Source of the DNA: a virus
UHGV virus genome: UHGV-0038496
Reading direction: 5' to 3' (one strand)
DNA: 64,000 nucleotides
Below the pieces are notes generated by a model. It searched no databases and was not told the DNA's origin. It saw only the letters and a program-made list of their open reading frames with translations. Made by a program: the position numbers and the translations under genes. Positions 1-64,000 of this stretch are shown here, piece by piece (the first letter of the stretch is position 1; each line of letters starts with the position of its first letter).

Positions 1-504
1 TACAACCTGTGAACGTTTCTTAGGCCACCCAATGGTGAAAGTTTGGGTATCCGCTAAATAAACAATGTTGCATTGTTCATCGTTTATAGCCACTTTTTTA
101 GGCATTCCAACAGGATCCCACAAATAACCTTCTGCCACGGAAACTTTGAAAGCAGCATCTACTTCTTTAAACACTGACGGGGTAAGTGTGATATGAGCAT
201 CACCACTTTGCAGTGTTAAAGTGCTTTCATCAAGTTTCTCTGTGAAAAACAGAAGAACTGTACCCATACGGATGGTGGAGGCTTTCGTGTCGATTGGCAA
301 TCCAGTTTGTTCTGCAATCTGTTCGAAGAAATCCACAATTGTTCTGCATGGGAAGTGTTTTTCACCAACAACAAATTCGGTTGGTGGTAATAACGCAGAC
401 AGGCCTACATTGATTTCTGGATTGGCTTCTGCCAGAAATTCGTAGAAGTCTACCTGGTTATTGAAAATCCGTAATCTCGGATCATATTCAACTGGATAGA
501 ACAC
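1..504 (-). CDS. hypothetical protein, 3' end beyond window (head module, downstream of major capsid gene)
   Basis: Open frame from GTG at 504 to window edge, no stops; GGAG 6 nt upstream of GTG; not in ORF track because partial. Confidence 0.4.
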   Translation of the reverse strand, partial: MFYPVEYDPRLRIFNNQVDFYEFLAEANPEINVGLSALLPPTEFVVGEKHFPCRTIVDFFEQIAEQTGLPIDTKASTIRMGTVLLFFTEKLDESTLTLQSGDAHITLTPSVFKEVDAAFKVSVAEGYLWDPVGMPKKVAINDEQCNIVYLADTQTFTIGWPKKRSQVV

Positions 505-526
505 AAGAGTCTCCTTATAGCCCTAA

Positions 527-560
527 AACAAGAAAGGGGAGAGGGTCCCCCCTCCCCCCT
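527..560 (-). terminator. rho-independent terminator after major capsid gene
   Basis: GC-rich hairpin GGGGAGGGG...CCCTCTCCCC followed on minus strand by TTTCTTGTTTT. Confidence 0.55.
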
Positions 561-585
561 TCGAGGTTAGTCACCGATGTGACGA

Positions 586-1593
586 TTATTCACCTGCAAG
601 AGTGACTTTAACAACCAGTTCAGGACGGGTGTTAACAGCCAACATAGAGGTTTCAGACTCAACTTTTTCTTCACGCAGATAAGCGGAGTGTTTGTACCAC
701 ATGTACAATTCTTGTGCCGGAGCATTTGCTTCTTGCAGGTCATCTGCCGGAGCAAAGTGCAGCTGGAACATAGAATCGACACCCATCGGTACTAAACGTG
801 CTTCTTTTGCCGGGATGTTGCCGGAGATATCTTCGATGAAGGTCATACCTTTGTGTTCAAATACACGGTAGACTGAGTTTTCACCGCCAGCACCCAGACG
901 GCGACGCAGAGGTTCCTGTTGAGAGCCGTAGTAGGTGTAAGCCAGTTCTACCAGCGGATGATGAACCAGTGCACTGAAGAATTCAGGAGAGCACAGGCAG
1001 ATAATGCGGTATGCACCAGCATTGTCACCAGCTTGCAGAGCAATGTGCAGACGGCCTTCTTCGATGACTTCCATCGGGTCCTGAGCAGCATCAGCCGGAT
1101 CGATTTCGATAGCTTTCTGTTCTACGCCCCACAAGGTGTAGTAGTTGTACTGGCAGGTTGCATCGCCAGGAGCATAGGATTGACCCATGATAGCAGCAAA
1201 CAGTGCTTTTTCACGCAGTGCTTCATGAGAAATACGAATGCGACGAACTACACGGGTTACAACGTCTTCTACAGTTTTCGGAGCATCCGGGCTGAAATAA
1301 CGACGGAAGTTCTGAACGTCAGCAGCAGTGATACCTTTGTCGAGAGGGAAAAAAGGTATGTTCAAATTTTTAATCTGTGCACGTTCACTTCCGACGTAGT
1401 TTCTTTCGCCACCACGACGACGAGCAGGAATATCTGCTACAACTTCGTCAACGCGTTCGATTTGTGCGATGGTAGAAGTACCCAGGTGGGTTTCAAAAAG
1501 GTTCATGCCAGTGATCAGACGGAATTGGCGTGGAACCAGTTCAAGAGTTGCACCCAGGTCAACAATACCAAAATCATCTTTACGAGTGATCAT
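586..1593 (-). CDS. major capsid protein
   Basis: 335 aa ORF at end of portal-protease-scaffold-capsid order; size and position like lambda E-type capsid proteins; followed by strong terminator. Confidence 0.55.
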   Translation of the reverse strand: MITRKDDFGIVDLGATLELVPRQFRLITGMNLFETHLGTSTIAQIERVDEVVADIPARRRGGERNYVGSERAQIKNLNIPFFPLDKGITAADVQNFRRYFSPDAPKTVEDVVTRVVRRIRISHEALREKALFAAIMGQSYAPGDATCQYNYYTLWGVEQKAIEIDPADAAQDPMEVIEEGRLHIALQAGDNAGAYRIICLCSPEFFSALVHHPLVELAYTYYGSQQEPLRRRLGAGGENSVYRVFEHKGMTFIEDISGNIPAKEARLVPMGVDSMFQLHFAPADDLQEANAPAQELYMWYKHSAYLREEKVESETSMLAVNTRPELVVKVTLAGE

Positions 1594-1616
1594 TATTTTC
1601 TCCAGTATCAGTAAAA

Positions 1617-1994
1617 TTATTCTTGAACTTTGTTACCACGAGCTTCAAGAGCTTCTAAAACAGCTTTAGGAGCTTGTACACCGCCAGCGATAACCAGATG
1701 TTCTTTTGCAAAGGTAACGCCGCGAACAGCAACAACTAGTTTATATTTTTGACCAACAGTCAGCGGTTCAGCGAGGTTTACACGACCGCAGTCATCAGGC
1801 AGTAAAGCACGGTCTACCAGAACACCGAATGCATCAGAGCCATTTGCGTTAGCCAGAGCACCAGTAGCGGTAACTACAGCACCTGCTACATGGTCAGCAG
1901 TCAGTTGGATTTCGATTTCTTTAAAGTTGAAGCCAGCATCGCTTGCATCTACTTTGCCGAGCACGATATCAGAATATTGAGTGGTGATCATCAT
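1617..1994 (-). CDS. hypothetical head protein (possible decoration/auxiliary capsid protein)
   Basis: 125 aa Ala/Gly/Val-rich ORF between scaffold and capsid genes; assignment by position only. Confidence 0.3.
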   Translation of the reverse strand: MMITTQYSDIVLGKVDASDAGFNFKEIEIQLTADHVAGAVVTATGALANANGSDAFGVLVDRALLPDDCGRVNLAEPLTVGQKYKLVVAVRGVTFAKEHLVIAGGVQAPKAVLEALEARGNKVQE

Positions 1995-2006
1995 TTTCCC
2001 CTTGAA

Positions 2007-3062
2007 TTATTTGTTAGCTTTTGCAGCGAGAGCTTTCGCTACGTTTTCTGCAAGGATTTCTTCTGCGGATTTTTGAACATCATCCACAGTAGGTTCGCCG
2101 TCTTTACCGTGTTCGGCGGTTGCGAATTCTTCTTTGGTTTTTTCGACTTCGGTTTCAAGTTCAGCAATACGTGCCTGAGCTTTTTCAAGAAGTGCGACAA
2201 CTGCTTCATTAGCTTTTTCTAACATGAAGTCAACCAGCATTTCGTGATCTTCTTCAGTTACAAAGCTAAAAGATTTAGCTTTTTCAAGCATTTCTGCTTT
2301 TTTGAGTTCAACCTGAGCTTTGATGATTGCATCGGCTTCTGCTTGTTTAGCCTGCAATTCTTCAAATTGTTTCAACAGGTCAATGTACTCTTGAGATTTA
2401 GTTACATCTTCCACCGTATTCCCCTCGATATTTGCGGGTTCATTGTTATCAGTATTATCTGGGGTGTTTTCTGGAACTTCTTCCACAGAGTCAACTGGAA
2501 CTACTTCTTCAGGTACAGGTTCCGGTTTCGGCTCTGGTTGAGGTTCAGGTTCCACCACAGGTTCTACTGGGTCTTCGACCGCTTTAATAAGGTTCCCTTC
2601 TGCATCGAAGAGATCAGCGGTTACTTCCTCGAACTTCTGCTGTGCTTTCAGAAGCTCATATTGTTCGACTAAAGTAAGGTCTTTACCTTCCTGAGCAGCT
2701 TTGTGGAGCGTGACAGTGGAGTTTTCTTCTTCCAGCCATTCACGAACCATTTCAGCGTCGGCTTGCGCCCAATCATTGTCTGGGTGTTCTCTAGCGAAGG
2801 CTTCCTCTTCGATTTCAAACCCCAGTAGTGCAGCTAATTTTTTAGCATCATAGGACCACAAACCGAAGAATCTCATGAGGTATTCTTCAAAACTAAGATC
2901 CACCGTGACTTGACGCAGAGCTTTGACGATATCATCCGTCAGTTGTTCTGGTTCAAGATCACTTTTCATCAGCAAAGAGATTGGGCGTTTATTAGCACTG
3001 AAGCCTTGTGCTTCATGGCACAGTGCAATGCCTTTCTCTTGAATTTTGATGGTGTCTGCCAT
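2007..3062 (-). CDS. putative scaffolding protein
   Basis: 351 aa, very acidic, coiled-coil-like, PEPEPQPEPKPEP low-complexity tract; located between protease-like and capsid genes. Confidence 0.45.
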   Translation of the reverse strand: MADTIKIQEKGIALCHEAQGFSANKRPISLLMKSDLEPEQLTDDIVKALRQVTVDLSFEEYLMRFFGLWSYDAKKLAALLGFEIEEEAFAREHPDNDWAQADAEMVREWLEEENSTVTLHKAAQEGKDLTLVEQYELLKAQQKFEEVTADLFDAEGNLIKAVEDPVEPVVEPEPQPEPKPEPVPEEVVPVDSVEEVPENTPDNTDNNEPANIEGNTVEDVTKSQEYIDLLKQFEELQAKQAEADAIIKAQVELKKAEMLEKAKSFSFVTEEDHEMLVDFMLEKANEAVVALLEKAQARIAELETEVEKTKEEFATAEHGKDGEPTVDDVQKSAEEILAENVAKALAAKANK

Positions 3063-3490
3063 TATTCATCGCCCTCTTCATTTTCCACGATTGTGGCCCC
3101 GAAATTGATATCTGTAATCTCACCTGTCTCTTCGTCAACATGACCTGTGCACTGGATGCTTAAGCCACCGACAATGCCAGCTTTCTTAGCTTCCCACAAG
3201 GCTTCGTTGTTGTATTTGACTTTGGCGACCCATGAGCCAGCCTTGATAGGCTGTCCCGTTTCTGCAACAATCACATCGAATTCTTCCTGAATCCAGGTTT
3301 TTTCGATAGTGAATGCGTTGGTGGAGGTGAGATGGAAAAGGTTTTCTCTGGCGATGCCAGCGGCGTATGCCATATCCCAGCTCTCTTTCGCTTTGCGAAG
3401 AGTTTCTTCGGTCATCCATTCGCCGTGAGCATCTTTGGTGTTTGGTTCGTAGATGATCTCGTACGAAATCATCTCTTCAGTTGTAGACAT
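3062..3490 (-). CDS. hypothetical protein (candidate head maturation protease)
   Basis: 142 aa ORF immediately downstream of portal; position typical of prohead protease; no catalytic motif confidently recognised. Confidence 0.3.
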   Translation of the reverse strand: MSTTEEMISYEIIYEPNTKDAHGEWMTEETLRKAKESWDMAYAAGIARENLFHLTSTNAFTIEKTWIQEEFDVIVAETGQPIKAGSWVAKVKYNNEALWEAKKAGIVGGLSIQCTGHVDEETGEITDINFGATIVENEEGDE

Positions 3491-3556
3491 TTTTACCTCA
3501 TGTAAACTATTCTACCACACTGCAAATTAAAATGCAACCCTGTTTATGAAAATTTT

Positions 3557-5116
3557 TTAATTTTCCATATTTGATACAGAATTATCGCGTGTGGATGACA
3601 TTCTGGACGTGCCATTACCGTTGGTCCCCGCTGCCATACCGTCACCTGACCGACTTACATTCTGACCCAGTATTTGCATTAACTCTTCATTATCAATATC
3701 CTCTTCGACACGGTAGTCAAAACCACCAACTTCAAGGATTTTATTGATAACGCCTGGAGTTTTAGGCAGATAACCAACTGCACCGATACGCTGTACGAAT
3801 TTGGAGAACTCTTCCATGTCAACTTTTTCAGTCAACCCTGGTTTGAGTTTCGGCATATCCTCGTTGGAGAGGTAGATACCGTTCAGCGCCAGCATCTGAG
3901 GAATGAAGTCTTTGTTGAAAGCCTCAACAATAATGTCAATATCACGGTTAACGAAGTGACCATGTAAGGACTGTTTGGACTCAGACAACGAATAAGAACC
4001 AACGTTGTCGTTACCCAAGTTAATGAAACCAGCACCAAATCTATCAAGGATAGCTTTCTTACGTGCATCAACAAGATCTTTGGTGGAGTATTGTTTACCA
4101 GCACCATTGATCCCTTTCAGGTCCATAGAATACTGTTCTTTACCTGATTTATCACGATCCGATGGGAGAATAAAGAAACTCTGTTCACCGGAGTGGGCAT
4201 TTGCAGCATCTGCCATCAGGTTAGCAACCATCTGACCTTCCATAGAGGTGGGGTCGATACTTGCTTTATTCAGAATGTTGGATGGTATTTTCAGCTCAAG
4301 TACACCACCAAGGTCTTTAGAGCAACCAACCACTTCGAGGTTTTCAATCAGCACTTTCTCACGGAAGGATCTGTAACAACCGATCATGGGTGAAACACCT
4401 GCCGGATTGGACTCTGTACCGGAGAGAGTCATGATCATGATTTTCTTAGCAGGAATGAAAATTTCTTCCCCATTGAAGTCTGCCGGGGCAGAAAGCAGTG
4501 GGCCAGCGTATTTACCTTTCTTAGCTCCAGAGAACGCTGCGGGGTCCTGCCATATACCTTCAAGTTTGCGACTGTTTTTATCAAACTGGAACGGGTTACT
4601 GCGGGACAGGCTCGCTTGAGGCCTGAATGCAAACTTGTCGATAACTAATTTACCAGCGTACTCACCTTCCTGTTCACGACGGTAAACTTTCTCAAATACT
4701 GAGAAGCCGTATTCGTTAAAAGTGGCTGCACTTCTTGCGATATCGCGGAGTGTTTGCTGGTTAGCGAGATTACGCAAAGCATAATCAATAAAGGCTGCTG
4801 CTTTCTTAGATTCTTCACTCTCTTCGTTGCAGAGAATTTTGAAATCGTTGAAGGCTTTGGTGATCAGTACGTATTTAGAATCCAGAGCGGTAGCTACTGT
4901 TGAGTCGCATTTCATCGTCTCTACGGTAGCAATAAGGTTGGGCCAACGCAATTCCTCAACCATCATCTGCTGAGATTCAAATTGGATCTGAGCCAGTGCA
5001 CCGGAACCAATCTCTCCCAGACGAACATTATGCACCTGGGCATCTTGATTTCCAGCTTTTTTCACAGCCCTTACTTTGGCTGCTGCGTTGTTTTTCCTAC
5101 GGCTTTTCTTGGACAC
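3557..5116 (-). CDS. portal protein
   Basis: 519 aa ORF directly downstream of terminase large subunit, basic N-terminus and acidic C-terminus; gene order. Confidence 0.55.
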   Translation of the reverse strand: MSKKSRRKNNAAAKVRAVKKAGNQDAQVHNVRLGEIGSGALAQIQFESQQMMVEELRWPNLIATVETMKCDSTVATALDSKYVLITKAFNDFKILCNEESEESKKAAAFIDYALRNLANQQTLRDIARSAATFNEYGFSVFEKVYRREQEGEYAGKLVIDKFAFRPQASLSRSNPFQFDKNSRKLEGIWQDPAAFSGAKKGKYAGPLLSAPADFNGEEIFIPAKKIMIMTLSGTESNPAGVSPMIGCYRSFREKVLIENLEVVGCSKDLGGVLELKIPSNILNKASIDPTSMEGQMVANLMADAANAHSGEQSFFILPSDRDKSGKEQYSMDLKGINGAGKQYSTKDLVDARKKAILDRFGAGFINLGNDNVGSYSLSESKQSLHGHFVNRDIDIIVEAFNKDFIPQMLALNGIYLSNEDMPKLKPGLTEKVDMEEFSKFVQRIGAVGYLPKTPGVINKILEVGGFDYRVEEDIDNEELMQILGQNVSRSGDGMAAGTNGNGTSRMSSTRDNSVSNMEN

Positions 5117-5132
5117 AAGATTACCCTCAAGT

Positions 5133-5164
5133 TAGACAAAAGAAATAGCCCTCCGAAGAGGGCT
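5133..5164 (-). terminator. rho-independent terminator between terL and portal
   Basis: Hairpin AGCCCTCTTCGGAGGGCT followed on minus strand by ATTTCTTTTG; same hairpin sequence reused at 37614 on plus strand. Confidence 0.5.
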
Positions 5165-5216
5165 TAGTTATGCTCTATAGATTATTGTAACACATTCATC
5201 TAAAATTGGCAACTAC

Positions 5217-6021
5217 TTAAATCATCCTCTTATACATAGAGGGTGAAACAATCTTCGGAATAACACATGGCATCGCAACTTCCTCTTTTTCAAGGTAGTT
5301 GATTGCAGAAGCAATGGAGTCGGCCCAGTCATCTTTACGGCTAAAGGTTGACCGTTCGCCGTTGAATTTCTCCAGCTCTGTCAAAAATGCTTCCAGTGTA
5401 TCAGGGTCGAAACTTGACCTGACAAGCCGAACCATACCCTGTTGGGCAAGGTTGGCAAACGGTGAGAAACGGGTGAGTTTTGATTTGTTAGACGGCATTG
5501 GGTCTTCTTCCACCCTGAAACCTCCAGCAAGGAGTTTGCGGGATGAAGTAAGAAACTCACTCTTACCTGCCTGACCGGGGTCCACAGAGAAGACAATCAC
5601 ACAATCTTCACCATCAAACTCTGCCTGTTTCCTGATAATAACATCGCGTTCACCAGCTTTCTTGCAGAACTTACCGCTCAAGCCTGTGGAATACCTGCCA
5701 TCATCTACGTTTTCAGGACAATAGTCACCAGAGATGTAGTAGTAACCATCGCTATCCTTGCTGACTTTGATACTGGCTGTATAGTCGGGGAATTTGTTGC
5801 CAGAGGTACGTTCTGTACCAGCTTTATCCCACGCTCTTACAGAAACTGCTCCTAGGGGGACATGATCCGCATCTTTCAAGAATGTGCGACTGAAATAGTT
5901 TGCGCCTTCCGGTTTAGCGAACCAGTTACCATAGAGAAGTTGTGCTTTTTCCAGTTCTGGCAGACCTTCTAGGAATGCAAGATATTCTGGGTTATCACGC
6001 AAGCAGATAGGGTTATCGTGT
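5217..6021 (-). CDS. terL: terminase large subunit, exon 3 (C-terminal nuclease domain)
   Basis: Frame contains LLYGNWF-type terminase C-terminal motif; upstream boundary set where conserved intron 3' core ends (approximate). Confidence 0.55.
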
Positions 6022-7009
6022 CCTGGTGTTCAGGGCCGGACGCAACTCCGACCCCCGTTGGTTCCATCCACCGCATCCATGCTCGGCTGCATGTTACCAT
6101 GCAGAGCAGACTATATCACGATCCTGTTTCTCACAGGACCCTTCGCTTTTCGAGCACCATCAGCTTGTGCCCTACTCCCTTTCGGGATAGTCGTTGAACT
6201 ACAATTACCAATCATAATTGTTTGAAATGTAAGTATAAGTTTTCCTTTCCTTGATACTTTTCACTGTACGGTGAGAAACCCCCCACAATCTTGCCACCGC
6301 ACCAACGGATAAGCCTTTTTGTAAATCTTCGCAGATACCAATCACCTTGTGCTCACTTATTCTGTTAGCTGAAGGTATTTCCCTAAAGTGAAACTCCGCA
6401 GAGATATCTGGGTATACTGATCCATTCTTTATACCACTTACAAGGGTTTGATTGACACCGAACATCTGACAGATATCTTTTACCCTTGCACCTTGCTCTA
6501 ATAGCCTGCATATTTCAAGGGCAGTGGCATCATCCAAATACCTGTATTTATTTACATAATCTTTTTTAAGTCCAGTTTCATGGGCGTGGTGTGTGTTTTC
6601 CTCTGGGGTTGTCCACTCAAGGTTCCATGCGGCGTTATTCAACTTATTACCGTCCAAGTGATTTACTTGGGTTTTCACGCTAGGATTATCATTATCAACA
6701 AAAACCTCAGCAACAACTCTGTGAACAAGCACTTGGAACTTTTTGCCGTCCTCACACAGGGAAACCACAGCATAGCCTGTCTTTTTATGCGTAACAGGTT
6801 GAAGGAATTTATTAGAATACAAACTATAAATTCTGCCATCATATGTCACGCAATAGTGTGGGTAACCTAAAAATCCTAAATTCTTCATTTCAAACACTCC
6901 CTACTACAGTTTCGGAAGAATAATTATAGCTGCTGATTATCTGAAAGTCAATCAGATTTTCCAGCAATTAACGAAGTTATTCGACGTGCATTACTGCACG
7001 AAGCCACTA
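6022..7009 (-). mobile_element. group I intron A in terL (contains HNH homing endonuclease gene)
   Basis: Separates two in-frame terL fragments; RNA sense has AACGACUAUCCC and GAUAUAGUCUG (S-element-like) plus CUGCAUGG..ACAUGCAG hairpin; core near-identical to nrdD introns; 5' end approximate. Confidence 0.55.
6205..6897 (-). CDS. HNH homing endonuclease (intron-encoded)
   Basis: 230 aa; HRVVAEVFV...NHLDGNKLNN...NLEW HNH motif; lies inside terL intron A. Confidence 0.7.
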   Translation of the reverse strand: MFEMKNLGFLGYPHYCVTYDGRIYSLYSNKFLQPVTHKKTGYAVVSLCEDGKKFQVLVHRVVAEVFVDNDNPSVKTQVNHLDGNKLNNAAWNLEWTTPEENTHHAHETGLKKDYVNKYRYLDDATALEICRLLEQGARVKDICQMFGVNQTLVSGIKNGSVYPDISAEFHFREIPSANRISEHKVIGICEDLQKGLSVGAVARLWGVSHRTVKSIKERKTYTYISNNYDW

Positions 7010-7333
7010 CAGATTAATGGTTGCACCAATAAAGGCGATAGAGAGGGGTTTTGGAACTATCTCAACACCTTTACCGTTAACATACGTGTACTTCTCGATC
7101 AACTCTTCTGGCGTATCGCCGAAGATAAATTCCCCATCCCTACGGATGAAATAACGCTTAACGCCACACTTACTTTCATCGGGGTAGCCTTCGTCATCAA
7201 GCCACCAACGAACAAGTTTGGCTAAATAATGTTCAGAATCGGGGTTACAGCTGATCACCATTCGCGAAGAGTATTTTGATTTCGACCTCATACGGGAAAT
7301 CAGGTAGTCGATTTGCTCCCATTCGAACTGAGT
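7010..7333 (-). CDS. terL: terminase large subunit, exon 2 (boundaries approximate)
   Basis: Frame encodes ...MVISCNPDSEHY... terminase-like segment flanked by intron-like sequence on both sides; true splice donor probably within 7010-7080. Confidence 0.45.
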
Positions 7334-7966
7334 CGTTTGTGTTCAGGCAAGGTCGCTAATCTTGCCCCGCCACCATGTGGCAGCTGCATGTCTCCATGCA
7401 GACCAGACTATATCTTATAAGCGGTAACAACCGCCTATCCTCCCGTTTCGGCAGTCTTAAAAGACTGTGGGTTTCCCCAGCCGCTTGGCCCTAACGCCCG
7501 TAAGCGATAGTCGTTGAGCACACATCCTATCAGGATGCTTCGCTGCGGATTATCTAAATCAACACACTATTACCATACCTTCGGTCTTTCTCCAAAGCCA
7601 ATATTATGTTACCATAATAGATTGGTGGTGTCAATAGTAAAGATTTCCCCGCAATTAGGGAGGTTTTACGAGAGCTACCAACTAACCCTCGTCAAAGCAT
7701 ATTAAAGTATATTCCACTTTTGTCCCGCCGGATCGCTACTCCGACGCGGTGTGCTAAGACACCCGCCACATATTACCATGTGGAACAGACTATCTCTTCC
7801 ATCCTTGGCGTGCCGTTTGGATCACCAATCGCTTGTGATTCTACTCCCCTACACTCATCGGGGATAGTCGTTACACTCGGTTTCAATTAATCCTTTAACC
7901 GTAGCTCGGTATTGTCCTTTTGTCAAGGAGTTTCACCGAATTAGGCACGAAGGGCAGGTTTGTTTA
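7334..7966 (-). mobile_element. group I intron B in terL (ORF-less, duplicated core; possibly two tandem introns)
   Basis: Two copies of the AACGACUAUC(C/G)C ... (A/G)AUAUAGUCUG ... hairpin ... CCUGAACAC core in RNA sense; no credible ORF; boundaries by analogy with nrdD intron 2. Confidence 0.45.
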
Positions 7967-9079
7967 CCCTTGATGATTCAGCTTATCTTGGACGTATTCC
8001 ATGTGGCAGTACTTGATTACCGCACCATCCCTTTTCTTATTCCACTTACCTGTCTTTGCATCGTAATATGGAAAAGTAAACTTATGATCTTTCTCCCTAA
8101 ATTTTGGCCTCATATATTCAGGAAGATCCAGATACACACTTAGTGCTTTAGGCCACAGACCGCCTTCACCTTCCAGTTGTGGGGTTGTCCTACGGAACAT
8201 CACCACAGAGGTGTTTGGGTCATCTATCATCTTTAGTGGGAGAAGCTGCAAAAGAAAGGATTTACCACTGTTGCCTGTCACTGCAATGCAGTTTTCCAGT
8301 CTGGTGATAAAATAGCCTGTTGTGGTAGCAAAACAATATTTGTAACCATCTTCCGGCTCAAACTCTTCGAACGTTGCATCGTTATTAAGAGCAATCGTAC
8401 CTGCACGTTCGTTGGAGAACACAACTTTGTAACCCTTTTCGAAGAAGATCTGTGCATTGAATCCCAGAGATGATCCGAGGTATTGCAAGAAATCAGCCTG
8501 TTCTTTCGTTGGAACAACGTAGACATGCGAGTCATTACCGTTCAGGTAAATCTCATACCAGATCTGCAACAACTGGCGACGATCACAGTTATACCATTCA
8601 TCTGTGAATTTGTAATATCTTGCCTTTTCTTTCAGCTCTTCGTCAGAAATATCAAGGCCAGTACCACCCATGTTCACAAACGTGGTTTGCATACGCATTG
8701 CCAACTCATCGTTAGCATGTTGTTCGGCCACTTCACTGAAACAAAGTGTACCGTAATCTGTTCCGTCTTCTGGTACATACAGGACTGTGTGCTCGTCAGA
8801 CAATTCCTGACAAATACCATCCTGCACAACCCTGGTCAATTTATCGCATTCCAGCTTAACAAACTCTTCAGGCTGGATAAACATAGCCTTACCAGTTTCT
8901 TTATCAAACTGGAGGATATCTTGACCATCCCAGTCTGAGATTCTGATCCAACCGTTAGGTGTCATCACCTCATGTCGCATTGACAAACAACCCGCTGCCC
9001 CACCAATGATCAGGAAGTCGGCATCATTTTCCAGAATCATTTGTTGTTTACGGGAGCATGGGCCATACATTTTAGCCAT
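7967..9079 (-). CDS. terL: terminase large subunit, exon 1 (ATPase N-terminus, contains intein)
   Basis: N-terminus ...FLIIGGAAG then, after 240 aa insert, SGKSFLLQ: restored Walker A GGAAGSGKS; ATG at 9079 overlaps o-spanin stop. Confidence 0.6.
8270..8989 (-). mobile_element. intein inserted in terL Walker A (P-loop)
   Basis: 240 aa in-frame insert starting with Cys (CLSMRHEVMTPNGWIRISD, intein block-A-like) and ending ...IAVTGN before Ser+1; removal restores Walker A. Confidence 0.6.
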
Positions 9080-9375
9080 TAATTCTCCTTATTGAATAAA
9101 GATTTTACATAATCCTGCAAGATGATTAATTTGGCACGATCATTGCTACAGGAGAGATTGTTCTGCCTCATAATTGCAGAGTTCTCCGCATCTGGTGCAC
9201 CTTTCACCAGAGGGATAGCTTTTGCTGGTGGGATCATAGCTGCCGCAGGAGCCTCTACAGCGAGTTGTTCAACTTTCTGCGGTGCAACTGTGACTGTCGT
9301 ATTTTTAGGTGAGCTACAACCTACCAAGGACATAGAAAACGTAAGTGCAATAGCTAATGCAAGTAACCACCTCAT
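9079..9375 (-). CDS. putative o-spanin (outer-membrane lipoprotein)
   Basis: 98 aa; signal peptide with lipobox LVGC; overlaps upstream i-spanin-like gene. Confidence 0.45.
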   Translation of the reverse strand: MRWLLALAIALTFSMSLVGCSSPKNTTVTVAPQKVEQLAVEAPAAAMIPPAKAIPLVKGAPDAENSAIMRQNNLSCSNDRAKLIILQDYVKSLFNKEN

Positions 9376-9791
9376 TGCTGCACCTCCGAATTAATACTTT
9401 CGTTGTAGATATCGATCACTTTATCTGGGATCTGGCTCTGTTGCCCTTCAGGAGATGACTGGAACTGCTGTTGTGTAGCCCCACCAAAAGCTCCTGGAGA
9501 GTTCATGGCGTTCTGCATATTAGCCAGCTTCTGCTCAAGCTCCCTGACTTCATAAGCGTGTTCCAGCTTCGTCTGGTTTGCTTGCAGCTTCTGCTCCATC
9601 ATCAACTTATCCCATTTCTGCTCAGTTACAGCGACTCCTTCGTTGTAGGCATTCTGTATCTGGGTGTTGTACCAACTGTGCACTCCAGCGCAGGCTACAA
9701 CCAGTAAGACAGCCGCGATAGTCCATTTTATCACGCGCTTGTATTTTATCAGGAATGCAAGTACTGCTGGCACGAAACCTCCAGAATCCAT
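9372..9791 (-). CDS. putative i-spanin
   Basis: 139 aa; N-terminal transmembrane helix then coiled-coil-like periplasmic region; adjacent to lipoprotein gene. Confidence 0.4.
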   Translation of the reverse strand: MDSGGFVPAVLAFLIKYKRVIKWTIAAVLLVVACAGVHSWYNTQIQNAYNEGVAVTEQKWDKLMMEQKLQANQTKLEHAYEVRELEQKLANMQNAMNSPGAFGGATQQQFQSSPEGQQSQIPDKVIDIYNESINSEVQQ

Positions 9792-9828
9792 AAATAAAAA
9801 AACCCCGTGACCATTTCAGTCAACGGGG
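9792..9828 (-). terminator. rho-independent terminator
   Basis: Hairpin CCCCGTTGACTGAAATGGTCACGGGG followed by TTTTTTTTATTT on minus strand. Confidence 0.6.
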
Positions 9829-9896
9829 CGGGTTAAAACTTATAAACCAATGAAAGGAGATGTATCAATGAAACTGATTACGAACTGAAAACCACC

Positions 9897-10163
9897 TTAG
9901 TTGAACTGAACACGATGAATGATACGGACTGTAACAGCATTTTCATTCATTAGGTAAGCAGAAGTGTCATCATAAATGTAGACCTTCTGTTCACCATCCA
10001 TTACCACAGCAATGATACCTTCCTGATTTGGTTCATAGAAGATAACATCTGTGTTTTTATTCATGTCATAGTATGACTCGCGGAGATACGGTTTCGATGG
10101 GATGTTGGTATCTTCCGGTTCACCTTCTGGCATTACACGTTCTACGATTTTTAATGTATACAT
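9897..10163 (-). CDS. hypothetical protein
   Basis: 88 aa ORF followed by terminator. Confidence 0.45.
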   Translation of the reverse strand: MYTLKIVERVMPEGEPEDTNIPSKPYLRESYYDMNKNTDVIFYEPNQEGIIAVVMDGEQKVYIYDDTSAYLMNENAVTVRIIHRVQFN

Positions 10164-10206
10164 AGTATAAGTTCCTTTAAGTAAGTAGTGTTTTGGTTAA
10201 AAGTGT

Positions 10207-10282
10207 TGGCACCCCGTACAGGACTCGAACCTGTAACCTATGGCTTAGAAGGCCACTGTTCTTCCATTTGAACTAACGGGGC
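10207..10282 (-). tRNA. tRNA-Arg (anticodon TCT)
   Basis: 76 nt cloverleaf on minus strand: acceptor GCCCCGT/ACGGGGT (G1-U72), D stem GTTC/GAAC, anticodon stem GTGGC/GCCAT with loop CTTCTAA, T arm ACAGG-TTCGAGT-CCTGT, encoded CCA. Confidence 0.8.
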
Positions 10283-10351
10283 ACTGTTGAGCGGTGTTTC
10301 CAGTGCTTACCGCCCAAGCACTCTTCTCTCTTCAAGGAGACACAACAACGA

Positions 10352-10699
10352 TTACTGATCGTTGATCGGGATAATCTCTGTAGTAAACGGAGAGAACGGT
10401 GTTGGGGTCGCATCTACAACCGTAGATTCTTCTTCCTCTTCCCCGAACATTTCATCGTACTCTTCCTGCATGGAAGCAGCTTTCTCCAGAACGTATGTTG
10501 CGATGCCCTGACGAATGTTTTCTTTCGTTTTCGGGTTATTCATCATATCGCGGAGAACTTTGTGTGCTTCTGGAATCATTGCAATGAACGCTTCTTTCAT
10601 CTCAATAAGATTTTTATCAAGTTGGATAGCGTTTGATTCCTCTTTCAGAGGTCTGCCCCTGCGACGACGTTTTTTCGCTTTCTCTTTTTTGTCCACCAT
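10352..10699 (-). CDS. hypothetical protein (basic N-terminus, acidic C-terminus; small terminase candidate)
   Basis: 115 aa; KKRRRRGRP basic tract; GGAGG RBS; own promoter; function guessed only. Confidence 0.45.
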   Translation of the reverse strand: MVDKKEKAKKRRRRGRPLKEESNAIQLDKNLIEMKEAFIAMIPEAHKVLRDMMNNPKTKENIRQGIATYVLEKAASMQEEYDEMFGEEEEESTVVDATPTPFSPFTTEIIPINDQ

Positions 10700-10726
10700 A
10701 TAACCTCCAGAACAGTTGATAGGTCG

Positions 10727-10755
10727 AGTTTATCACGTATTCTGGAGATTGTCAA
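10727..10755 (-). promoter_or_regulatory. sigma70-like promoter
   Basis: Minus strand TTGACA-17 nt-TAAACT upstream of gene starting at 10699. Confidence 0.5.
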
Positions 10756-10996
10756 TAGATTGCTGGTCCGTCCCCAGCACTTTCAAGCCCTCTATGGGAT
10801 AGGGGCAAGCCATTACCGCACTCAGGCTCGACCTTATTACAGGTTGCCGGAACCCTACGCGTCCGTAGCCCCCACGTTCCTACCATTTTTCAGTGTGGTG
10901 CACTATCAAGCCCTCTAGGGGGAACACTGTAAGTATAGCGTTTTAACTTAACATTGTCAAGCTAAAAGCCATCAAATTCGTCTCTCATGGCGCTCC

Positions 10997-11239
10997 TTAT
11001 TGCAATACACAGAAGAACAATACATATTTCACATGTCTGCATTCTGGATCCGGGTAAAAATAGAAGATTTTGCTTTTATCTATTTGTGCACCTCCTTCCC
11101 AGAACTCCAATCCGTAACCTGTGTTCTCGCAGGCAATATCGTTTGCAACTTCAAAGGCATCATCAAAGAATCTGTGTTCAGATTCGTGTTCTAAGTAATC
11201 TCCTTCTAAGGATCTGAAAACGAGCTTAACCTTAAACAT
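10997..11239 (-). CDS. hypothetical protein
   Basis: 80 aa ORF in minus-strand block. Confidence 0.4.
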   Translation of the reverse strand: MFKVKLVFRSLEGDYLEHESEHRFFDDAFEVANDIACENTGYGLEFWEGGAQIDKSKIFYFYPDPECRHVKYVLFFCVLQ

Positions 11240-11318
11240 AGCATTTCCTGTAGACCTCTCAAACTAAAATTGTTTACCTCACCTCATGCTTCAATCTTAC
11301 CAAACAAACCGGGTATTG

Positions 11319-11573
11319 TCAACAAATTCTTGCAGCTTTCGCTCTTTCTGCATATTCTCTAATCGCAATCTCTTGAGCGTTATCTGCCAGGTCTTCCAGT
11401 TCATCTTCGAAGTACTCTTCAAGTCCTTCATCTAAATCTGGACACCAACCTTTCTTCCGATCAGCATGAGTTGCAGCCTTGTTAAACTTGTTGCAGTTTT
11501 TAGCAACAGGATTATTCATGATGTACCTCCTTTCGATAAGAAGAATATTAGCATGTTCGGTTGTGTTTGTCAA
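11319..11573 (-). CDS. hypothetical protein
   Basis: 84 aa ORF; acidic. Confidence 0.4.
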   Translation of the reverse strand: MTNTTEHANILLIERRYIMNNPVAKNCNKFNKAATHADRKKGWCPDLDEGLEEYFEDELEDLADNAQEIAIREYAERAKAARIC

Positions 11574-11577
11574 TCAT

Positions 11578-11910
11578 CTAAACCAGGTACTCAATAAAAT
11601 TGTACACCTGTTGCAAATCTTTATCGCCTCTGAAAACCGTATCTATCTCTTCGTCTAAGCACATCGGGTCTTCATGTGCGTCTTCTTTTGCCTGGTCAAT
11701 TGCCTGCTGGTATTTTTCAATATACTCATCCCTTCTCCTGCTGCTCAGTCCGAGGTAGATGAGATGGTCCATTCCTCTACCAGATACAGAAAGATAGATG
11801 GATGGGTCTTCAGGGTCATTCTGATGGCGAGGGTTTGGTATGCAACATACATCACACCCCTCACGGATGAATGCCAGTGCCATATCGTGTACTGTTTCTT
11901 GACTAATCAT
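11578..11910 (-). CDS. hypothetical protein
   Basis: Start moved to internal ATG (MISQETV...) preceded by GGAGGA; longer track ORF would overlap divergent promoter region. Confidence 0.45.
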   Translation of the reverse strand: MISQETVHDMALAFIREGCDVCCIPNPRHQNDPEDPSIYLSVSGRGMDHLIYLGLSSRRRDEYIEKYQQAIDQAKEDAHEDPMCLDEEIDTVFRGDKDLQQVYNFIEYLV

Positions 11911-12037
11911 GTTGTGCGTCCTCCATTTATCCGCTTGTGGGCGAACGATAACATATTCTGATCTCGTTGTCAATACTATTTTATTCTTGACTCCTACAAC
12001 GAGGTGTGGTATGTTTTGCACATAGGAGGAAACCACC

Positions 12038-12196
12038 ATGAGAAGAATCGTTTTCTACAGCGTTCAAACGTTCTGTGACGAAGAGAAGGTGTACATGCTC
12101 CCAATCCTGAGGGCGTACCCACAAATTCGCTGTAGCGTTCTTTTTATGACGTTTAAAGATGCATTACTCCTGATGATTGAAGCTGATAACAAGTGA
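12038..12196 (+). CDS. hypothetical small protein
   Basis: 52 aa ORF below track cutoff; AGGAGG RBS; TTGACT-17-TATGTT promoter upstream. Confidence 0.4.
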   Translation: MRRIVFYSVQTFCDEEKVYMLPILRAYPQIRCSVLFMTFKDALLLMIEADNK

Positions 12197-12204
12197 GGTG
12201 GCAC

Positions 12205-12324
12205 ATGCGTGGCGTTGAATACGTTGTTTATCGTTACTACTATAAAGAGGCACTTCTGAACAAACATTATGATGATGCAAGGAGATTCTTCGAGCAGATG
12301 ATAAAAGCATTACGTGATGAGTAA
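12205..12324 (+). CDS. hypothetical small protein
   Basis: 39 aa ORF with GAGGTGG RBS. Confidence 0.3.
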   Translation: MRGVEYVVYRYYYKEALLNKHYDDARRFFEQMIKALRDE

Positions 12325-12327
12325 ACA

Positions 12328-12356
12328 TTGACAGCAGGCCTTGTGCCTGCTATACT
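12328..12356 (+). promoter_or_regulatory. sigma70-like promoter
   Basis: TTGACA-17-TATACT; spacer GCAGGCCTTGTGCCTGC is itself palindromic. Confidence 0.55.
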
Positions 12357-12384
12357 CTGTTAAAAACAGAAGAAGGTAACAGAG

Positions 12385-13062
12385 ATGGCAGAACAAGAGA
12401 TCAAAGCAAGTGTACTGGAGAACTGGTTCAACAAAAACATCTGCTTTGGCAATGATGATTGCTACCGGAAGGTTGACAACCTGTTTGCTGTGTGGGTGAA
12501 AAATCCTGATGCTGTGACCAACAGGAAAGATTTCGATAAGCGAAGAATCCCTGAGGCGGGTAGTGTGTGGGCAGAAAAAAGCTGCCTGTTTCTGACCAAC
12601 ATTGATAAGGCAGTACTGAGTCATCTTGCTGACCAGAACAGAATCCAGTTCAAGTGCTACCAGATTCGTAAGCAGACAAGCTACGAAGATATGCACAGGA
12701 ACAACTGGTGCGGTGATTCCACACATGTGATCGCCATGGAAGCAGGGTTGCCGTACGACAAGAACCACAACAGGAACCGGAAGGTGGCAGAGAGTATCAA
12801 ATTCCTAGAGTCAATCGGCCTTGTGATTAGCAAACCACATGCACGGAGATTAGCGACTATTGATGAAATATCCACACACGAAGACGTGGAATATTTTCTT
12901 CTGCACCCTTCTAAAGACAGAACTTTAAGATCTGTTTTCAGCAGCAGAGCAGGTTTCCTGAAATGGGTAGAAGAAAACAGAGGTTGTGGATACAGCCAGT
13001 TACCTTACCAAGAGCATCATATTGACACGGATGTTCTCTTGTGGTATCCTTGTTACGATTAA
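12385..13062 (+). CDS. hypothetical protein
   Basis: 225 aa ORF after strong promoter. Confidence 0.5.
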   Translation: MAEQEIKASVLENWFNKNICFGNDDCYRKVDNLFAVWVKNPDAVTNRKDFDKRRIPEAGSVWAEKSCLFLTNIDKAVLSHLADQNRIQFKCYQIRKQTSYEDMHRNNWCGDSTHVIAMEAGLPYDKNHNRNRKVAESIKFLESIGLVISKPHARRLATIDEISTHEDVEYFLLHPSKDRTLRSVFSSRAGFLKWVEENRGCGYSQLPYQEHHIDTDVLLWYPCYD

Positions 13063-13079
13063 AAACAGGAGATGGGCTT

Positions 13080-13478
13080 ATGACAAATTTAGGGCAGTAC
13101 CACAAAATCTACTGGGAGATGACAGAGATAAAATACATCAGAAACAAGAAAGATGGTGGAGTAATCAGAGTAAAATCTGCACACATTTTAATCTACTCAT
13201 ACCTCCGTAGCTGTTTTGAAAAATATCTCAAAGCTATCAAGTTACGCAAAAACCAAGGTATGAAGGTTGTTCGGGCAGAGTTATGTGAGAAAGCAATGGT
13301 TGACAAATCTGTAGTCTGCAAAACTCTTAACGACCTTTCAGATGCTGGGTTGATATCTTTAATGAGTAACTCTGGTAAAAGGGGGTACGTATTCAATTTT
13401 GTAGCGGATGTTGAGTCTTTCTACAAAGCAGCAGTTGATGAGGATGGAGAGTCTATCTATGCAGTGGATACAGAGTGA
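13080..13478 (+). CDS. hypothetical protein (possible winged-helix DNA-binding protein)
   Basis: Start at ATG after ACAGGAG; immediately upstream of iteron array; DNA-binding call is tentative. Confidence 0.4.
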   Translation: MTNLGQYHKIYWEMTEIKYIRNKKDGGVIRVKSAHILIYSYLRSCFEKYLKAIKLRKNQGMKVVRAELCEKAMVDKSVVCKTLNDLSDAGLISLMSNSGKRGYVFNFVADVESFYKAAVDEDGESIYAVDTE

Positions 13479-13514
13479 TTATGACTGGTGCATTTTTGGC
13501 GGTTATAACCTCTC

Positions 13515-13640
13515 ATCAGTATGGAAACCATACCGTTTATCGGTATGGAAACCATTCATTATCGGTATGGAAACCGAAGAAAAAAGTGCGGTTTTATTTT
13601 TAAGAATATACCGATAAGAGGCGGTTTTCATACCAATAAG
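13515..13640. repeat. iteron array (3 direct 23-bp-period repeats ATC(A/G)GTATGGAAACC plus inverted partial copies)
   Basis: Direct repeats at 13515, 13538, 13561; inverted GGTTTTCATACC and repeated ATAAGAGG nearby. Confidence 0.6.
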
Positions 13641-13702
13641 AGGTGGAAATCGCCTAAAAACTCCAGAATTATCTTTATAAATCCTAGGGTTAAGTGCTGA
13701 CA

Positions 13703-13716
13703 GATCAGATCAGATC
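13703..13716. promoter_or_regulatory. cluster of three GATC sites
   Basis: CAGATCAGATCAGATCAG; three GATC within 14 bp next to iterons and AT-rich tract. Confidence 0.4.
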
Positions 13717-14391
13717 AGGGATAGTAACTTCGTTAGCATTCCCTCTAACTCGTTACTATGTAGTACTAAGCTCGTACTCTCGCTTACTACCGTAAGCTCG
13801 GTACTCACTAAGTACTACCATAAGCAATGTCTTGCTTAATTAATTTATCAATTAATTTTATCAGTACAAAATCAATCAATAAATTAATTAATCAATCCAT
13901 TGATACCACTAAGTTCGTTCCTCACTAAGTGGTATACATGCTGATAGCATTCCCTCTATCAGATGATACTAAGTTCACACTTCGTATCCACTCGTGTTCA
14001 CTAAGTATCATTGATCCATTATTGCTCAAATTTATTTTTTCTTTTCCCACAAATATGGCGCTCCTTTTACCGCTCGCTCGCGCTCGGCGGGTCGCGCCTG
14101 ATCATCGTCTGCTATCAACAAGTGGGCCTGTGGCAACAGAGCTGCCTGAGTTGTGTGGGAAGATCACCGACCGTAAGGGAGGTGCTAATGTGGGGATGAC
14201 GGTGAAAAGCGAAGCTGCCGAGAGGAACCGTCGAATTGTCTGCGCCGCCGCTTCAACCATACCCAGATACCAGAAATCAGTTTTGAGGCCTCTGGTAGCT
14301 TCTGTGGTTAGCTAATAGTGCCTGATGGCTACAGTTGCATTACTAAACTATCAACATCGTTACAGAGCGTTTGAGAGCGTTTAAATTAGTA

Positions 14392-14420
14392 TTGACAGCA
14401 GATGAAAATTATGTTATTGT
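14392..14420 (+). promoter_or_regulatory. sigma70-like promoter
   Basis: TTGACA-17-TATTGT upstream of 14462 gene. Confidence 0.45.
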
Positions 14421-14461
14421 TCGCCTACTGGTAAAAGTATGCATGAGAAGAGAGGTGCTAC

Positions 14462-14935
14462 ATGCAAGACGGTCGTAAAATGCGTGAAGAGAAAATGCTG
14501 ATCGTTCAGCTTATCCCTAAACCGTTGTGGGGAGTAGCAGGACGTGAAGCTATTGGTCGTAGCTTGTGGGATAAAGCTCGTAAACGCTGCTATAAAGAAG
14601 CAGAGTACAGATGCGAAGTCTGCGGTGGTAAAGGGCCTAAACACCCTGTGGAAGCCCATGAGTTGTATCTGTTTGAAGATCACAAGATCACCTGTGTGGG
14701 GCTGATCGCATTATGCCCAGACTGCCATATGAGCGTGCATCCTGGACGCTGCAACTGCCTCGGCAGAGATGTTTACCTCAAGGCAAGAAAGCATTTTGCT
14801 GACGTAAACTGGTTGACAGAACAGCAGGCACAGGAGTATTATGAAGAGTGTTTCGAAGAGTGGAGAGAACTAAGCAAGATCAAGATCTGGGAAACTGATT
14901 TTTCATGGTTGGAGAATTACGCAAAAGGTAACTAA
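14462..14935 (+). CDS. zinc-finger protein (CxxC...CxxC-H)
   Basis: 157 aa; CEVCGG and CPDCH pairs; AGAGAGG RBS. Confidence 0.45.
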   Translation: MQDGRKMREEKMLIVQLIPKPLWGVAGREAIGRSLWDKARKRCYKEAEYRCEVCGGKGPKHPVEAHELYLFEDHKITCVGLIALCPDCHMSVHPGRCNCLGRDVYLKARKHFADVNWLTEQQAQEYYEECFEEWRELSKIKIWETDFSWLENYAKGN

Positions 14936-14936
14936 G

Positions 14937-15215
14937 ATGAAACTGAAAGATCTCGAAGGAGACTTCGTGTTCGGTGGACAATTCGCTGCGCTGAAGGGCA
15001 TTGTTCAGGATATTGAACACAAGTTTGATGAAAAATTGTACTTTGATACCTGTGTGGTGAATGGTAGTAACTGGCGTAATGTCTGTGTAGGCCTGCACGG
15101 TGATCGTAACTTGATCAACCTTGTGGTGATCCGATTTATCAGCTGGCAACATATGAATGTACGTTACGATGATTGCCACTTGTTAGTTTACCCTGTTGAG
15201 GAGTTACCGGAATGA
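14937..15215 (+). CDS. hypothetical protein
   Basis: 92 aa ORF, tightly packed operon. Confidence 0.45.
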   Translation: MKLKDLEGDFVFGGQFAALKGIVQDIEHKFDEKLYFDTCVVNGSNWRNVCVGLHGDRNLINLVVIRFISWQHMNVRYDDCHLLVYPVEELPE

Positions 15216-15481
15216 AATTTGAACTGATTAAACCGATTGAAGCACACCAGTTTGATGGATCAAGCACAAGCGTGTCTGAATTGCAACACTGGCATGATAC
15301 TGAGGTGTTTGTTCGTCATGCTGTACGGACGAGAGATATCCGACCACAAGCCCTCATCTATGACGATTTTGGTGGGTATGTCCTCCATCGTGGTGACTGG
15401 TTGGTGAATTTCTTCGGGGATTTTTTGGTGATGAGCGATGAATCGATGCACCAGATATTCAAGGAGGTGGAAGATGCCTAA
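15212..15481 (+). CDS. hypothetical protein
   Basis: 89 aa ORF, overlapping start/stop with neighbours. Confidence 0.45.
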   Translation: MKFELIKPIEAHQFDGSSTSVSELQHWHDTEVFVRHAVRTRDIRPQALIYDDFGGYVLHRGDWLVNFFGDFLVMSDESMHQIFKEVEDA

Positions 15482-15767
15482 GGCAAAACAGCCGAAGAAA
15501 GCGCCTTTTGATAAAACAGCTTTTGTGTTTGATACCCCGCTCGATGATATTATTGCTGGTATGCAGAAGCTGTACCGAAAAGCAGAAGAGGAGAAGCTGA
15601 CAGAGAGTGAGCTGTATTGGCTTGGCTGGTGGGAACTAAATCTTCCGATAGCACAAGCCTACGGTCTGAAAACAGTCAAAACATGTGCCCAGGAGAACGC
15701 TGCTCTCGATATCTACCACAAACGCCGCAGAGCTACGAAGAAAGTGGCAAGGAAATCTGCAAAATAG
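15474..15767 (+). CDS. hypothetical basic protein
   Basis: Start at ATG after AAGGAGGTGG; Lys/Arg-rich termini. Confidence 0.45.
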   Translation: MPKAKQPKKAPFDKTAFVFDTPLDDIIAGMQKLYRKAEEEKLTESELYWLGWWELNLPIAQAYGLKTVKTCAQENAALDIYHKRRRATKKVARKSAK

Positions 15768-15784
15768 GGAGAAGGGGTGTATAG

Positions 15785-15982
15785 ATGTTTGTAAAATGTA
15801 CGAAAACACCAGCAATAGGTGATTACCTGTTCTCAACAGGTGGTGTTTACTACGCTTACCTCGAAGGTTGGGACTTAATGGTGGATTCACCCAATGGTGG
15901 TCTGGCGATCCGGTTGATAGATCTCGTGGTCGCCGGATACGAGTTCGAGGAAGAAAACGGTGCAGCTTGCCCGGAGGAGTAA
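15785..15982 (+). CDS. hypothetical protein
   Basis: 65 aa ORF with GGGAGAAGGGG upstream. Confidence 0.4.
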   Translation: MFVKCTKTPAIGDYLFSTGGVYYAYLEGWDLMVDSPNGGLAIRLIDLVVAGYEFEEENGAACPEE

Positions 15983-16060
15983 TCCTCCGGGCTATTTCCA
16001 CTTGACAATGCATGGATGTTTTGGGTATAATTGATAATCACACAGAATAAGGAGAGTAGC

Positions 16061-16345
16061 ATGTACACGTATAGAGTTCACCACCTTGAATCTGATGATA
16101 TTAAAGAGATTTCTCATGGCCTGAGCACTATGGTAATAGCTCTGAAGCGCAAGAAAGGTCTGCATGAGGTTTACATCCAGCCGAACGATGTTCTCCAGCT
16201 GGGAGATATGAAAGGGGTTAAAGTGAACCAGGTGGCAGGTGTGGATCAGAAAAGGTTTGTGAAAGGAAGCAAATGGAACGTAGTCTTCTTGTGTGCAACA
16301 AGTGAAGAAGCGTTGTACTACACAGTGACAGAATTTTGGTATTAA
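16061..16345 (+). CDS. hypothetical protein
   Basis: Start at ATG after AAGGAGAG. Confidence 0.45.
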   Translation: MYTYRVHHLESDDIKEISHGLSTMVIALKRKKGLHEVYIQPNDVLQLGDMKGVKVNQVAGVDQKRFVKGSKWNVVFLCATSEEALYYTVTEFWY

Positions 16346-16359
16346 CAGGAGCACCACGC

Positions 16360-17637
16360 ATGAATCAAGTAAAAACAACCCTCTATGCACTCAACCGTGA
16401 CGGAAGCGTACAGCGGTGGAAAGTGTTTACAGAGGGTGAAAAAGTAATAGTTGAGTTCGGTAAGAAAGACGGTAAAATGCAGTACAAGGAGACGATCTGC
16501 AAAGCTAAAAACGTAGGCCGTGCCAATGAGACTACTCCAGAGCAACAGGCCGTTCTGGAAGCAACCAGTAAGTGGGAGAAGCAAGTTCGCCTGGGTTATG
16601 TTGAAGATGAAAGCAATCTTGTGGTGGAAGAAAATCTGATTCCGATGCTGGTCCATGATTACCTGAAACGCGGTAAATCACTTATTCTGCCGTGCTGGGG
16701 ATCACACAAGCTGGATGGTCTGCGGCTGCTGGTAAACTTCGAAGGGGATACTCCTGTGTTTATCTCACGCGGTAACAAATCGTATCCTATCGAAGGGGAC
16801 ATTATCAAACAACTTAAACAGCTCCGTATCCGCACTGGATTCAGCCGTTTTGACGGTGAGATTTACATTCATGGTCTGCCGTTGCAGAAAATAGTGTCTC
16901 TGGCGAAACGCTGGCGCACACAGGAAGAAATTCAGGCCGAGATCGATAAAGACTATGCCGCCGACATAAAACGCCGTCAGGCAGCGATTAAGGCAGGAAA
17001 ACCGACGTATCTGAACTTCAACAAAGAAGAGTTTCCTGTTGAAGTCGAACCTGTGCGTGATGACATGCGTTACGGTGGTTACTCAAGCTACGATCTGCAA
17101 TACCACATCTTCGATATTCCGAGTAACAAAGTATGGTGGGATCCTGAAACAGAGCAAGGGCGTTGTGCAGATCTTCTTGGCATCAAAGATTTCATTGAAG
17201 ATCTTGACCACATCTTCACTGCTGAGCCGGAACTGTTCCACACGGTTGAAGAGTGTGAAGAATCGGTGGGACGCTACATGGCTGAAGGTTATGAAGGTAC
17301 AGTACTGCGTAATTTCTGTGGTGAATATGAATACGGTCAACGTTCATGTAATGCTTTGAAATGGAAGAAATTTAACACGGATGAGGCCAAAGTTGTCGGT
17401 GCTGAAGAAGATAAAAACGGTGAAGGTGTATTGATTTGCCAGCTGAAAAATGGTAAAGTATTTAAGTGCAAAATGAAAGGCACACATGGTGAACGGTTGT
17501 ACTGGAGGATGGCTAATCTGAAAGGTAAATTTATCACGTTTAAGTACCAGGCTCTCACAGAAGACGGTCTTCCTAGTTTCCCTACAGGTATAGCGGTACG
17601 GGATGTAGACCCAATTACCTGGGAGGTTTTAGAATGA
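16360..17637 (+). CDS. ATP-dependent DNA ligase
   Basis: 425 aa; adenylation motif I KxDG (SHKLDGLR) and downstream nucleotidyltransferase-like motifs; ACAGGAG RBS. Confidence 0.7.
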   Translation: MNQVKTTLYALNRDGSVQRWKVFTEGEKVIVEFGKKDGKMQYKETICKAKNVGRANETTPEQQAVLEATSKWEKQVRLGYVEDESNLVVEENLIPMLVHDYLKRGKSLILPCWGSHKLDGLRLLVNFEGDTPVFISRGNKSYPIEGDIIKQLKQLRIRTGFSRFDGEIYIHGLPLQKIVSLAKRWRTQEEIQAEIDKDYAADIKRRQAAIKAGKPTYLNFNKEEFPVEVEPVRDDMRYGGYSSYDLQYHIFDIPSNKVWWDPETEQGRCADLLGIKDFIEDLDHIFTAEPELFHTVEECEESVGRYMAEGYEGTVLRNFCGEYEYGQRSCNALKWKKFNTDEAKVVGAEEDKNGEGVLICQLKNGKVFKCKMKGTHGERLYWRMANLKGKFITFKYQALTEDGLPSFPTGIAVRDVDPITWEVLE

Positions 17638-18278
17638 AAAAGAGAAATAGAAAACCTGTAGAGTGGTATTTGTTAGATTTTGACTTTAAATTCAGAGATG
17701 GTACATGGTGCAACTGTACTGAAGTTGTTGTAGGTGATAAATCTTACAAAGTTTTAACAAAAGCAGGTATGATATGGTTTAATATCAAACAGAGAACAAG
17801 GTTGGGGTCAGCTTACCAGAAAAATAAGCCCACTTATGCTGGAGTAAAAAATTGTTTTAAGGATTTTCAAGATTTTTGTGATTTTTGCCAAACAGCCCCA
17901 GGGTATCACATGAAGGATAAGTATGGTAGAAACTATGCTTTAGATAAAGACATTCTTGATAGAAGTGGTAGAAAAGAGTATAGTAGAGACACCTGTTGCT
18001 TTGTTCCTTTGGATGTAAATAATATGTTGTTAACTAGAGGAGGTAAAAAGGCTTCAGACTGTCCACCAGGTATATGTATGACTTCTTGTAAAAAATATGT
18101 AGTTCGTGATGGTCGTGGTAAAAGCAAAGTCTGTAATACGTTAGAGGAAGCCATAGCTGTTAAAAATAAGTTAAAAGCCGAGAGAATCTTGAGCAAGGTG
18201 GAAAGTGGTTATCTCGATTATGACAAAAGGATAGCTTTGCGTTTAACGGAGATAGCTGAAGATCTTCTAGGAGGGTAG
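17634..18278 (+). CDS. putative homing-endonuclease-like protein (AP2-like C-terminal DNA-binding segment)
   Basis: 214 aa, Cys-rich, markedly AT-rich codon usage; C-terminal ...NTLEEAIAVKNKLKAE resembles AP2 domains of HNH-AP2 endonucleases. Confidence 0.35.
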   Translation: MKKRNRKPVEWYLLDFDFKFRDGTWCNCTEVVVGDKSYKVLTKAGMIWFNIKQRTRLGSAYQKNKPTYAGVKNCFKDFQDFCDFCQTAPGYHMKDKYGRNYALDKDILDRSGRKEYSRDTCCFVPLDVNNMLLTRGGKKASDCPPGICMTSCKKYVVRDGRGKSKVCNTLEEAIAVKNKLKAERILSKVESGYLDYDKRIALRLTEIAEDLLGG

Positions 18279-18282
18279 TCAA

Positions 18283-18783
18283 ATGGCTATAATAGATCGG
18301 ATGCCGATGCTGCAAAAAGCATTGCTGTACATACTGATTTTCACGCTGTGTAACATTGCGGTTGGTGTTTGGGGATGGTTGGTTATCCCGATAACGACTT
18401 CTTGCTGTGTTGCTGCAAACATGTTTCTGCGTGACAACGTGATCCACCAGTATGGAGCATTCTGGTCTATAAGCATGGTGGCAATAGCTGGTATGGTTAC
18501 AGCAGCTGTATCTCCTGTTGCCACACAGGCCGCGATAGGTTGCTTTGTGGCTGTTGTAGCAAGCTGCGGCGCTGCTAACATACTTTATAGATTCACAGAT
18601 AACATAGTGGTTGTTAATATCTGCACTGCTGCTGTAGATGCATTGATATTCAGTCCGGTTGCATTCCTGGAGATTATGCCAGGTGTTATGGCTATGCAGT
18701 TTGGGGTGAAATGCATTGCGGTTGTGCTGGTTGGGGTACTGATTGCTAAACTTGAACGAAGAGAGGCTCACAACAATGATTAA
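18283..18783 (+). CDS. integral membrane protein
   Basis: 166 aa, 4-5 hydrophobic helices. Confidence 0.5.
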   Translation: MAIIDRMPMLQKALLYILIFTLCNIAVGVWGWLVIPITTSCCVAANMFLRDNVIHQYGAFWSISMVAIAGMVTAAVSPVATQAAIGCFVAVVASCGAANILYRFTDNIVVVNICTAAVDALIFSPVAFLEIMPGVMAMQFGVKCIAVVLVGVLIAKLERREAHNND

Positions 18784-19480
18784 ACTGTACCGTAAGCTGG
18801 AAGAACTTTCACTTAGTAATAACTTCGTATGGGCTGCTGACCACGTACGAGACTGGAACCTCACTGCTGCACAGGCCAAAGGTGGTAAGTTTACACCTCT
18901 GGATCTGCAACTAAGTTTTGTGGAAGAAGAGTTCAACGAGGTGCTGGAAGCAATTGACGAAGGAAATATTGATCATCTGATGAAAGAGGCTTGTGATCTC
19001 TTCGTGGTGACAAGCTATGCCGGATACTTGCTCCGTGAAACATTGGTCTGGAGGGATTTATTCGAGCGTGACACAGAAAGCAAGTTTGAAATCGGAACGT
19101 TTATGCATCTCCTGAGTCGTGCGATGGTTGGTGATCATCAGTCAATGAACGTTGCTAAACTTTGCCGTATGTCAACTGCTCTGCTGTTCCAGCTCCGTGG
19201 CGATACTGAAGGCATGATGAAAAAAGTTCTGGAATCAAACGACAGTAAGTTTGCCACATTACAGAAACTTCGTGCAGCACACGGTGTTCCTGCTGTGCAG
19301 GTAGATATTCCGTCACTGATAGGTTTGGAGCTAAAAGAGTTGACAAACCGCTTCGAAGGGCGTTATACTGGTTTCACTTGCTCAGAAGTCGTCTACAAAG
19401 GTGAAAAACGCTTCGTCTTCCTTGACGGAAAAGGTAAGATCATGAAGCCTTCGAGCTTTGTAGATGTTGATGAACTGTAA
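18776..19480 (+). CDS. hypothetical protein (possible MazG-like nucleotide pyrophosphohydrolase N-domain)
   Basis: EEEFNEVLEAIDEG...EACDLFVV resembles MazG EExxE...ExxD; tentative. Confidence 0.35.
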   Translation: MIKLYRKLEELSLSNNFVWAADHVRDWNLTAAQAKGGKFTPLDLQLSFVEEEFNEVLEAIDEGNIDHLMKEACDLFVVTSYAGYLLRETLVWRDLFERDTESKFEIGTFMHLLSRAMVGDHQSMNVAKLCRMSTALLFQLRGDTEGMMKKVLESNDSKFATLQKLRAAHGVPAVQVDIPSLIGLELKELTNRFEGRYTGFTCSEVVYKGEKRFVFLDGKGKIMKPSSFVDVDEL

Positions 19481-19539
19481 CAACAATCGCCAGGGCTAGT
19501 CCCTGGCTTTGATCGTTGAAACTGCACACGGAGACTACT

Positions 19540-20103
19540 ATGAAAGTGACAGACGATAAAGATCGTGAAGAACTTGCCAAAAAATACGAAATCCCAGGTA
19601 AAACGTTCACATGGACACACGGTTATCAGAGAAACCATTCTGATATTAATGACCGTAAACACCCTGATTTGTGGTTGAAACCTCCTGTACAAGAGGAGGA
19701 GAAGAAACACGAAACAGTTACCCCACGCAAAGATGGTAACTACATTAAGTGTGGTAAATCATCCACACAGAAAGAGGGCTATGCCCTTGATGAGGTGTTG
19801 CATGATGTAGAAACTGTTGTTGATGAGCGCAAACAGCTGATGCTGCAATGGTATCAGAAAGGTTTCTTTGATATGCAAGCTATCAGGAAAGTTTGTGATG
19901 TTAAGAAATCTCAATACGATGATGACTCATTGCATCGTGCACTAAAACACTACGCAGAGCGCTACGGTATGGCTTTGGTTGAACTTGATAAAACAGTACT
20001 GTACCCGCTTGAAGCGATTGCTGGCAGGTTTGGTGATGCTTACGGCGAGATGCTTGGCAACGGGGACGATGTGCTGTTCAATAAAATTTATAGCGGCAAA
20101 TAA
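19540..20103 (+). CDS. hypothetical protein
   Basis: Start at ATG after CGGAG. Confidence 0.45.
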   Translation: MKVTDDKDREELAKKYEIPGKTFTWTHGYQRNHSDINDRKHPDLWLKPPVQEEEKKHETVTPRKDGNYIKCGKSSTQKEGYALDEVLHDVETVVDERKQLMLQWYQKGFFDMQAIRKVCDVKKSQYDDDSLHRALKHYAERYGMALVELDKTVLYPLEAIAGRFGDAYGEMLGNGDDVLFNKIYSGK

Positions 20104-20115
20104 CAGGAGGATACT

Positions 20116-21255
20116 TTGAGAGACTACCCATTACTTACCTCTATTGAGGAGTTAAAAGATCTTCTTGAACCTGATGCTAAAATCTACTACGACTTTGATC
20201 AGGTGGCTTATCAGGCTGCTGCAAGCTGTGAGAAACGCACCATCGAGGTCACTCACAAAGCGTCAGGACACAAGAAAGAGTTCAAGACCAGAACAGAGTT
20301 CTGGGGCAGACAGAAAAAAGCTGTAGGTGGTTGGCTGAAAGCTGAGAATGCTAACCGTGAAGCACGTTGCAAGAAAGCTGGTAAAGAGTTCGTACCCTGG
20401 ACCCGCGATGATTTTGATGTGCTGGATATACAGACACCTGAGCCTGTTGAGAATTGCCTCCACACACTGAAATGCAAAGCTAACGCAGTGCTCAACCACC
20501 TCGGTATCCCAGTTGAAAGATGTGTTGGCGTGCTCGGTGGGGAAGGGAACTTCCGTCTGGATCTCCCTATGCCGGAACAGTACAAGGCCAACAGGGCTGA
20601 CATGCTGCGACCCCTGATGCTGCCGGATGCACGTAGATACCTGCGAGAGCACTTCAACGCACAAGTGATCGACGGTATGGAAGCCGATGACTGGTTGGCA
20701 ATCCAGCAGTATTCCGGTTGGCTACATTACCAACAGACAGGTAAATTCGACAAACTGGTGATCAGTATCGATAAAGATCAACGCCAGACTCCTGGCCTGC
20801 TGTTTGATCCGATGCGTAATGACAAAGGTGATTTTGTTCGTGAAACACCGATGCTGATCGACGATTCCATAGGCCACATCTTCATGAAGCCGAACGGGGA
20901 TGTTGGTGGCTGGGGCCAGATGTTCTTCCATTACCAAATGTTGTGTGGGGATACCGCTGATAACATCAAACCCTATCAGGGGTTGATTGCTAAAGGCCGT
21001 TTTGGTGATGCTTCTGCATTCCAGCTGTTATCCGTATGCGAGAGTGAACTGGAGCTGTGGGAAGCAACGATCCAGCAGTATAAAGAGTGGTTCCCAGATG
21101 GGCGGGTGAAATACACCGACTTCAACGGCATTGATCGGGACATTTCGGTTGGTCAGTGGATGGGCGTTATTTTCGATGCTGTCTATATGAAGCGTGTTTT
21201 CAATGACAAAACTTCTTTATCTTCGACTTTACGTCGAGTGGGGATTATCAAATGA
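20116..21255 (+). CDS. putative 5'-3' exonuclease / flap endonuclease-like protein
   Basis: 379 aa; GMEADDWLA acidic motif similar to FEN/5'-exonuclease family; TTG start after AGGAGG. Confidence 0.4.
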   Translation: MRDYPLLTSIEELKDLLEPDAKIYYDFDQVAYQAAASCEKRTIEVTHKASGHKKEFKTRTEFWGRQKKAVGGWLKAENANREARCKKAGKEFVPWTRDDFDVLDIQTPEPVENCLHTLKCKANAVLNHLGIPVERCVGVLGGEGNFRLDLPMPEQYKANRADMLRPLMLPDARRYLREHFNAQVIDGMEADDWLAIQQYSGWLHYQQTGKFDKLVISIDKDQRQTPGLLFDPMRNDKGDFVRETPMLIDDSIGHIFMKPNGDVGGWGQMFFHYQMLCGDTADNIKPYQGLIAKGRFGDASAFQLLSVCESELELWEATIQQYKEWFPDGRVKYTDFNGIDRDISVGQWMGVIFDAVYMKRVFNDKTSLSSTLRRVGIIK

Positions 21256-21584
21256 ATAAAATCGATGGCGGTGACTTAGCAATTATGGCAGCAGTGTTCG
21301 AAGACGAACATAAAGTTGGTGTAACACAGCTTAAGCCGACGTTCATCGTAGCCACAGGGATGTGGCGTTTGTACGATGAAAATGACTTTGCTTTCATCCT
21401 TTGTACAGATGATTTTGCGAGTGATCGTGTTTTCGCATTGACTCTGAATAAGGATTGTGAGATAATTGAGGGTGAAAACTTATGTGTGTTCACCAGTGTG
21501 CAGGAAGATGCGACTGGTCCAGCATATTCTCTGGTACTTTTCAAAGAAAAAGCGTGGGATGGTGAGGAGGTTCCCGAAGAATGA
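21252..21584 (+). CDS. hypothetical protein
   Basis: 110 aa ORF, overlapping start/stop. Confidence 0.45.
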   Translation: MNKIDGGDLAIMAAVFEDEHKVGVTQLKPTFIVATGMWRLYDENDFAFILCTDDFASDRVFALTLNKDCEIIEGENLCVFTSVQEDATGPAYSLVLFKEKAWDGEEVPEE

Positions 21585-22135
21585 AATTCGTAACAGCAGA
21601 TCTACACCTATTGCATAAAAATATCCTGAATTTTGATTCATCGCAAAAACACAGGGGTATGTACAAAGGTAATCTGGACTCCATGCACAGGGGAATTATC
21701 ACTACGTGGAATGATCAAGTGTCTCCTGATGATACTGTGTTCCTTCTGGGGGACATTTGTTGCGCTAAGGATAAAGATATCGCACACGATCTGCAATACT
21801 TTTTGGATATTATGAACGGTCATATTATTCTTGTCCGTGGGAATCATGATACCGAAACCACAGTGCGGATCATGAAAGAGTTTGGTCATGAAGTGGTTGA
21901 CTACTACGAATGCCGGGACTTCGAAGATCTGATCTGCATGAGCCACTACCAGTTTGCTACATGGAATAAGAAACGCTACGGTGCAAGGCAGCTGTACGGG
22001 CATGATCATGGTACGGGGACTGAGTGCTACGGCAGGCAGATGGATTGCGGCTGGGATCTGTGGGGCAGACTGTTAACGCTGGAGGAGGCCTACAACATGA
22101 CAGGCGCACTTCCGGTATGGAATAAACATTGTTAA
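21581..22135 (+). CDS. calcineurin-like metallophosphoesterase
   Basis: LLGDICCA (GDxxD-like) and GNHD motifs. Confidence 0.6.
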   Translation: MKFVTADLHLLHKNILNFDSSQKHRGMYKGNLDSMHRGIITTWNDQVSPDDTVFLLGDICCAKDKDIAHDLQYFLDIMNGHIILVRGNHDTETTVRIMKEFGHEVVDYYECRDFEDLICMSHYQFATWNKKRYGARQLYGHDHGTGTECYGRQMDCGWDLWGRLLTLEEAYNMTGALPVWNKHC

Positions 22136-22144
22136 GGAGAACAA

Positions 22145-22879
22145 ATGATTAATTTCTTCTTTAATGATAATTTCCCATTTTGGTACAAAGATGGGGAGTT
22201 GATTTGGACAAAGAATCACTACAGAGGTAGAGGCAAAAGTCAACTCTTTATAAAAGCTGGCACAAAAGCGGGTTGTAAAGATAGGCAAGGGTATATCGGT
22301 ATTAAATCCTCAGAGGTTCGTGAGAGGAAACGTCATAGAATAATTTATGATATGTTTTATAACTCCTTAACAAAAAACTTTCTTGTCAGGCATTTAAATG
22401 ACATAAAAGGTCAGGATAACATAGAAAATCTCGCTATGGGCACGTACAGCGAGAACAATAAGGATCGCATAAGAAATAATTTACTACAGAAAAATAACTT
22501 GTACGGTCACGCAGGTGTTCATAAGAAACGTGAGAACGGTTTATGGTACGCAGAATATAACACCCTTGCGGGAGGGACAAGATTTGCTGGGTATTTTAAG
22601 ACCAAAGACGAGGCTGTAGAGGCAAGGAAACAGCTAGTTTCAGGCACTTACAAAGGCAAAACACTTAAACTCAATAACACATCTGGGTGTACAGGTGTTA
22701 AATGGAGACATGACACAGGCAAGTGGCAAGTTCAGATTGCTGAAAACAGCAAAAGGTATCACTTAGGGCAATACGCAGAGTGGTGGGACGCTGTATGTGT
22801 CAGAAAATCAGCAGAATATGCAAAACATAATGGTTTGTTGGAAGAGTGGTTGATTGGAGGTTCGAATGAAATTGAATAA
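22145..22879 (+). CDS. HNH-AP2 homing endonuclease (free-standing)
   Basis: HRIIYDMF...RHLNDIKGQDNIENL HNH motif; C-terminal AP2-like repeats; AT-rich. Confidence 0.6.
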   Translation: MINFFFNDNFPFWYKDGELIWTKNHYRGRGKSQLFIKAGTKAGCKDRQGYIGIKSSEVRERKRHRIIYDMFYNSLTKNFLVRHLNDIKGQDNIENLAMGTYSENNKDRIRNNLLQKNNLYGHAGVHKKRENGLWYAEYNTLAGGTRFAGYFKTKDEAVEARKQLVSGTYKGKTLKLNNTSGCTGVKWRHDTGKWQVQIAENSKRYHLGQYAEWWDAVCVRKSAEYAKHNGLLEEWLIGGSNEIE

Positions 22880-23345
22880 AGATAAGCAATTAAGAGCATT
22901 TTTTCGTCTTATTTCGTTCAGCGAGGGGACCGACCGTTATGGTGGAGAAGATGCTTCGTACCACATCCTGGTTGGTGGAAAGTACATAAGGGATCTCAGT
23001 AAGCACCCCGGTATCTATGTTAAACTGCGTCCAGGCTTAACGTCATCAGCATTCGGCAGATACCAGATCTTGGAGAAATATGCCAAGCATTATATGAAAC
23101 AACTTGGCTTAAAAGATTTTGGTCCGGCGAGTCAGGATGCTATAGCAAAACAACTGATCCGTGAATGTAAAGCCCTTGATGACATATATGAAGGAAGGAT
23201 CCGTTCAGCTATCTACAAATGCCGTAGCCGTTGGGCAAGTTTCCCACCGCCTCCTGGTTCTGGTAAACTTTATGATCAGCGGGTTGAGGATGTTGAAAAA
23301 ATGTTGAAAATCTTCCGCGATGCTGGAGGTGTGGTCACGGATTAA
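22866..23345 (+). CDS. endolysin, lambda R-like lytic transglycosylase
   Basis: FSEGTD...GRYQ...LGLKDFGP...SQDA...AGG matches lambda R hallmark segments; start at ATG after GGAGG. Confidence 0.7.
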   Translation: MKLNKDKQLRAFFRLISFSEGTDRYGGEDASYHILVGGKYIRDLSKHPGIYVKLRPGLTSSAFGRYQILEKYAKHYMKQLGLKDFGPASQDAIAKQLIRECKALDDIYEGRIRSAIYKCRSRWASFPPPPGSGKLYDQRVEDVEKMLKIFRDAGGVVTD

Positions 23346-23351
23346 GTTTAT

Positions 23352-23380
23352 TTGACAGCCTGCTTTGTTTTTGGTATACT
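23352..23380 (+). promoter_or_regulatory. sigma70-like promoter
   Basis: TTGACA-17-TATACT. Confidence 0.55.
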
Positions 23381-23407
23381 TCGGTTGTTGATAAAAAGGA
23401 GGGCACT

Positions 23408-23611
23408 ATGAAAACACTGTGGGCTGTCTTTATTTCTGCTATGATGTTTGCTTCTGGTTCTGCATGGGCAGGTGATACAGCTTACCTTGTGGACACTTAT
23501 CGTGGCAACGGGCAGAAAGTTTGTATCTATGAAACGAGCCAAGGTGAAGTGTACGAACTGGTGAAACAGGGTGAGGCTGGTAGTTGCCCACGTACACATT
23601 ATTTTGACTAA
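23408..23611 (+). CDS. small secreted protein (signal peptide)
   Basis: 67 aa; N-terminal MKTLWAVFISAMMFASGSAWA signal-like sequence; AAAGGAGGG RBS. Confidence 0.5.
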   Translation: MKTLWAVFISAMMFASGSAWAGDTAYLVDTYRGNGQKVCIYETSQGEVYELVKQGEAGSCPRTHYFD

Positions 23612-23628
23612 TATACAGGAGCGGGATC

Positions 23629-24066
23629 ATGAACCCACAAGATATGGCGAGCATTGAGGATGCTTTGCTATTTGTGAAGGGGGCTTCTGAGATCCTCGAA
23701 CTTGATGAAGAGCAGAGGGTAAACCTGTTGTGCAGAGTGCAGCAGGCTTACAATCTTCCTCAAATCCTGCTTCGGGATGATGAGCTATATAAAGAACCAG
23801 ATCCACAACTGATTCCTCTGGAGACAATCCTCCACCGGATGGGTTGGAGTCGTTCAAAGATTGCCAATAACATTGTGCTGGCTTTTCAGCATCTGGTGAA
23901 CAAAGGGGCTATGGTGCTTACGCAACAAGGCTTCTGCCTCACAGAAGAATCTGAGATTGGTCTGGGAAAGAATTTGTACGATGACGGGGCTGTACATCCA
24001 CGATTCTACGAAGATCAAATGAAAATTATTATCAATTTGCTGCGGGATTTCGATCCTGTAGTATAA
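23629..24066 (+). CDS. hypothetical protein
   Basis: 145 aa ORF, ACAGGAG RBS. Confidence 0.5.
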   Translation: MNPQDMASIEDALLFVKGASEILELDEEQRVNLLCRVQQAYNLPQILLRDDELYKEPDPQLIPLETILHRMGWSRSKIANNIVLAFQHLVNKGAMVLTQQGFCLTEESEIGLGKNLYDDGAVHPRFYEDQMKIIINLLRDFDPVV

Positions 24067-24076
24067 GGAGTTGACA

Positions 24077-24688
24077 GTGATTTTACTTTCTGTTGACCAA
24101 TCACTAACACATTCGGCCTGCTGTATATGGCAGGATGGTGTTCCGGTGCACAAAGCCGTCTTTAAGACAGCAGATAGCTGTGCCAAAGAGGTGAAGAAGG
24201 GGGCTTATCAAGCCCATTTTACCGTTGAGCGTATACAGTGGTTATGCGAACAAATAGCTGCACTTGCTGAAGAGTGGAAAATAGACCACTTTGTGATGGA
24301 AGACTTACCTTTCAACCTTGCCCGTGGCAACGCTGGCAAGGATTTGGCAGGTCTGTTCTATGCTATTGAGCTTGCCATGTTGAAGACGCTCGGAGACATA
24401 TCGAAAATTCACACAGTGAACGTAACTGCCGCTAAGAAGCAGGCTCACAGCTTTTTACCACCAGAACTTGCCTTTTATGAAGAAATAAAGGTTGACAAAC
24501 GTTCCGGTAAGGAGCATACTATTACGAAGCAAGTGAAAATGGATAAGAAACTTATGATCGCCGCTGCTGAAAGTAAGTGGCCTGGGTTTCTTGACGGTAT
24601 GAACTTGACTATGGGCAAGGCTGACGTAGCGGATGCTTTGTGGATAGGCTATTGTTGGTGGGAGGGTATATCAGGAAGCGCAAGGTAA
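24077..24688 (+). CDS. hypothetical protein (possible RuvC-like resolvase)
   Basis: N-terminal ILLSVDQSLTHSA resembles RuvC-family start; GTG start after AAGGAG; tentative. Confidence 0.3.
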   Translation: MILLSVDQSLTHSACCIWQDGVPVHKAVFKTADSCAKEVKKGAYQAHFTVERIQWLCEQIAALAEEWKIDHFVMEDLPFNLARGNAGKDLAGLFYAIELAMLKTLGDISKIHTVNVTAAKKQAHSFLPPELAFYEEIKVDKRSGKEHTITKQVKMDKKLMIAAAESKWPGFLDGMNLTMGKADVADALWIGYCWWEGISGSAR

Positions 24689-25221
24689 AAGCAAGGCGTA
24701 AGGCTGTGAAAGCCCCTGTGACGGGCAGGTGGTTGAAGGATTCGAAAGAAATTGCAGCTTTGCGTGAAGAAATGTCTGAGGAACAGGGTGGTCTGGATCC
24801 TGTACTTGGCGAGCCACTTCGCAAACCAGTACTCGACCATGACCATGCAGACGGACACTGTAGAGGTGTTTTATCACAGTGTGTGAATACCTGGGAGGGG
24901 TATATCACGAAATACTGGATGAAATACGTTGCAGAGTACACAGATTGCAGTCTATCAGAGGCGTTGCGCCGGATGGCTGACTATCTTGAAAATGACTACA
25001 GTGATCTCCCGTTCCACAAGAATTACAGAGATGATATGACTAAGTTCTTAAGGCGCTGTTCTAAGGCCACAATCATCGCCAGAGCGAAGAAAGACCTTAA
25101 TCTGGACATACCTGAGGACTTAACCAAACATGAAGCCATAGAGGCTTACATGAAGGAATTTATTAAGTATACAGAGGAGAGAGACTTTTATGTCGGAGAT
25201 CAGAGAGAAACCCGTGTTTAA
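24640..25221 (+). CDS. endonuclease VII-like recombination endonuclease
   Basis: LDHDH...G..RG.L...CN motif typical of T4 gp49 family. Confidence 0.55.
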   Translation: MDRLLLVGGYIRKRKVKARRKAVKAPVTGRWLKDSKEIAALREEMSEEQGGLDPVLGEPLRKPVLDHDHADGHCRGVLSQCVNTWEGYITKYWMKYVAEYTDCSLSEALRRMADYLENDYSDLPFHKNYRDDMTKFLRRCSKATIIARAKKDLNLDIPEDLTKHEAIEAYMKEFIKYTEERDFYVGDQRETRV

Positions 25222-25420
25222 ACCATGTGAATCAGTTGTACTAAGATTTCTTTACCGTAACTACAAAGGTAAATACTCTGATCGGATAGTCACAGAACCA
25301 CAAATCTGGTTCGGACATACAGAATGGCATCCTGAAGATTGTTACCTGATGCACGCTTTTGACATAGAGAAAGGCGAGTATCGGGACTTCAAGGTTCAAG
25401 ATATCGTACGATTCTACTAA
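25190..25420 (+). CDS. hypothetical protein
   Basis: 76 aa ORF. Confidence 0.4.
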   Translation: MSEIREKPVFKPCESVVLRFLYRNYKGKYSDRIVTEPQIWFGHTEWHPEDCYLMHAFDIEKGEYRDFKVQDIVRFY

Positions 25421-25430
25421 GGATAACGAA

Positions 25431-26414
25431 ATGGCTGATTTAACAGTAGAAAAAATCGTAGAGCTTAAGACTCAGGGTTGGACCAATAGGCAGATAGCTC
25501 GTGAGTTATTAGGTAAAGAATCCCGTGAAAGCTGGGTTCGTCTACAACTGAAAAAAGCCCAGGCTAACTTCAATGAGATTGCTGGCGAAGCTGCTGAGCG
25601 TTTCATGGAAGAGAACCGTGGTGCTAAAATCTGGATTTACGATACAGAAACCTCTCCAACCTGTGGGTGGTTTTTCGGTCACTATAAAACAAACATCCAA
25701 CCTGCTGGTATTGAAATATTACCATACATGCTGACGTTTGCAGGTAAATGGCTGGACAGTCCTACTGTTGTAGACTGTGGTTTGCCAGACTACCCTATGT
25801 GGCAGCAGGATATACACAACGACCACGATTTGATTGAAGATTTGTGGTATTACATGGATGCTTGTGATATAGCTGTGGCCCATAACGCCCCATTTGACGA
25901 TGGCTGGGGCAATATGCGGTTCGCTTTTCACAACATGCCACCAGTATCGCCGTACAAAGAAGTGGATACTTTGAAGATGATCAAGAAAGCATTCCACTTG
26001 AACGCCAACACACTGGAATATGCTTGCAAGTACTTCCAGCTTGAGCGTCAGAAACTGATGGATCATACTTTCCAGATGTGGGTAGATTGCGTGCACGGTG
26101 ATTTGAATGCGTTTGCCAAAATGCGTGAGTACAACGTAGGTGATATTCTTTCTCTGGAAGGGTTATACCTGCTTGCACGTCCGTTTGCGAAACAGCATCC
26201 AAACCTGTCGCTGTATTATCAGGACGAAGAACCTGTTCTGCGTTGCCCACGCTGTGGTGGTGTACACTTGACCAAGCAAGATGGTGTTCATGCTTACACC
26301 CAGATAAGTAAGTTCGAAGTGTATCGTTGTGAAGATTGTGGTTCAGTTGCCCGTGATCGTCGCAACATCCGTTCACGCGAAGAAATGAAAGAAACGTTGA
26401 TTCAGATCATCTAA
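25431..26414 (+). CDS. DEDD-family 3'-5' exonuclease-like protein
   Basis: IWIYDTETSP Exo I-like motif; C-terminal CPRCGG...CEDCG zinc ribbon. Confidence 0.5.
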   Translation: MADLTVEKIVELKTQGWTNRQIARELLGKESRESWVRLQLKKAQANFNEIAGEAAERFMEENRGAKIWIYDTETSPTCGWFFGHYKTNIQPAGIEILPYMLTFAGKWLDSPTVVDCGLPDYPMWQQDIHNDHDLIEDLWYYMDACDIAVAHNAPFDDGWGNMRFAFHNMPPVSPYKEVDTLKMIKKAFHLNANTLEYACKYFQLERQKLMDHTFQMWVDCVHGDLNAFAKMREYNVGDILSLEGLYLLARPFAKQHPNLSLYYQDEEPVLRCPRCGGVHLTKQDGVHAYTQISKFEVYRCEDCGSVARDRRNIRSREEMKETLIQII

Positions 26415-26452
26415 TAGAAGATGGAGGGGCTTAGGCCCCTCAGGAGCGGGTA

Positions 26453-26620
26453 ATGTTGAAAGCAAAATGCCTCAAAGAAGATGCCGATAAAACTTTGCAG
26501 ATCGGTTGTGTCTATTTGGTTGAGCAGGTCGGTTGTGATGTGCTGGTATATCTTCCCCACGGTATGAACAGATACCTCGGTATGTTTCCGGCATCATGGT
26601 TTGGAGTTGTTCAGCAGTAG
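26453..26620 (+). CDS. hypothetical small protein
   Basis: 55 aa ORF after CAGGAG; preceded by GAGGGGCTTAGGCCCCTC hairpin. Confidence 0.35.
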   Translation: MLKAKCLKEDADKTLQIGCVYLVEQVGCDVLVYLPHGMNRYLGMFPASWFGVVQQ

Positions 26621-26629
26621 GAGATTGTT

Positions 26630-27259
26630 ATGGATGTGATTGTTTTGAATGCTCCGATGAAGTCAGGTAAAGACTACCTTGCAGATCTGCTGGTAGGTAT
26701 CATGGATCAGAATGGTATTCCTGCTGCTCATCGTGAAGTGAAAGAAATGTTGTTCTCTGTAGTAATCAAAGCTGCTGGGATTACCCCACAACTATGGGCT
26801 GCGATCTATGATCGCCATTATAAAGAGGAGCCTTGCCCCTATTTGATGATTGATGGCAAGCATGTTTCCCCACGGGAGTGGATGATCCACTGCTCTGAAG
26901 ATTTGATTAAGCCCCTATTTGGTAATCATGCCTTCGGGGACGCAGCGGTCAACTCTCTGAGAAAAGATTATCCTGAAGGTGATGGAGTAATCATCTATTC
27001 AGACGGTGGCTTCATAGAAGAGGTTGAGCGTATTTCTGAGTATGCTTACAGCACTGGCGGTGATTTCATGCTGGTCCGTGTGCACAGAAAAGGTTACGAT
27101 TGGGGTATTGACTCACGCTCATACCTGAATTTAGCCTTAAATAATGTGCGTGGATATGAAATGGATATTGACAACAAGGAGGGATGTGCGTTAGAATGTG
27201 CGGAAACGATAGCAGAAGTCTTCTTCGCAGTTAAAGAGGGGACACAATTCGAGGAGTAG
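26630..27259 (+). CDS. putative deoxynucleoside monophosphate kinase
   Basis: N-terminal P-loop-like GxxxxGKD (NAPMKSGKD); size and context. Confidence 0.45.
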   Translation: MDVIVLNAPMKSGKDYLADLLVGIMDQNGIPAAHREVKEMLFSVVIKAAGITPQLWAAIYDRHYKEEPCPYLMIDGKHVSPREWMIHCSEDLIKPLFGNHAFGDAAVNSLRKDYPEGDGVIIYSDGGFIEEVERISEYAYSTGGDFMLVRVHRKGYDWGIDSRSYLNLALNNVRGYEMDIDNKEGCALECAETIAEVFFAVKEGTQFEE

Positions 27260-27263
27260 CAGT

Positions 27264-27866
27264 ATGTTAATAGGCGTTGATGTTGATCTCACACTTGTTC
27301 CTACAGATGGTGCATGGTGGAACTGGATGGAAGCAATGTACAGGGTGAATGGTGATTTCACTCTGCCAGAAGAGCCTCCTAAGAATGGCAGATTGTTCTA
27401 CGACCTTGGCAAATACTTCCCTGAGCCAGGTAAGCACATGCTGAAGCCTAAAGATTTCTGGGAAGATCCGTATTTGTATGATCGTCTTCGCCCGTATGGT
27501 CATGCAATGGATGTTCTTAAGAAATGGGTTAAACAAGGCCATCAGATTGCGTTTATCTCGATGTGCAACAAAGGTCATCAGGCTTCAAAAGTTCGCTTCT
27601 TGAAGCGTTGGACTCAGGATTTCATGGACTTGGATGATCACTCGCAAGGACACGGTTTCTATGCCACACATTTCAAAGGCAACATCAACTGTGATGTGAT
27701 GATAGACGACCGTAATGAGTTCCTTAACCAGTTTAATCCGGCTAAAACGATCCTGATTAAAATGAAAACTCCGTACGAACAGTATCATGAACTGACTAAC
27801 CCTGTTGACTGCTTGGCAGATGACTGGTATGATATTGAAGACTTCATGGACACTATTCTGGAGTAG
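27264..27866 (+). CDS. HAD-family 5'(3')-deoxyribonucleotidase
   Basis: N-terminal DVDLT (DxDxT) HAD motif I and C-terminal MIDD. Confidence 0.55.
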   Translation: MLIGVDVDLTLVPTDGAWWNWMEAMYRVNGDFTLPEEPPKNGRLFYDLGKYFPEPGKHMLKPKDFWEDPYLYDRLRPYGHAMDVLKKWVKQGHQIAFISMCNKGHQASKVRFLKRWTQDFMDLDDHSQGHGFYATHFKGNINCDVMIDDRNEFLNQFNPAKTILIKMKTPYEQYHELTNPVDCLADDWYDIEDFMDTILE

Positions 27867-27868
27867 TC

Positions 27869-28075
27869 ATGAGTCGGTGTGCTAAAGGTGGTGATCTTGT
27901 AGTGCATGAAGGTGACTGGCTGGAAGTGCGGGATAAGGACGGAAAGCTGGTCTTTGCCAACAGGATCAATCACGACATGTGTCAAGAAATGCTCAATCGC
28001 TACTTGGTGTTTAAAGCAGACATTGACATGACAAAAGATAAAGAGTATCATATCAGGGTAAGGAAATGCCAATAG
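27869..28075 (+). CDS. hypothetical protein
   Basis: 68 aa ORF, CTGGAG RBS. Confidence 0.4.
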   Translation: MSRCAKGGDLVVHEGDWLEVRDKDGKLVFANRINHDMCQEMLNRYLVFKADIDMTKDKEYHIRVRKCQ

Positions 28076-28181
28076 GCAAAACCTTACCCAGCGATAGATA
28101 ATTTGTAATTGATAAACCACAAGATATAGTGTAAAATAGAAGTTCGTCTCGCCCAAAAGACGGCTTCAAGGAGAGACAGAA

Positions 28182-28646
28182 ATGAGCGATATGATGACAC
28201 CTAAGAAAGTATTTATCTCTGTGACCCTTGATTTTCTGGCACAGTTGCCAGGTGTTAATCTTAAGACAAGAAACGGGCTACGAGCTGCACTCTATGCTGT
28301 AGGCTTTGACCTCAAGAACATAGATGTGATGAAAGGTAAGAACGTCCGTTGTAAAAACAAAACCACACATTATCGTAAAGCAGATATCTTTGCTGGTGCA
28401 ATGCGTAAAGATTTCCTGTATCCAGAAATTTATCATGGTGTGGATATTCTTGACGTAGAAGAAGTACCAGAAGATGCATTACTGGTTTCTGATCTGCCGT
28501 ACGATATTCCGGTTGAAGACCGCGTGAATGTTCGTAAGTACACAAAACGCCAGGACAAAGAGCAACAAATGTCTATAGGCGAAGATGAACCTTTCGACAT
28601 TGACGATTTCAAACGTCTGGAAAAATTGTTTGGACTTGAAGCATAA
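28182..28646 (+). CDS. hypothetical protein
   Basis: 154 aa ORF, AAGGAGAG RBS. Confidence 0.5.
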   Translation: MSDMMTPKKVFISVTLDFLAQLPGVNLKTRNGLRAALYAVGFDLKNIDVMKGKNVRCKNKTTHYRKADIFAGAMRKDFLYPEIYHGVDILDVEEVPEDALLVSDLPYDIPVEDRVNVRKYTKRQDKEQQMSIGEDEPFDIDDFKRLEKLFGLEA

Positions 28647-28659
28647 TACAGAGGGCAAA

Positions 28660-28905
28660 ATGAGTAAAAAATGGGAAGAAAGAGGTTTTGGTAGTCGTGC
28701 AGAATACGTCGGATGGTTGTGGTTTAATGGCCTCACTGATGACAACCGACTACGTGACGATGTTTATTTTGATGAATTTAAAGGAAAAGTCATCAATATA
28801 ATGGAAGAACTTGACAGACAAGAGCTGGAAGCTCAAATACGGGACGCCGATGTTGATATTGCCGAAAAAGAGTTTGGCATTGGTGATCCGAAAGATTATC
28901 AATGA
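28660..28905 (+). CDS. hypothetical protein
   Basis: Start at internal ATG after AGAGGG to avoid overlap with upstream gene. Confidence 0.4.
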   Translation: MSKKWEERGFGSRAEYVGWLWFNGLTDDNRLRDDVYFDEFKGKVINIMEELDRQELEAQIRDADVDIAEKEFGIGDPKDYQ

Positions 28906-28926
28906 TAAAATTAGAGGAGTTTTGCT

Positions 28927-29439
28927 GTGTTAAACGTAATCAAGAGAGATCTGACAACAGAACCTTTTGATGCTCGTAAAATAGTGGTAGCTGCACAAAA
29001 AGCCCTGGAGGCATCCGGGGCTGATGTGACAAGAGCATTTCATGCTGCACATTTTATTGCTGACGAGATTGTTTCTGAATTGGAGAGCTATGCTCAACAT
29101 GAAGAGGAGATAACAGTACCTGAAATCCACACAATGGTGGAAAACGCTTTGATGCGTTATGGTTATCTGGATGCTGCCCGTGCTTATATTGAGTACCGTA
29201 AAACCCGTGATAACAACCGTGAAGCTGCTGGTAAACTGCTGGCAGATGTTAATGGTTTCCTTGACCAATCCTGTGATGAATTCACTAAGGAGAATGCTAA
29301 CAAACCCACCAAGCATGTGCACACTCATCGTGATTTACTGGCCGGGATTCTAAGTAAGCACTTAGCTGTTACACAGATCCTACCGGAACATATTTCGAAG
29401 GCACATACTGATGGTTTTATACATGTCCATGAACAACAT
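28927..29439 (+). CDS. nrdD: anaerobic ribonucleoside-triphosphate reductase, exon 1 (ATP-cone); 3' boundary approximate
   Basis: N-terminus VIKRDLTTEPFDARKIVVA is ATP-cone-like; frame ends in intron-like sequence. Confidence 0.55.
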
Positions 29440-30452
29440 CGTGGCCTTACTGAGTGATCAGTATTGAATAACTCTGTTAACGCTAATTGCAAAGCGGTGT
29501 GCAGCGAAAAGCTGTGCTAACGGTTCAGAGGCAGGTGACTGCATTATGAGTAAGGGAGCCTAAACCCTTTGGACTAGGGGCAAGGTAATACCGTGCTAAG
29601 AATAGTGGCATCCTCTTAACTAGGAGGATGGTATGAATTTAGAATATGTTGATTGTGGGGATTACACAATCTATGAAGACGGTTATGTGGTTGACCATAT
29701 AGATGGCTATTGTGGTTGGGGGTACAGAAACGGTGGATACAGAGAAGCCTATGTTTACATAGGTGGAGAAAAGAGAAGAATGAAAGTTCACAGGTTAGTA
29801 GCTATGGCTTTTATTCCAAACCCTCTGAATTTGCCAGTTGTTAATCATCTGGATGGGAATAAGATGAACAACCACAGAGACAATCTTGAGTGGTGCACAC
29901 AAGGTCGTAACAATATACATGCAATTGAGACAGGATTAAGAAACGTCGCTGAATCGAACAGTAAGAGGTGGGATGACTCTGCATTCAGAGAAAGAACGGC
30001 TTCCAGAATAAGTGCGACACAAAAAGAACGCGGGACAACCGCTGGTAGGAATAATCCTCGTTTCAAGTATGAGATTGTTAAAGACGGAGATGTGTACACG
30101 GCTCCAGAGTTCTTCAATAAATTCAAAGATGTTTATGGTTTAAAACATTTGGAAAATCTGATAGGTAATTGTTGTGCATACCTCAAGCACAACTTGAAAA
30201 GAAAATTCTGGCTTAAAGTTGGAGCAGAGCCACGCTACGCCAAGAAAGAGTAAAACCTTCGGATGCCACTATTTATGTGTATCGACTATCCCGTAAGGGA
30301 GTAGGTGGGAGATGCTCCCCATCCAAAAGCAGAGGATCTCTAACTAGAGATCGTGATATAGTCATTGCCTACAGAAATGTAGGAGAATCAAGGATTTAGA
30401 TTACATAATTAGTCCATTAACGAACTGTTGTCTTGTAAATTATCCAGACATG
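29440..30452 (+). mobile_element. group I intron 1 in nrdD (HNH endonuclease-containing)
   Basis: Interrupts nrdD frame; contains ATCGACTATCCCGTAAGGGAGTAGG and GATATAGTC elements shared with terL introns; 3' end ...CAGACATG fits phase of exon 2. Confidence 0.5.
29633..30253 (+). CDS. HNH homing endonuclease (intron-encoded)
   Basis: HRLVAMAFIPNP...NHLDGNKMNN...NLEW; AGGAGG RBS. Confidence 0.65.
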   Translation: MNLEYVDCGDYTIYEDGYVVDHIDGYCGWGYRNGGYREAYVYIGGEKRRMKVHRLVAMAFIPNPLNLPVVNHLDGNKMNNHRDNLEWCTQGRNNIHAIETGLRNVAESNSKRWDDSAFRERTASRISATQKERGTTAGRNNPRFKYEIVKDGDVYTAPEFFNKFKDVYGLKHLENLIGNCCAYLKHNLKRKFWLKVGAEPRYAKKE

Positions 30453-31055
30453 CTGGAGCATGGATTTACAATAGGTAACGCAACCATAGGAACACCAAAT
30501 TCTATTAATGTAGCTGCAACAGTTCTTTCACAAATTTCAGCTGCTGTTTCTGGTGGGCAGTATGGTGGGCAGACGTACAGTCACATAGACCGCTACCTTG
30601 TCCCCTATGTAGAAAAAACACATAATAAAAACTTATCTTTCTGTAAAAAACACGGTTTGCCGGAAAGCGTTGCTGATGAAATGACAGAGAAAGATGTATA
30701 TGATAGTATGCAATGTTTTCTCTATCAAATCAACACCTTAACCAGCACCAACGGGCAAACTCCGTTTTTGACTATCAGTTTAGGTCTTGATACTTCTAAA
30801 TTTGGGAGGATGATCACTAAAAACTATCTTATGGTTCATAAAGGTGGCATTGGTGAAGACCATATAACCCCAGTATTCCCTAAAGTCTTGTTCTTCCTTG
30901 AAGAAGGGGTGAACATGAACCCAGGTGACCCAAATTACGATTTGAAACGCCTGGCTTTGGAATGCTCAGCAGAGCGAATTTACCCAGACTTCGTTTCTGT
31001 GCCTTTGAACAGAAAAGTGACAGGATCTACTGCTGGCGATGTTACAAGCATGGGT
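30453..31055 (+). CDS. nrdD: anaerobic ribonucleoside-triphosphate reductase, exon 2
   Basis: Frame continues reductase body; ends with U before splice donor. Confidence 0.55.
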
Positions 31056-31833
31056 AAACTACTATTGCTCATGTAAAACCTATCTAAACGGGGGAACTCT
31101 CTACGGAGAAAATCCCGTGCTAAACGTAACAGAACTCCCGGAGAAAAGGAGTCCTGAAATGAGAAAACAAATTCGTGATTTTGAAGGGTATGAAATTGAC
31201 GAGATGGGAAATGTTTATTGCACCCGCTACGAAAAGGAAAGAATCATCCATCCGTGGGAAGAAATAAACACAGGCTACCTTCTTGTCAGGATACGCAAGA
31301 ACAAGAAAACTGTTTGCCTGAGGGTTCACAGACTTGTTGCTGAAGCGTTTTTACCGAATCCAGACAATTTGCCCTATGTTAAGCATAAGGGTGACAACAA
31401 GAAAGATAACAGCGTATACAATCTTGAGTGGGGTGCTTGCCCAGATAATACCCAGGAAGGTTACGACAACAACTGTTATACTTTTTACACAAGGTGTCAC
31501 GGTGTGAAAGCTACCAACAAACTGACTGGTGAAGTTTTCCACTTTAAGAGTCTGAGATGCTGTGCTGATACTTTAGGGGTGGATAGAAAAAGAATATCTG
31601 CTATCCTGAAGCGTGGAGCACCTAATAACTATGATTACGAGTTCTGTTACGAAATGCCGAACGACTAACCGTGATGAATGTAGCGGTGTAGGGTGCAAGC
31701 CTATGGCACTCCAAAAGATAGGCACACGAAAGTGTGAAGATATAGTCTGATCTGCATGGTGACATGCAGCCGAGCATGGATGCGGTGGATGGAACCAACG
31801 GGGGTAGTGTTGCGAGCTACTCTGAACACAATG
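31056..31833 (+). mobile_element. group I intron 2 in nrdD (HNH endonuclease-containing)
   Basis: Exon 2 ends ...ATGGGT, intron ends ...CACAATG (omega-G), exon 3 begins TGT giving continuous ...SMG/CRSF...; AAGATATAGTCTG and CTGCATGG..ACATGCAG hairpin near 3' end. Confidence 0.6.
31159..31668 (+). CDS. HNH homing endonuclease (intron-encoded)
   Basis: Start at MRKQIRDFEGYEIDEMGNVY after AAAGGAG; VHRLVAEAFLPNP...NLEWG. Confidence 0.65.
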   Translation: MRKQIRDFEGYEIDEMGNVYCTRYEKERIIHPWEEINTGYLLVRIRKNKKTVCLRVHRLVAEAFLPNPDNLPYVKHKGDNKKDNSVYNLEWGACPDNTQEGYDNNCYTFYTRCHGVKATNKLTGEVFHFKSLRCCADTLGVDRKRISAILKRGAPNNYDYEFCYEMPND

Positions 31834-32808
31834 TGTAGAAGTTTCTTGAGTAAATACAACGATCCTGTAACAGGTGAAGAGAAATATCTCGGTCGTTTCA
31901 ACTTAGGTGTGGTAAGCCTGAACCTACCTATGATTGCAGCTCGTTCCAAAGCTGAACAGGTAGATTTCTTCAAACTGCTTGACGAGTATCTTGAACTGGC
32001 GTATGATGCTCATATGGTACGTGTGAACCGTTTGAAAGGCACAAAAGCTGGACAGAACCCGATCATGTGGTGTGAAGGTGTTCTGGCTCGTCTTGATCCT
32101 AATGAGGAGATTGACAAACTGTTCTACGATGGCTATGCTTCTATAAGCATCGGCTATATTGGTGTTTATGAAACATGCCAGATCCTTGGCAGAGAAGGCG
32201 ACAAAAACCTTGCTCTGGGTATCCTCCAGCACATGAAGGATAAATGTGTTGAGTTCAAAGAACGCAGCAGATTAGGTTTTAGCCTGTACGGCACACCAAG
32301 TGAAAATCTCTGCTATAAAGCGGCTACTTGCTTAGACAGGGCGTATCCTGGAGTTCTGGAGCACGAAAGGGAATATCTGACTAATTCGTTTCATCAGCCA
32401 GTCTGGATCAAGAGCAGTCCTTTCGACAAGTGGGACTATGAAACCGGATTCGCAGCGATCTCCAACGGAGGGTTCATAGGTTACGTTGAACTACCTAATT
32501 TACGTAACAATCTCGATGCTTTGGAAAAAATTGTTGATTACGGGTACACCCATTTGCCATATTTCGGCATCAACATGCCTGTTGACCAATGCTTCAAATG
32601 TGGCTTCCGTGGGGAATTTTCTGCCACTGCAAAAGGGTTCTGCTGCCCTGAGTGTGGTAACCATGACGAAAGTAGCATCAGTGTGATCCGAAGAGTATCA
32701 GGCTATCTGTCTGCACCTAATGCTCGCCCATTCAATCGAGGGAAACAATCGGAGGTGTTAGAAAGGGTTAAACATGTCGGCAACGTAGATTGTTGTAGTA
32801 TCTGTTAA
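31834..32808 (+). CDS. nrdD: anaerobic ribonucleoside-triphosphate reductase, exon 3 (C-terminal zinc ribbon)
   Basis: C-terminal CFKCG...CCPECG zinc ribbon as in class III reductases. Confidence 0.6.
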   Translation, partial: CRSFLSKYNDPVTGEEKYLGRFNLGVVSLNLPMIAARSKAEQVDFFKLLDEYLELAYDAHMVRVNRLKGTKAGQNPIMWCEGVLARLDPNEEIDKLFYDGYASISIGYIGVYETCQILGREGDKNLALGILQHMKDKCVEFKERSRLGFSLYGTPSENLCYKAATCLDRAYPGVLEHEREYLTNSFHQPVWIKSSPFDKWDYETGFAAISNGGFIGYVELPNLRNNLDALEKIVDYGYTHLPYFGINMPVDQCFKCGFRGEFSATAKGFCCPECGNHDESSISVIRRVSGYLSAPNARPFNRGKQSEVLERVKHVGNVDCCSIC

Positions 32809-32862
32809 CAGAGGTAGGAGCCACCTCTGGTGGGTGGCTCTATACCTTCGTAGGGAGGAGTT

Positions 32863-33372
32863 ATGAATGGAAGATGTTCTATACCTGTTCCTAAAGGTAG
32901 TAACGGAGAAATCTTATGGGATGAAATTTTCATAGCCAAAGATAAAGGTTTAGTGTGGAAATACGACAGAAGGATGGTTAAAGCTGGCGAGAAGGCAGGT
33001 ACAAAACAGAAAAATGGCTACTTTGCTGTCTATGTTTGTGGGAAACAGTATTATGTTCACCGAATAGTTTGGGAAATGCATAATGGTCCTATACCGAAAG
33101 GTAAAATGATTGACCATGTGGATCACGACAGAGAAAACAATGATATAAGCAATCTTAGGCTTGTTGATGATAAAGGCAATACGAGAAATGTATCCTTGAG
33201 AGCAGACAACAAGTGTGGTTGCCCTGGTGTGTGCTTCGACAACACAAGGCAGAAATGGCTTGTCACTATTTGCGGGAAATACATAGGTAGGTTTGATACC
33301 TTGTTTGAAGCAATTTGCGCCAGAAAATCTAGAAACGCAGAGCACGGCTTCCACAAGAACCACGGGAGGTGA
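32863..33372 (+). CDS. HNH-AP2 homing endonuclease (free-standing between nrdD and nrdG)
   Basis: VHRIVWEMHNGPIP...IDHVDHDRENNDISNL HNH motif; AP2-like C-terminus. Confidence 0.6.
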   Translation: MNGRCSIPVPKGSNGEILWDEIFIAKDKGLVWKYDRRMVKAGEKAGTKQKNGYFAVYVCGKQYYVHRIVWEMHNGPIPKGKMIDHVDHDRENNDISNLRLVDDKGNTRNVSLRADNKCGCPGVCFDNTRQKWLVTICGKYIGRFDTLFEAICARKSRNAEHGFHKNHGR

Positions 33373-33615
33373 CTATCGTAGCCCATAGAGGCCATTTAAA
33401 TAAGGATAGCCAAAGAACACAAAGAGGTGCTGTTAAGATAAGCAAATGCTGATTGTTAGGTAAAGAAGAGGTTTAATTGATTAAAGAAAAGGTTGAGGAA
33501 ATTGTCGAAAGTCCTGTAGAATGGTGTAAGCGAATGCAGGATGAAGCCGAGACAACAGAAGATGTGATGAATCACTATAAACTGGCCCAGATGTGGATGG
33601 GACGGGAGAAAAAAG

Positions 33616-34101
33616 ATGAACATAGTGGGGTATGACTCTACCTCTTATACAGAGGGTCCAGGTATCAGGGTTGCTGTGTGGGTGTCTGGTTGCGTACATC
33701 ACTGCAAGGGGTGTTTTAACGCTCATTATTTCGATCCGAAGGTAGGTACACCATTTTCAGAAAAACATCTTGACAAAATACTTCAAGATCTGGATAATAG
33801 CTACATCGACGGAATCAGTTTCCTCGGTGGTGAACCTCTTGCACCTTACAACGTGGAAGGCGTTCTTTCAGTAATGCGAGAAATCCGCAAAAAATTTGGT
33901 GACAAGAAGACAATTTTAGTGTATACTGGCTACGTATTGGAAGAACTACCGATTTGGGTACGTGCCCAGGTAGAATGCCTTGCTGACATGATTATCGACG
34001 GCAGATATGAGAAAGACCTGCCAACAAAGAAACCTTTCCGTGGTTCTGATAATCAGTGCTTTTATGTTAAGAAAGACGGCATCTGGCACAAGGTTGATTG
34101 A
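33616..34101 (+). CDS. nrdG: anaerobic ribonucleotide reductase activating protein (radical SAM)
   Basis: CVHHCKGC = Cx3Cx2C radical-SAM cluster motif near N-terminus; next to nrdD. Confidence 0.65.
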   Translation: MNIVGYDSTSYTEGPGIRVAVWVSGCVHHCKGCFNAHYFDPKVGTPFSEKHLDKILQDLDNSYIDGISFLGGEPLAPYNVEGVLSVMREIRKKFGDKKTILVYTGYVLEELPIWVRAQVECLADMIIDGRYEKDLPTKKPFRGSDNQCFYVKKDGIWHKVD

Positions 34102-34138
34102 AAAGCAAGCAAACAATACGTAATACTTAAAAGATTGG

Positions 34139-34168
34139 TTGACAAAGCCCAGTAAACTTTGCTATACT
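34139..34168 (+). promoter_or_regulatory. sigma70-like promoter
   Basis: TTGACA-18-TATACT. Confidence 0.5.
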
Positions 34169-34199
34169 TAGTTCAACAAAACAGAGGAGGAGCCTTGAA

Positions 34200-34322
34200 A
34201 TGGCTAAGAAAATGCTGAAAAAAGCTCTGAAGAAAGAAATGGCACTAGAGCTTAAACGTAGGCGTAAACACGAAGAGATTGAAAGGGCAAAACGTAAAGC
34301 AAAAGAAGAGGAAGAAGAATAA
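34200..34322 (+). CDS. hypothetical small basic protein
   Basis: 40 aa Lys/Arg/Glu-rich ORF after AGAGGAGG; stop overlaps next start. Confidence 0.35.
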   Translation: MAKKMLKKALKKEMALELKRRRKHEEIERAKRKAKEEEEE

Positions 34323-34681
34323 TGCCGATCAATGTAGACAAACGCAGAGCTTTGGCTCAGGAATTTGTGGATTTAGTATTTCCACGTATGATGGCAGGCC
34401 ATGCTGAAAGTATTCAGTTTGAACTGGAAGGTATTCGCCTGTTACTACAGAAATCTACCGATCCTCGTTTGATGAAAGACCTGGAAGCAAAAGCCAAACA
34501 GCTTGAAAAAGCATTGTTAGCTGAAACTCAGGCCAAAGTGCGGGAGATTATGGTGGATGCGATGGCGAAAGAGTTCTCCGTGAAAGAGTTGGAAGAACTG
34601 ATCCACACAGAGAAACTTAACATTCGTGTACAAGGTGTAGCAGCCGGACTTGATCAATCTTTAACTGAACTCCTGGGATGA
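34322..34681 (+). CDS. hypothetical protein
   Basis: 119 aa coiled-coil-like ORF. Confidence 0.5.
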   Translation: MPINVDKRRALAQEFVDLVFPRMMAGHAESIQFELEGIRLLLQKSTDPRLMKDLEAKAKQLEKALLAETQAKVREIMVDAMAKEFSVKELEELIHTEKLNIRVQGVAAGLDQSLTELLG

Positions 34682-34775
34682 TTCAAGAAAACAGCCGTTG
34701 ATTAGGCCGTGCGGTGCTGAAGTGTAGCGGTCTGAAACAATATTCCCCAATTATCCTCAACTAAGGAGTCCCAAA

Positions 34776-35585
34776 ATGGGCAGAAGTTTAGAGACTAAAA
34801 TGCGTCGTCAAGAGGCTCGTGAGGCTCGTAAAGAAAAACGCATGAAACATGCTGTTGAGAAATTTGCAGAGGAACGTGAAGAGATTCAGAAAGTTGAACC
34901 TCTGGTGGGCCTCAATCCTAAGCAAAAAGCTATGCTCCGTGCTCTGCGTGAAAAAACTCTTATTGTGGTAGACGGTTTAGCAGGGACTGGGAAAACATAT
35001 CTTGCGGCGGCTTTTGCAGCAGACCTTTTCCGTGAAAACCAGATCGATAAAATCGTTGTTACTCGCCCTTTAGTATATTGCGGGGGGAAAACAAGCGGTT
35101 ACAAACCTGGTGGCGTTGTAGAGAAAATGGGGCCGTATGTACGACCAATGCTGGAAGTAATTATGTCTCGCCTGGGTAAAGGTGCTTATAAAACTGCACT
35201 GGCGAATGGTACTGATGGTCGTATTGAAATTCTTGAGTTTGAAAGTGTGCGTGGTCGTTCTATTGGTTCAAGCAAGTGCCCGACAATTCTGATTGTTGAC
35301 GAAGCACAGAACGCAACACCAGAAGAACTTTTCAGTATGATCACTCGTATTGGTGAAGGCTCTAAAGTTATCTTACTTGGCGACGTATACCAACGTGATA
35401 CTCGCAATTCTGGTCTGAAATGGTTAACAACTTTCATTGAAAACCATGAAGGTCTTGACGAGTTTGCTGAGGTTATTCACTTCAACCGTCCAGAAGATAT
35501 TGTTCGTTCTGGCTTAACTAAAGCTATGATTACTGCTGTTATGGAAGATGCTGATGACGGTCTGTATGTTCCTATCAGTAAATAA
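34776..35585 (+). CDS. phoH: PhoH-like ATPase
   Basis: Walker A GLAGTGKTYLA and Walker B ILIVDEAQN. Confidence 0.7.
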   Translation: MGRSLETKMRRQEAREARKEKRMKHAVEKFAEEREEIQKVEPLVGLNPKQKAMLRALREKTLIVVDGLAGTGKTYLAAAFAADLFRENQIDKIVVTRPLVYCGGKTSGYKPGGVVEKMGPYVRPMLEVIMSRLGKGAYKTALANGTDGRIEILEFESVRGRSIGSSKCPTILIVDEAQNATPEELFSMITRIGEGSKVILLGDVYQRDTRNSGLKWLTTFIENHEGLDEFAEVIHFNRPEDIVRSGLTKAMITAVMEDADDGLYVPISK

Positions 35586-35625
35586 TTGACAGGAGGGAGG
35601 GGTGTCATGCCCCTCTTTTGCATAA

Positions 35626-36162
35626 ATGTCAAAAGCAAGAGAGATAGAGTTAAAATACGGTCAAGAAGGCTTCAATAAATTATTCCTTATAGACCAAAAG
35701 AACAATTTGGTGTGGAAAGTAAATAGAGGTGGTGGAGCAAGAATCGGGGATGTATCTTGCAACAGCAAAGACACTTCTGGTTACTTCATTGTTACAGTAG
35801 ACGGTGTGCATCTGGCAGCTCATAGGGTTATTTGGATTATGAGGCACGGCGATATACCGGATAACATGCAGATTAATCATATAGACCTGTGTAAAACCAA
35901 TAATGCTGACTCTAACCATGAGCTTGTGGCACATGCTACAAATTGCAGGAGGAGAGGTCCCCAGAGGAAAAGCAAAACGGGTTATGGTGGTGTGCATTAC
36001 CGTAAAGATCGGGATAAATGGAGAGTTTGCACAAGAAACGAGAAAGGTGAACGTGTAAACCTTGGGTGCTATGACGATCTCGACATGGCTAATACAGTTG
36101 TTACTTTGTACAAGATAACATTAGAAGCATTATTCGGAGAAGATTTTAAATATTTGTGTTGA
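35626..36162 (+). CDS. HNH-AP2 homing endonuclease (free-standing)
   Basis: HRVIWIMRHGDIP...INHIDLCKTNN HNH motif; AP2-like C-terminal repeat. Confidence 0.6.
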   Translation: MSKAREIELKYGQEGFNKLFLIDQKNNLVWKVNRGGGARIGDVSCNSKDTSGYFIVTVDGVHLAAHRVIWIMRHGDIPDNMQINHIDLCKTNNADSNHELVAHATNCRRRGPQRKSKTGYGGVHYRKDRDKWRVCTRNEKGERVNLGCYDDLDMANTVVTLYKITLEALFGEDFKYLC

Positions 36163-36187
36163 CAACCATCGTCGTTTCTGTTATAGT
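36159..36187 (+). promoter_or_regulatory. sigma70-like promoter
   Basis: TTGACA-17-TATAGT overlapping end of upstream endonuclease gene. Confidence 0.5.
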
Positions 36188-36213
36188 TAGTCCCATCAAG
36201 AGGAGAACGAAGT

Positions 36214-36531
36214 ATGGCAGAAAAGAGATTTCTATCATTGCAAGAAAGACTTAACAAAGTGTATTGCCTTGTCCCTAAAGGTGAAGGTTATATCGTAGCC
36301 AACAAGGGAACACGTAATGCATGGGTCAAGAATCCTGACGGTTCTGTAGAAAGTGTGGCAATCTTGACAAATTCGTCTTACAAGATGTTCACAGAGTCTA
36401 TGGAATATTTCACAAGTGAAGTAAAATTTGTTGGAGAAAAGGTTGACATAGACGGTGTAATCTGGTACATTGTTGACATTGCAGGAATCCCAGAGAACGA
36501 CAACACTTACAAATACGTTGTAGCAAGATAA
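36214..36531 (+). CDS. hypothetical protein
   Basis: 105 aa ORF. Confidence 0.5.
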   Translation: MAEKRFLSLQERLNKVYCLVPKGEGYIVANKGTRNAWVKNPDGSVESVAILTNSSYKMFTESMEYFTSEVKFVGEKVDIDGVIWYIVDIAGIPENDNTYKYVVAR

Positions 36532-36585
36532 GGTGGTGATGCAGTAACGCTACAACAAGTCTACCCTCACATAAGGATCGCTATC

Positions 36586-37599
36586 ATGAACAAATTTTAT
36601 AACAATCGTCGTCAGCCTGAACGCAACGAGAAAGCAGTAGAACCGATGCAGAACAAAATGTTTGGTATGCCTGGTGGCATCATGGAAACATACAGCTATC
36701 CTGCTCCGGTTATGGATCACGTCATCTATATTGATGACTTAGAAGACCTTCAGGACCATCTATCTCGTTTACAACTGATCCGTATGCTGCAACCTGATGA
36801 TTCTATTCGTATTATCATCAATAGCCCAGGGGGTTGCGTTAACATTGCTATGGCTTATCTCCAGGCAATGCGTGAATCTCAGGGCCATGTAGTTACTCAT
36901 GCGGAAGGTATGGTTTGCTCTGCTGGTACTATTTTGTGGTTAGGTGCAAAAGAACGTACTTTGTCTCCGAACTGTGAGTTCATGTTCCACAACTATCAGG
37001 GCGGTACTTTCGGAGACGGTGCTAACATGCACGATCAGGTGACTTTCTTCAAACGTCATTTTGATCGCTTGATTGATAAAATGTATACTGGGGTGTTAAC
37101 TGAAGAAGAGATTGCTAAAATTAAAGGTGGTGGTCAGGTTTGGTTGAACGAAGAAGAGATCGCTGAACGTACTGGTGCAATCATCCTTGACGAAGAGAAT
37201 ATTGCACGTATTCAGGCTGGTCAGCAGGCTTTACCTTTCAACAAAGACCGTGGCGTGTTAGGTGAAGAAGGTTTACCGGAAGTTCATCAATGCAGCTCTA
37301 TGGAAGAACTGGTAAAAGCTATCCATGAAGCGAAAGCAAAAAGCAATGAAGAAGATAAACCGAAAGATGTTTATCTGAATCTGCTGATGGACGATGGTCG
37401 TAACTTTAAACTGAACGTTGCAACGTTAAGTGAAGAAGAGCTGAAAGACTTCACTGTTGCAGAACTTCGTGAGATTCTGGTTCAATTACACGGTGCTTTA
37501 ACTGGTGAAGAAATTGAAGTTAAAGACAACAACCGTGGTCGTCTGGTTAAGAAAATCATCAAAGCTGGCAAAGATCTTCATGATAAATTGCTGGGCTGA
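36586..37599 (+). CDS. ClpP-like serine protease with C-terminal extension
   Basis: ClpP-type motifs around INSPGG and MVCSAG (Ser) in N-terminal half; about 150 aa acidic coiled-coil-like extension. Confidence 0.55.
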   Translation: MNKFYNNRRQPERNEKAVEPMQNKMFGMPGGIMETYSYPAPVMDHVIYIDDLEDLQDHLSRLQLIRMLQPDDSIRIIINSPGGCVNIAMAYLQAMRESQGHVVTHAEGMVCSAGTILWLGAKERTLSPNCEFMFHNYQGGTFGDGANMHDQVTFFKRHFDRLIDKMYTGVLTEEEIAKIKGGGQVWLNEEEIAERTGAIILDEENIARIQAGQQALPFNKDRGVLGEEGLPEVHQCSSMEELVKAIHEAKAKSNEEDKPKDVYLNLLMDDGRNFKLNVATLSEEELKDFTVAELREILVQLHGALTGEEIEVKDNNRGRLVKKIIKAGKDLHDKLLG

Positions 37600-37613
37600 T
37601 TAACATAACGCTA

Positions 37614-37637
37614 AGCCCTCTTCGGAGGGCTTTTTTG
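37614..37637 (+). terminator. rho-independent terminator
   Basis: AGCCCTCTTCGGAGGGCT followed by TTTTTT. Confidence 0.65.
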
Positions 37638-37653
37638 ATCTGGAGATTTATTT

Positions 37654-38172
37654 ATGACCTGTGCTCGCAAGCCAGATAGTGAACGTAAACCCTATGATGA
37701 GTATGTCACCCCACAATATTTAGCGGATGCACTGTTTGAACTGATTGACTTCCCTGACCACTTCACATTCATGGAGCCATGCAGAAACAGTGCAACAGGG
37801 CCGTTCTACAGTAATATGCCGTTAGGTTCAGCCTGGGGTGAGATTCAGGAAGGTGTAGACTACCTTGAAACAGATTATCCACATGTTAACTGCATTGTGA
37901 CCAACCCGCCATTCTCTAAAGCCAAAGAGTTTATTGAGAAAGGCATGGACGATGCTGATGTGGTGATCATGTTACTCCGTCTTAACTTCCTTGAGTCAAA
38001 GACACGTTATGAGTGGTGGCAAACTCACCAACCCACAACGATAATCACCATTGCCAAGCGTCCATCCTTCCAGGAGAACGGCAGAACCGATGGTCAGGCC
38101 TATGCCTTCTTTGTGTGGGATAAACAGGACCTGCTGAAACTTCCACCATTTATGTGGATAGGGCCAGAATAA
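37654..38172 (+). CDS. putative DNA methyltransferase-like protein (NPPF motif)
   Basis: VTNPPFS motif IV-like and EPCRNSATGPF motif I-like; short (172 aa). Confidence 0.35.
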   Translation: MTCARKPDSERKPYDEYVTPQYLADALFELIDFPDHFTFMEPCRNSATGPFYSNMPLGSAWGEIQEGVDYLETDYPHVNCIVTNPPFSKAKEFIEKGMDDADVVIMLLRLNFLESKTRYEWWQTHQPTTIITIAKRPSFQENGRTDGQAYAFFVWDKQDLLKLPPFMWIGPE

Positions 38173-38450
38173 TGAACGCCAGAGATACGCTACACAACCT
38201 AGCCAAAAAAGCTCCTATAACACTCCCAAAAGAGATGAACGAGCTTTATGATGCAGTTGTGGCTACAGCCAAAGAAAAGGCGGTTGCAGGCTTCTTTGGC
38301 TGCTCATTTACGCTGAAAATACCTGAGCATCTGTCAGATTACATTCCTCACATGATAGCTGACCTAAGATCTGGCGGCATATCTGTAGATGTGATCGGGA
38401 TGAATCCAGAAAAAGATGCCGTATTTGTGTTTTTGATGTTGACATGGTAA
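38172..38450 (+). CDS. hypothetical protein
   Basis: Start at ATG overlapping upstream stop (TAATG). Confidence 0.4.
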   Translation: MNARDTLHNLAKKAPITLPKEMNELYDAVVATAKEKAVAGFFGCSFTLKIPEHLSDYIPHMIADLRSGGISVDVIGMNPEKDAVFVFLMLTW

Positions 38451-38487
38451 GAGAGGTGTGCTACTATTCACAACATCGGAGGTGCTT

Positions 38488-38718
38488 ATGGCTTACGTTA
38501 AATTCAATATCTGGTTCCGCAAAAACAAACACTATACAGAGCTGTTCATCACACAAGGTGAAAAGCCTGAGGGGAATGGTTGGTGGTGCCGTGAGATGCT
38601 GCGTAAGGATGAGCACTTCAAAAGGCTGATTGGCATGATTCCGGCTGATGAAATTTATGATCTGGATCATGGCAGAGATGTGTTAGATTTAATAAAATAC
38701 ATGAACACTTGGAAATAA
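38488..38718 (+). CDS. hypothetical protein
   Basis: Start at ATG after GGAGGTG. Confidence 0.45.
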   Translation: MAYVKFNIWFRKNKHYTELFITQGEKPEGNGWWCREMLRKDEHFKRLIGMIPADEIYDLDHGRDVLDLIKYMNTWK

Positions 38719-38730
38719 CAGGAGTCCACG

Positions 38731-39141
38731 ATGAAAATCGAAATCGTAACAGGTGAGAGCGGTAAGAAAGAAGTGAACGGTGAATTCGCCACAGTGGTGA
38801 AAGACACAATGTTCGAGAAAACTCATTTCGGTGAAAGTGTTGTTGGTGACACTGTTCAGGTGATGGGTTTTGTACCTAAAGGTGCAACAATCCTGATCCT
38901 TGTAGCAGGTCAGGAACCTATGGAAGGTACTGTTGGCACAGACGGATACATCTGCATGACTGAACACCCTCGTATGCAGATGGAAGATAGTGCAGGCAAT
39001 CGTATCGGTTGCAAATTTGATGAAGTGGCTCTGATTTATGCAGAAGACCCTGAAAACTGCGAAAAAGAAGATATCATTGTTGGTAACGAACTCTTTGCTA
39101 TTGAAGAGTTGTCAATGGTAGCTCCGAAAACAGTTCAGTAA
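38731..39141 (+). CDS. hypothetical protein
   Basis: 136 aa, ACAGGAG RBS. Confidence 0.5.
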   Translation: MKIEIVTGESGKKEVNGEFATVVKDTMFEKTHFGESVVGDTVQVMGFVPKGATILILVAGQEPMEGTVGTDGYICMTEHPRMQMEDSAGNRIGCKFDEVALIYAEDPENCEKEDIIVGNELFAIEELSMVAPKTVQ

Positions 39142-39182
39142 GTTTCTTTAGCCTGCCAGGGATGGCCTTTCAGGAGGTTTAA

Positions 39183-39416
39183 ATGAAAGTTAAATTCCTT
39201 ACCGACCACGGTTACCCATCCCTTTGTGATTGTGTTGGCAAAATTGTCCCCTGTAAACGCTTGACAACCGATCCAACAATTGTTATAATCCGTGGTGTTG
39301 ACTTACTGGAGGCAGGTGCAAAAGAGGGAAGAATATCTCCCGGATACACCTACTACATGTCCCTTCTGCCACTCCCAGAGCATGGCGGCTTGGGGTTCGA
39401 AATAGTTGAGGAGTGA
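39183..39416 (+). CDS. hypothetical protein
   Basis: 77 aa, CAGGAGG RBS. Confidence 0.45.
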   Translation: MKVKFLTDHGYPSLCDCVGKIVPCKRLTTDPTIVIIRGVDLLEAGAKEGRISPGYTYYMSLLPLPEHGGLGFEIVEE

Positions 39417-39421
39417 CCACT

Positions 39422-39928
39422 ATGAGCAAGCTACTGTACACTTGGAAAGACTTTTACGTATCACCGGATAAGATCCACACATATTATTACTATGCTTCAG
39501 GAAAACATACTGAAGCAGATGTAAAACGTCATCAAATCATGATGGCTAAAGCTAAATATGCTTACTTTATCGCTGGTGTTTCTGAGGCAGTAGCTGCTTT
39601 TGTATCTTGCATGGATAAAGCGTTCGATGATAATACGCTTTACTTTGTTGAAGGTGAGGAAACAGGCCATCCAGAGCGCCGGGTAACACCATTCACTCTC
39701 GAAGGTCATGACCTGCCTGTTAAAATTGCTGTGAATTGGTATGATGGCTACAATGAATGTGGTCTGTATTCTTACAAAACTGTAGAAATAGAAGAGGAAG
39801 GACTCCTAACTAAAGCTGAGCGAGATTACATTGCAAGATTTATCTCTGAAGTGTTTGAAGAGTGTATGCGTGCTCATCACAGAAAAGCTCGTGATCGGAT
39901 GATCCGCAATATGGCAGAATTTAAATAG
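39422..39928 (+). CDS. hypothetical protein
   Basis: Start at ATG after GAGGAG. Confidence 0.5.
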   Translation: MSKLLYTWKDFYVSPDKIHTYYYYASGKHTEADVKRHQIMMAKAKYAYFIAGVSEAVAAFVSCMDKAFDDNTLYFVEGEETGHPERRVTPFTLEGHDLPVKIAVNWYDGYNECGLYSYKTVEIEEEGLLTKAERDYIARFISEVFEECMRAHHRKARDRMIRNMAEFK

Positions 39929-39939
39929 GAGTTGACACA

Positions 39940-40158
39940 ATGGGCATTGTTGAGCTATATTTCGGGGTAGCAGGATTGCTAATGATTGTTCTGGCAATTC
40001 TGTGTCTGAAGACTAAACGTCGGATCGATGGTGATGACGTTCACAATATCCTTGGGTTGGCAGGACTGTGGCCTTTCCTGTTCCTGGGTTTACTGATCGG
40101 CGTAATCGATTGGGTTAAGAATATGCGTAAGTTGAGAGGAGGTGGTGATGGAAGATAA
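39940..40158 (+). CDS. small membrane protein
   Basis: 72 aa, two hydrophobic helices, AGGAG RBS. Confidence 0.45.
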   Translation: MGIVELYFGVAGLLMIVLAILCLKTKRRIDGDDVHNILGLAGLWPFLFLGLLIGVIDWVKNMRKLRGGGDGR

Positions 40159-40315
40159 TATTCATGCCCAATTGCTGTGGCAAGTTCTCCACATCATAAA
40201 AGACCACAGAAACAATGCTGAAACGTTGGCTGATCAAATGTTGTTGCAAAACTTGCTGCATGAAGTTGTTGAACTGATCGAAGAGGTTGACCATGGGCCA
40301 AGCAATGCTGGTTGA
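40148..40315 (+). CDS. hypothetical small protein
   Basis: 55 aa ORF below track cutoff; GAGAGGAGG RBS; overlaps neighbours. Confidence 0.3.
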   Translation: MEDNIHAQLLWQVLHIIKDHRNNAETLADQMLLQNLLHEVVELIEEVDHGPSNAG

Positions 40316-40389
40316 GATGTTGACTGGGGTGTGCCTGTTCTTTGTTATCTTAGCGGGTGCAATTATCCTTTATCACAAACTGAAAGAGG

Positions 40390-40602
40390 ATGATGAAGAT
40401 GATTGACATTTCAAAGATTAATCCTGACAACATGTCTCTTGAACAGGCCAAAGAGTATATGCACCAGCTAATAGATGTGTGGGAGATGGACTACCGCGCC
40501 CACAACGTTGAGCATGGTGATGAATCTTGGCCTATGATCCGTTCTAATTGGGACTGGATTGATGATTTTAACTTCTTTTTGACTTTCGGCAAGGAGGATT
40601 AG
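40390..40602 (+). CDS. hypothetical protein
   Basis: 70 aa, AGAGGA RBS. Confidence 0.45.
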   Translation: MMKMIDISKINPDNMSLEQAKEYMHQLIDVWEMDYRAHNVEHGDESWPMIRSNWDWIDDFNFFLTFGKED

Positions 40603-41058
40603 ATGTTTGTGAAGTACGTCAGGTCTGGTCTTGAGAATCTGGATAAGAAGCACTGGATGATGCTCCTTGAGGCTGGTAAGATTGAAACGACAACTGGTGT
40701 GATTAAACTTTCACCATCAATTGACCATACCAAAGAGGTTCTTAGCATTTATGATTCTGAGGCGAATACACATTATTCTGTGTCAATGAATCGACTCATT
40801 GTGACTCGTGGTTCTGGAGGTAGCACAAAAGACTACGCTTTCGATGTGGTTACGGAGAAAGACGAAGGATCTGATAGTTTTAAAATGGCTGTCCATGATA
40901 TGAATCGCTCAGTTGAGCGTATCCTGAAAGCTCTGCCTGAATCACGTTCTGAAAAGATTCGTAAAATTGTTAACAATAAGGTCAACTGGGTAGTTCTTGC
41001 CATCGTGATAGTGCAATTAATGCTTATTTTACACCACGTAGAGCTACTCTTTGAATAA
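40603..41058 (+). CDS. hypothetical protein (C-terminal membrane anchor)
   Basis: 151 aa, AAGGAGG RBS, hydrophobic C-terminus. Confidence 0.5.
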   Translation: MFVKYVRSGLENLDKKHWMMLLEAGKIETTTGVIKLSPSIDHTKEVLSIYDSEANTHYSVSMNRLIVTRGSGGSTKDYAFDVVTEKDEGSDSFKMAVHDMNRSVERILKALPESRSEKIRKIVNNKVNWVVLAIVIVQLMLILHHVELLFE

Positions 41059-41190
41059 ATGTTACACAAGGATGTGTAAGAGGAGATGGTAACATGAAAA
41101 ATTCATTAAGGAGTTGGCAGAGGGGGTGTACTGGTTTGCGTTCGGTGCAGTGTTAGGTCTTCTGTTTGTTGAAGCTATGAGGCTCATTGT

Positions 41191-41580
41191 ATGAAAAATT
41201 TTCTGTTCAGTGTTGCTTTCGCCAAGTGTATGCTTGCTTTAGGTATCCTTCTGTTTTGCGGATTAGGCCTAGGATTCATTATTCATACACTGGGTGAAGA
41301 TTATAAAGATCAGGAGGCTTACGCTTGCCAGGTTGCAACGTACACGCTCCAACAAAGTGGCTACGAAGAAGTCTGTGTTGAAGCGACAATTGATGAAAAG
41401 TTGACTAAGAACAAAGATTTCTTCCACGGTTATGCTATTCTTTCTTCTGGTGAAGAGATAGAGTTCTGGCTTTATATGGATGAAGACCAGGCTCAGATGA
41501 GAATGGAAGCTCCAGCCGCCAGTGATCCGGTAACGGAACCTGAGCGGTACTCTGGGCCAGCAGATGGGGTTCGTATATGA
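41191..41580 (+). CDS. hypothetical membrane-anchored protein
   Basis: 129 aa with N-terminal hydrophobic segment. Confidence 0.45.
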   Translation: MKNFLFSVAFAKCMLALGILLFCGLGLGFIIHTLGEDYKDQEAYACQVATYTLQQSGYEEVCVEATIDEKLTKNKDFFHGYAILSSGEEIEFWLYMDEDQAQMRMEAPAASDPVTEPERYSGPADGVRI

Positions 41581-41780
41581 CAAAAGAGCAATTTGAGGTA
41601 TTCCAACGCATTTTTGACGAACTGGATCGGGATATCGTAGCTCGTCGCTACAACCCAACAATGGAGTCTCCTCTGGAAGATATGTTGCGTCAGCAGGGTT
41701 TTGACGTTGCATATGATGCCATTATGGATATCTACCACCAGATGTTGAAGGAGGAAGACAATGCTGTGGATCCATCATAG
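41577..41780 (+). CDS. hypothetical protein
   Basis: 67 aa; ATGA overlap. Confidence 0.4.
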   Translation: MTKEQFEVFQRIFDELDRDIVARRYNPTMESPLEDMLRQQGFDVAYDAIMDIYHQMLKEEDNAVDPS

Positions 41781-42069
41781 TGACGGTACACTTTTCTACA
41801 CGGCAGGTGTCCGTTATGAGACAGAAGAAAACGGGAAAACAATTATTATAAAAACATTTGACAAGGACGGTAAACTTCTGTTAGAATTGCCATACAAGGT
41901 CGGAGAGGTTGAGTCAGTAGAGATTGACATTGAAGAACATGACAATCCTTTGAAGAAACCTGGCCTTGGAAAGAACTCTCAGGCACATCTCATGCAGATG
42001 TTTAATGCAGATGATGAAGCTGGGGAATCTAAGAAAACAGCAAAAAGAAAAGGTAGAGGTAGACGCTGA
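41761..42069 (+). CDS. hypothetical protein
   Basis: 102 aa; AGGAGG RBS; basic C-terminal tail. Confidence 0.45.
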   Translation: MLWIHHSDGTLFYTAGVRYETEENGKTIIIKTFDKDGKLLLELPYKVGEVESVEIDIEEHDNPLKKPGLGKNSQAHLMQMFNADDEAGESKKTAKRKGRGRR

Positions 42070-42266
42070 TGGCTAACGAATTTAAATATGACACTTATTA
42101 CTTCAACAAGCAGAACGGCCTGTATTACATCGTGCACTCAGACGCTCCTGGTGTTGTAATGGTGTGCAGACCTGAAAATATAAGTAAGGGTAAGGCTTCT
42201 GCTTTCACGCAGGATCTTATGATAAAAGCTATTCAAATAGGTATTTTTGAAGAGGAGATCTTCTGA
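42069..42266 (+). CDS. hypothetical protein
   Basis: 65 aa ORF. Confidence 0.4.
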   Translation: MANEFKYDTYYFNKQNGLYYIVHSDAPGVVMVCRPENISKGKASAFTQDLMIKAIQIGIFEEEIF

Positions 42267-42460
42267 TGCCTACAGAAACAACTTTCATCATATCTGGTCG
42301 TATGTCTGTTGACGAAGACTGGCATTTGGTCAGGGTTCTTGTTTTTAAAGAAGGCACGACTCCTGAGTACATCCGTGATACTCTTGATGACGCTGGTGCC
42401 CTCTATAGCCGGACGTGGCGCTATGTGAAGCTGGAGGAGGTTACAGATGTGGCTCTTTAA
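42266..42460 (+). CDS. hypothetical protein
   Basis: 64 aa ORF, GAAGAGGAG RBS. Confidence 0.4.
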   Translation: MPTETTFIISGRMSVDEDWHLVRVLVFKEGTTPEYIRDTLDDAGALYSRTWRYVKLEEVTDVAL

Positions 42461-42716
42461 CTGGTGGCAGAAACGTAAATTCCACACAGTAGCTTATTGC
42501 CGCTGGAGTATAGAGTGGCTTGATGAGAGCGGCATGAAAATACCTGGAGATGCTGACACAGGTTTCTGGCTCTTCCAGGAGAACGGTTATGGTGAACGTC
42601 GTTTCTGCACCACAACTAAACCTTGTGGAATATCCCGCATTCCAGGGTATGCTCAGTGCGAGCTTTGGGTTGAAACAGGTATTTATCCAGCAGGTGCACA
42701 GCTGGTGGGAGGGTGA
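42447..42716 (+). CDS. hypothetical protein
   Basis: 89 aa, GGAGGAGG RBS, Trp/Cys-rich. Confidence 0.45.
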   Translation: MWLFNWWQKRKFHTVAYCRWSIEWLDESGMKIPGDADTGFWLFQENGYGERRFCTTTKPCGISRIPGYAQCELWVETGIYPAGAQLVGG

Positions 42717-42719
42717 CCG

Positions 42720-42983
42720 ATGGAAGTGGAATTTAAAATCTTCTTTGATGGTGTATGGTGGAGAGCACAGGTGAAGAAAGTTCACTTTGGCTTTATACCA
42801 ATGTGGCATGATATCTGGCTAAACGGTCAGCGTAAATGGCACGCTGAAGAACAGGCCGTTTGGGCTGCTGATTGCTACTTGAAAGACAGAGCTTTAACAG
42901 AGCAAGGTGCACAGTATTACACTGCTGACCAGATTCATGCTAAAGCTCATATGCCTAAGGCAGCACCGCCAAAAAAGCCGTAA
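42720..42983 (+). CDS. hypothetical protein
   Basis: 87 aa, GGGAGGG RBS. Confidence 0.45.
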   Translation: MEVEFKIFFDGVWWRAQVKKVHFGFIPMWHDIWLNGQRKWHAEEQAVWAADCYLKDRALTEQGAQYYTADQIHAKAHMPKAAPPKKP

Positions 42984-43055
42984 AGGACGATAAACCACGT
43001 CCACCTGAACCACCACAACCAATTATCCGCTATGAAGGCTGGTAAGGAGAGAGTT

Positions 43056-43331
43056 ATGCGTCATGTTCGTTTACTTGATGGCCTCGATGACGATCCGGTA
43101 GTAAACCGGGTAGCTGAATTAGTCAATAAGATGATGGAATACCAATACCGTTTGTCAAACGGCACATTCCGCATGTTCCGACGCAAAGATGCACAACGTA
43201 TGGAAGAGACGGTTGAGAAAATCCGTCGCCATATAGGCATACTGCTGGGTAAAGTTTATCCAGGTGGTGGCTACTGGGAGGTAACTGGGGTGCCGGATAC
43301 TCGTATCTTGCTCATGTATGTAGATGAGTAG
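43056..43331 (+). CDS. hypothetical protein
   Basis: Start at ATG after AAGGAGAG. Confidence 0.45.
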   Translation: MRHVRLLDGLDDDPVVNRVAELVNKMMEYQYRLSNGTFRMFRRKDAQRMEETVEKIRRHIGILLGKVYPGGGYWEVTGVPDTRILLMYVDE

Positions 43332-43340
43332 AGGTGGGTT

Positions 43341-43703
43341 ATGGTTATCGAGACAGTAATCCCTTCTGACTTCATGTATCAATTTTACATGGAGTACAGG
43401 AGCTGGGCATGGGGAGGTGCTAAAGACACTGATCCTGTGTTCCAGGATCATCGCGGTTTATGTGGTAACCTGGCTGAGTATGCCTCTTATCAAGGTCTTG
43501 ATACAGAGACGTACCATCAGCTCCAGGAAGAGCTGGAAACTGCTCTGGAAAAAGTTTATGGTGACACACAATTTCCGTTTGACAACGGGGATGCATACGT
43601 GTATTATAGTCGTAAGAACAAACACCTCAACGTTATGAGGATGTTGTTTGTAGATGCCATGATTCTGAACTATGAGGAGGCCCACAGAGGTGAATCTCTA
43701 TAA
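43341..43703 (+). CDS. hypothetical protein
   Basis: 120 aa, AGAGGTGGG RBS. Confidence 0.45.
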   Translation: MVIETVIPSDFMYQFYMEYRSWAWGGAKDTDPVFQDHRGLCGNLAEYASYQGLDTETYHQLQEELETALEKVYGDTQFPFDNGDAYVYYSRKNKHLNVMRMLFVDAMILNYEEAHRGESL

Positions 43704-44076
43704 AATAACTGCGCTGGTGGAAGATGCCTGGGATGTTGAGGATGACCACCAGAAAAGAAAACGTGTAATTGGCTACGCCATTGCGGGGGATGGTGTCTCT
43801 GCTGGCTGGTTAGCCGGATATTTATTTGCAAGATCGAATTTCGACCGTGGATATCAACGTGGTGGGTTTAATGGTAAAGTCCACGTAGATTTTGAAAAAA
43901 TTGACTTGACAACAGCACCTGAAGTGTTTATAATCAAACATCCTGATAGCAGATCTCCTTACTATTGGGACAATGATAAAAAACAGTGGACACCAGATAA
44001 AAACTGTGCTACAATGCTTAAAAATAGCAATCTTGATGACATGCCTCCGTATGGCAAAATTGAGATTAAAAAGTAG
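43690..44076 (+). CDS. hypothetical protein
   Basis: GTG start after GAGGAGG. Confidence 0.4.
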   Translation: MNLYKITALVEDAWDVEDDHQKRKRVIGYAIAGDGVSAGWLAGYLFARSNFDRGYQRGGFNGKVHVDFEKIDLTTAPEVFIIKHPDSRSPYYWDNDKKQWTPDKNCATMLKNSNLDDMPPYGKIEIKK

Positions 44077-44105
44077 TTGACAACACGATTTGAATCTGGT
44101 ATAGT
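44077..44105 (+). promoter_or_regulatory. sigma70-like promoter
   Basis: TTGACA-17-TATAGT. Confidence 0.5.
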
Positions 44106-44134
44106 TACCACATCAAAACAAAGAGGGTGCCAAG

Positions 44135-44395
44135 ATGAAACAAGAACTCGTTATCGACAACAACGGTGCATTCGGCCTTATCGCTGGTGTAGATTACGTT
44201 GAAGAAAGTATGGACCAATCTTGTCCTGGGGTACTTCCGGTACGTGGTGAACTCCATGCGGAAGATGGTGAGTTGAAAGCAGTACTCGAAGCATTACGCT
44301 TCGATCCTCAAGACGGACTTTCTCCTTTGGAACACGCCAAAGCGGTTCGTCAACTGGCCGACGCGCTCATTAAACTGGCGCAAGGTCACTTTTAA
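44135..44395 (+). CDS. hypothetical protein
   Basis: 86 aa, AGAGGG RBS. Confidence 0.45.
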   Translation: MKQELVIDNNGAFGLIAGVDYVEESMDQSCPGVLPVRGELHAEDGELKAVLEALRFDPQDGLSPLEHAKAVRQLADALIKLAQGHF

Positions 44396-44769
44396 TTAAC
44401 TAACTGGAGATTGCACTTATGGCATGTGGCAAAAAAGGTGGTTGTAAAGGAAAAGGTAAAGGGAAAGGTAAAAAATAATTTACCTCTTTTCCGAATTTTA
44501 ACTTTACACGAGCAGCAAGATGGTGTAGTATGTACGACATGATTTTGATGTTTCTCATCTATACTTTTCTTGTCTGTGGAATCATTGGAGGGCTGGACTT
44601 TGTAATCCAGCTCCTCCGTGAACACTACAAACAAGATAAATAACTACCAACTAAGGAGAATATGTAATGCGTTTAGAGATAGCTTGTCTGTTAATTATGA
44701 TTTTCTTGATAGCTGTTGTTAACTTCTTAGGCTACGGCTATTAATTCTACCCAAAAAGAGGACCTTCTG

Positions 44770-45042
44770 ATGAAAATTAAATTACTGAACACTGAAATTG
44801 CTGATCCAATCCATGGCCTGACTGAAGGTATGATCGTAGAAGCTAAAATGCCTACACCGGAAGATGTTGCTCGTGATGCTCTGGGCGACGAAACATTCGA
44901 AGGCATGGGCGAAGCTGAACGTGAAGCTCTGCTCACTATGGTTGAACTGCACCTGCCAGAAGGTATGGCTACTTTTGATGCCCCAGGGAGCGGTGAAAAC
45001 CTGATTGTTTTACCTGAAAACTACGAGGTAGTTGAGGAGTAA
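44770..45042 (+). CDS. hypothetical acidic protein
   Basis: 90 aa, AAGAGGA RBS. Confidence 0.45.
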   Translation: MKIKLLNTEIADPIHGLTEGMIVEAKMPTPEDVARDALGDETFEGMGEAEREALLTMVELHLPEGMATFDAPGSGENLIVLPENYEVVEE

Positions 45043-45215
45043 AGCATGTTAGCGGTCGCTTATCTCTTAACTGTCGTAACAGCACCTGTAGTTCTTGCTT
45101 ATGGTGTCTTTATGGTCACTCAAGCTAAAGTTTTGAAAGAGTTTCTCTGATAAACTTGCAGTTACCTCACTAACTTAGGCACAGCGGATGTGCCCTTTTA
45201 CAAAAGGTACTCACA

Positions 45216-45509
45216 ATGCGCCAACCAGATTTTAAAGTAGTGCTTAAAGGTGTAGACGAAGAAACAGCAAAAATCTTCGGTATCAAAGACGGCGAAATTC
45301 ATGATGCATTTGTCCCAAGTCCGGCAGATGTGTTGAAAGAGATCACTTCTCACGGTGATCCTGATCCTGGTGAAGATGCATTACAGCAGGTCACTCTGAT
45401 GATGATCCTCGAAGGTGTTGTTTTCATTTTCCCGAATGGTGATGAAAGTAACGGTCTGGCTATACCTGGTGATTTCTGGGATGTTGTTGAAGAAGAGGAG
45501 GACGAATAA
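45216..45509 (+). CDS. hypothetical acidic protein
   Basis: 97 aa; similar in composition to 44770 and 45509 ORFs (possible paralog family). Confidence 0.45.
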   Translation: MRQPDFKVVLKGVDEETAKIFGIKDGEIHDAFVPSPADVLKEITSHGDPDPGEDALQQVTLMMILEGVVFIFPNGDESNGLAIPGDFWDVVEEEEDE

Positions 45510-45781
45510 TGAAAATTCGCCTGACTAAAGTTGAAGACGGCATGACTCCTGATGACATGAAAGAAATGGTTGAAGCAACTGGGATGATCAAGGTAGGTGC
45601 GGTGCTTGATGCACACTACCCGGATAAAGAAGAACTGCTTCGCTTGGGTGTCGCAGAAGAAGATGTTGGTATTCTCCTGGTTATGCTGACTCTCGACCAA
45701 GCGATCGTTCTTGAAAATATCCCTGGCTTCGAAGCAGACCCAATGATTGTTTGCGGTGATTGCTACGAAGTAATCGAATAA
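45509..45781 (+). CDS. hypothetical acidic protein
   Basis: 90 aa, GAGGAGG RBS. Confidence 0.45.
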   Translation: MKIRLTKVEDGMTPDDMKEMVEATGMIKVGAVLDAHYPDKEELLRLGVAEEDVGILLVMLTLDQAIVLENIPGFEADPMIVCGDCYEVIE

Positions 45782-45796
45782 CAGGAGGACTCTCCC

Positions 45797-46072
45797 ATGC
45801 TGGTTAAAGTTAGATTGATTGGTGTGGGAGATGTTTTAGCAGAGTACGGGGTTCACGAAGGTGACAAAGTTGTTGGTGAAACTCCTACTAAAGAATCTGT
45901 AGCTAAAGCACTCTCACACGAGGACCTCTCCACTTGTGGATTGACTGAAGATGATATCTTATTCCACATGGTAAGAGACAATGTAATTATCTGTTACTTC
46001 TATCGTAATGGTGCACCAGAAGCCTTCATATTCAAACCTAACCATTATGAACTTTTGGAGATCATACCATGA
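45797..46072 (+). CDS. hypothetical protein
   Basis: 91 aa, CAGGAGG RBS. Confidence 0.45.
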   Translation: MLVKVRLIGVGDVLAEYGVHEGDKVVGETPTKESVAKALSHEDLSTCGLTEDDILFHMVRDNVIICYFYRNGAPEAFIFKPNHYELLEIIP

Positions 46073-46161
46073 ATAAAGAGATGCTGAAATTGTTTTTAGG
46101 AACAATGGCTATTACAGCGGCAGCAGTTATCGCACTTATCATTCTGATCTAAGGGGACTTT

Positions 46162-46419
46162 ATGGTGGTCAGTACATTGACCGCCATTCTTCTGGCAATC
46201 TTGATCCTGTTTATTATTTGCAGGGTTGCCGTAGAATGGTGTAAGATAGAACTTCGTAAACAGGGTTTCAGTGAGTTTGATATCAGCCGTCTGGAACTTC
46301 GTGGTGAACTGTTTGTAGCCTGCCGCTTGTGTAAAGAATACTACTACACAGCGGAAGAAGTTATCCATGCGATTGACGAAGGCTATAAACTTGAAGATAT
46401 CCTGAAAGGTATTCGATAG
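46162..46419 (+). CDS. small membrane protein
   Basis: 85 aa with N-terminal transmembrane helix. Confidence 0.45.
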   Translation: MVVSTLTAILLAILILFIICRVAVEWCKIELRKQGFSEFDISRLELRGELFVACRLCKEYYYTAEEVIHAIDEGYKLEDILKGIR

Positions 46420-46429
46420 GGGGTGGCTT

Positions 46430-46576
46430 GTGGACGTTTCCATGGTAGATATCTATGTCCTGTTGTTGATCTTCGGTGTATCCATTGTACTTGGCGGGAT
46501 ACTTGCTGGGGTATCGTATCTGCTGAAAGTGGCTTGTGACCGGATTCGTGAGGAGTTGAAAAATGACAAACGGTGA
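46430..46576 (+). CDS. hypothetical small membrane protein
   Basis: 48 codons from GTG after AGGGGGTGG; hydrophobic core. Confidence 0.3.
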   Translation: MDVSMVDIYVLLLIFGVSIVLGGILAGVSYLLKVACDRIREELKNDKR

Positions 46577-46781
46577 TTGCTTCGCAGTGAAATGCCTCGG
46601 TGATTACTGGGGGTTCACTAAAGGTGGAATCTACGATGGTTACGTTGTCCACCATCCGAATATTGAAAGTGAGTTAGCTTTCTATACGATTGATGACGAT
46701 GGGGATAGCCGTTACATCTGCCTGAATGTGATTGAATCGCCAGAGTACTTCAAAATCGTAGATATTTTTGATCAGGAGTAG
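46563..46781 (+). CDS. hypothetical protein
   Basis: 72 aa, GAGGAG RBS. Confidence 0.45.
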   Translation: MTNGDCFAVKCLGDYWGFTKGGIYDGYVVHHPNIESELAFYTIDDDGDSRYICLNVIESPEYFKIVDIFDQE

Positions 46782-46785
46782 CACT

Positions 46786-47121
46786 ATGCACTGTAAACAT
46801 TGTGGTCACAAAGTATTAGACGAAGCTGTTATTTGCCCATCTTGTGGGTGCGAATTGAAAGAAAAGACTCAGGTTGGTAAATCGAAATGGGTTGCATGGA
46901 TACTCAGCTTTTTCTTTGGTGGCTGGGGTATTCACCGCTTCTACATGGGCAACCCGATGATTGGTATCATCTATTTGTTAATTAACCTGGCTGGTTGGTT
47001 GGTTACTGGTGGTATTCTCAGTATGTTCTTGTACATCTTCTTAATTTTTGAAGGTATCTACATCATCACTCGTAACGACGAAGACTTCCAGAACATGTGT
47101 GGCAAGAAAGGGGACCTCTAA
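46786..47121 (+). CDS. zinc-ribbon / TM2-domain membrane protein
   Basis: N-terminal CKHCG...CPSCG zinc ribbon; WGIHRFYMGNP...G TM2-like segment. Confidence 0.5.
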   Translation: MHCKHCGHKVLDEAVICPSCGCELKEKTQVGKSKWVAWILSFFFGGWGIHRFYMGNPMIGIIYLLINLAGWLVTGGILSMFLYIFLIFEGIYIITRNDEDFQNMCGKKGDL

Positions 47122-47122
47122 G

Positions 47123-47428
47123 ATGGCACGTACTAAAGTTGAACTGTTTACTTCTCTTCCGGCTGATCCAGCAGAACGTGAACGTCTGCGTAAAACAGTT
47201 GAAGAACTGGTTGATCTCCAGTTGAAAATTAAAGACATGAAGGAAGCAATGAAGGATATCATCAAGGTGGAAAAAGAAGACCACCTGATTTCTCCTAAAT
47301 TCCTGAAGTCACTGGTGGCTACTGAATTTGACCGTCGATTTGAAGCAGAGAAACGTCGTGCAAGACTGGAAGCCGAAGTGGATGCTATGGAAGAGACTGA
47401 TATCCTCTTCAAGCGTTCAGCAGAATAA
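47123..47428 (+). CDS. hypothetical coiled-coil protein
   Basis: Start at ATG after AAAGGGGA; followed by terminator. Confidence 0.45.
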   Translation: MARTKVELFTSLPADPAERERLRKTVEELVDLQLKIKDMKEAMKDIIKVEKEDHLISPKFLKSLVATEFDRRFEAEKRRARLEAEVDAMEETDILFKRSAE

Positions 47429-47431
47429 CCT

Positions 47432-47458
47432 GGAGGGAGCTTCGGCTCCCTTTTTCTT
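47432..47458 (+). terminator. rho-independent terminator
   Basis: GGAGGGAGCTTCGGCTCCC followed by TTTTTCTTT. Confidence 0.6.
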
Positions 47459-47472
47459 TATCTGAGGTTTAC

Positions 47473-47778
47473 ATGTTCAGTGATCACGAATTGTTACCTG
47501 GTGACAGCCCTACACTTGTAGCTGTCTGCACAGGTATTGACAGAACATTCAATATCATTAGCCCCGATGATAGCACTATCGATGAAATCTTTCCAAACCT
47601 TGACAAGAAAGATGCTCTGGATAAGATGCTACCCAGGGACTTCTGTCAGGTTATGATAGATCTGCACTGGCTGAACACATGCAGAGAATCTTTGTGTACC
47701 AGGACTGATGCCGATCTCAATGCTTTGCAGGATTTCACGAAAAACCGCAGGGCCGCTTGTGAAGCAATCTTTGGATGA
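47473..47778 (+). CDS. hypothetical protein
   Basis: 101 aa ORF. Confidence 0.45.
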   Translation: MFSDHELLPGDSPTLVAVCTGIDRTFNIISPDDSTIDEIFPNLDKKDALDKMLPRDFCQVMIDLHWLNTCRESLCTRTDADLNALQDFTKNRRAACEAIFG

Positions 47779-47789
47779 TGGAGGACGAG

Positions 47790-48065
47790 ATGAGATACAC
47801 TATGCGAGAACTGAGCAAATTGACCTGTGAAGAAGGTTTATACCCTCTCATGAGTGTCATGTGCGTAAAAACAGGCAATATCGAAGGGTTGTACCTCGGT
47901 GAGATCTATACGGTGCTCTATGCCCATCAGAGAAATTTTGAATGCATCGTTACAGAAACTGGGCAGACTATCTTCCTGCAAGGTCTTACTACTGGTGAAG
48001 TTGTTGCCCCTGGCCTTGATTGTGAATTTCTCCCCTGGAAAGACTATGACGCTGATCATAAGTGA
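47790..48065 (+). CDS. hypothetical protein
   Basis: Start at ATG after GGAGGA. Confidence 0.45.
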   Translation: MRYTMRELSKLTCEEGLYPLMSVMCVKTGNIEGLYLGEIYTVLYAHQRNFECIVTETGQTIFLQGLTTGEVVAPGLDCEFLPWKDYDADHK

Positions 48066-48081
48066 TCGGAGGTAATGCAAA

Positions 48082-48297
48082 ATGGAGTTCAGTGTGCTCT
48101 GCTCTGAAGGTGAGGTGCATAATTACCCTTTCGAGAACTCTTATCTAGCCAGTATGCCTCTGGACTTCTGGACAACAATAACTGCGGTGCACAATAGAAA
48201 CACCAGACGTGCACTTGCACAGGATCTTGATATGATCACAGACACTGCCTGGCTTGAAGAGTTCACTAAAATACTTCGTGAAAGGGAGGAGTTTTAG
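48082..48297 (+). CDS. hypothetical protein
   Basis: 71 aa, CGGAGG RBS. Confidence 0.45.
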   Translation: MEFSVLCSEGEVHNYPFENSYLASMPLDFWTTITAVHNRNTRRALAQDLDMITDTAWLEEFTKILREREEF

Positions 48298-48504
48298 CGT
48301 ACCCTAAGACTAAAAACAGGCCCCAGATTTCAAATTTAAGGGGCCTAGACGCAATTCTGACGCATTTTTCTCAGGAATGTGAGCAAACGCCTTACCCTAA
48401 CATAAAAACCCTTCACAGGCCTTCTTATAGCGTTTTAGGAGGTCTGTATACTTTCTCGCCAGCGGCGAGCTGTCCAAAATTTTTCCCATCTTACCTTCAC
48501 TGCT

Positions 48505-48570
48505 CAGAAAATGTACTATTTTCTTCGAGGCTCTGCCGAGATACTGCCAGAAAATGTACTATTTTCTTCG
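48505..48570. promoter_or_regulatory. two direct copies of 23-bp operator-like element CAGAAAATGTACTATTTTCTTCG
   Basis: Exact repeats at 48505-48527 and 48548-48570, each with an imperfect palindrome GAAAATGTACTATTTTC; immediately upstream of promoter at 48581. Confidence 0.5.
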
Positions 48571-48580
48571 CGGTTTATGC

Positions 48581-48609
48581 TTGACTCCTTCTCCTGTTTG
48601 TGCTATTAT
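48581..48609 (+). promoter_or_regulatory. sigma70-like promoter
   Basis: TTGACT-17-TATTAT. Confidence 0.5.
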
Positions 48610-48634
48610 CAGTTTGCATTTGAAAGGAGGGGCT

Positions 48635-48787
48635 ATGTACAAGCTGATAATCGTTTTACAATCGGGTGAGCGTATAGAGCTTGGAGATCGCTTCCACACA
48701 ATTGAAGAAGCAGACAGGGAGGGTTATCGTATCCTGCAAGAATCAAGATATGCAGACTATTTTGAAGTAGCAAAAGCAATGCAATAG
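48635..48787 (+). CDS. hypothetical small protein
   Basis: Start at ATG after AAAGGAGGGG (MYKLIIV...). Confidence 0.45.
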   Translation: MYKLIIVLQSGERIELGDRFHTIEEADREGYRILQESRYADYFEVAKAMQ

Positions 48788-48796
48788 GAGGAGCGT

Positions 48797-48937
48797 ATGA
48801 AATCAAGTGAAGTCACAGACGGAATCATCGTCTATTGTCTGGTTACACTGGCAATCCTGTGTGCTGTATTGTGTATAGCTGGAGCATATACAATGCTATC
48901 TTTGCTACTGGAGTATGTTGCAGGGCTATTGTTCTGA
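48797..48937 (+). CDS. hypothetical small membrane protein
   Basis: 46 aa with single hydrophobic helix after AGGAGGAG. Confidence 0.35.
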   Translation: MKSSEVTDGIIVYCLVTLAILCAVLCIAGAYTMLSLLLEYVAGLLF

Positions 48938-49447
48938 CACGTAACTCCTCTGCCCACACATCCACAACAATCGCAAGCTCTGTTGCCTGAAGAGTCAGAC
49001 AAACTTCAGCGATAAGTGCTTTAGCAAGTAGCTTTTAGCTAATTGTGCTGTTCACACATGCCTACCAATTCTGGTAGGTATCTTCCGTATTGCAATTCCT
49101 TTCATCTCCTGCTATAATTTAGATCTTCTCTCTCTTTTCCAGAATACGCTTCTGGGTTTCTCTCTCTTCGGATTGAAGGAGATAGGGGAATATCGACTGA
49201 GTGAACAGTGTGAACATCCGAACGAATGGAGTATCGCACGAGCTTGTCGAGGTTGGAGAGCGGGAGCGGTTATAGCGACCAGCCAACTGCGATGTAATAT
49301 AGGCAGTAAGGCACAATAACGGTAGAGTTTAAGTACCAGCGTTGTTGGGGAGACTAGAACCGGGGGTAGGGGGTTAGGCACATATAGATACTTAGCCTGC
49401 TAATTATTGCATAACTAAGTGATTATAATGGCTTCCTTGCCTGAAAA

Positions 49448-50158
49448 CTACATTCCATAATCCTCATCCTGCTTCTGAGCCATTCCATGATAAACTTCCC
49501 AGTACTTAGAGGCATACACCATATCCCATTCTTCCTGAGTCACCCATGCAATCATCCCACTGAGAATGTCTCTCACCTGTTCCCATTCTTCCCTTTGAGC
49601 AATAGCCTCTTCCTGTGTTTTGAATGCTTTCGCTATACGTTTTGTAACGGTATGACGAGTGACAGCAATACTTGCCCTCCAGTAAGTGTACGGGCCATTA
49701 TGATATTCACTTACCCCACAAATACCAGACTTGTTAGTTTTGTGCATACCACTGTTAGTCATGTTCTGTAGGCGACTAACCAGTCTGAGATTGTCCAGGT
49801 GGTTGTTACCAGGGTCACGATCAATATGGTCAATCTCCATACCTTCCGGGATTGGACCATGATGCATCACCCAGATAATCCTTGCACCCTGGAGCAGAGT
49901 CTGTTTCCCGTCCACCAGCCAGCCTACAACATAGCGACCATCTTTAGCTGCATAGCTACCAGCAACAGCCCCCTTCTTCGCATTAGAAGAACGAGTAAAT
50001 TTATTCCTCAACACACCAAACTCAGCATCATAAACGAAATAGATGCTCCAGTCTGTAGTGTTATACACCTCCTCAAATTTCACCACAACTGTTTTGTTGT
50101 GATTGTTCTTCACAGCGTTATCATAATACGCCTGGGCATCAGCCTTGAACTCAAACAT
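49448..50158 (-). CDS. HNH-AP2 homing endonuclease (free-standing)
   Basis: WVMHHGPIPEGMEIDHIDRDPGNNHLDNLRLV HNH motif and AP2-like segment; isolated in ORF-poor region. Confidence 0.6.
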   Translation of the reverse strand: MFEFKADAQAYYDNAVKNNHNKTVVVKFEEVYNTTDWSIYFVYDAEFGVLRNKFTRSSNAKKGAVAGSYAAKDGRYVVGWLVDGKQTLLQGARIIWVMHHGPIPEGMEIDHIDRDPGNNHLDNLRLVSRLQNMTNSGMHKTNKSGICGVSEYHNGPYTYWRASIAVTRHTVTKRIAKAFKTQEEAIAQREEWEQVRDILSGMIAWVTQEEWDMVYASKYWEVYHGMAQKQDEDYGM

Positions 50159-50199
50159 CCTGACCTCCGAAACCTTTTACCAGTATCGAAAATATACCA

Positions 50200-50525
50200 C
50201 AAATGGCCTGAAGAGTCAAATCATTTCCCCTCTTTAAGCCTCTTTGATCCGATTAACATGCTAATTATTCACAGAAAATACCCACACATAGCCTAAGCAC
50301 TTGATTTCATTGTGAAATATGGCCTGAAGAGCACCACATATTTTAACATACCTTTAACATAATACTTCCCCCGTATATACCTCCCCGCCCTGTCCAGGAG
50401 TCCCGTAAATACTGGCTTCCCCACAAATATCAGCACCACAAATATCACAGGCCTGAAGAGGGCCTCATTTTTTTTTATTCGCACCTCCCCCTCCCCCGTA
50501 GGGCGGTACATAGCCTGAAGAGGCA
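50200..50525. repeat. four dispersed copies of (G)GCCTGAAGAG
   Basis: Copies near 50208, 50322, 50449, 50512 in ORF-free DNA. Confidence 0.45.
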
Positions 50526-50921
50526 TTCATACAATCAGGGGCAAATATCCCAGACTTACATTTGAGGTATTAGGCAGGCGAAACGCGACTCCTTCTCATA
50601 ATGCGAATGATTCTCAAATATCACGGCTGCTTTCGTTATTGATAGCCTGGGCCTTGCAGCTATTGGCCTGGTTATTGCACGGTAGTTACTCACAGCGATT
50701 AATAGTTACACACAGAGATTATAGGGTTGACTGTTCACGCCCTCATTGTGTGGGGTTGAATAATAACATGCGTTACAGTTTTCCACAGGAGCATTTAAGT
50801 TGATGATAAGCCTTCTCATTTGGGAATAATTATTACTTCGTATTGTTCATCATACGTAACACCAGTTATACGCACTTATGATCATCTGTACAGTAGTTCC
50901 ACACAAAGGTAGGACACTGGG

Positions 50922-50961
50922 TTATCCACAGGTGGCAGGGTTATCCACAGACTTATCCACA
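50922..50961 (+). promoter_or_regulatory. three tandem DnaA boxes (TTATCCACA)
   Basis: Exact consensus 9-mers at 50922-50930, 50941-50949, 50953-50961, same orientation. Confidence 0.6.
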
Positions 50962-51299
50962 GCTCACGTATGACGCTACGCGGAATAATCACAGGTCAAA
51001 CGACAGGAAACGAAAGGAAACGAAAACAATCGAAAGAAGATTAATTGCGGTTTATTACAGCACGAAAAGATTAATCATTGCAATAGTTAGCCTGCTATTA
51101 ATTATATTTACAGGGGTGACAGTTACGTCATGTTACAGATGACTGGGCATCATATTGCACTGGCACACTACCATACCAGCTATATAACATGCCCCACAGA
51201 TGCATCTTATAACTGGTCTGACCACTTACGCATAAAAAATCGTTGACAAAAAGAGCGAAATTTGTTAGGCATACTTTCCCCATACTTCGGTCATACTCC

Positions 51300-51480
51300 C
51301 CCCACAGTTTACAGTTTGAAAAGCCCATAATCACACCTCAGGCCTCTGGCCTTCGAGGTAACGCAGTTACGAGACACGCATTGAAATCATAACATCCCAT
51401 GACTGTTTACACAGCGTAGCACTGAGGCCCCGCCGATTTTACACATCTGACAGTTTACACGCATGACAGTTTACGCCTTG
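51300..51480. repeat. ACAGTTTAC(A/G)C repeat family
   Basis: At least five copies (about 51308, 51315, 51402, 51449, 51465). Confidence 0.45.
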
Positions 51481-51596
51481 ATTTACAAGGAAATAGTTGC
51501 GACATGTAACTACCGCAAGACGGTATAGTTGCGCCGTGTTATCGTTGCATGTGTAACTTTACCGTGAAGCCATAGGCTGAATGTGTAACATTACTT

Positions 51597-51928
51597 CAGC
51601 GTTATTGTCACAGATCTGATAGTTTGCACTCTACTCTTAACCAGTGTTATAGTAACACCTGTTACTACTACTTTTGACATAATAACGCTGGGAAAACGTA
51701 ACCGTTTTTGATTATTAACATGTAATAACCCAGCGTTACCATAACAATTTTTATTGTTATTGGAGGACATAATAACGCTGAGGATTATTACATGATAATT
51801 TATGATATAATTTCGCTGGCTATGCCAGGTGGACTACGTCCACCCCGTAGGGCGTTATCATAAATTAGCGAGATAATAATGCTGGATAATAACACGGGGG
51901 TGTTATTGTCACTCAGCGTTATTATGTC
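51597..51928. repeat. iteron family GACATAATAACGCTG (direct and inverted copies)
   Basis: Direct copies at 51677, 51767, variant 51872; inverted CAGCGTTATT at about 51597, 51732, 51914. Confidence 0.5.
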
Positions 51929-52651
51929 GCTCCCTCCGGTCGCGCCATGTTATCGTTGCATAATGTGATTATTGCATTCGCAAATTATTATTTATCTTAT
52001 TTTACTTTATGCAATTTATATATTTTCATTGATTGTAATTTTATTTATTTTATATTTTATTGTATCTCATAATCTAATTATATTACTAATATTATACTAT
52101 ATAGATTATTGAGATACAGAATAATCACCGCCTGAAAGTATATTAATCCCACAGCAGAATAGTCACTGCATGAAATAATGTGGGGTGGGATAGTCACACC
52201 TCGGCATGACTGCCTTGCGGAATAATCACCATATTTACCACACCTGCCAGGTTGTTGAGAATATTTCTCATATGTTAGCTATGCACTAATATTGCATAAT
52301 TAAAACATACCTATCAGATGCATCTTATCGTGACGCTACGTGAAAAATAGAATTTTGCGCCTATAGTTATACCCGATTTTTCAAAAAATGGACTTTATAA
52401 CTCACTGTTTTATAAAGATTTATAGTTGTTGACACAGCCATATAAAATGTGCATCAGCCGAAAAGTGTGAGATACTTCACAAAATGCCCTACATTTGACA
52501 GCCGAAAACTGAAAAAACTTAAAAACTATGTATGCAAATACAGCTATTTTACTGTGTGGTTAATTTTTAGGCATTTTATTTTATGCATTGTTTGAATACC
52601 GGATTCACAGCTTGCCCATGAAGCTACGCTGAATAAATCACTATATTACAG

Positions 52652-52683
52652 ACAACAAAAAGGCCGCTTATTTGCGGCCCCTT
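52652..52683 (-). terminator. rho-independent terminator
   Basis: AAGGGGCCGCAAATAAGCGGCCTTTTTG on minus strand after gene ending at 52701. Confidence 0.6.
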
Positions 52684-52700
52684 ATTATTTCGTTGATAAA

Positions 52701-53120
52701 TTATAGCGCTTCGTATATTTCATAGATTCGATTTGCAAGGTCGTTACGGTAGCGGAATTTTTCGTCACGCTTGATCATTAAATCTTTATAGCCATACTCC
52801 TTAAGCACTTCATTAACTTTATGGCGGCATACCTGCATATTGTCCTGAGCGTCACCAATAAACTTGTTGCTGTGGTGCATTGCTTTAATTTCTTCTTCCA
52901 GGACCAGGGCAACTACCCGGACCGGATCAAGCTGGTAGGCGTTAACATCCATGCGGCACTGTAGGCGGCTTTTAACATCGTTTACCGGATATACTGCAAC
53001 CTCTTCCCCGTCCACGTTGACAATAACCAGCTTGTCGCCGATCTCGAATCCTTTAGCCGCTGGACCGTGGCAAAAAGCGTTATCAAAACTATATGCGGGA
53101 TTGTTTGATTCAATGTTCAT
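52701..53120 (-). CDS. hypothetical protein
   Basis: 139 aa, GAGGAAAA RBS. Confidence 0.5.
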   Translation of the reverse strand: MNIESNNPAYSFDNAFCHGPAAKGFEIGDKLVIVNVDGEEVAVYPVNDVKSRLQCRMDVNAYQLDPVRVVALVLEEEIKAMHHSNKFIGDAQDNMQVCRHKVNEVLKEYGYKDLMIKRDEKFRYRNDLANRIYEIYEAL

Positions 53121-53177
53121 GGTGTTTTCCTCTTCGTTGTGTCTTAGTTGGGCCTTTCGGCCCTTGCAATTATCTTA

Positions 53178-53450
53178 TTACTTGATGCGGCAAAATTCAA
53201 GCGTTTTTAATTGATAATCTTCTTCGGCTTGCATCACCACGCAATTGATCATGTGGTCGGCGTTATCGAATCCACATTTCACAGCGAAATCATCGGCCCC
53301 GCCTTTGTGGTCATGTTCTGCGTTCATAGCCTCTACAAAATGGTACTCAAGATTATTCAAGTAAGGGCTAGATGTGCCGTCTTCTTTTTCAATAAGATCC
53401 CAGATAGCATTAAAACGTTTTTCAGTCGCCTTTTTAATCCACCCTTTCAT
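53178..53450 (-). CDS. hypothetical protein
   Basis: 90 aa, AAGGGG RBS. Confidence 0.45.
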   Translation of the reverse strand: MKGWIKKATEKRFNAIWDLIEKEDGTSSPYLNNLEYHFVEAMNAEHDHKGGADDFAVKCGFDNADHMINCVVMQAEEDYQLKTLEFCRIK

Positions 53451-53729
53451 AATTTTGCCCCTTATTGTGTGAGATATTTACTTCTTCCATTTTCATTATA
53501 GCCTATTTGTGGATTGATGCAAGATTGTTTTTTAGTTACAACATTCCAACCCCCTCCAACCGGACCGGACCGCCGTCACGGCCTGGACCGGACCACAGGA
53601 AACGCAACAGGAAGCATTTTAGGGGCATGAAAAAGGAGGCTATGCACTTGCAAGGCCTCCTCCAGTTTATCCCGCCTGTGTGGCGATTATGTGGGCTATT
53701 TTTGATTTGCAGCTTTCGAGTATAGTCGG

Positions 53730-54026
53730 CTATTCTTCAACAGGGAAAACATCGTTCACGAAAGCGATGATCGCACCCTGGACCAGGTAGCGCGGGAAGA
53801 TGGCTTGATCCCCTGCCTCCTGGTGACCGTCTTCAAAGAGGCGATAGATCACCAGATAACTTTTTTCGTCAACCTTTTGGATCTCGACCTCCAGCCATCG
53901 ATCATGGTCATGGTCATCACGGAATGCCATCACCTGGCCGCCGTTTTTGTTGGCAATCTCAACCATTACAGCGGCATTGTCGATCATGCCGTCAAAGAAG
54001 AATAAACCGTTTGCAGGGATAAACAT
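53730..54026 (-). CDS. hypothetical protein
   Basis: Start at ATG after AAGGAG (MFIPANG...); His/Asp-rich. Confidence 0.45.
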   Translation of the reverse strand: MFIPANGLFFFDGMIDNAAVMVEIANKNGGQVMAFRDDHDHDRWLEVEIQKVDEKSYLVIYRLFEDGHQEAGDQAIFPRYLVQGAIIAFVNDVFPVEE

Positions 54027-54085
54027 AATAATCACTCCTTTCGATTTGGTGGATAGCTGGCGGGGTATCGTCCCCGCCTGGTTGC

Positions 54086-54376
54086 TTATTTGTTTTCTTT
54101 AATCATTTTGCCGATATACTCGATCACTGCTTTCAGCTGGCGGCGATCCTTGATCCAGGCTGGGAGGTCTTCCAGGTAGCTGCATAAGCTGCCACGGAAA
54201 AACATTTCTTCACCCTGTAAGTGATACAGTACTAAAGGCTCGCATTCATTTTCAAGATCCCAGATCCAGACTACGGGAACGGCCTTTTCTTCCACCTCGT
54301 TCCATGCTTCTTCAATCGTTACGTCCACACCGCGATTATTAGCAAAGTTAATTAGTTTTTTATCGATGATGCTCAT
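54086..54376 (-). CDS. hypothetical protein
   Basis: 96 aa, GGGAGG RBS. Confidence 0.45.
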   Translation of the reverse strand: MSIIDKKLINFANNRGVDVTIEEAWNEVEEKAVPVVWIWDLENECEPLVLYHLQGEEMFFRGSLCSYLEDLPAWIKDRRQLKAVIEYIGKMIKENK

Positions 54377-54453
54377 TTTATTTTCCTCCCTTCCTGCTCT
54401 TTATGATTAGTTTAATACCCTGGGGACTGCATTGCAAGCCCCTATCTTAAAAT

Positions 54454-54618
54454 TTACATAATTACCGCCTTTTTGCCTTCGGCTATTGCGATCCGGTAAA
54501 CTTCCATTGCTCGCATCCAGTCGCCTCCCTCGTACATCAAACGATAATTGCCGTTTTCCAACACTTCATAAATGGCATAGGCGGGAGCGCCATAATCTTT
54601 TACTAAATCTGCGTTCAT
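54454..54618 (-). CDS. hypothetical small protein
   Basis: 54 aa ORF below track cutoff; GGGGGAAAA upstream. Confidence 0.35.
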   Translation of the reverse strand: MNADLVKDYGAPAYAIYEVLENGNYRLMYEGGDWMRAMEVYRIAIAEGKKAVIM

Positions 54619-54631
54619 GATGTTTTCCCCC

Positions 54632-54724
54632 TTAAGCTACCACGATTGCCACAGCTGCCACTACACCTATTACAACTGCCGCCATAGTCAGAGCTAACAC
54701 ACTGCCTACGAATAAAGTTGCCAT
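54632..54724 (-). CDS. hypothetical small hydrophobic peptide
   Basis: 30 aa all-hydrophobic ORF after GGGGAGG. Confidence 0.3.
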   Translation of the reverse strand: MATLFVGSVLALTMAAVVIGVVAAVAIVVA

Positions 54725-54928
54725 AATCTTTTCCTCCCCTTCGTGTTACTGTTTACTGCCTTCACCTATAGAATACAGTATGGGGGGCAGTAGTCAACAC
54801 CTTTTGTAAAAAAAAATCCTGGTAGTCGTTGGCATCGGCGGCACTGACTAACCAGGATGGGCAAACATCAAAAATAAGGCATCAAACGGGGCGTAGGACG
54901 CAAAAAACTTAGTTCCCTTTGTACTTCT

Positions 54929-55282
54929 TCATAGCTGGATAATATAGCCCTTAGAATCGTATAGACGGCGTTCCAGCGCTTCATAATAAAAACCCGCAAG
55001 GCTAAAAAGGCAGTGATTAGCACGTAAAACTTCCGCTGCATAAGCCGGATCCGCTTCCATTCGTTTGATTAGAATATTCTGCCACGCCAGGCGACGGATC
55101 TCACCGTTAACGTTACGTTTGATCAAAGTGTCTACTTTGTAGAGTCGTGCGGCTTGAGCGGCTTTTTTCGCTTTTACCCGCAAGGCCTCTTTTTCGTAGG
55201 CTATCACCGCGCCGATGGCCTCATCCTGGGCTTTTGCTGCCAATAGGTCGAAAGTTAACAGGCTAACGCTTGCACGTTTCAT
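54929..55282 (-). CDS. hypothetical protein
   Basis: 117 aa ORF. Confidence 0.45.
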   Translation of the reverse strand: MKRASVSLLTFDLLAAKAQDEAIGAVIAYEKEALRVKAKKAAQAARLYKVDTLIKRNVNGEIRRLAWQNILIKRMEADPAYAAEVLRANHCLFSLAGFYYEALERRLYDSKGYIIQL

Positions 55283-55308
55283 AGTAATTTACCTCTTATG
55301 CTGTTGCA

Positions 55309-55536
55309 TTATTTATTATCATTCCGGTAAATAACTTTTCCGTTCCGGTCCATCAGCACGCCGATTAATCCGTGGCGTTCGTGGTAGTATTTTTCCATTT
55401 TGAAGATTAAAAAATCTTCTGCTTTATCATATTCATAGCAAGAAACGATATAATCAGGGCGAAAATATATAAAATGGTTAGCATGTGGATTTTTTTCTTT
55501 TGCCTGATTAAATGCTTTGCTGTCAACGATAATCAT
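55309..55536 (-). CDS. hypothetical protein
   Basis: Start at ATG after GGGGAG (MIIVDSK...). Confidence 0.45.
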   Translation of the reverse strand: MIIVDSKAFNQAKEKNPHANHFIYFRPDYIVSCYEYDKAEDFLIFKMEKYYHERHGLIGVLMDRNGKVIYRNDNK

Positions 55537-55553
55537 GATCTTTACTCCCCTTG

Positions 55554-55802
55554 TCAACCGTGCAATGCCTGCACATTGAAAGCGCCATAGATAGGATCAG
55601 CCGGAACATCAATTTTGTATTTTTCGCATTTAAAGACGATATAAACATAGTCTTTTTTGTCCTGCCTGATCGCACGTTCGACCATTTTCCCATTGTGCAC
55701 AAATACAACGTAACCGCTTGCGATGTACTGGTTAATGGCGACAGGTATCATAGTACGGCGAACGTTAGTACCCTTGTCGATTAAAGCGCTTAGATTTTTC
55801 AT
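55554..55802 (-). CDS. hypothetical protein
   Basis: 82 aa, GAGGAG RBS. Confidence 0.45.
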   Translation of the reverse strand: MKNLSALIDKGTNVRRTMIPVAINQYIASGYVVFVHNGKMVERAIRQDKKDYVYIVFKCEKYKIDVPADPIYGAFNVQALHG

Positions 55803-55843
55803 TTTGCTTACTCCTCTTTTCTTGTTGGACTTAAGGCCCTGCC

Positions 55844-56023
55844 TTACAGGGCCATTTTTAACAATTCATGCATGTCGAAATTTTCAAGGTTTTTAGCCAG
55901 GTAGACGGCTTTTTCTGCCACCTCCTCATCGATATCGTCATCGGGGAGAAGGTCCAGAGCATTTTCACGTTCACGCATTGCAACATTTACCAGGTTGTTA
56001 ACTTTTTTGATATTCCGTTTCAT
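55844..56023 (-). CDS. hypothetical small protein
   Basis: 59 aa ORF below track cutoff; AAGAGGAG RBS. Confidence 0.4.
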   Translation of the reverse strand: MKRNIKKVNNLVNVAMRERENALDLLPDDDIDEEVAEKAVYLAKNLENFDMHELLKMAL

Positions 56024-56100
56024 GATTTAGTACTCCTCTTATTTGGTGTGGTACTTCTTTTATTTACATCTTACAACAACCTGGCAGCTTGTCAACCTTT

Positions 56101-56631
56101 TTATTTCATCATTTTGCGAATTTTGTTAGCCATTGCCGGGTTATCTAGTACAAGGTTGTAGAGGTCTTTAAAATTCTCGGCGGCATCCTCATAACCATTC
56201 AGGCCATAGCCTTTTACCATTTTGTTAAAACCTGCTTTATCTTCCTCTATAACTTCCTCTTTTTCTTTGAAAATTAATTCGCCGTTATCATCAACCAGGT
56301 TGGCCCCATTGTCAAAAACCAGATTCCCTTTTTCCCCTTTATAAACATGGTCACGGATCACGACCTCTTTTAAAGCCTCCTGTATAACATATTTTGCATC
56401 ATTTGCACAATTGCGATCCGCCTTTTTCAACCAGGCCCCTTTTTCCTTGATATCCGCATCAGGATTAAAGGCGACCATAGGGGCAACAACTTCCCCGGCG
56501 CAATTCATTATAATTTCTTTCACATAGACGGGATTGATATGCTCAGGGGCTTCAACTTTAAAGCCGCCAGCGTTTACATTCGCACCGATAACCATCGCCA
56601 GGGCAGCTAAAACATATTTGAATGCTTTCAT
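56101..56631 (-). CDS. secreted/periplasmic protein (signal peptide)
   Basis: Start at MKAFKYVLAALAMVIGANVNA after AGAGGA; hydrophobic signal-like N-terminus, no lipobox Cys. Confidence 0.5.
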   Translation of the reverse strand: MKAFKYVLAALAMVIGANVNAGGFKVEAPEHINPVYVKEIIMNCAGEVVAPMVAFNPDADIKEKGAWLKKADRNCANDAKYVIQEALKEVVIRDHVYKGEKGNLVFDNGANLVDDNGELIFKEKEEVIEEDKAGFNKMVKGYGLNGYEDAAENFKDLYNLVLDNPAMANKIRKMMK

Positions 56632-56711
56632 GATTTTTTCCTCTTTCAAGTGGTTAATACTGCTTTCAGTTTTATAATATACTATCCTGGCAAGGTGTCA
56701 ACACTTTTATC

Positions 56712-56897
56712 TTATTTTGCTTCTCTTTCTCTTCGTGCCAGGTACTTACACCGGGCCAGGGCTAGATCGAAATCTGCGTAAGCGCTATCACAAGTAGAAT
56801 GTGTTAAACCTTTTACCATCACCTGGTAAACTTCCGGCCTAACCTCAAGGATCCAGTAGTTGCCCTCTTCGTAAAGTATTTGAGATTCTTTAATCAT
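56712..56897 (-). CDS. hypothetical protein
   Basis: 61 aa, AAGGAG RBS. Confidence 0.45.
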   Translation of the reverse strand: MIKESQILYEEGNYWILEVRPEVYQVMVKGLTHSTCDSAYADFDLALARCKYLARREREAK

Positions 56898-56945
56898 GGT
56901 GTTTACTCCTTTTAGTGCTTTATGTTGTGTTTTTATGTTCTGTCG

Positions 56946-57212
56946 TTATTTATGAGCGCCTTTTACGCCAACCAGGCGATTATATTCTAAGTGCTCAACA
57001 ATTAACCAATCTTTGAAATCGCCGTCACGGTTTAACAGCCGCCAATCTTTGTTGATATTGTATTTATAGCCATAGCCGCAATTTAACTTAGTAGGATGCA
57101 CCGCTTTCGCGTTGTGTGCTTCCAGGATGCTCAGGGCTTTTTTAAGAACGTTTGCGGGAGTATTTTTTTGCATTTTAACGTTCTTGATACCTTTAACGTC
57201 GATCATTTTCAT
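56946..57212 (-). CDS. hypothetical protein
   Basis: Start at ATG (MKMIDVK...) after AAAGGTGA. Confidence 0.4.
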   Translation of the reverse strand: MKMIDVKGIKNVKMQKNTPANVLKKALSILEAHNAKAVHPTKLNCGYGYKYNINKDWRLLNRDGDFKDWLIVEHLEYNRLVGVKGAHK

Positions 57213-57308
57213 GATGGTCACCTTTTTGTGTTTTGTTAGTCTTAACTACTTCTTTTAATTTAATTGTATATCTTTTAGATTCTGTGTCAACTACTTTTTT
57301 CTAACTTT

Positions 57309-57518
57309 TTACCCCTCCCTGGCAAGGCGTTCAAGCCGGATAACCATTCTTGCGACCGCCCTCCAATCCGCATCATTAAATTCATCCATAGGGGCCGGAT
57401 TGTTCATTACTTCCAGGTTGTTGATATTGACGTGATACGGTACAGCTTTTACAGGTGCGGCCTTTGCTGCCGCTTTTCTTGCTTTCGCCGCTTTGCGTTT
57501 ATCTCTACCCATGCCCAT
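57309..57518 (-). CDS. hypothetical protein (basic N-terminus)
   Basis: 69 aa, GAGGAG RBS, KRKAAKARKAAAKAA tract. Confidence 0.45.
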   Translation of the reverse strand: MGMGRDKRKAAKARKAAAKAAPVKAVPYHVNINNLEVMNNPAPMDEFNDADWRAVARMVIRLERLAREG

Positions 57519-57611
57519 GATTTGTTACTCCTCTGGTTGTTGGCCTTACTTCTTTCTTCATCTTTATAGTAAGAAAAAGGCCTGCACATTGCAAGCCTTT
57601 ATGAAGATTTT

Positions 57612-57893
57612 TTAAAACAACGCATGTAGCGGGTAACGGTTACCAGGGTAATAAATCACCTTGATCATTTCGTCCGGCAGGAAGAAGTTAAACCATTCGC
57701 CAGTGTTATCGTCTGGATCTTCGTCCGCATACATGAAGAAGTAGTCTACAGTTTCCTCGCCAGGGGCCTGGCCTTCGTTGTATTCTACCCTAGTTAATTT
57801 CAACGGGCGATCATTACGGATTATAACCATACCAGCCTGTAAATAACGGGCTTCAAAATTGATAACCGCGCCAGGTAATAAGTTAGGGAACAT
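57612..57893 (-). CDS. hypothetical protein
   Basis: Start at MFPNLLPG after AGAGGAG; G10 tract in 5' leader. Confidence 0.45.
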   Translation of the reverse strand: MFPNLLPGAVINFEARYLQAGMVIIRNDRPLKLTRVEYNEGQAPGEETVDYFFMYADEDPDDNTGEWFNFFLPDEMIKVIYYPGNRYPLHALF

Positions 57894-57917
57894 AATTTTA
57901 ACTCCTCTGTTGTTGGT

Positions 57918-57927
57918 GGGGGGGGGG
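57918..57927. repeat. homopolymeric G10/C10 tract
   Basis: Ten consecutive G in 5' leader of 57612-57893 gene. Confidence 0.7.
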
Positions 57928-58200
57928 TATTCCCCTTTCAAGAATAAGTATACACACAACAGACCACATTGCAAGAAAAATTTTATCAGATGATAACTAT
58001 TCTCATTTTGCAGGAGGCAACACTTTTGAGTCTGGATCGCTTCGAGGTTGGCAATAGTGGAAGCGTTGAAATCGATTTTTAGGCACCTGGCAGGGCCTGT
58101 AACGGCCTGGAATGGTGGGGGCTTTACACTTGCATATCTTGCTGGTAAATCTTGATGGCGGGGCTTACAGGAAGGATTTAAAACACAGGAGGCAGGGCCA

Positions 58201-58228
58201 TAAAAAAGGCCGCTGATTTGCGGCCCTT
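58201..58228 (-). terminator. rho-independent terminator
   Basis: AAGGGCCGCAAATCAGCGGCCTTTTTTA on minus strand. Confidence 0.6.
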
Positions 58229-58246
58229 CATAATAGTTTCACATTG

Positions 58247-58363
58247 TTATCTTTTCGCGTCGTGTTTATCGCCAGCTATACCGAAGACCTTCCAGCCTAC
58301 ACCGATCCCGATGATACAGATAAACCAGACAACCAGGGCACCAAGCCCGATCAAGATGTGCAT
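58247..58363 (-). CDS. hypothetical small membrane peptide
   Basis: 38 aa hydrophobic ORF after GAGGG, followed by terminator. Confidence 0.35.
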   Translation of the reverse strand: MHILIGLGALVVWFICIIGIGVGWKVFGIAGDKHDAKR

Positions 58364-58368
58364 TGTCG

Positions 58369-58719
58369 TTACCCTCTAAAATAATGTTTTACGATTGCAA
58401 TAATTACAGGCGCAACATAATAGACCACTGCACCCAAGACGGCCCACGGGGCCAGTTTTTTGGCGACTGGATAAATGTATTCACCGCACACATAGCACAC
58501 GATCCAGGCCAACATAATTTTAATCGGTGCATTGTAAAAGATGTTATGCACCCAATCAATATAAGCGTATGCCATACCGAAAAGCACCGCACCGATAGCG
58601 GCCCCACGGCATTTAATTTTACGGGCCGCTTTTTCGGCAGCTTCTCGATCAATGGCGTTCATCTCTGGGGCCATCTCGTTGACGTCCGGCATACGGTTTA
58701 ACAGGTCGATGATTCTCAT
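58369..58719 (-). CDS. integral membrane protein
   Basis: 116 aa, GAGGAAG RBS, three predicted hydrophobic helices. Confidence 0.5.
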   Translation of the reverse strand: MRIIDLLNRMPDVNEMAPEMNAIDREAAEKAARKIKCRGAAIGAVLFGMAYAYIDWVHNIFYNAPIKIMLAWIVCYVCGEYIYPVAKKLAPWAVLGAVVYYVAPVIIAIVKHYFRG

Positions 58720-58752
58720 TGTTTTTCTTCCTCATGGTTGTTTCCTTCTGCG

Positions 58753-58872
58753 TCAATTATAGATCGCTATAAAGTAAATGCCAACCCCCATAAGTGTTTC
58801 AATCGCCAGGATCTCACACCACGTTATCAAGTGGCTGATTGTATCATTGCAAGGTCGAGGCTTGTCTTTCAT
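58753..58872 (-). CDS. hypothetical small protein
   Basis: 39 aa ORF after AAGGGGAA. Confidence 0.3.
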   Translation of the reverse strand: MKDKPRPCNDTISHLITWCEILAIETLMGVGIYFIAIYN

Positions 58873-58933
58873 TTTCTTATTCCCCTTGTTGGTTGATGAT
58901 AGGGCCGGACTTCCGGCCCTGGTTGAAATTGTG

Positions 58934-59164
58934 TTACATGATAGTAAGTTTACGGCCTTTGATCATGATGTAACCGTGTCCAGCATTGCCCCAGATATCA
59001 ACGTAGACGCGGCGCATCCGGCCCTCGAAGTTGATCATCCAGTTAGTCGGTAATTTTTTACCGTAACCGCTTGCAGGCATTTTGGCGTTGACTGGTTTTT
59101 CAATCATGACTACATCAAAAAAGTTTTTATAGTCAAATGTTGCAACAGCTGGCATAAGGTCCAT
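58934..59164 (-). CDS. hypothetical protein
   Basis: 76 aa, AAGGGG RBS. Confidence 0.45.
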   Translation of the reverse strand: MDLMPAVATFDYKNFFDVVMIEKPVNAKMPASGYGKKLPTNWMINFEGRMRRVYVDIWGNAGHGYIMIKGRKLTIM

Positions 59165-59245
59165 GATGTTTCCCCTTCTTACTGTGTGGTTGAGTTCTCT
59201 TTATTGATGATCCACTTTCTCATCGTGGACCATCTAAAAGCTAAC

Positions 59246-59440
59246 TCATGCGGCTATTGCAATGATTCGTTCTGCTGCCTCAACCGCTTCATAGTCCAGA
59301 TTATTGTGGTGCGCTACATCCAGGAGGAAAGTTAGTGCATCTTTATAATCTTCGTAGTCGCAACGATAAGCCTCTACACCTTCAACAAGAATCGCAATTT
59401 TACCAGCTTTTTTCAGGTTTACGATGTTAATGTGTTTCAT
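59246..59440 (-). CDS. hypothetical protein
   Basis: 64 aa, AAGGAG RBS. Confidence 0.45.
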   Translation of the reverse strand: MKHINIVNLKKAGKIAILVEGVEAYRCDYEDYKDALTFLLDVAHHNNLDYEAVEAAERIIAIAA

Positions 59441-59515
59441 GATTTGTCACTCCTTTTAAATTGTTTACTGCTTTCGATTATCAGTATACTTGTTTTTTCT
59501 GATTTGTCAACCTTT

Positions 59516-59743
59516 CTAGACTTCTTCCGGTGCCGCTTTAAAGAATCCTCTAATGATCCGGCCTCCCCTTACACTTCTTGAAAAAATTGCGTCAACCTCG
59601 CGCCTGAATGCCTCTACCCAGATATCGCCCTTACTATCGCTATTCCTAACAATCCAGGCCATACGGTAGACCTTGTTATCGAAATTAATCACACCTTTAG
59701 ATGGTTTAACTCGATTCATGGGGAACTTGATAACGTTGCTCAT
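59516..59743 (-). CDS. hypothetical protein
   Basis: 75 aa, GAGGAAAATAAA-ATG. Confidence 0.45.
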   Translation of the reverse strand: MSNVIKFPMNRVKPSKGVINFDNKVYRMAWIVRNSDSKGDIWVEAFRREVDAIFSRSVRGGRIIRGFFKAAPEEV

Positions 59744-59907
59744 TTTATTTTCCTCGCTTAGTTGTTTATTTTTGTAGTGGGAGGTTTATAACCTCCCTCC
59801 TCTGTGTTTATAATGCTGCCCGTATATGATGTACCAGATGTTTAAAAGCTCGCGCCAGGTAAATTTATCATCTTCGGGCTTTTCTTTATCGTTTTTCATA
59901 CCCAACC

Positions 59908-59994
59908 TCATTTTTTGTTATTCAGACCTTTTAACATTTCTTTAATGAAATCTTCCACCCTTTCATATTCGTTTGCTTTGTAGTAGTCTTTCAT
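59908..59994 (-). CDS. hypothetical small protein
   Basis: 28 aa ORF with the same GAGGAAAATAAA-ATG context as the 59516 gene. Confidence 0.25.
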   Translation of the reverse strand: MKDYYKANEYERVEDFIKEMLKGLNNKK

Positions 59995-60300
59995 TTTATT
60001 TTCCTCGTTTTCTTTCAGCTTCCCCCGGTTTATCCGGTCCTTGTTGCCTCCCTGCATCCTTTCCTTTCAACTTTATTTTACTGCTTTGTGTTACCTTGTC
60101 AACCTTTTTTACTTCTTTCTAGTTTTAGGGCTTTTCGGCTCCCTCGGTCCTTCGGTTAGCTATGCTTCAAGGCTTTTCCTTTACCCTTCTTTTCCCGCTC
60201 CCGGAACTTTCCTTTCTGTTCCCTTTCTTCTCCTTTCGACTATAGAATACCAAACCGGGGGGCCGTGTCAATACCTTTTTCACAACTTTCTTAAAAATTT

Positions 60301-60405
60301 TTACTTCCGCATGTTGCTTAAGATAAAACCAACAACCAGGCAGCAGATAACCACAAAGGCCAGGCCCACAGCGATAAACGGATTCATCAGCATTTCAAGT
60401 AACAT
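60301..60405 (-). CDS. hypothetical small membrane peptide
   Basis: 34 aa hydrophobic ORF after GGAGG. Confidence 0.3.
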   Translation of the reverse strand: MLLEMLMNPFIAVGLAFVVICCLVVGFILSNMRK

Positions 60406-60407
60406 GA

Positions 60408-60617
60408 TCAGGCCTCCAATACCATAATTTCAAAGCGTGCGACGATAGGGCTAACGTCTACGAGGCACATCGGATCGACTACGCGATGGATAACGACTAG
60501 ATGATCATCATGCTTATCGATGTAATAATCCTCGTTATCAATTATTTCGCTTAGGTCATAATAACGGCCTTTCTCATAGCGGCCCCGTGCATCATTGGCA
60601 TAATCACAGTAGACCAT
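60408..60617 (-). CDS. hypothetical protein
   Basis: Start at ATG after AGGAGG (MVYCDYAND...). Confidence 0.45.
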   Translation of the reverse strand: MVYCDYANDARGRYEKGRYYDLSEIIDNEDYYIDKHDDHLVVIHRVVDPMCLVDVSPIVARFEIMVLEA

Positions 60618-60773
60618 TTTGCTTTCCTCCTGCTGTGTTTCTTCTTTCAATTAAAATAATACGCAGATCCTACAAGAAGTAAATAAGGTTTTACCTATTG
60701 ATTTTTGCGTTAGATGTGTTTTACAGGTTGGGGAGTGGCAAACGAAGAAAGGCCCCACCAGGGGGCCTATCGG

Positions 60774-60995
60774 TTAAATTTCGTCTGCTTTCATGCGTTC
60801 ACGCCGTGCTGCATATTTCATTTGCTGGCGTTCACGTTCAAGTAACAGGCGGCGTAAATTACGGTCGTAATAGTTGCGCCACAGTTTACCGAAGCGGCGC
60901 GGCTTGTTCAATTTGTTGTTACGCTGGCGGCGTTCCGGCAGTTCATCAGATAAATGATTGCGTTTAGTGATTTTTTCAAAGTTTACCATGTTCAT
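60774..60995 (-). CDS. hypothetical Arg-rich protein (possible nucleic-acid binding)
   Basis: 73 aa, about 25 percent Arg/Lys; AGGAGC RBS. Confidence 0.45.
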   Translation of the reverse strand: MNMVNFEKITKRNHLSDELPERRQRNNKLNKPRRFGKLWRNYYDRNLRRLLLERERQQMKYAARRERMKADEI

Positions 60996-61009
60996 AATCG
61001 GCGCTCCTG

Positions 61010-61348
61010 TTACTCGTTATCGTCGTTTTCTTCTGCTGCAATATTTGCCGCTACTGCTTTAATAAATTTTTTCGCGTCACCGTTGCGGCCCCACAGGTCA
61101 ACGATTAAAAATCCTGCCTGCTTTATCTTATTCGTGTACTCCAGCAAGTTGTAAGCCGGGATCGGCGACGGCGTTACATATTGTTTCCCGTGTCGGTCCT
61201 GGTACTTGATAACATAATCAGCACCCGGATCAATATCCCACGGATTCACCCGAAAAGCCTGGCACCTGGCGTAATAACTTTGATTTCTTACTTTGTTCCA
61301 GACTACCCCGATTGCAATAAATGTAAGTATGCACGTCACTAGATCCAT
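61010..61348 (-). CDS. membrane-anchored protein
   Basis: Start at MDLVTCILTFIAIGVVW after AAGAGGA; one N-terminal transmembrane helix. Confidence 0.45.
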   Translation of the reverse strand: MDLVTCILTFIAIGVVWNKVRNQSYYARCQAFRVNPWDIDPGADYVIKYQDRHGKQYVTPSPIPAYNLLEYTNKIKQAGFLIVDLWGRNGDAKKFIKAVAANIAAEENDDNE

Positions 61349-61435
61349 AGATTTTTCCTCTTTGCTATTGTGTGGGCATAATGTCACCTCCTCCTGGTTG
61401 GATAGGGGGCCGGACTCCCGGCCCCGCCTGGTATG

Positions 61436-61684
61436 TTATCCTAACATTTTAAAATAGTTGACGTTCAAAATTTTTTCAATATCGTCAACCGCTTTGATAT
61501 GCATGAAAGCAATCAATTTACCATCGATGCGGATAACCGGGCGGCCCAGGTGATAACCTTTAATCATACGCGCTTTTACTTTTCCACCTGCTCCCCCTTC
61601 ACGCCACCAAATGGCTTTTCCGTTGCTGTAATACCAATCAGCTTTTACCAGGTCCACCGCTGCAAAGTTAATTAATTTAGCCAT
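61436..61684 (-). CDS. hypothetical protein
   Basis: 82 aa, GAGAGGAG RBS. Confidence 0.45.
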   Translation of the reverse strand: MAKLINFAAVDLVKADWYYSNGKAIWWREGGAGGKVKARMIKGYHLGRPVIRIDGKLIAFMHIKAVDDIEKILNVNYFKMLG

Positions 61685-61761
61685 TGCGTAACTCCTCTCT
61701 TATTGTGGTTACACTAAATTATCTTTATGGATGGCCCCGCCAGGGCCATCTAAAAGGCAAC

Positions 61762-62100
61762 TTAGTTACGTAACGCTTCCTCTACTTCCTGCAATTCTGC
61801 TTCAAGGTCGGCCAATTCGTCGCACAAATCACAATAGTTTGCGTCATCGCTTACGTCTACGCTGTCTACATAGTCATTCAATCCGCAACGATAAGCAATC
61901 GGATCCAATTCGCGTAAGATTCTAGACGGTAAAAATTCGCAACCGCCTACCACTACCGCACCGCCTTCGTCTAGTACTTCATTGTAGTCATCTTCATAAT
62001 CAGCCGGATCGATTTCAAAATTCTCGATTTTATTGTTCAGTTGTTCGATAGCTGCAACCAGAGCGGCACGACGTGCAATCATTTCGACGTTAGCGTTCAT
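61762..62100 (-). CDS. hypothetical highly acidic protein
   Basis: 112 aa, Asp/Glu-rich; AGAGGAGA RBS. Confidence 0.5.
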   Translation of the reverse strand: MNANVEMIARRAALVAAIEQLNNKIENFEIDPADYEDDYNEVLDEGGAVVVGGCEFLPSRILRELDPIAYRCGLNDYVDSVDVSDDANYCDLCDELADLEAELQEVEEALRN

Positions 62101-62137
62101 AATGTTTTCTCCTCTGTTGTTACTTATTACTGTGGTT

Positions 62138-62166
62138 AGTTTACTTTATTGATGGCCCCGTGTCAA
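62138..62166 (-). promoter_or_regulatory. sigma70-like promoter within inverted-repeat module
   Basis: Minus strand TTGACA-17-TAAACT; -35 flanked by inverted repeat GATGGCC (62151-62157) / GGCCATC (62177-62183). Confidence 0.5.
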
Positions 62167-62198
62167 TACTTTTTGAGGCCATCTAAAAGCAAGCTATT

Positions 62199-62558
62199 TT
62201 ATTTGTATGCTAGTTCCACATAAAACCGCGCCATCAGTTCAAACCATTCTTCAATGTAACGTTCTTTAGTATCTTCTTTAGTTTTTTCATCAATGATCCC
62301 GAACTCACGCAGGCGGTTTAAAATGTCATCGTTGCAAAAATCGATATCAACACCGCTAGGAAGACCAGCCAGCCAGTCAGCCATAGCCTTCACACGATTG
62401 CCATTGAAGCGACGGATATAATAGCCGTCGAAATGCTCAGCTTCAAAGCGTGCTTTCAGTTCCTCAACGTCGTTGTCGTGTTCCATGTCATCAAAGTTCA
62501 AGCTATCAACTACATACTCACGAATTGCGTTAGCCATAGCCTTATTGATGCGTTTCAT
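62199..62558 (-). CDS. hypothetical protein
   Basis: 119 aa, AAGAGGAAAA RBS. Confidence 0.5.
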   Translation of the reverse strand: MKRINKAMANAIREYVVDSLNFDDMEHDNDVEELKARFEAEHFDGYYIRRFNGNRVKAMADWLAGLPSGVDIDFCNDDILNRLREFGIIDEKTKEDTKERYIEEWFELMARFYVELAYK

Positions 62559-62650
62559 AATATTTTCCTCTTTGTGATTTACTAATTACTTCTTTCAGTT
62601 TTAAGTTTACTTATTTTTGCTACCGTGTCAACTAATTTTTTGAATTTATT

Positions 62651-62743
62651 TTACATCATTACACGAAAGACCAACATAACCAGGTAGACCAGTACCATAA
62701 TCATAACATCGCGGCGGATCTGATAGCGAGAATAATTTTTCAT
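62651..62743 (-). CDS. hypothetical small membrane peptide
   Basis: 30 aa ORF after GAAGGGGAAA. Confidence 0.3.
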   Translation of the reverse strand: MKNYSRYQIRRDVMIMVLVYLVMLVFRVMM

Positions 62744-62774
62744 GATTGTTTCCCCTTCGTTGTGTGGATTTTTA

Positions 62775-62803
62775 GGTTACTTTATAGATGGCCCGGTGTC
62801 AAT
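62775..62803 (-). promoter_or_regulatory. sigma70-like promoter within inverted-repeat module
   Basis: Minus strand TTGACA-17-TAACCT; inverted repeat GATGGCC (62788-62794) / GGCCATC (62810-62816) around -35. Confidence 0.45.
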
Positions 62804-62825
62804 ATCCAGGCCATCGAAAAACAAC

Positions 62826-63236
62826 CTATAAGCTCATATAGTCACGATGTGCAATCATCCATGCAGCGTCTTTGTTTTCACAATAGCCGACGTGGCGAGA
62901 CTCCCCATCATAACGATAGATAACCTGGTAAACTGCTTCCCCTCTAAGGTCCAGGACGTGGCGCACTTCGTAACGTTTGCAACGTTTAACTTGTGCGATA
63001 CGTGCCCCGAAAATTAGTTTTACCAGTTCTTTCCAATGGCGACGGGCATCAGTTAAAGACACCACACTAAACCATGCTTGCCGCTCGCCATCAGCATTAA
63101 AAGCGCGAACATGGTAGCAACCGTGGGCCTTAAACAGATCCACCATTTCACGATCCCGCCCCTCTACCATTTGAACATATCCGCAAGCTAAAGCGAACGC
63201 AGTTAAACCATTTGCATTACGGAAAGTAGTTTTCAT
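62826..63236 (-). CDS. hypothetical protein
   Basis: 136 aa, CAGGAGAAAGG RBS; Cys/His-containing. Confidence 0.5.
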   Translation of the reverse strand: MKTTFRNANGLTAFALACGYVQMVEGRDREMVDLFKAHGCYHVRAFNADGERQAWFSVVSLTDARRHWKELVKLIFGARIAQVKRCKRYEVRHVLDLRGEAVYQVIYRYDGESRHVGYCENKDAAWMIAHRDYMSL

Positions 63237-63315
63237 GATCCTTTCTCCTGTGTTTTATTAATCTCGTTTACTGCTTTCATTGTTAAGTATACTTGTTTTT
63301 TATCGCCTGTCAACT

Positions 63316-63426
63316 CTATTTTTCATCTTTTTTAAAGAAATCGATCAGGCCTTTGATAACTGCCGCCAGGTGCAAGCCCAGCAAAAAGAAGGCATAGCCT
63401 ACAATGATTGCCGCGATAATGTTCAT
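63316..63426 (-). CDS. hypothetical small membrane peptide
   Basis: 36 aa ORF after CAGGAGG. Confidence 0.3.
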   Translation of the reverse strand: MNIIAAIIVGYAFFLLGLHLAAVIKGLIDFFKKDEK

Positions 63427-63500
63427 AATGTTGCCTCCTGTTGTGTGAATAGTAACTTTATTCATGGGGCCGTTGCTACAGCCCCAGGGTAAAGCGGCTA

Positions 63501-63746
63501 TTAGTGCGGCATTCCTACCATAGCGGCGCGGATGTTAGTTTTATTGTAAGGCACTCCATCAGGCGTATGAGTGATCCCCTCTTCTTTCAAGCGGTAAACC
63601 ATTAAATCAGCTGCCGCGTCTTTATTGCCACACTCATTAATCAGGCCCATCGCTAAAAACCATAAACCTTCGTCATTGTTGATCCAAAGTGCGACGTTCC
63701 ATTGATTGTAATTTTTCCAACCGTTATAACCTTTATTGCCTTTCAT
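63501..63746 (-). CDS. hypothetical protein
   Basis: 81 aa, AAGAGGA RBS, Trp/Asn-rich. Confidence 0.45.
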   Translation of the reverse strand: MKGNKGYNGWKNYNQWNVALWINNDEGLWFLAMGLINECGNKDAAADLMVYRLKEEGITHTPDGVPYNKTNIRAAMVGMPH

Positions 63747-63802
63747 AATTTTATCCTCTTTAGTTTTTGCCTCTGGGGAAATTTCTTTCCCTTTCGGTTT
63801 AT

Positions 63803-63830
63803 ATACTACATCTTTATTCTACCGTGTCAA
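63803..63830 (-). promoter_or_regulatory. sigma70-like promoter
   Basis: Minus strand TTGACA-16-TAGTAT; -35 overlaps stop codon of upstream partial gene. Confidence 0.45.
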
Positions 63831-64000
63831 CATTTTTTAAAGAATTTTTCTACCGTGATATCTTTCCCAGCAGGTTTAGCCACTTTCAGAATTTTATCAT
63901 GCACCGGGCGCCCGAAAGAATAAGCGCCATACACAGTAAGCCAATAATCCCCGTTAGGCTGTACTATTACCGCTGCATATGGTACGCCTTTCTCGTTATC
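63827..64000 (-). CDS. hypothetical protein, 5' end beyond window
   Basis: Open frame from window edge to TGA at 63827-63829; not in track because partial. Confidence 0.35.
   Translation of the reverse strand, partial: DNEKGVPYAAVIVQPNGDYWLTVYGAYSFGRPVHDKILKVAKPAGKDITVEKFFKKC

Follow-up and report, generated by a model that had tools for sequence, protein, structure and literature searches.

An intercistronic hairpin cassette with a nested sigma-70 promoter in the early region of a Vequintavirinae lineage

The early region of the phage DNA analyzed here (a stretch of 64,000 nucleotides, hereafter the window) carries four copies of a cassette of ~55–65 bp, each of which occupies the space between two early genes of like orientation and encodes a two-part 21-bp hairpin that begins at the stop codon of the upstream gene. 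The hairpin, not the promoter, is the conserved unit of this cassette. In the reading that best accommodates the data, to which we assign a probability of roughly 0.5, the cassette is an intercistronic processing or 3'-stabilizing hairpin with a nested sigma-70 promoter, doubling as a recombination joint. That it acts post-transcriptionally, as a sense-strand RNA element with a promoter nested in it, is held with much more confidence than cleavage of the hairpin itself by RNase III. The cassette is a variant of known phage promoter/stem-loop cassettes rather than a new kind of regulation.

The cassette family and its genomic setting

The portal protein encoded in the window is 82% identical to the portal of rV5/FV3-type coliphages; the window therefore represents a distinct Vequintavirinae lineage. 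Its minus strand at 52–64 kb is densely packed with small genes, all of them preceded by sigma-70 promoter-like sites, and the eight ORFs that flank the cassettes all have matches to phage protein families whose function is unknown. Almost no DNA similarity to sequenced phages is seen in this part of the early region (query 58900–64000). The sole DNA match to this query in about 20 rV5-like genomes is a segment of 38 nt with 95% identity at 62129–62166, which falls exactly on the module at 62138–62190 (cassette W1 below).

That module, described in the initial annotation as a minus-strand early promoter whose -35 hexamer sits inside an inverted repeat, is present where it was placed and reads gcttttaGATGGCC-tcaaaaagtaTTGACAcgg-GGCCATCaataaagTAAACT. 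The perfect 7-bp inverted repeat GATGGCC/GGCCATC is likewise genuine, occurring three times in the window (61730–61750, 62151–62183, and 62787–62815) against 0.00 expected from 100 shuffles; CCATCNATAAAG, with at most one mismatch allowed, gave 7 matches against 1.2 expected. A generic sliding-window scan of minimum free energy (MFE) proved too unspecific and was dropped, as was a loose sequence-free two-stem descriptor (78 matches vs. ~54 in shuffles), and because neither was sufficiently specific a covariance model built from seven copies was adopted. This model recovered exactly four full-length cassettes in the 64-kb window (62771–62830, 62135–62198, 61714–61765, and 59190–59249), with scores of 61.6–68.3 bits and E-values of 1e-11 to 1e-13. 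All four lie on the minus strand, which is the gene-sense strand, at 59.2–62.8 kb; their antisense strands score only 29–31 bits, ~35 bits below sense. Phage slur16, whose genome is complete, likewise has four cassettes, each in the sense orientation within its array of small early genes. Each genome holds ~4 cassettes, all inside ~4.5 kb. Searches with the covariance models of Rfam 15 gave no match at the cassettes at E-values up to 1. The features of the array are as follows.

58934–63746, minus strand: array of small early ORFs split by cassettes, from the ORF list and protein-family matches
63501–63746, 62826–63236, 62651–62743, 62199–62558, minus strand: array ORFs, first part
61762–62100, 61436–61684, 59246–59440, 58934–59164, minus strand: array ORFs, second part
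63448–63502, minus strand: W5, a tentative divergent variant; fold -23.9 kcal/mol, z -4.2
62771–62830, minus strand: cassette W2; 68.3 bits, fold -26.3 kcal/mol, z -6.0
62828–62826, minus strand: stop codon TAG at W2, within the 5' strand of the lower stem
62815–62806 pairing with 62796–62787, minus strand: W2 upper stem
62802–62797, minus strand: W2 -35 hexamer TTGACA, at the 3' edge of the loop
62779–62774, minus strand: W2 weak -10 hexamer TAACCT, in the 3' strand of the lower stem
62743, minus strand: ATG downstream of W2
62135–62198, minus strand: cassette W1; 64.9 bits, fold -21.6 kcal/mol, z -5.4
62201–62199 and 62100, minus strand: stop codon of the ORF upstream of W1 and ATG of the ORF downstream
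62196–62186 and 62147–62137, minus strand: W1 lower stem, 5' and 3' strands
62185–62184 and 62150–62148, minus strand: W1 internal loop, 5' and 3' sides
62183–62175 and 62159–62151, minus strand: W1 upper stem, 5' and 3' arms
62174–62160, minus strand: W1 apical loop, containing the -35 hexamer TTGACA at 62166–62161
62143–62138, minus strand: W1 -10 hexamer TAAACT, inside the 3' strand of the lower stem
61714–61765, minus strand: cassette W3, promoterless; 63.0 bits, fold -23.5 kcal/mol
61764–61762 and 61684, minus strand: stop codon TAA in the W3 lower stem, and downstream ATG
59190–59249, minus strand: cassette W4, promoterless; 61.6 bits, fold -25.5 kcal/mol, z -6.2
59248–59246 and 59164, minus strand: stop codon TGA in the W4 lower stem, and downstream ATG

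Each hairpin consists of a lower stem of 10–11 bp, an internal loop of 2/3 nt, an upper stem of 9–10 bp, and an apical loop of 3–16 nt. The upper stem is GAUGGCCNN/NNGGCCAUC, U·G pairs included; the internal loop is asymmetric, with U-A/C on the 5' side against N-A-U on the 3' side. Within the lower stem a T-tract pairs with AAAG, and the -10 hexamer pairs with its complement just after or overlapping the upstream stop codon. Stop codons (62828–62826, 62201–62199, 61764–61762, and 59248–59246) lie within or next to the first 5 nt of each of the four window hairpins, and the downstream ATG follows each hairpin by 26–35 nt. The inverted repeat does flank the -35 hexamer in two window copies, as the initial annotation had it, yet it is merely the core of a much longer helix: G·U pairs extend the upper stem to 9–10 bp, and the flanks add a lower stem of 11 bp. 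The 8–10 nt that had been given as the distance between the 7-bp arms correspond to actual spacings of 19, 15, and 7 nt.

All copies share one common shape on the sense strand (-21.6 to -26.3 kcal/mol, z -3.9 to -6.2), and antisense folds are worse, as in one slur16 copy with -8.1 vs. -22.4 kcal/mol for sense. Conservation is centered on a core made up of the small internal loop and the base pairs on both its sides; the apical loop and the outer part of the lower stem are freely variable and co-vary. In W2 the lower stem is fully paired over 11 bp upon folding. W3 reads GATGGCCCT-ggc-GGGGCCATC, with a loop of 3 nt and no -35 hexamer, and contains a -10-like GATAAT/ATAATT; its subtype, ATAAAGATAATTTA, is also found in slur16, where it precedes a different gene. 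W4 reads GATGGTCCAC-gatgagaaa-GTGGATCATC and has one G·U pair, which forms on the sense strand only. W5 lies directly after the stop codon of ORF 63501–63746 and keeps the flanks GCTTTA ... AATAAAG and the two-part fold, but has another upper stem (TGGGGCTGT/ACGGCCCCA) and lacks a -35 hexamer; it is placed in the family tentatively, since the covariance model gives it only 14.3 bits (E 0.4).

The family is narrowly distributed. A BLAST search of all 50,697 phage records placed the cassette in Vequintavirus (121 records, ~3 copies each) and in the window's own lineage only; neither these records nor loci L017–L023, more distant loci that bear 48–63% identical homologs of a flanking gene, yielded a cassette beyond those two groups. 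Vequintavirus carriers include the BASEL phages EmilHeitz and CarlMeissner. Four further candidates (L005–L007 and L012) were rejected as chance matches to the flank pattern, with AT-rich spacers of 38 nt and no helix. Cassette modules are absent from the 33 predicted promoters and 20 terminators of the rV5 paper (PMC3606486), and no such features are annotated in the slur16 record. As a side observation, the "Campylobacter phage" records A13b, A140–A142, C2, C7, C12, and C14 carry the cassette together with rV5-like sequence in genomes of 135–143 kb; they look like Escherichia Vequintavirus genomes filed under a Campylobacter host label.

Covariation, strand bias, and the nested promoter

Copies for alignment were collected by a flank-only pattern scan of viral contigs and by a protein-anchored scan, which together gave two close relatives of the window (138,984 and 140,597 bp, ~87% identical) and further rV5-like contigs. 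The covariation set comprised 22 distinct copies from the window phage, the two close relatives, and rV5-type phages. In these, 95.0% of pair cells are paired, against 32–53% when the partners are slid by 1–3 columns; changes on both sides occur in 8 of the 21 pairs (37 cells); and covariation scores 0.334, a value that none of 500 shuffles (0.172 ± 0.015) reached, though these counts overstate independence because the alignment was fitted to a covariance model, which favors structure, and many copies are related by descent. On the sense strand the alignment holds 58 G·U cells and 13 A·C cells. This imbalance indicates that the sense-strand RNA has been selected, and not a symmetric DNA site, whether palindrome or cruciform.

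Individual orthologs illustrate the same point. The W4 ortholog in locus L013 shows a compensatory change from A-U to G-C (CCAC/GTGG to CCGC/GCGG), and an ortholog change converts TAAACT/AGTTTA to TAAATT/AATTTA. All six positions of the -10 hexamer are paired, and four of them co-vary. The copy at L016:1905 has an entirely different upper stem (AAGCCCCCU/GGGGGGCUU) and keeps the flanks, the 2/3 internal loop, the lower-stem logic, and the -35 hexamer in the loop; the lower-stem pairing TATGAT/AGTC-TA occurs in this variant with the replaced upper stem. W5, too, retains the two-part architecture with a replaced upper stem, but without a -35 hexamer.

The initial annotation counted at least three promoters of this design; TTGACA is found in only two of the four window copies (62166 and 62802) and in about half of the ~26 copies examined, and the supposed degenerate promoters near 61740 and 59220 turned out to be well-conserved hairpins without any -35 hexamer. 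W3 and W4 are not promoters by the usual criteria. Nor is the inverted repeat a general early-promoter design, as 12 or more further strong promoters on the minus strand at 52–64 kb lack it. Every promoter-bearing copy checked has its TTGACA at the 3' edge of the apical loop; the spacer to the -10 hexamer, made of the 3' arm, the internal loop, and AAAG, is 17–18 nt whatever the length of the loop (4–16 nt), and the -10 hexamer itself is base-paired within the 3' strand of the lower stem.

Among the window cassettes a sigma-70 scan accepts only the copy at 62166 (W1), with 10 of 12 consensus positions and a spacer of 17. The orthologs of W1 keep TTGACAC although the rest of the loop has been rewritten in three different ways, and three orthologs with otherwise rewritten loops retain TTGACA. 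This retention, together with the constant position of the -35 hexamer and the constant spacer, provides good evidence that the nested promoter at 62166–62138 is functional, as judged from sequence. The promoter at 62802–62774 (-10 TAACCT) is the weaker of the two; it was missed by the promoter scan because its -10 hexamer matches the consensus at only 3 of 6 positions.

Two other promoter types were considered and rejected: a T4 MotA-box reading of TGCTTTTA, for which the distance from the -10 hexamer is wrong, and an N4-type DNA hairpin promoter, the promoters here being of sigma-70 type and the slur16 annotation tables listing no virion RNA polymerase. The predominant early-promoter class of the window is hairpin-less and carries a YGAAAG box 5–8 nt past the -10 hexamer (TTGACA-N16/17-TAnnnT-N-GAAAG), with eight distinct minus-strand sites (-35 positions 63830, 63313, 62631, 60271, 60102, 59510, 56701, and 11573) against 0.01 expected; three of these promoters share the leader GAAAGMAGTAA. 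Hairpin-nested promoters have no YGAAAG box and are followed by AACCACA instead. On the minus strand of slur16 locus L001, several hairpin-less early promoters directly precede a short GC stem-loop, located at the transcript's predicted 5' end (e.g., GGCGGGAAA-N-TCCCGCC), and a similar one is found in the window at ~63775–63792.

Candidate functions of the hairpin

As part of a read-through early mRNA, the cassette folds into the two-part 21-bp hairpin, which, in the preferred processing or 3'-stabilizing reading, host RNase III would most likely cut at the internal loop; the cut would leave a stable hairpin at the 3' end of the upstream mRNA and would release the downstream cistron. In about half of the copies the DNA of the hairpin also holds a sigma-70 promoter, and since its transcripts would start just past the hairpin, they would not carry it. 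On the same reading the cassettes, with several near-identical copies no more than a few kb apart, also act as recombination joints through which the small genes between them are deleted or exchanged. Literature searches returned no cleavage, transcript-end, or expression data for rV5-like phages, and nothing relevant on transcript mapping or on elements like those of T4-like phages (below) in Vequintavirinae.

The five early RNase III sites of phage T7 (R0.3, R0.5, R1, R1.1, and R1.3) were folded and used as a comparison set. Like the cassettes, they are paralogous hairpins between cistrons, in which the lower stem co-varies, the internal loop is small and asymmetric, the upper stem has 9–10 bp, the apical loop varies, and conservation is centered on the internal loop; in both, the hairpin directly follows a stop codon, which in R0.5 lies inside the lower stem. 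T7 promoters also adjoin several of the RNase III sites within the same short spacers. However, the T7 sites have no sequence homology to the cassette, their internal loops are ~4/5 nt as opposed to 2/3 nt, and the cassette promoter is nested inside the DNA of the hairpin, its own transcripts lacking the hairpin; cleavage of the cassette is a prediction.

[quoted passage not shown] The cassette, with its 11-bp lower and 10-bp upper stems stacked across the 2/3-nt loop, reaches this length. Its upper stem of 9–10 bp plus one loop position is borderline with respect to the minimum of 11 bp between scissile bond and apical loop (PMC1540722), and the internal loop is present and conserved. The pair equivalent to pb2, where the rule admits no G-C within a proximal box otherwise rich in A-U, is A-U or U-A in either register. 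At upper-stem pairs 8–9, where a UA/UG distal box is called for, U·G occurs in 13 of 22 copies and U-A in 10 of 22. Against the processing reading, the helix fits the E. coli box rules only partly: a G-C pair adjoins the internal loop, and the order of the distal-box pairs differs from that in R1.1. This partial fit to the proximal- and distal-box rules is the reason why we put cleavage of the cassette hairpin itself by RNase III at somewhat short of an even chance. Additionally, the confinement of ~4 copies per genome to ~4.5 kb makes local spread of the cassette look likelier than a genome-wide processing strategy, and a protein that recognizes GAUGG/CCAUC might instead account for the strict conservation of this sequence.

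A more elaborate form of the processing reading, in which the end of a reading frame, a cleavage site for RNase III or a phage factor, and a promoter are overlaid within the same 60 bp, is improbable. Under it, the downstream 5' end made by the cut would lie within ~15 nt of the start of the nested promoter, the leader of the downstream gene would be almost identical in read-through and de novo transcripts, and the -10 hexamer would be under joint constraint as sigma-70 DNA and as base-pairing RNA.

An RNA hairpin that couples termination of the upstream gene to initiation of the next had also been envisaged in the initial annotation. The hairpin at the end of the upstream gene is borne out by its start at the stop codon, its covariation, and the sigma-70 promoter nested in some copies, but intrinsic termination is unlikely. 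The 3' flank of the stem is AAUAAAG or (N)AUAAAG followed by TAAACT, with no U-tract; the T-tract is on the 5' side, paired with AAAG. A terminator scan did not detect the cassettes, though it found U-tract terminators in the same array (60768, 57600, and 52683). Since W3, W4, and W5 are followed by genes that lack their own promoters, these promoterless copies, which stand between co-directional genes, must be read through. The absent 3' U-tract, the negative scan, and the promoterless copies together argue against intrinsic termination, and a Rho-independent terminator, defined by a G+C-rich hairpin with a U-tract, was rejected.

Among the closest known elements are the PeSLs, promoter-early stem-loop cassettes of the T4-like phages RB49, phi1, PST, and nt-1 (PMC2839356, PMC4122927). 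Like the cassettes described here, PeSLs recur in the intergenic spaces of arrays of small early genes whose function is unknown, have G·T pairs in their stems, bound indels between relatives, and combine a promoter, a stable stem-loop overlapping promoter elements, and a joint for gene shuffling. Several features set them apart: the phages here are Vequintavirinae rather than T4-like; the cassette has one fixed architecture, whereas PeSLs show five variable placements; its helix is two-part and 21 bp long with an internal loop, in contrast to the short polyG/polyC stem of PeSLs; its stem encloses the -35 hexamer and includes the whole -10 hexamer; a sigma-70 promoter is present in about half of its copies as opposed to every PeSL; and only ~4 copies occur per genome. 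Selection at the RNA level is indicated by covariation for the cassettes, an analysis not done for PeSLs. PeSLs are further characterized by reduced downstream expression and by mini-circle formation.

By analogy, the hairpin could be the terminator half of a composite cassette, a PeSL-type attenuator that stops or reduces transcription from upstream so that each gene is mainly self-promoted. The cassette hairpins are very stable, and the stem-loops of RB49 and phi1, which begin at the upstream stop codon and overlap the -35 or -10 hexamers, cut lacZ expression about as much as rrnB T1 does (PMC2839356). Promoter-coupled terminators whose stem-loop supplies the -35 hexamer have been reported as common in bacteria (bioRxiv 10.64898/2026.08.19.745784); as in the cassette, one stretch of DNA is both the end of a unit and the next promoter, with the -35 hexamer supplied or held by the stem-loop DNA. 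In those elements (Fletcher et al.) the T-tract is the promoter spacer, and transcripts end 8–11 bp before the next start (bioRxiv 10.64898/2026.08.19.745784). The cassette segment between stem and -10 hexamer, in contrast, is AAUAAAG, without the defining U-tract, and its spacer is GGCCATCNATAAAG; classification as a promoter-coupled terminator was therefore rejected. Against attenuation also stand the T-tract placed 5' of the stem and paired with AAAG, the canonical terminators that the scan finds nearby and at none of the cassettes, and the genes behind W3, W4, and W5, which would stay unexpressed. We consider an attenuator unlikely.

Less probable still, and doubtful on present evidence, is an RNA operator, in which an early phage protein would bind the internal loop and adjacent pairs (UUU-UA-GAUGG / CCAUC-NAU-AAAG) and thereby control the stability or translation of neighboring cistrons or modify passing RNA polymerase. 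The sequence itself is invariant around the internal loop across lineages otherwise without detectable DNA similarity, and the family is restricted to one small gene neighborhood, both of which speak for such an operator. However, W5 and L016:1905 keep the architecture although their upper stems are completely different, the flanking proteins yielded no RNA-binding domain, and the T7 RNase III sites conserve their core likewise without a dedicated protein. An element of the lambda nut/boxB type was considered separately and rejected, the apical loop not being conserved.

Gene shuffling and further observations

Comparison of contig L009 with slur16 shows that exactly the interval between two slur16 cassettes (S1–S2), ~575–625 bp, is missing in L009. 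The flanking alignments overlap by 49 nt, which are the cassette itself, and the junction thus lies inside the cassette. The cassette subtype ATAAAGATAATTTA also stands before different genes in the window and in slur16. Indels at hairpin-less promoters were observed as well: L013 5192–5437 is a ~245-bp insertion relative to the window at ~63306–63323, and a ~290-bp segment of slur16 (6706–6999) is missing in L009. Since indels between close relatives also occur at hairpin-less promoters, gene shuffling is not limited to hairpin cassettes.

The deletion bounded by cassettes, the recurrence of the same subtypes before different genes, and the 38-nt match that constitutes the only DNA similarity to ~20 rV5-like genomes would all be expected if the cassette were merely a recombination or mobile repeat, maintained by gene conversion and promoter-driven spread, whose hairpin has no function in RNA. 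Gene conversion does not explain the compensatory changes, the sense-strand bias of 58:13 in G·U pairs, or a fold kept despite replacement of the stem, and this account is very unlikely. The remaining alternative, a DNA palindrome that would act as the site of a dimeric regulator (or as a cruciform) to switch the embedded early promoter, draws on the perfect 7-bp inverted repeat that brackets the -35 hexamer in two window copies and is scarcely credible, having already been largely refuted by half-site spacing that varies from 3 to 16 nt, by the promoterless half of the copies, by strand-asymmetric mismatches (G·U 58 vs. A·C 13), and by a co-varying helix that reaches far past the palindrome. 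The same variable spacing, promoterless half, and strand bias, along with the poorer antisense fold, tell against the regulator-binding DNA site flanking the -35 hexamer that had originally been suggested; a palindromic operator for a dimeric protein was rejected in view of the loop of 3–16 nt and the 58:13 ratio, where fixed spacing and symmetric conservation would be expected.

If the preferred reading is true, rV5-type phages, which are widely used candidates for therapy and biocontrol, process or stabilize their early polycistronic mRNAs by means of a compact hairpin that houses a promoter, and the same hairpin serves as a cut-and-paste joint for accessory genes. The PeSL idea would thereby extend past T4-like phages. 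The most attractive feature of the cassette is the clear example it gives of co-evolution between a DNA hexamer, the -10, and its pairing partner in the RNA. For annotation, cassettes should not be labeled as terminators, and they mark likely breakpoints of gene shuffling.

Several other features of the window were recorded. A purine-rich (GA) stretch of ~250 nt on the minus strand at 60040–60250, downstream of the strong promoters at 60271 and 60102, contains no convincing ORF and has no Rfam match; it may encode one or more non-coding early RNAs. At 52385–52440 on the plus strand, opposite to the early array and at its far end, a short hairpin is followed by ATAAAGATTTATAGTTGTTGAC and is conserved with slur16 (L002:2929–2990); it could represent a divergent promoter region. 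The strand-switch region near 12–14 kb contains, at 13825–13902, an AT-rich palindrome of 26 bp (counting G·T pairs), TTAATTAATTTATTGATTGATTTTGT-actg-ATAAAATTAATTGATAAATTAATTAA, and a long poly-G/poly-C hairpin, GGGGGAGGGGGGA-ccc-TCTCCCCTTTCTT, adjoins structural genes at 519–568. The plus-strand ORF at 31756–32808 matches only the C-terminal half of the model for anaerobic ribonucleotide reductase (NrdD), and this half-length match suggests a split nrdD of the kind present in slur16; there the two halves are separated by an HNH homing endonuclease.
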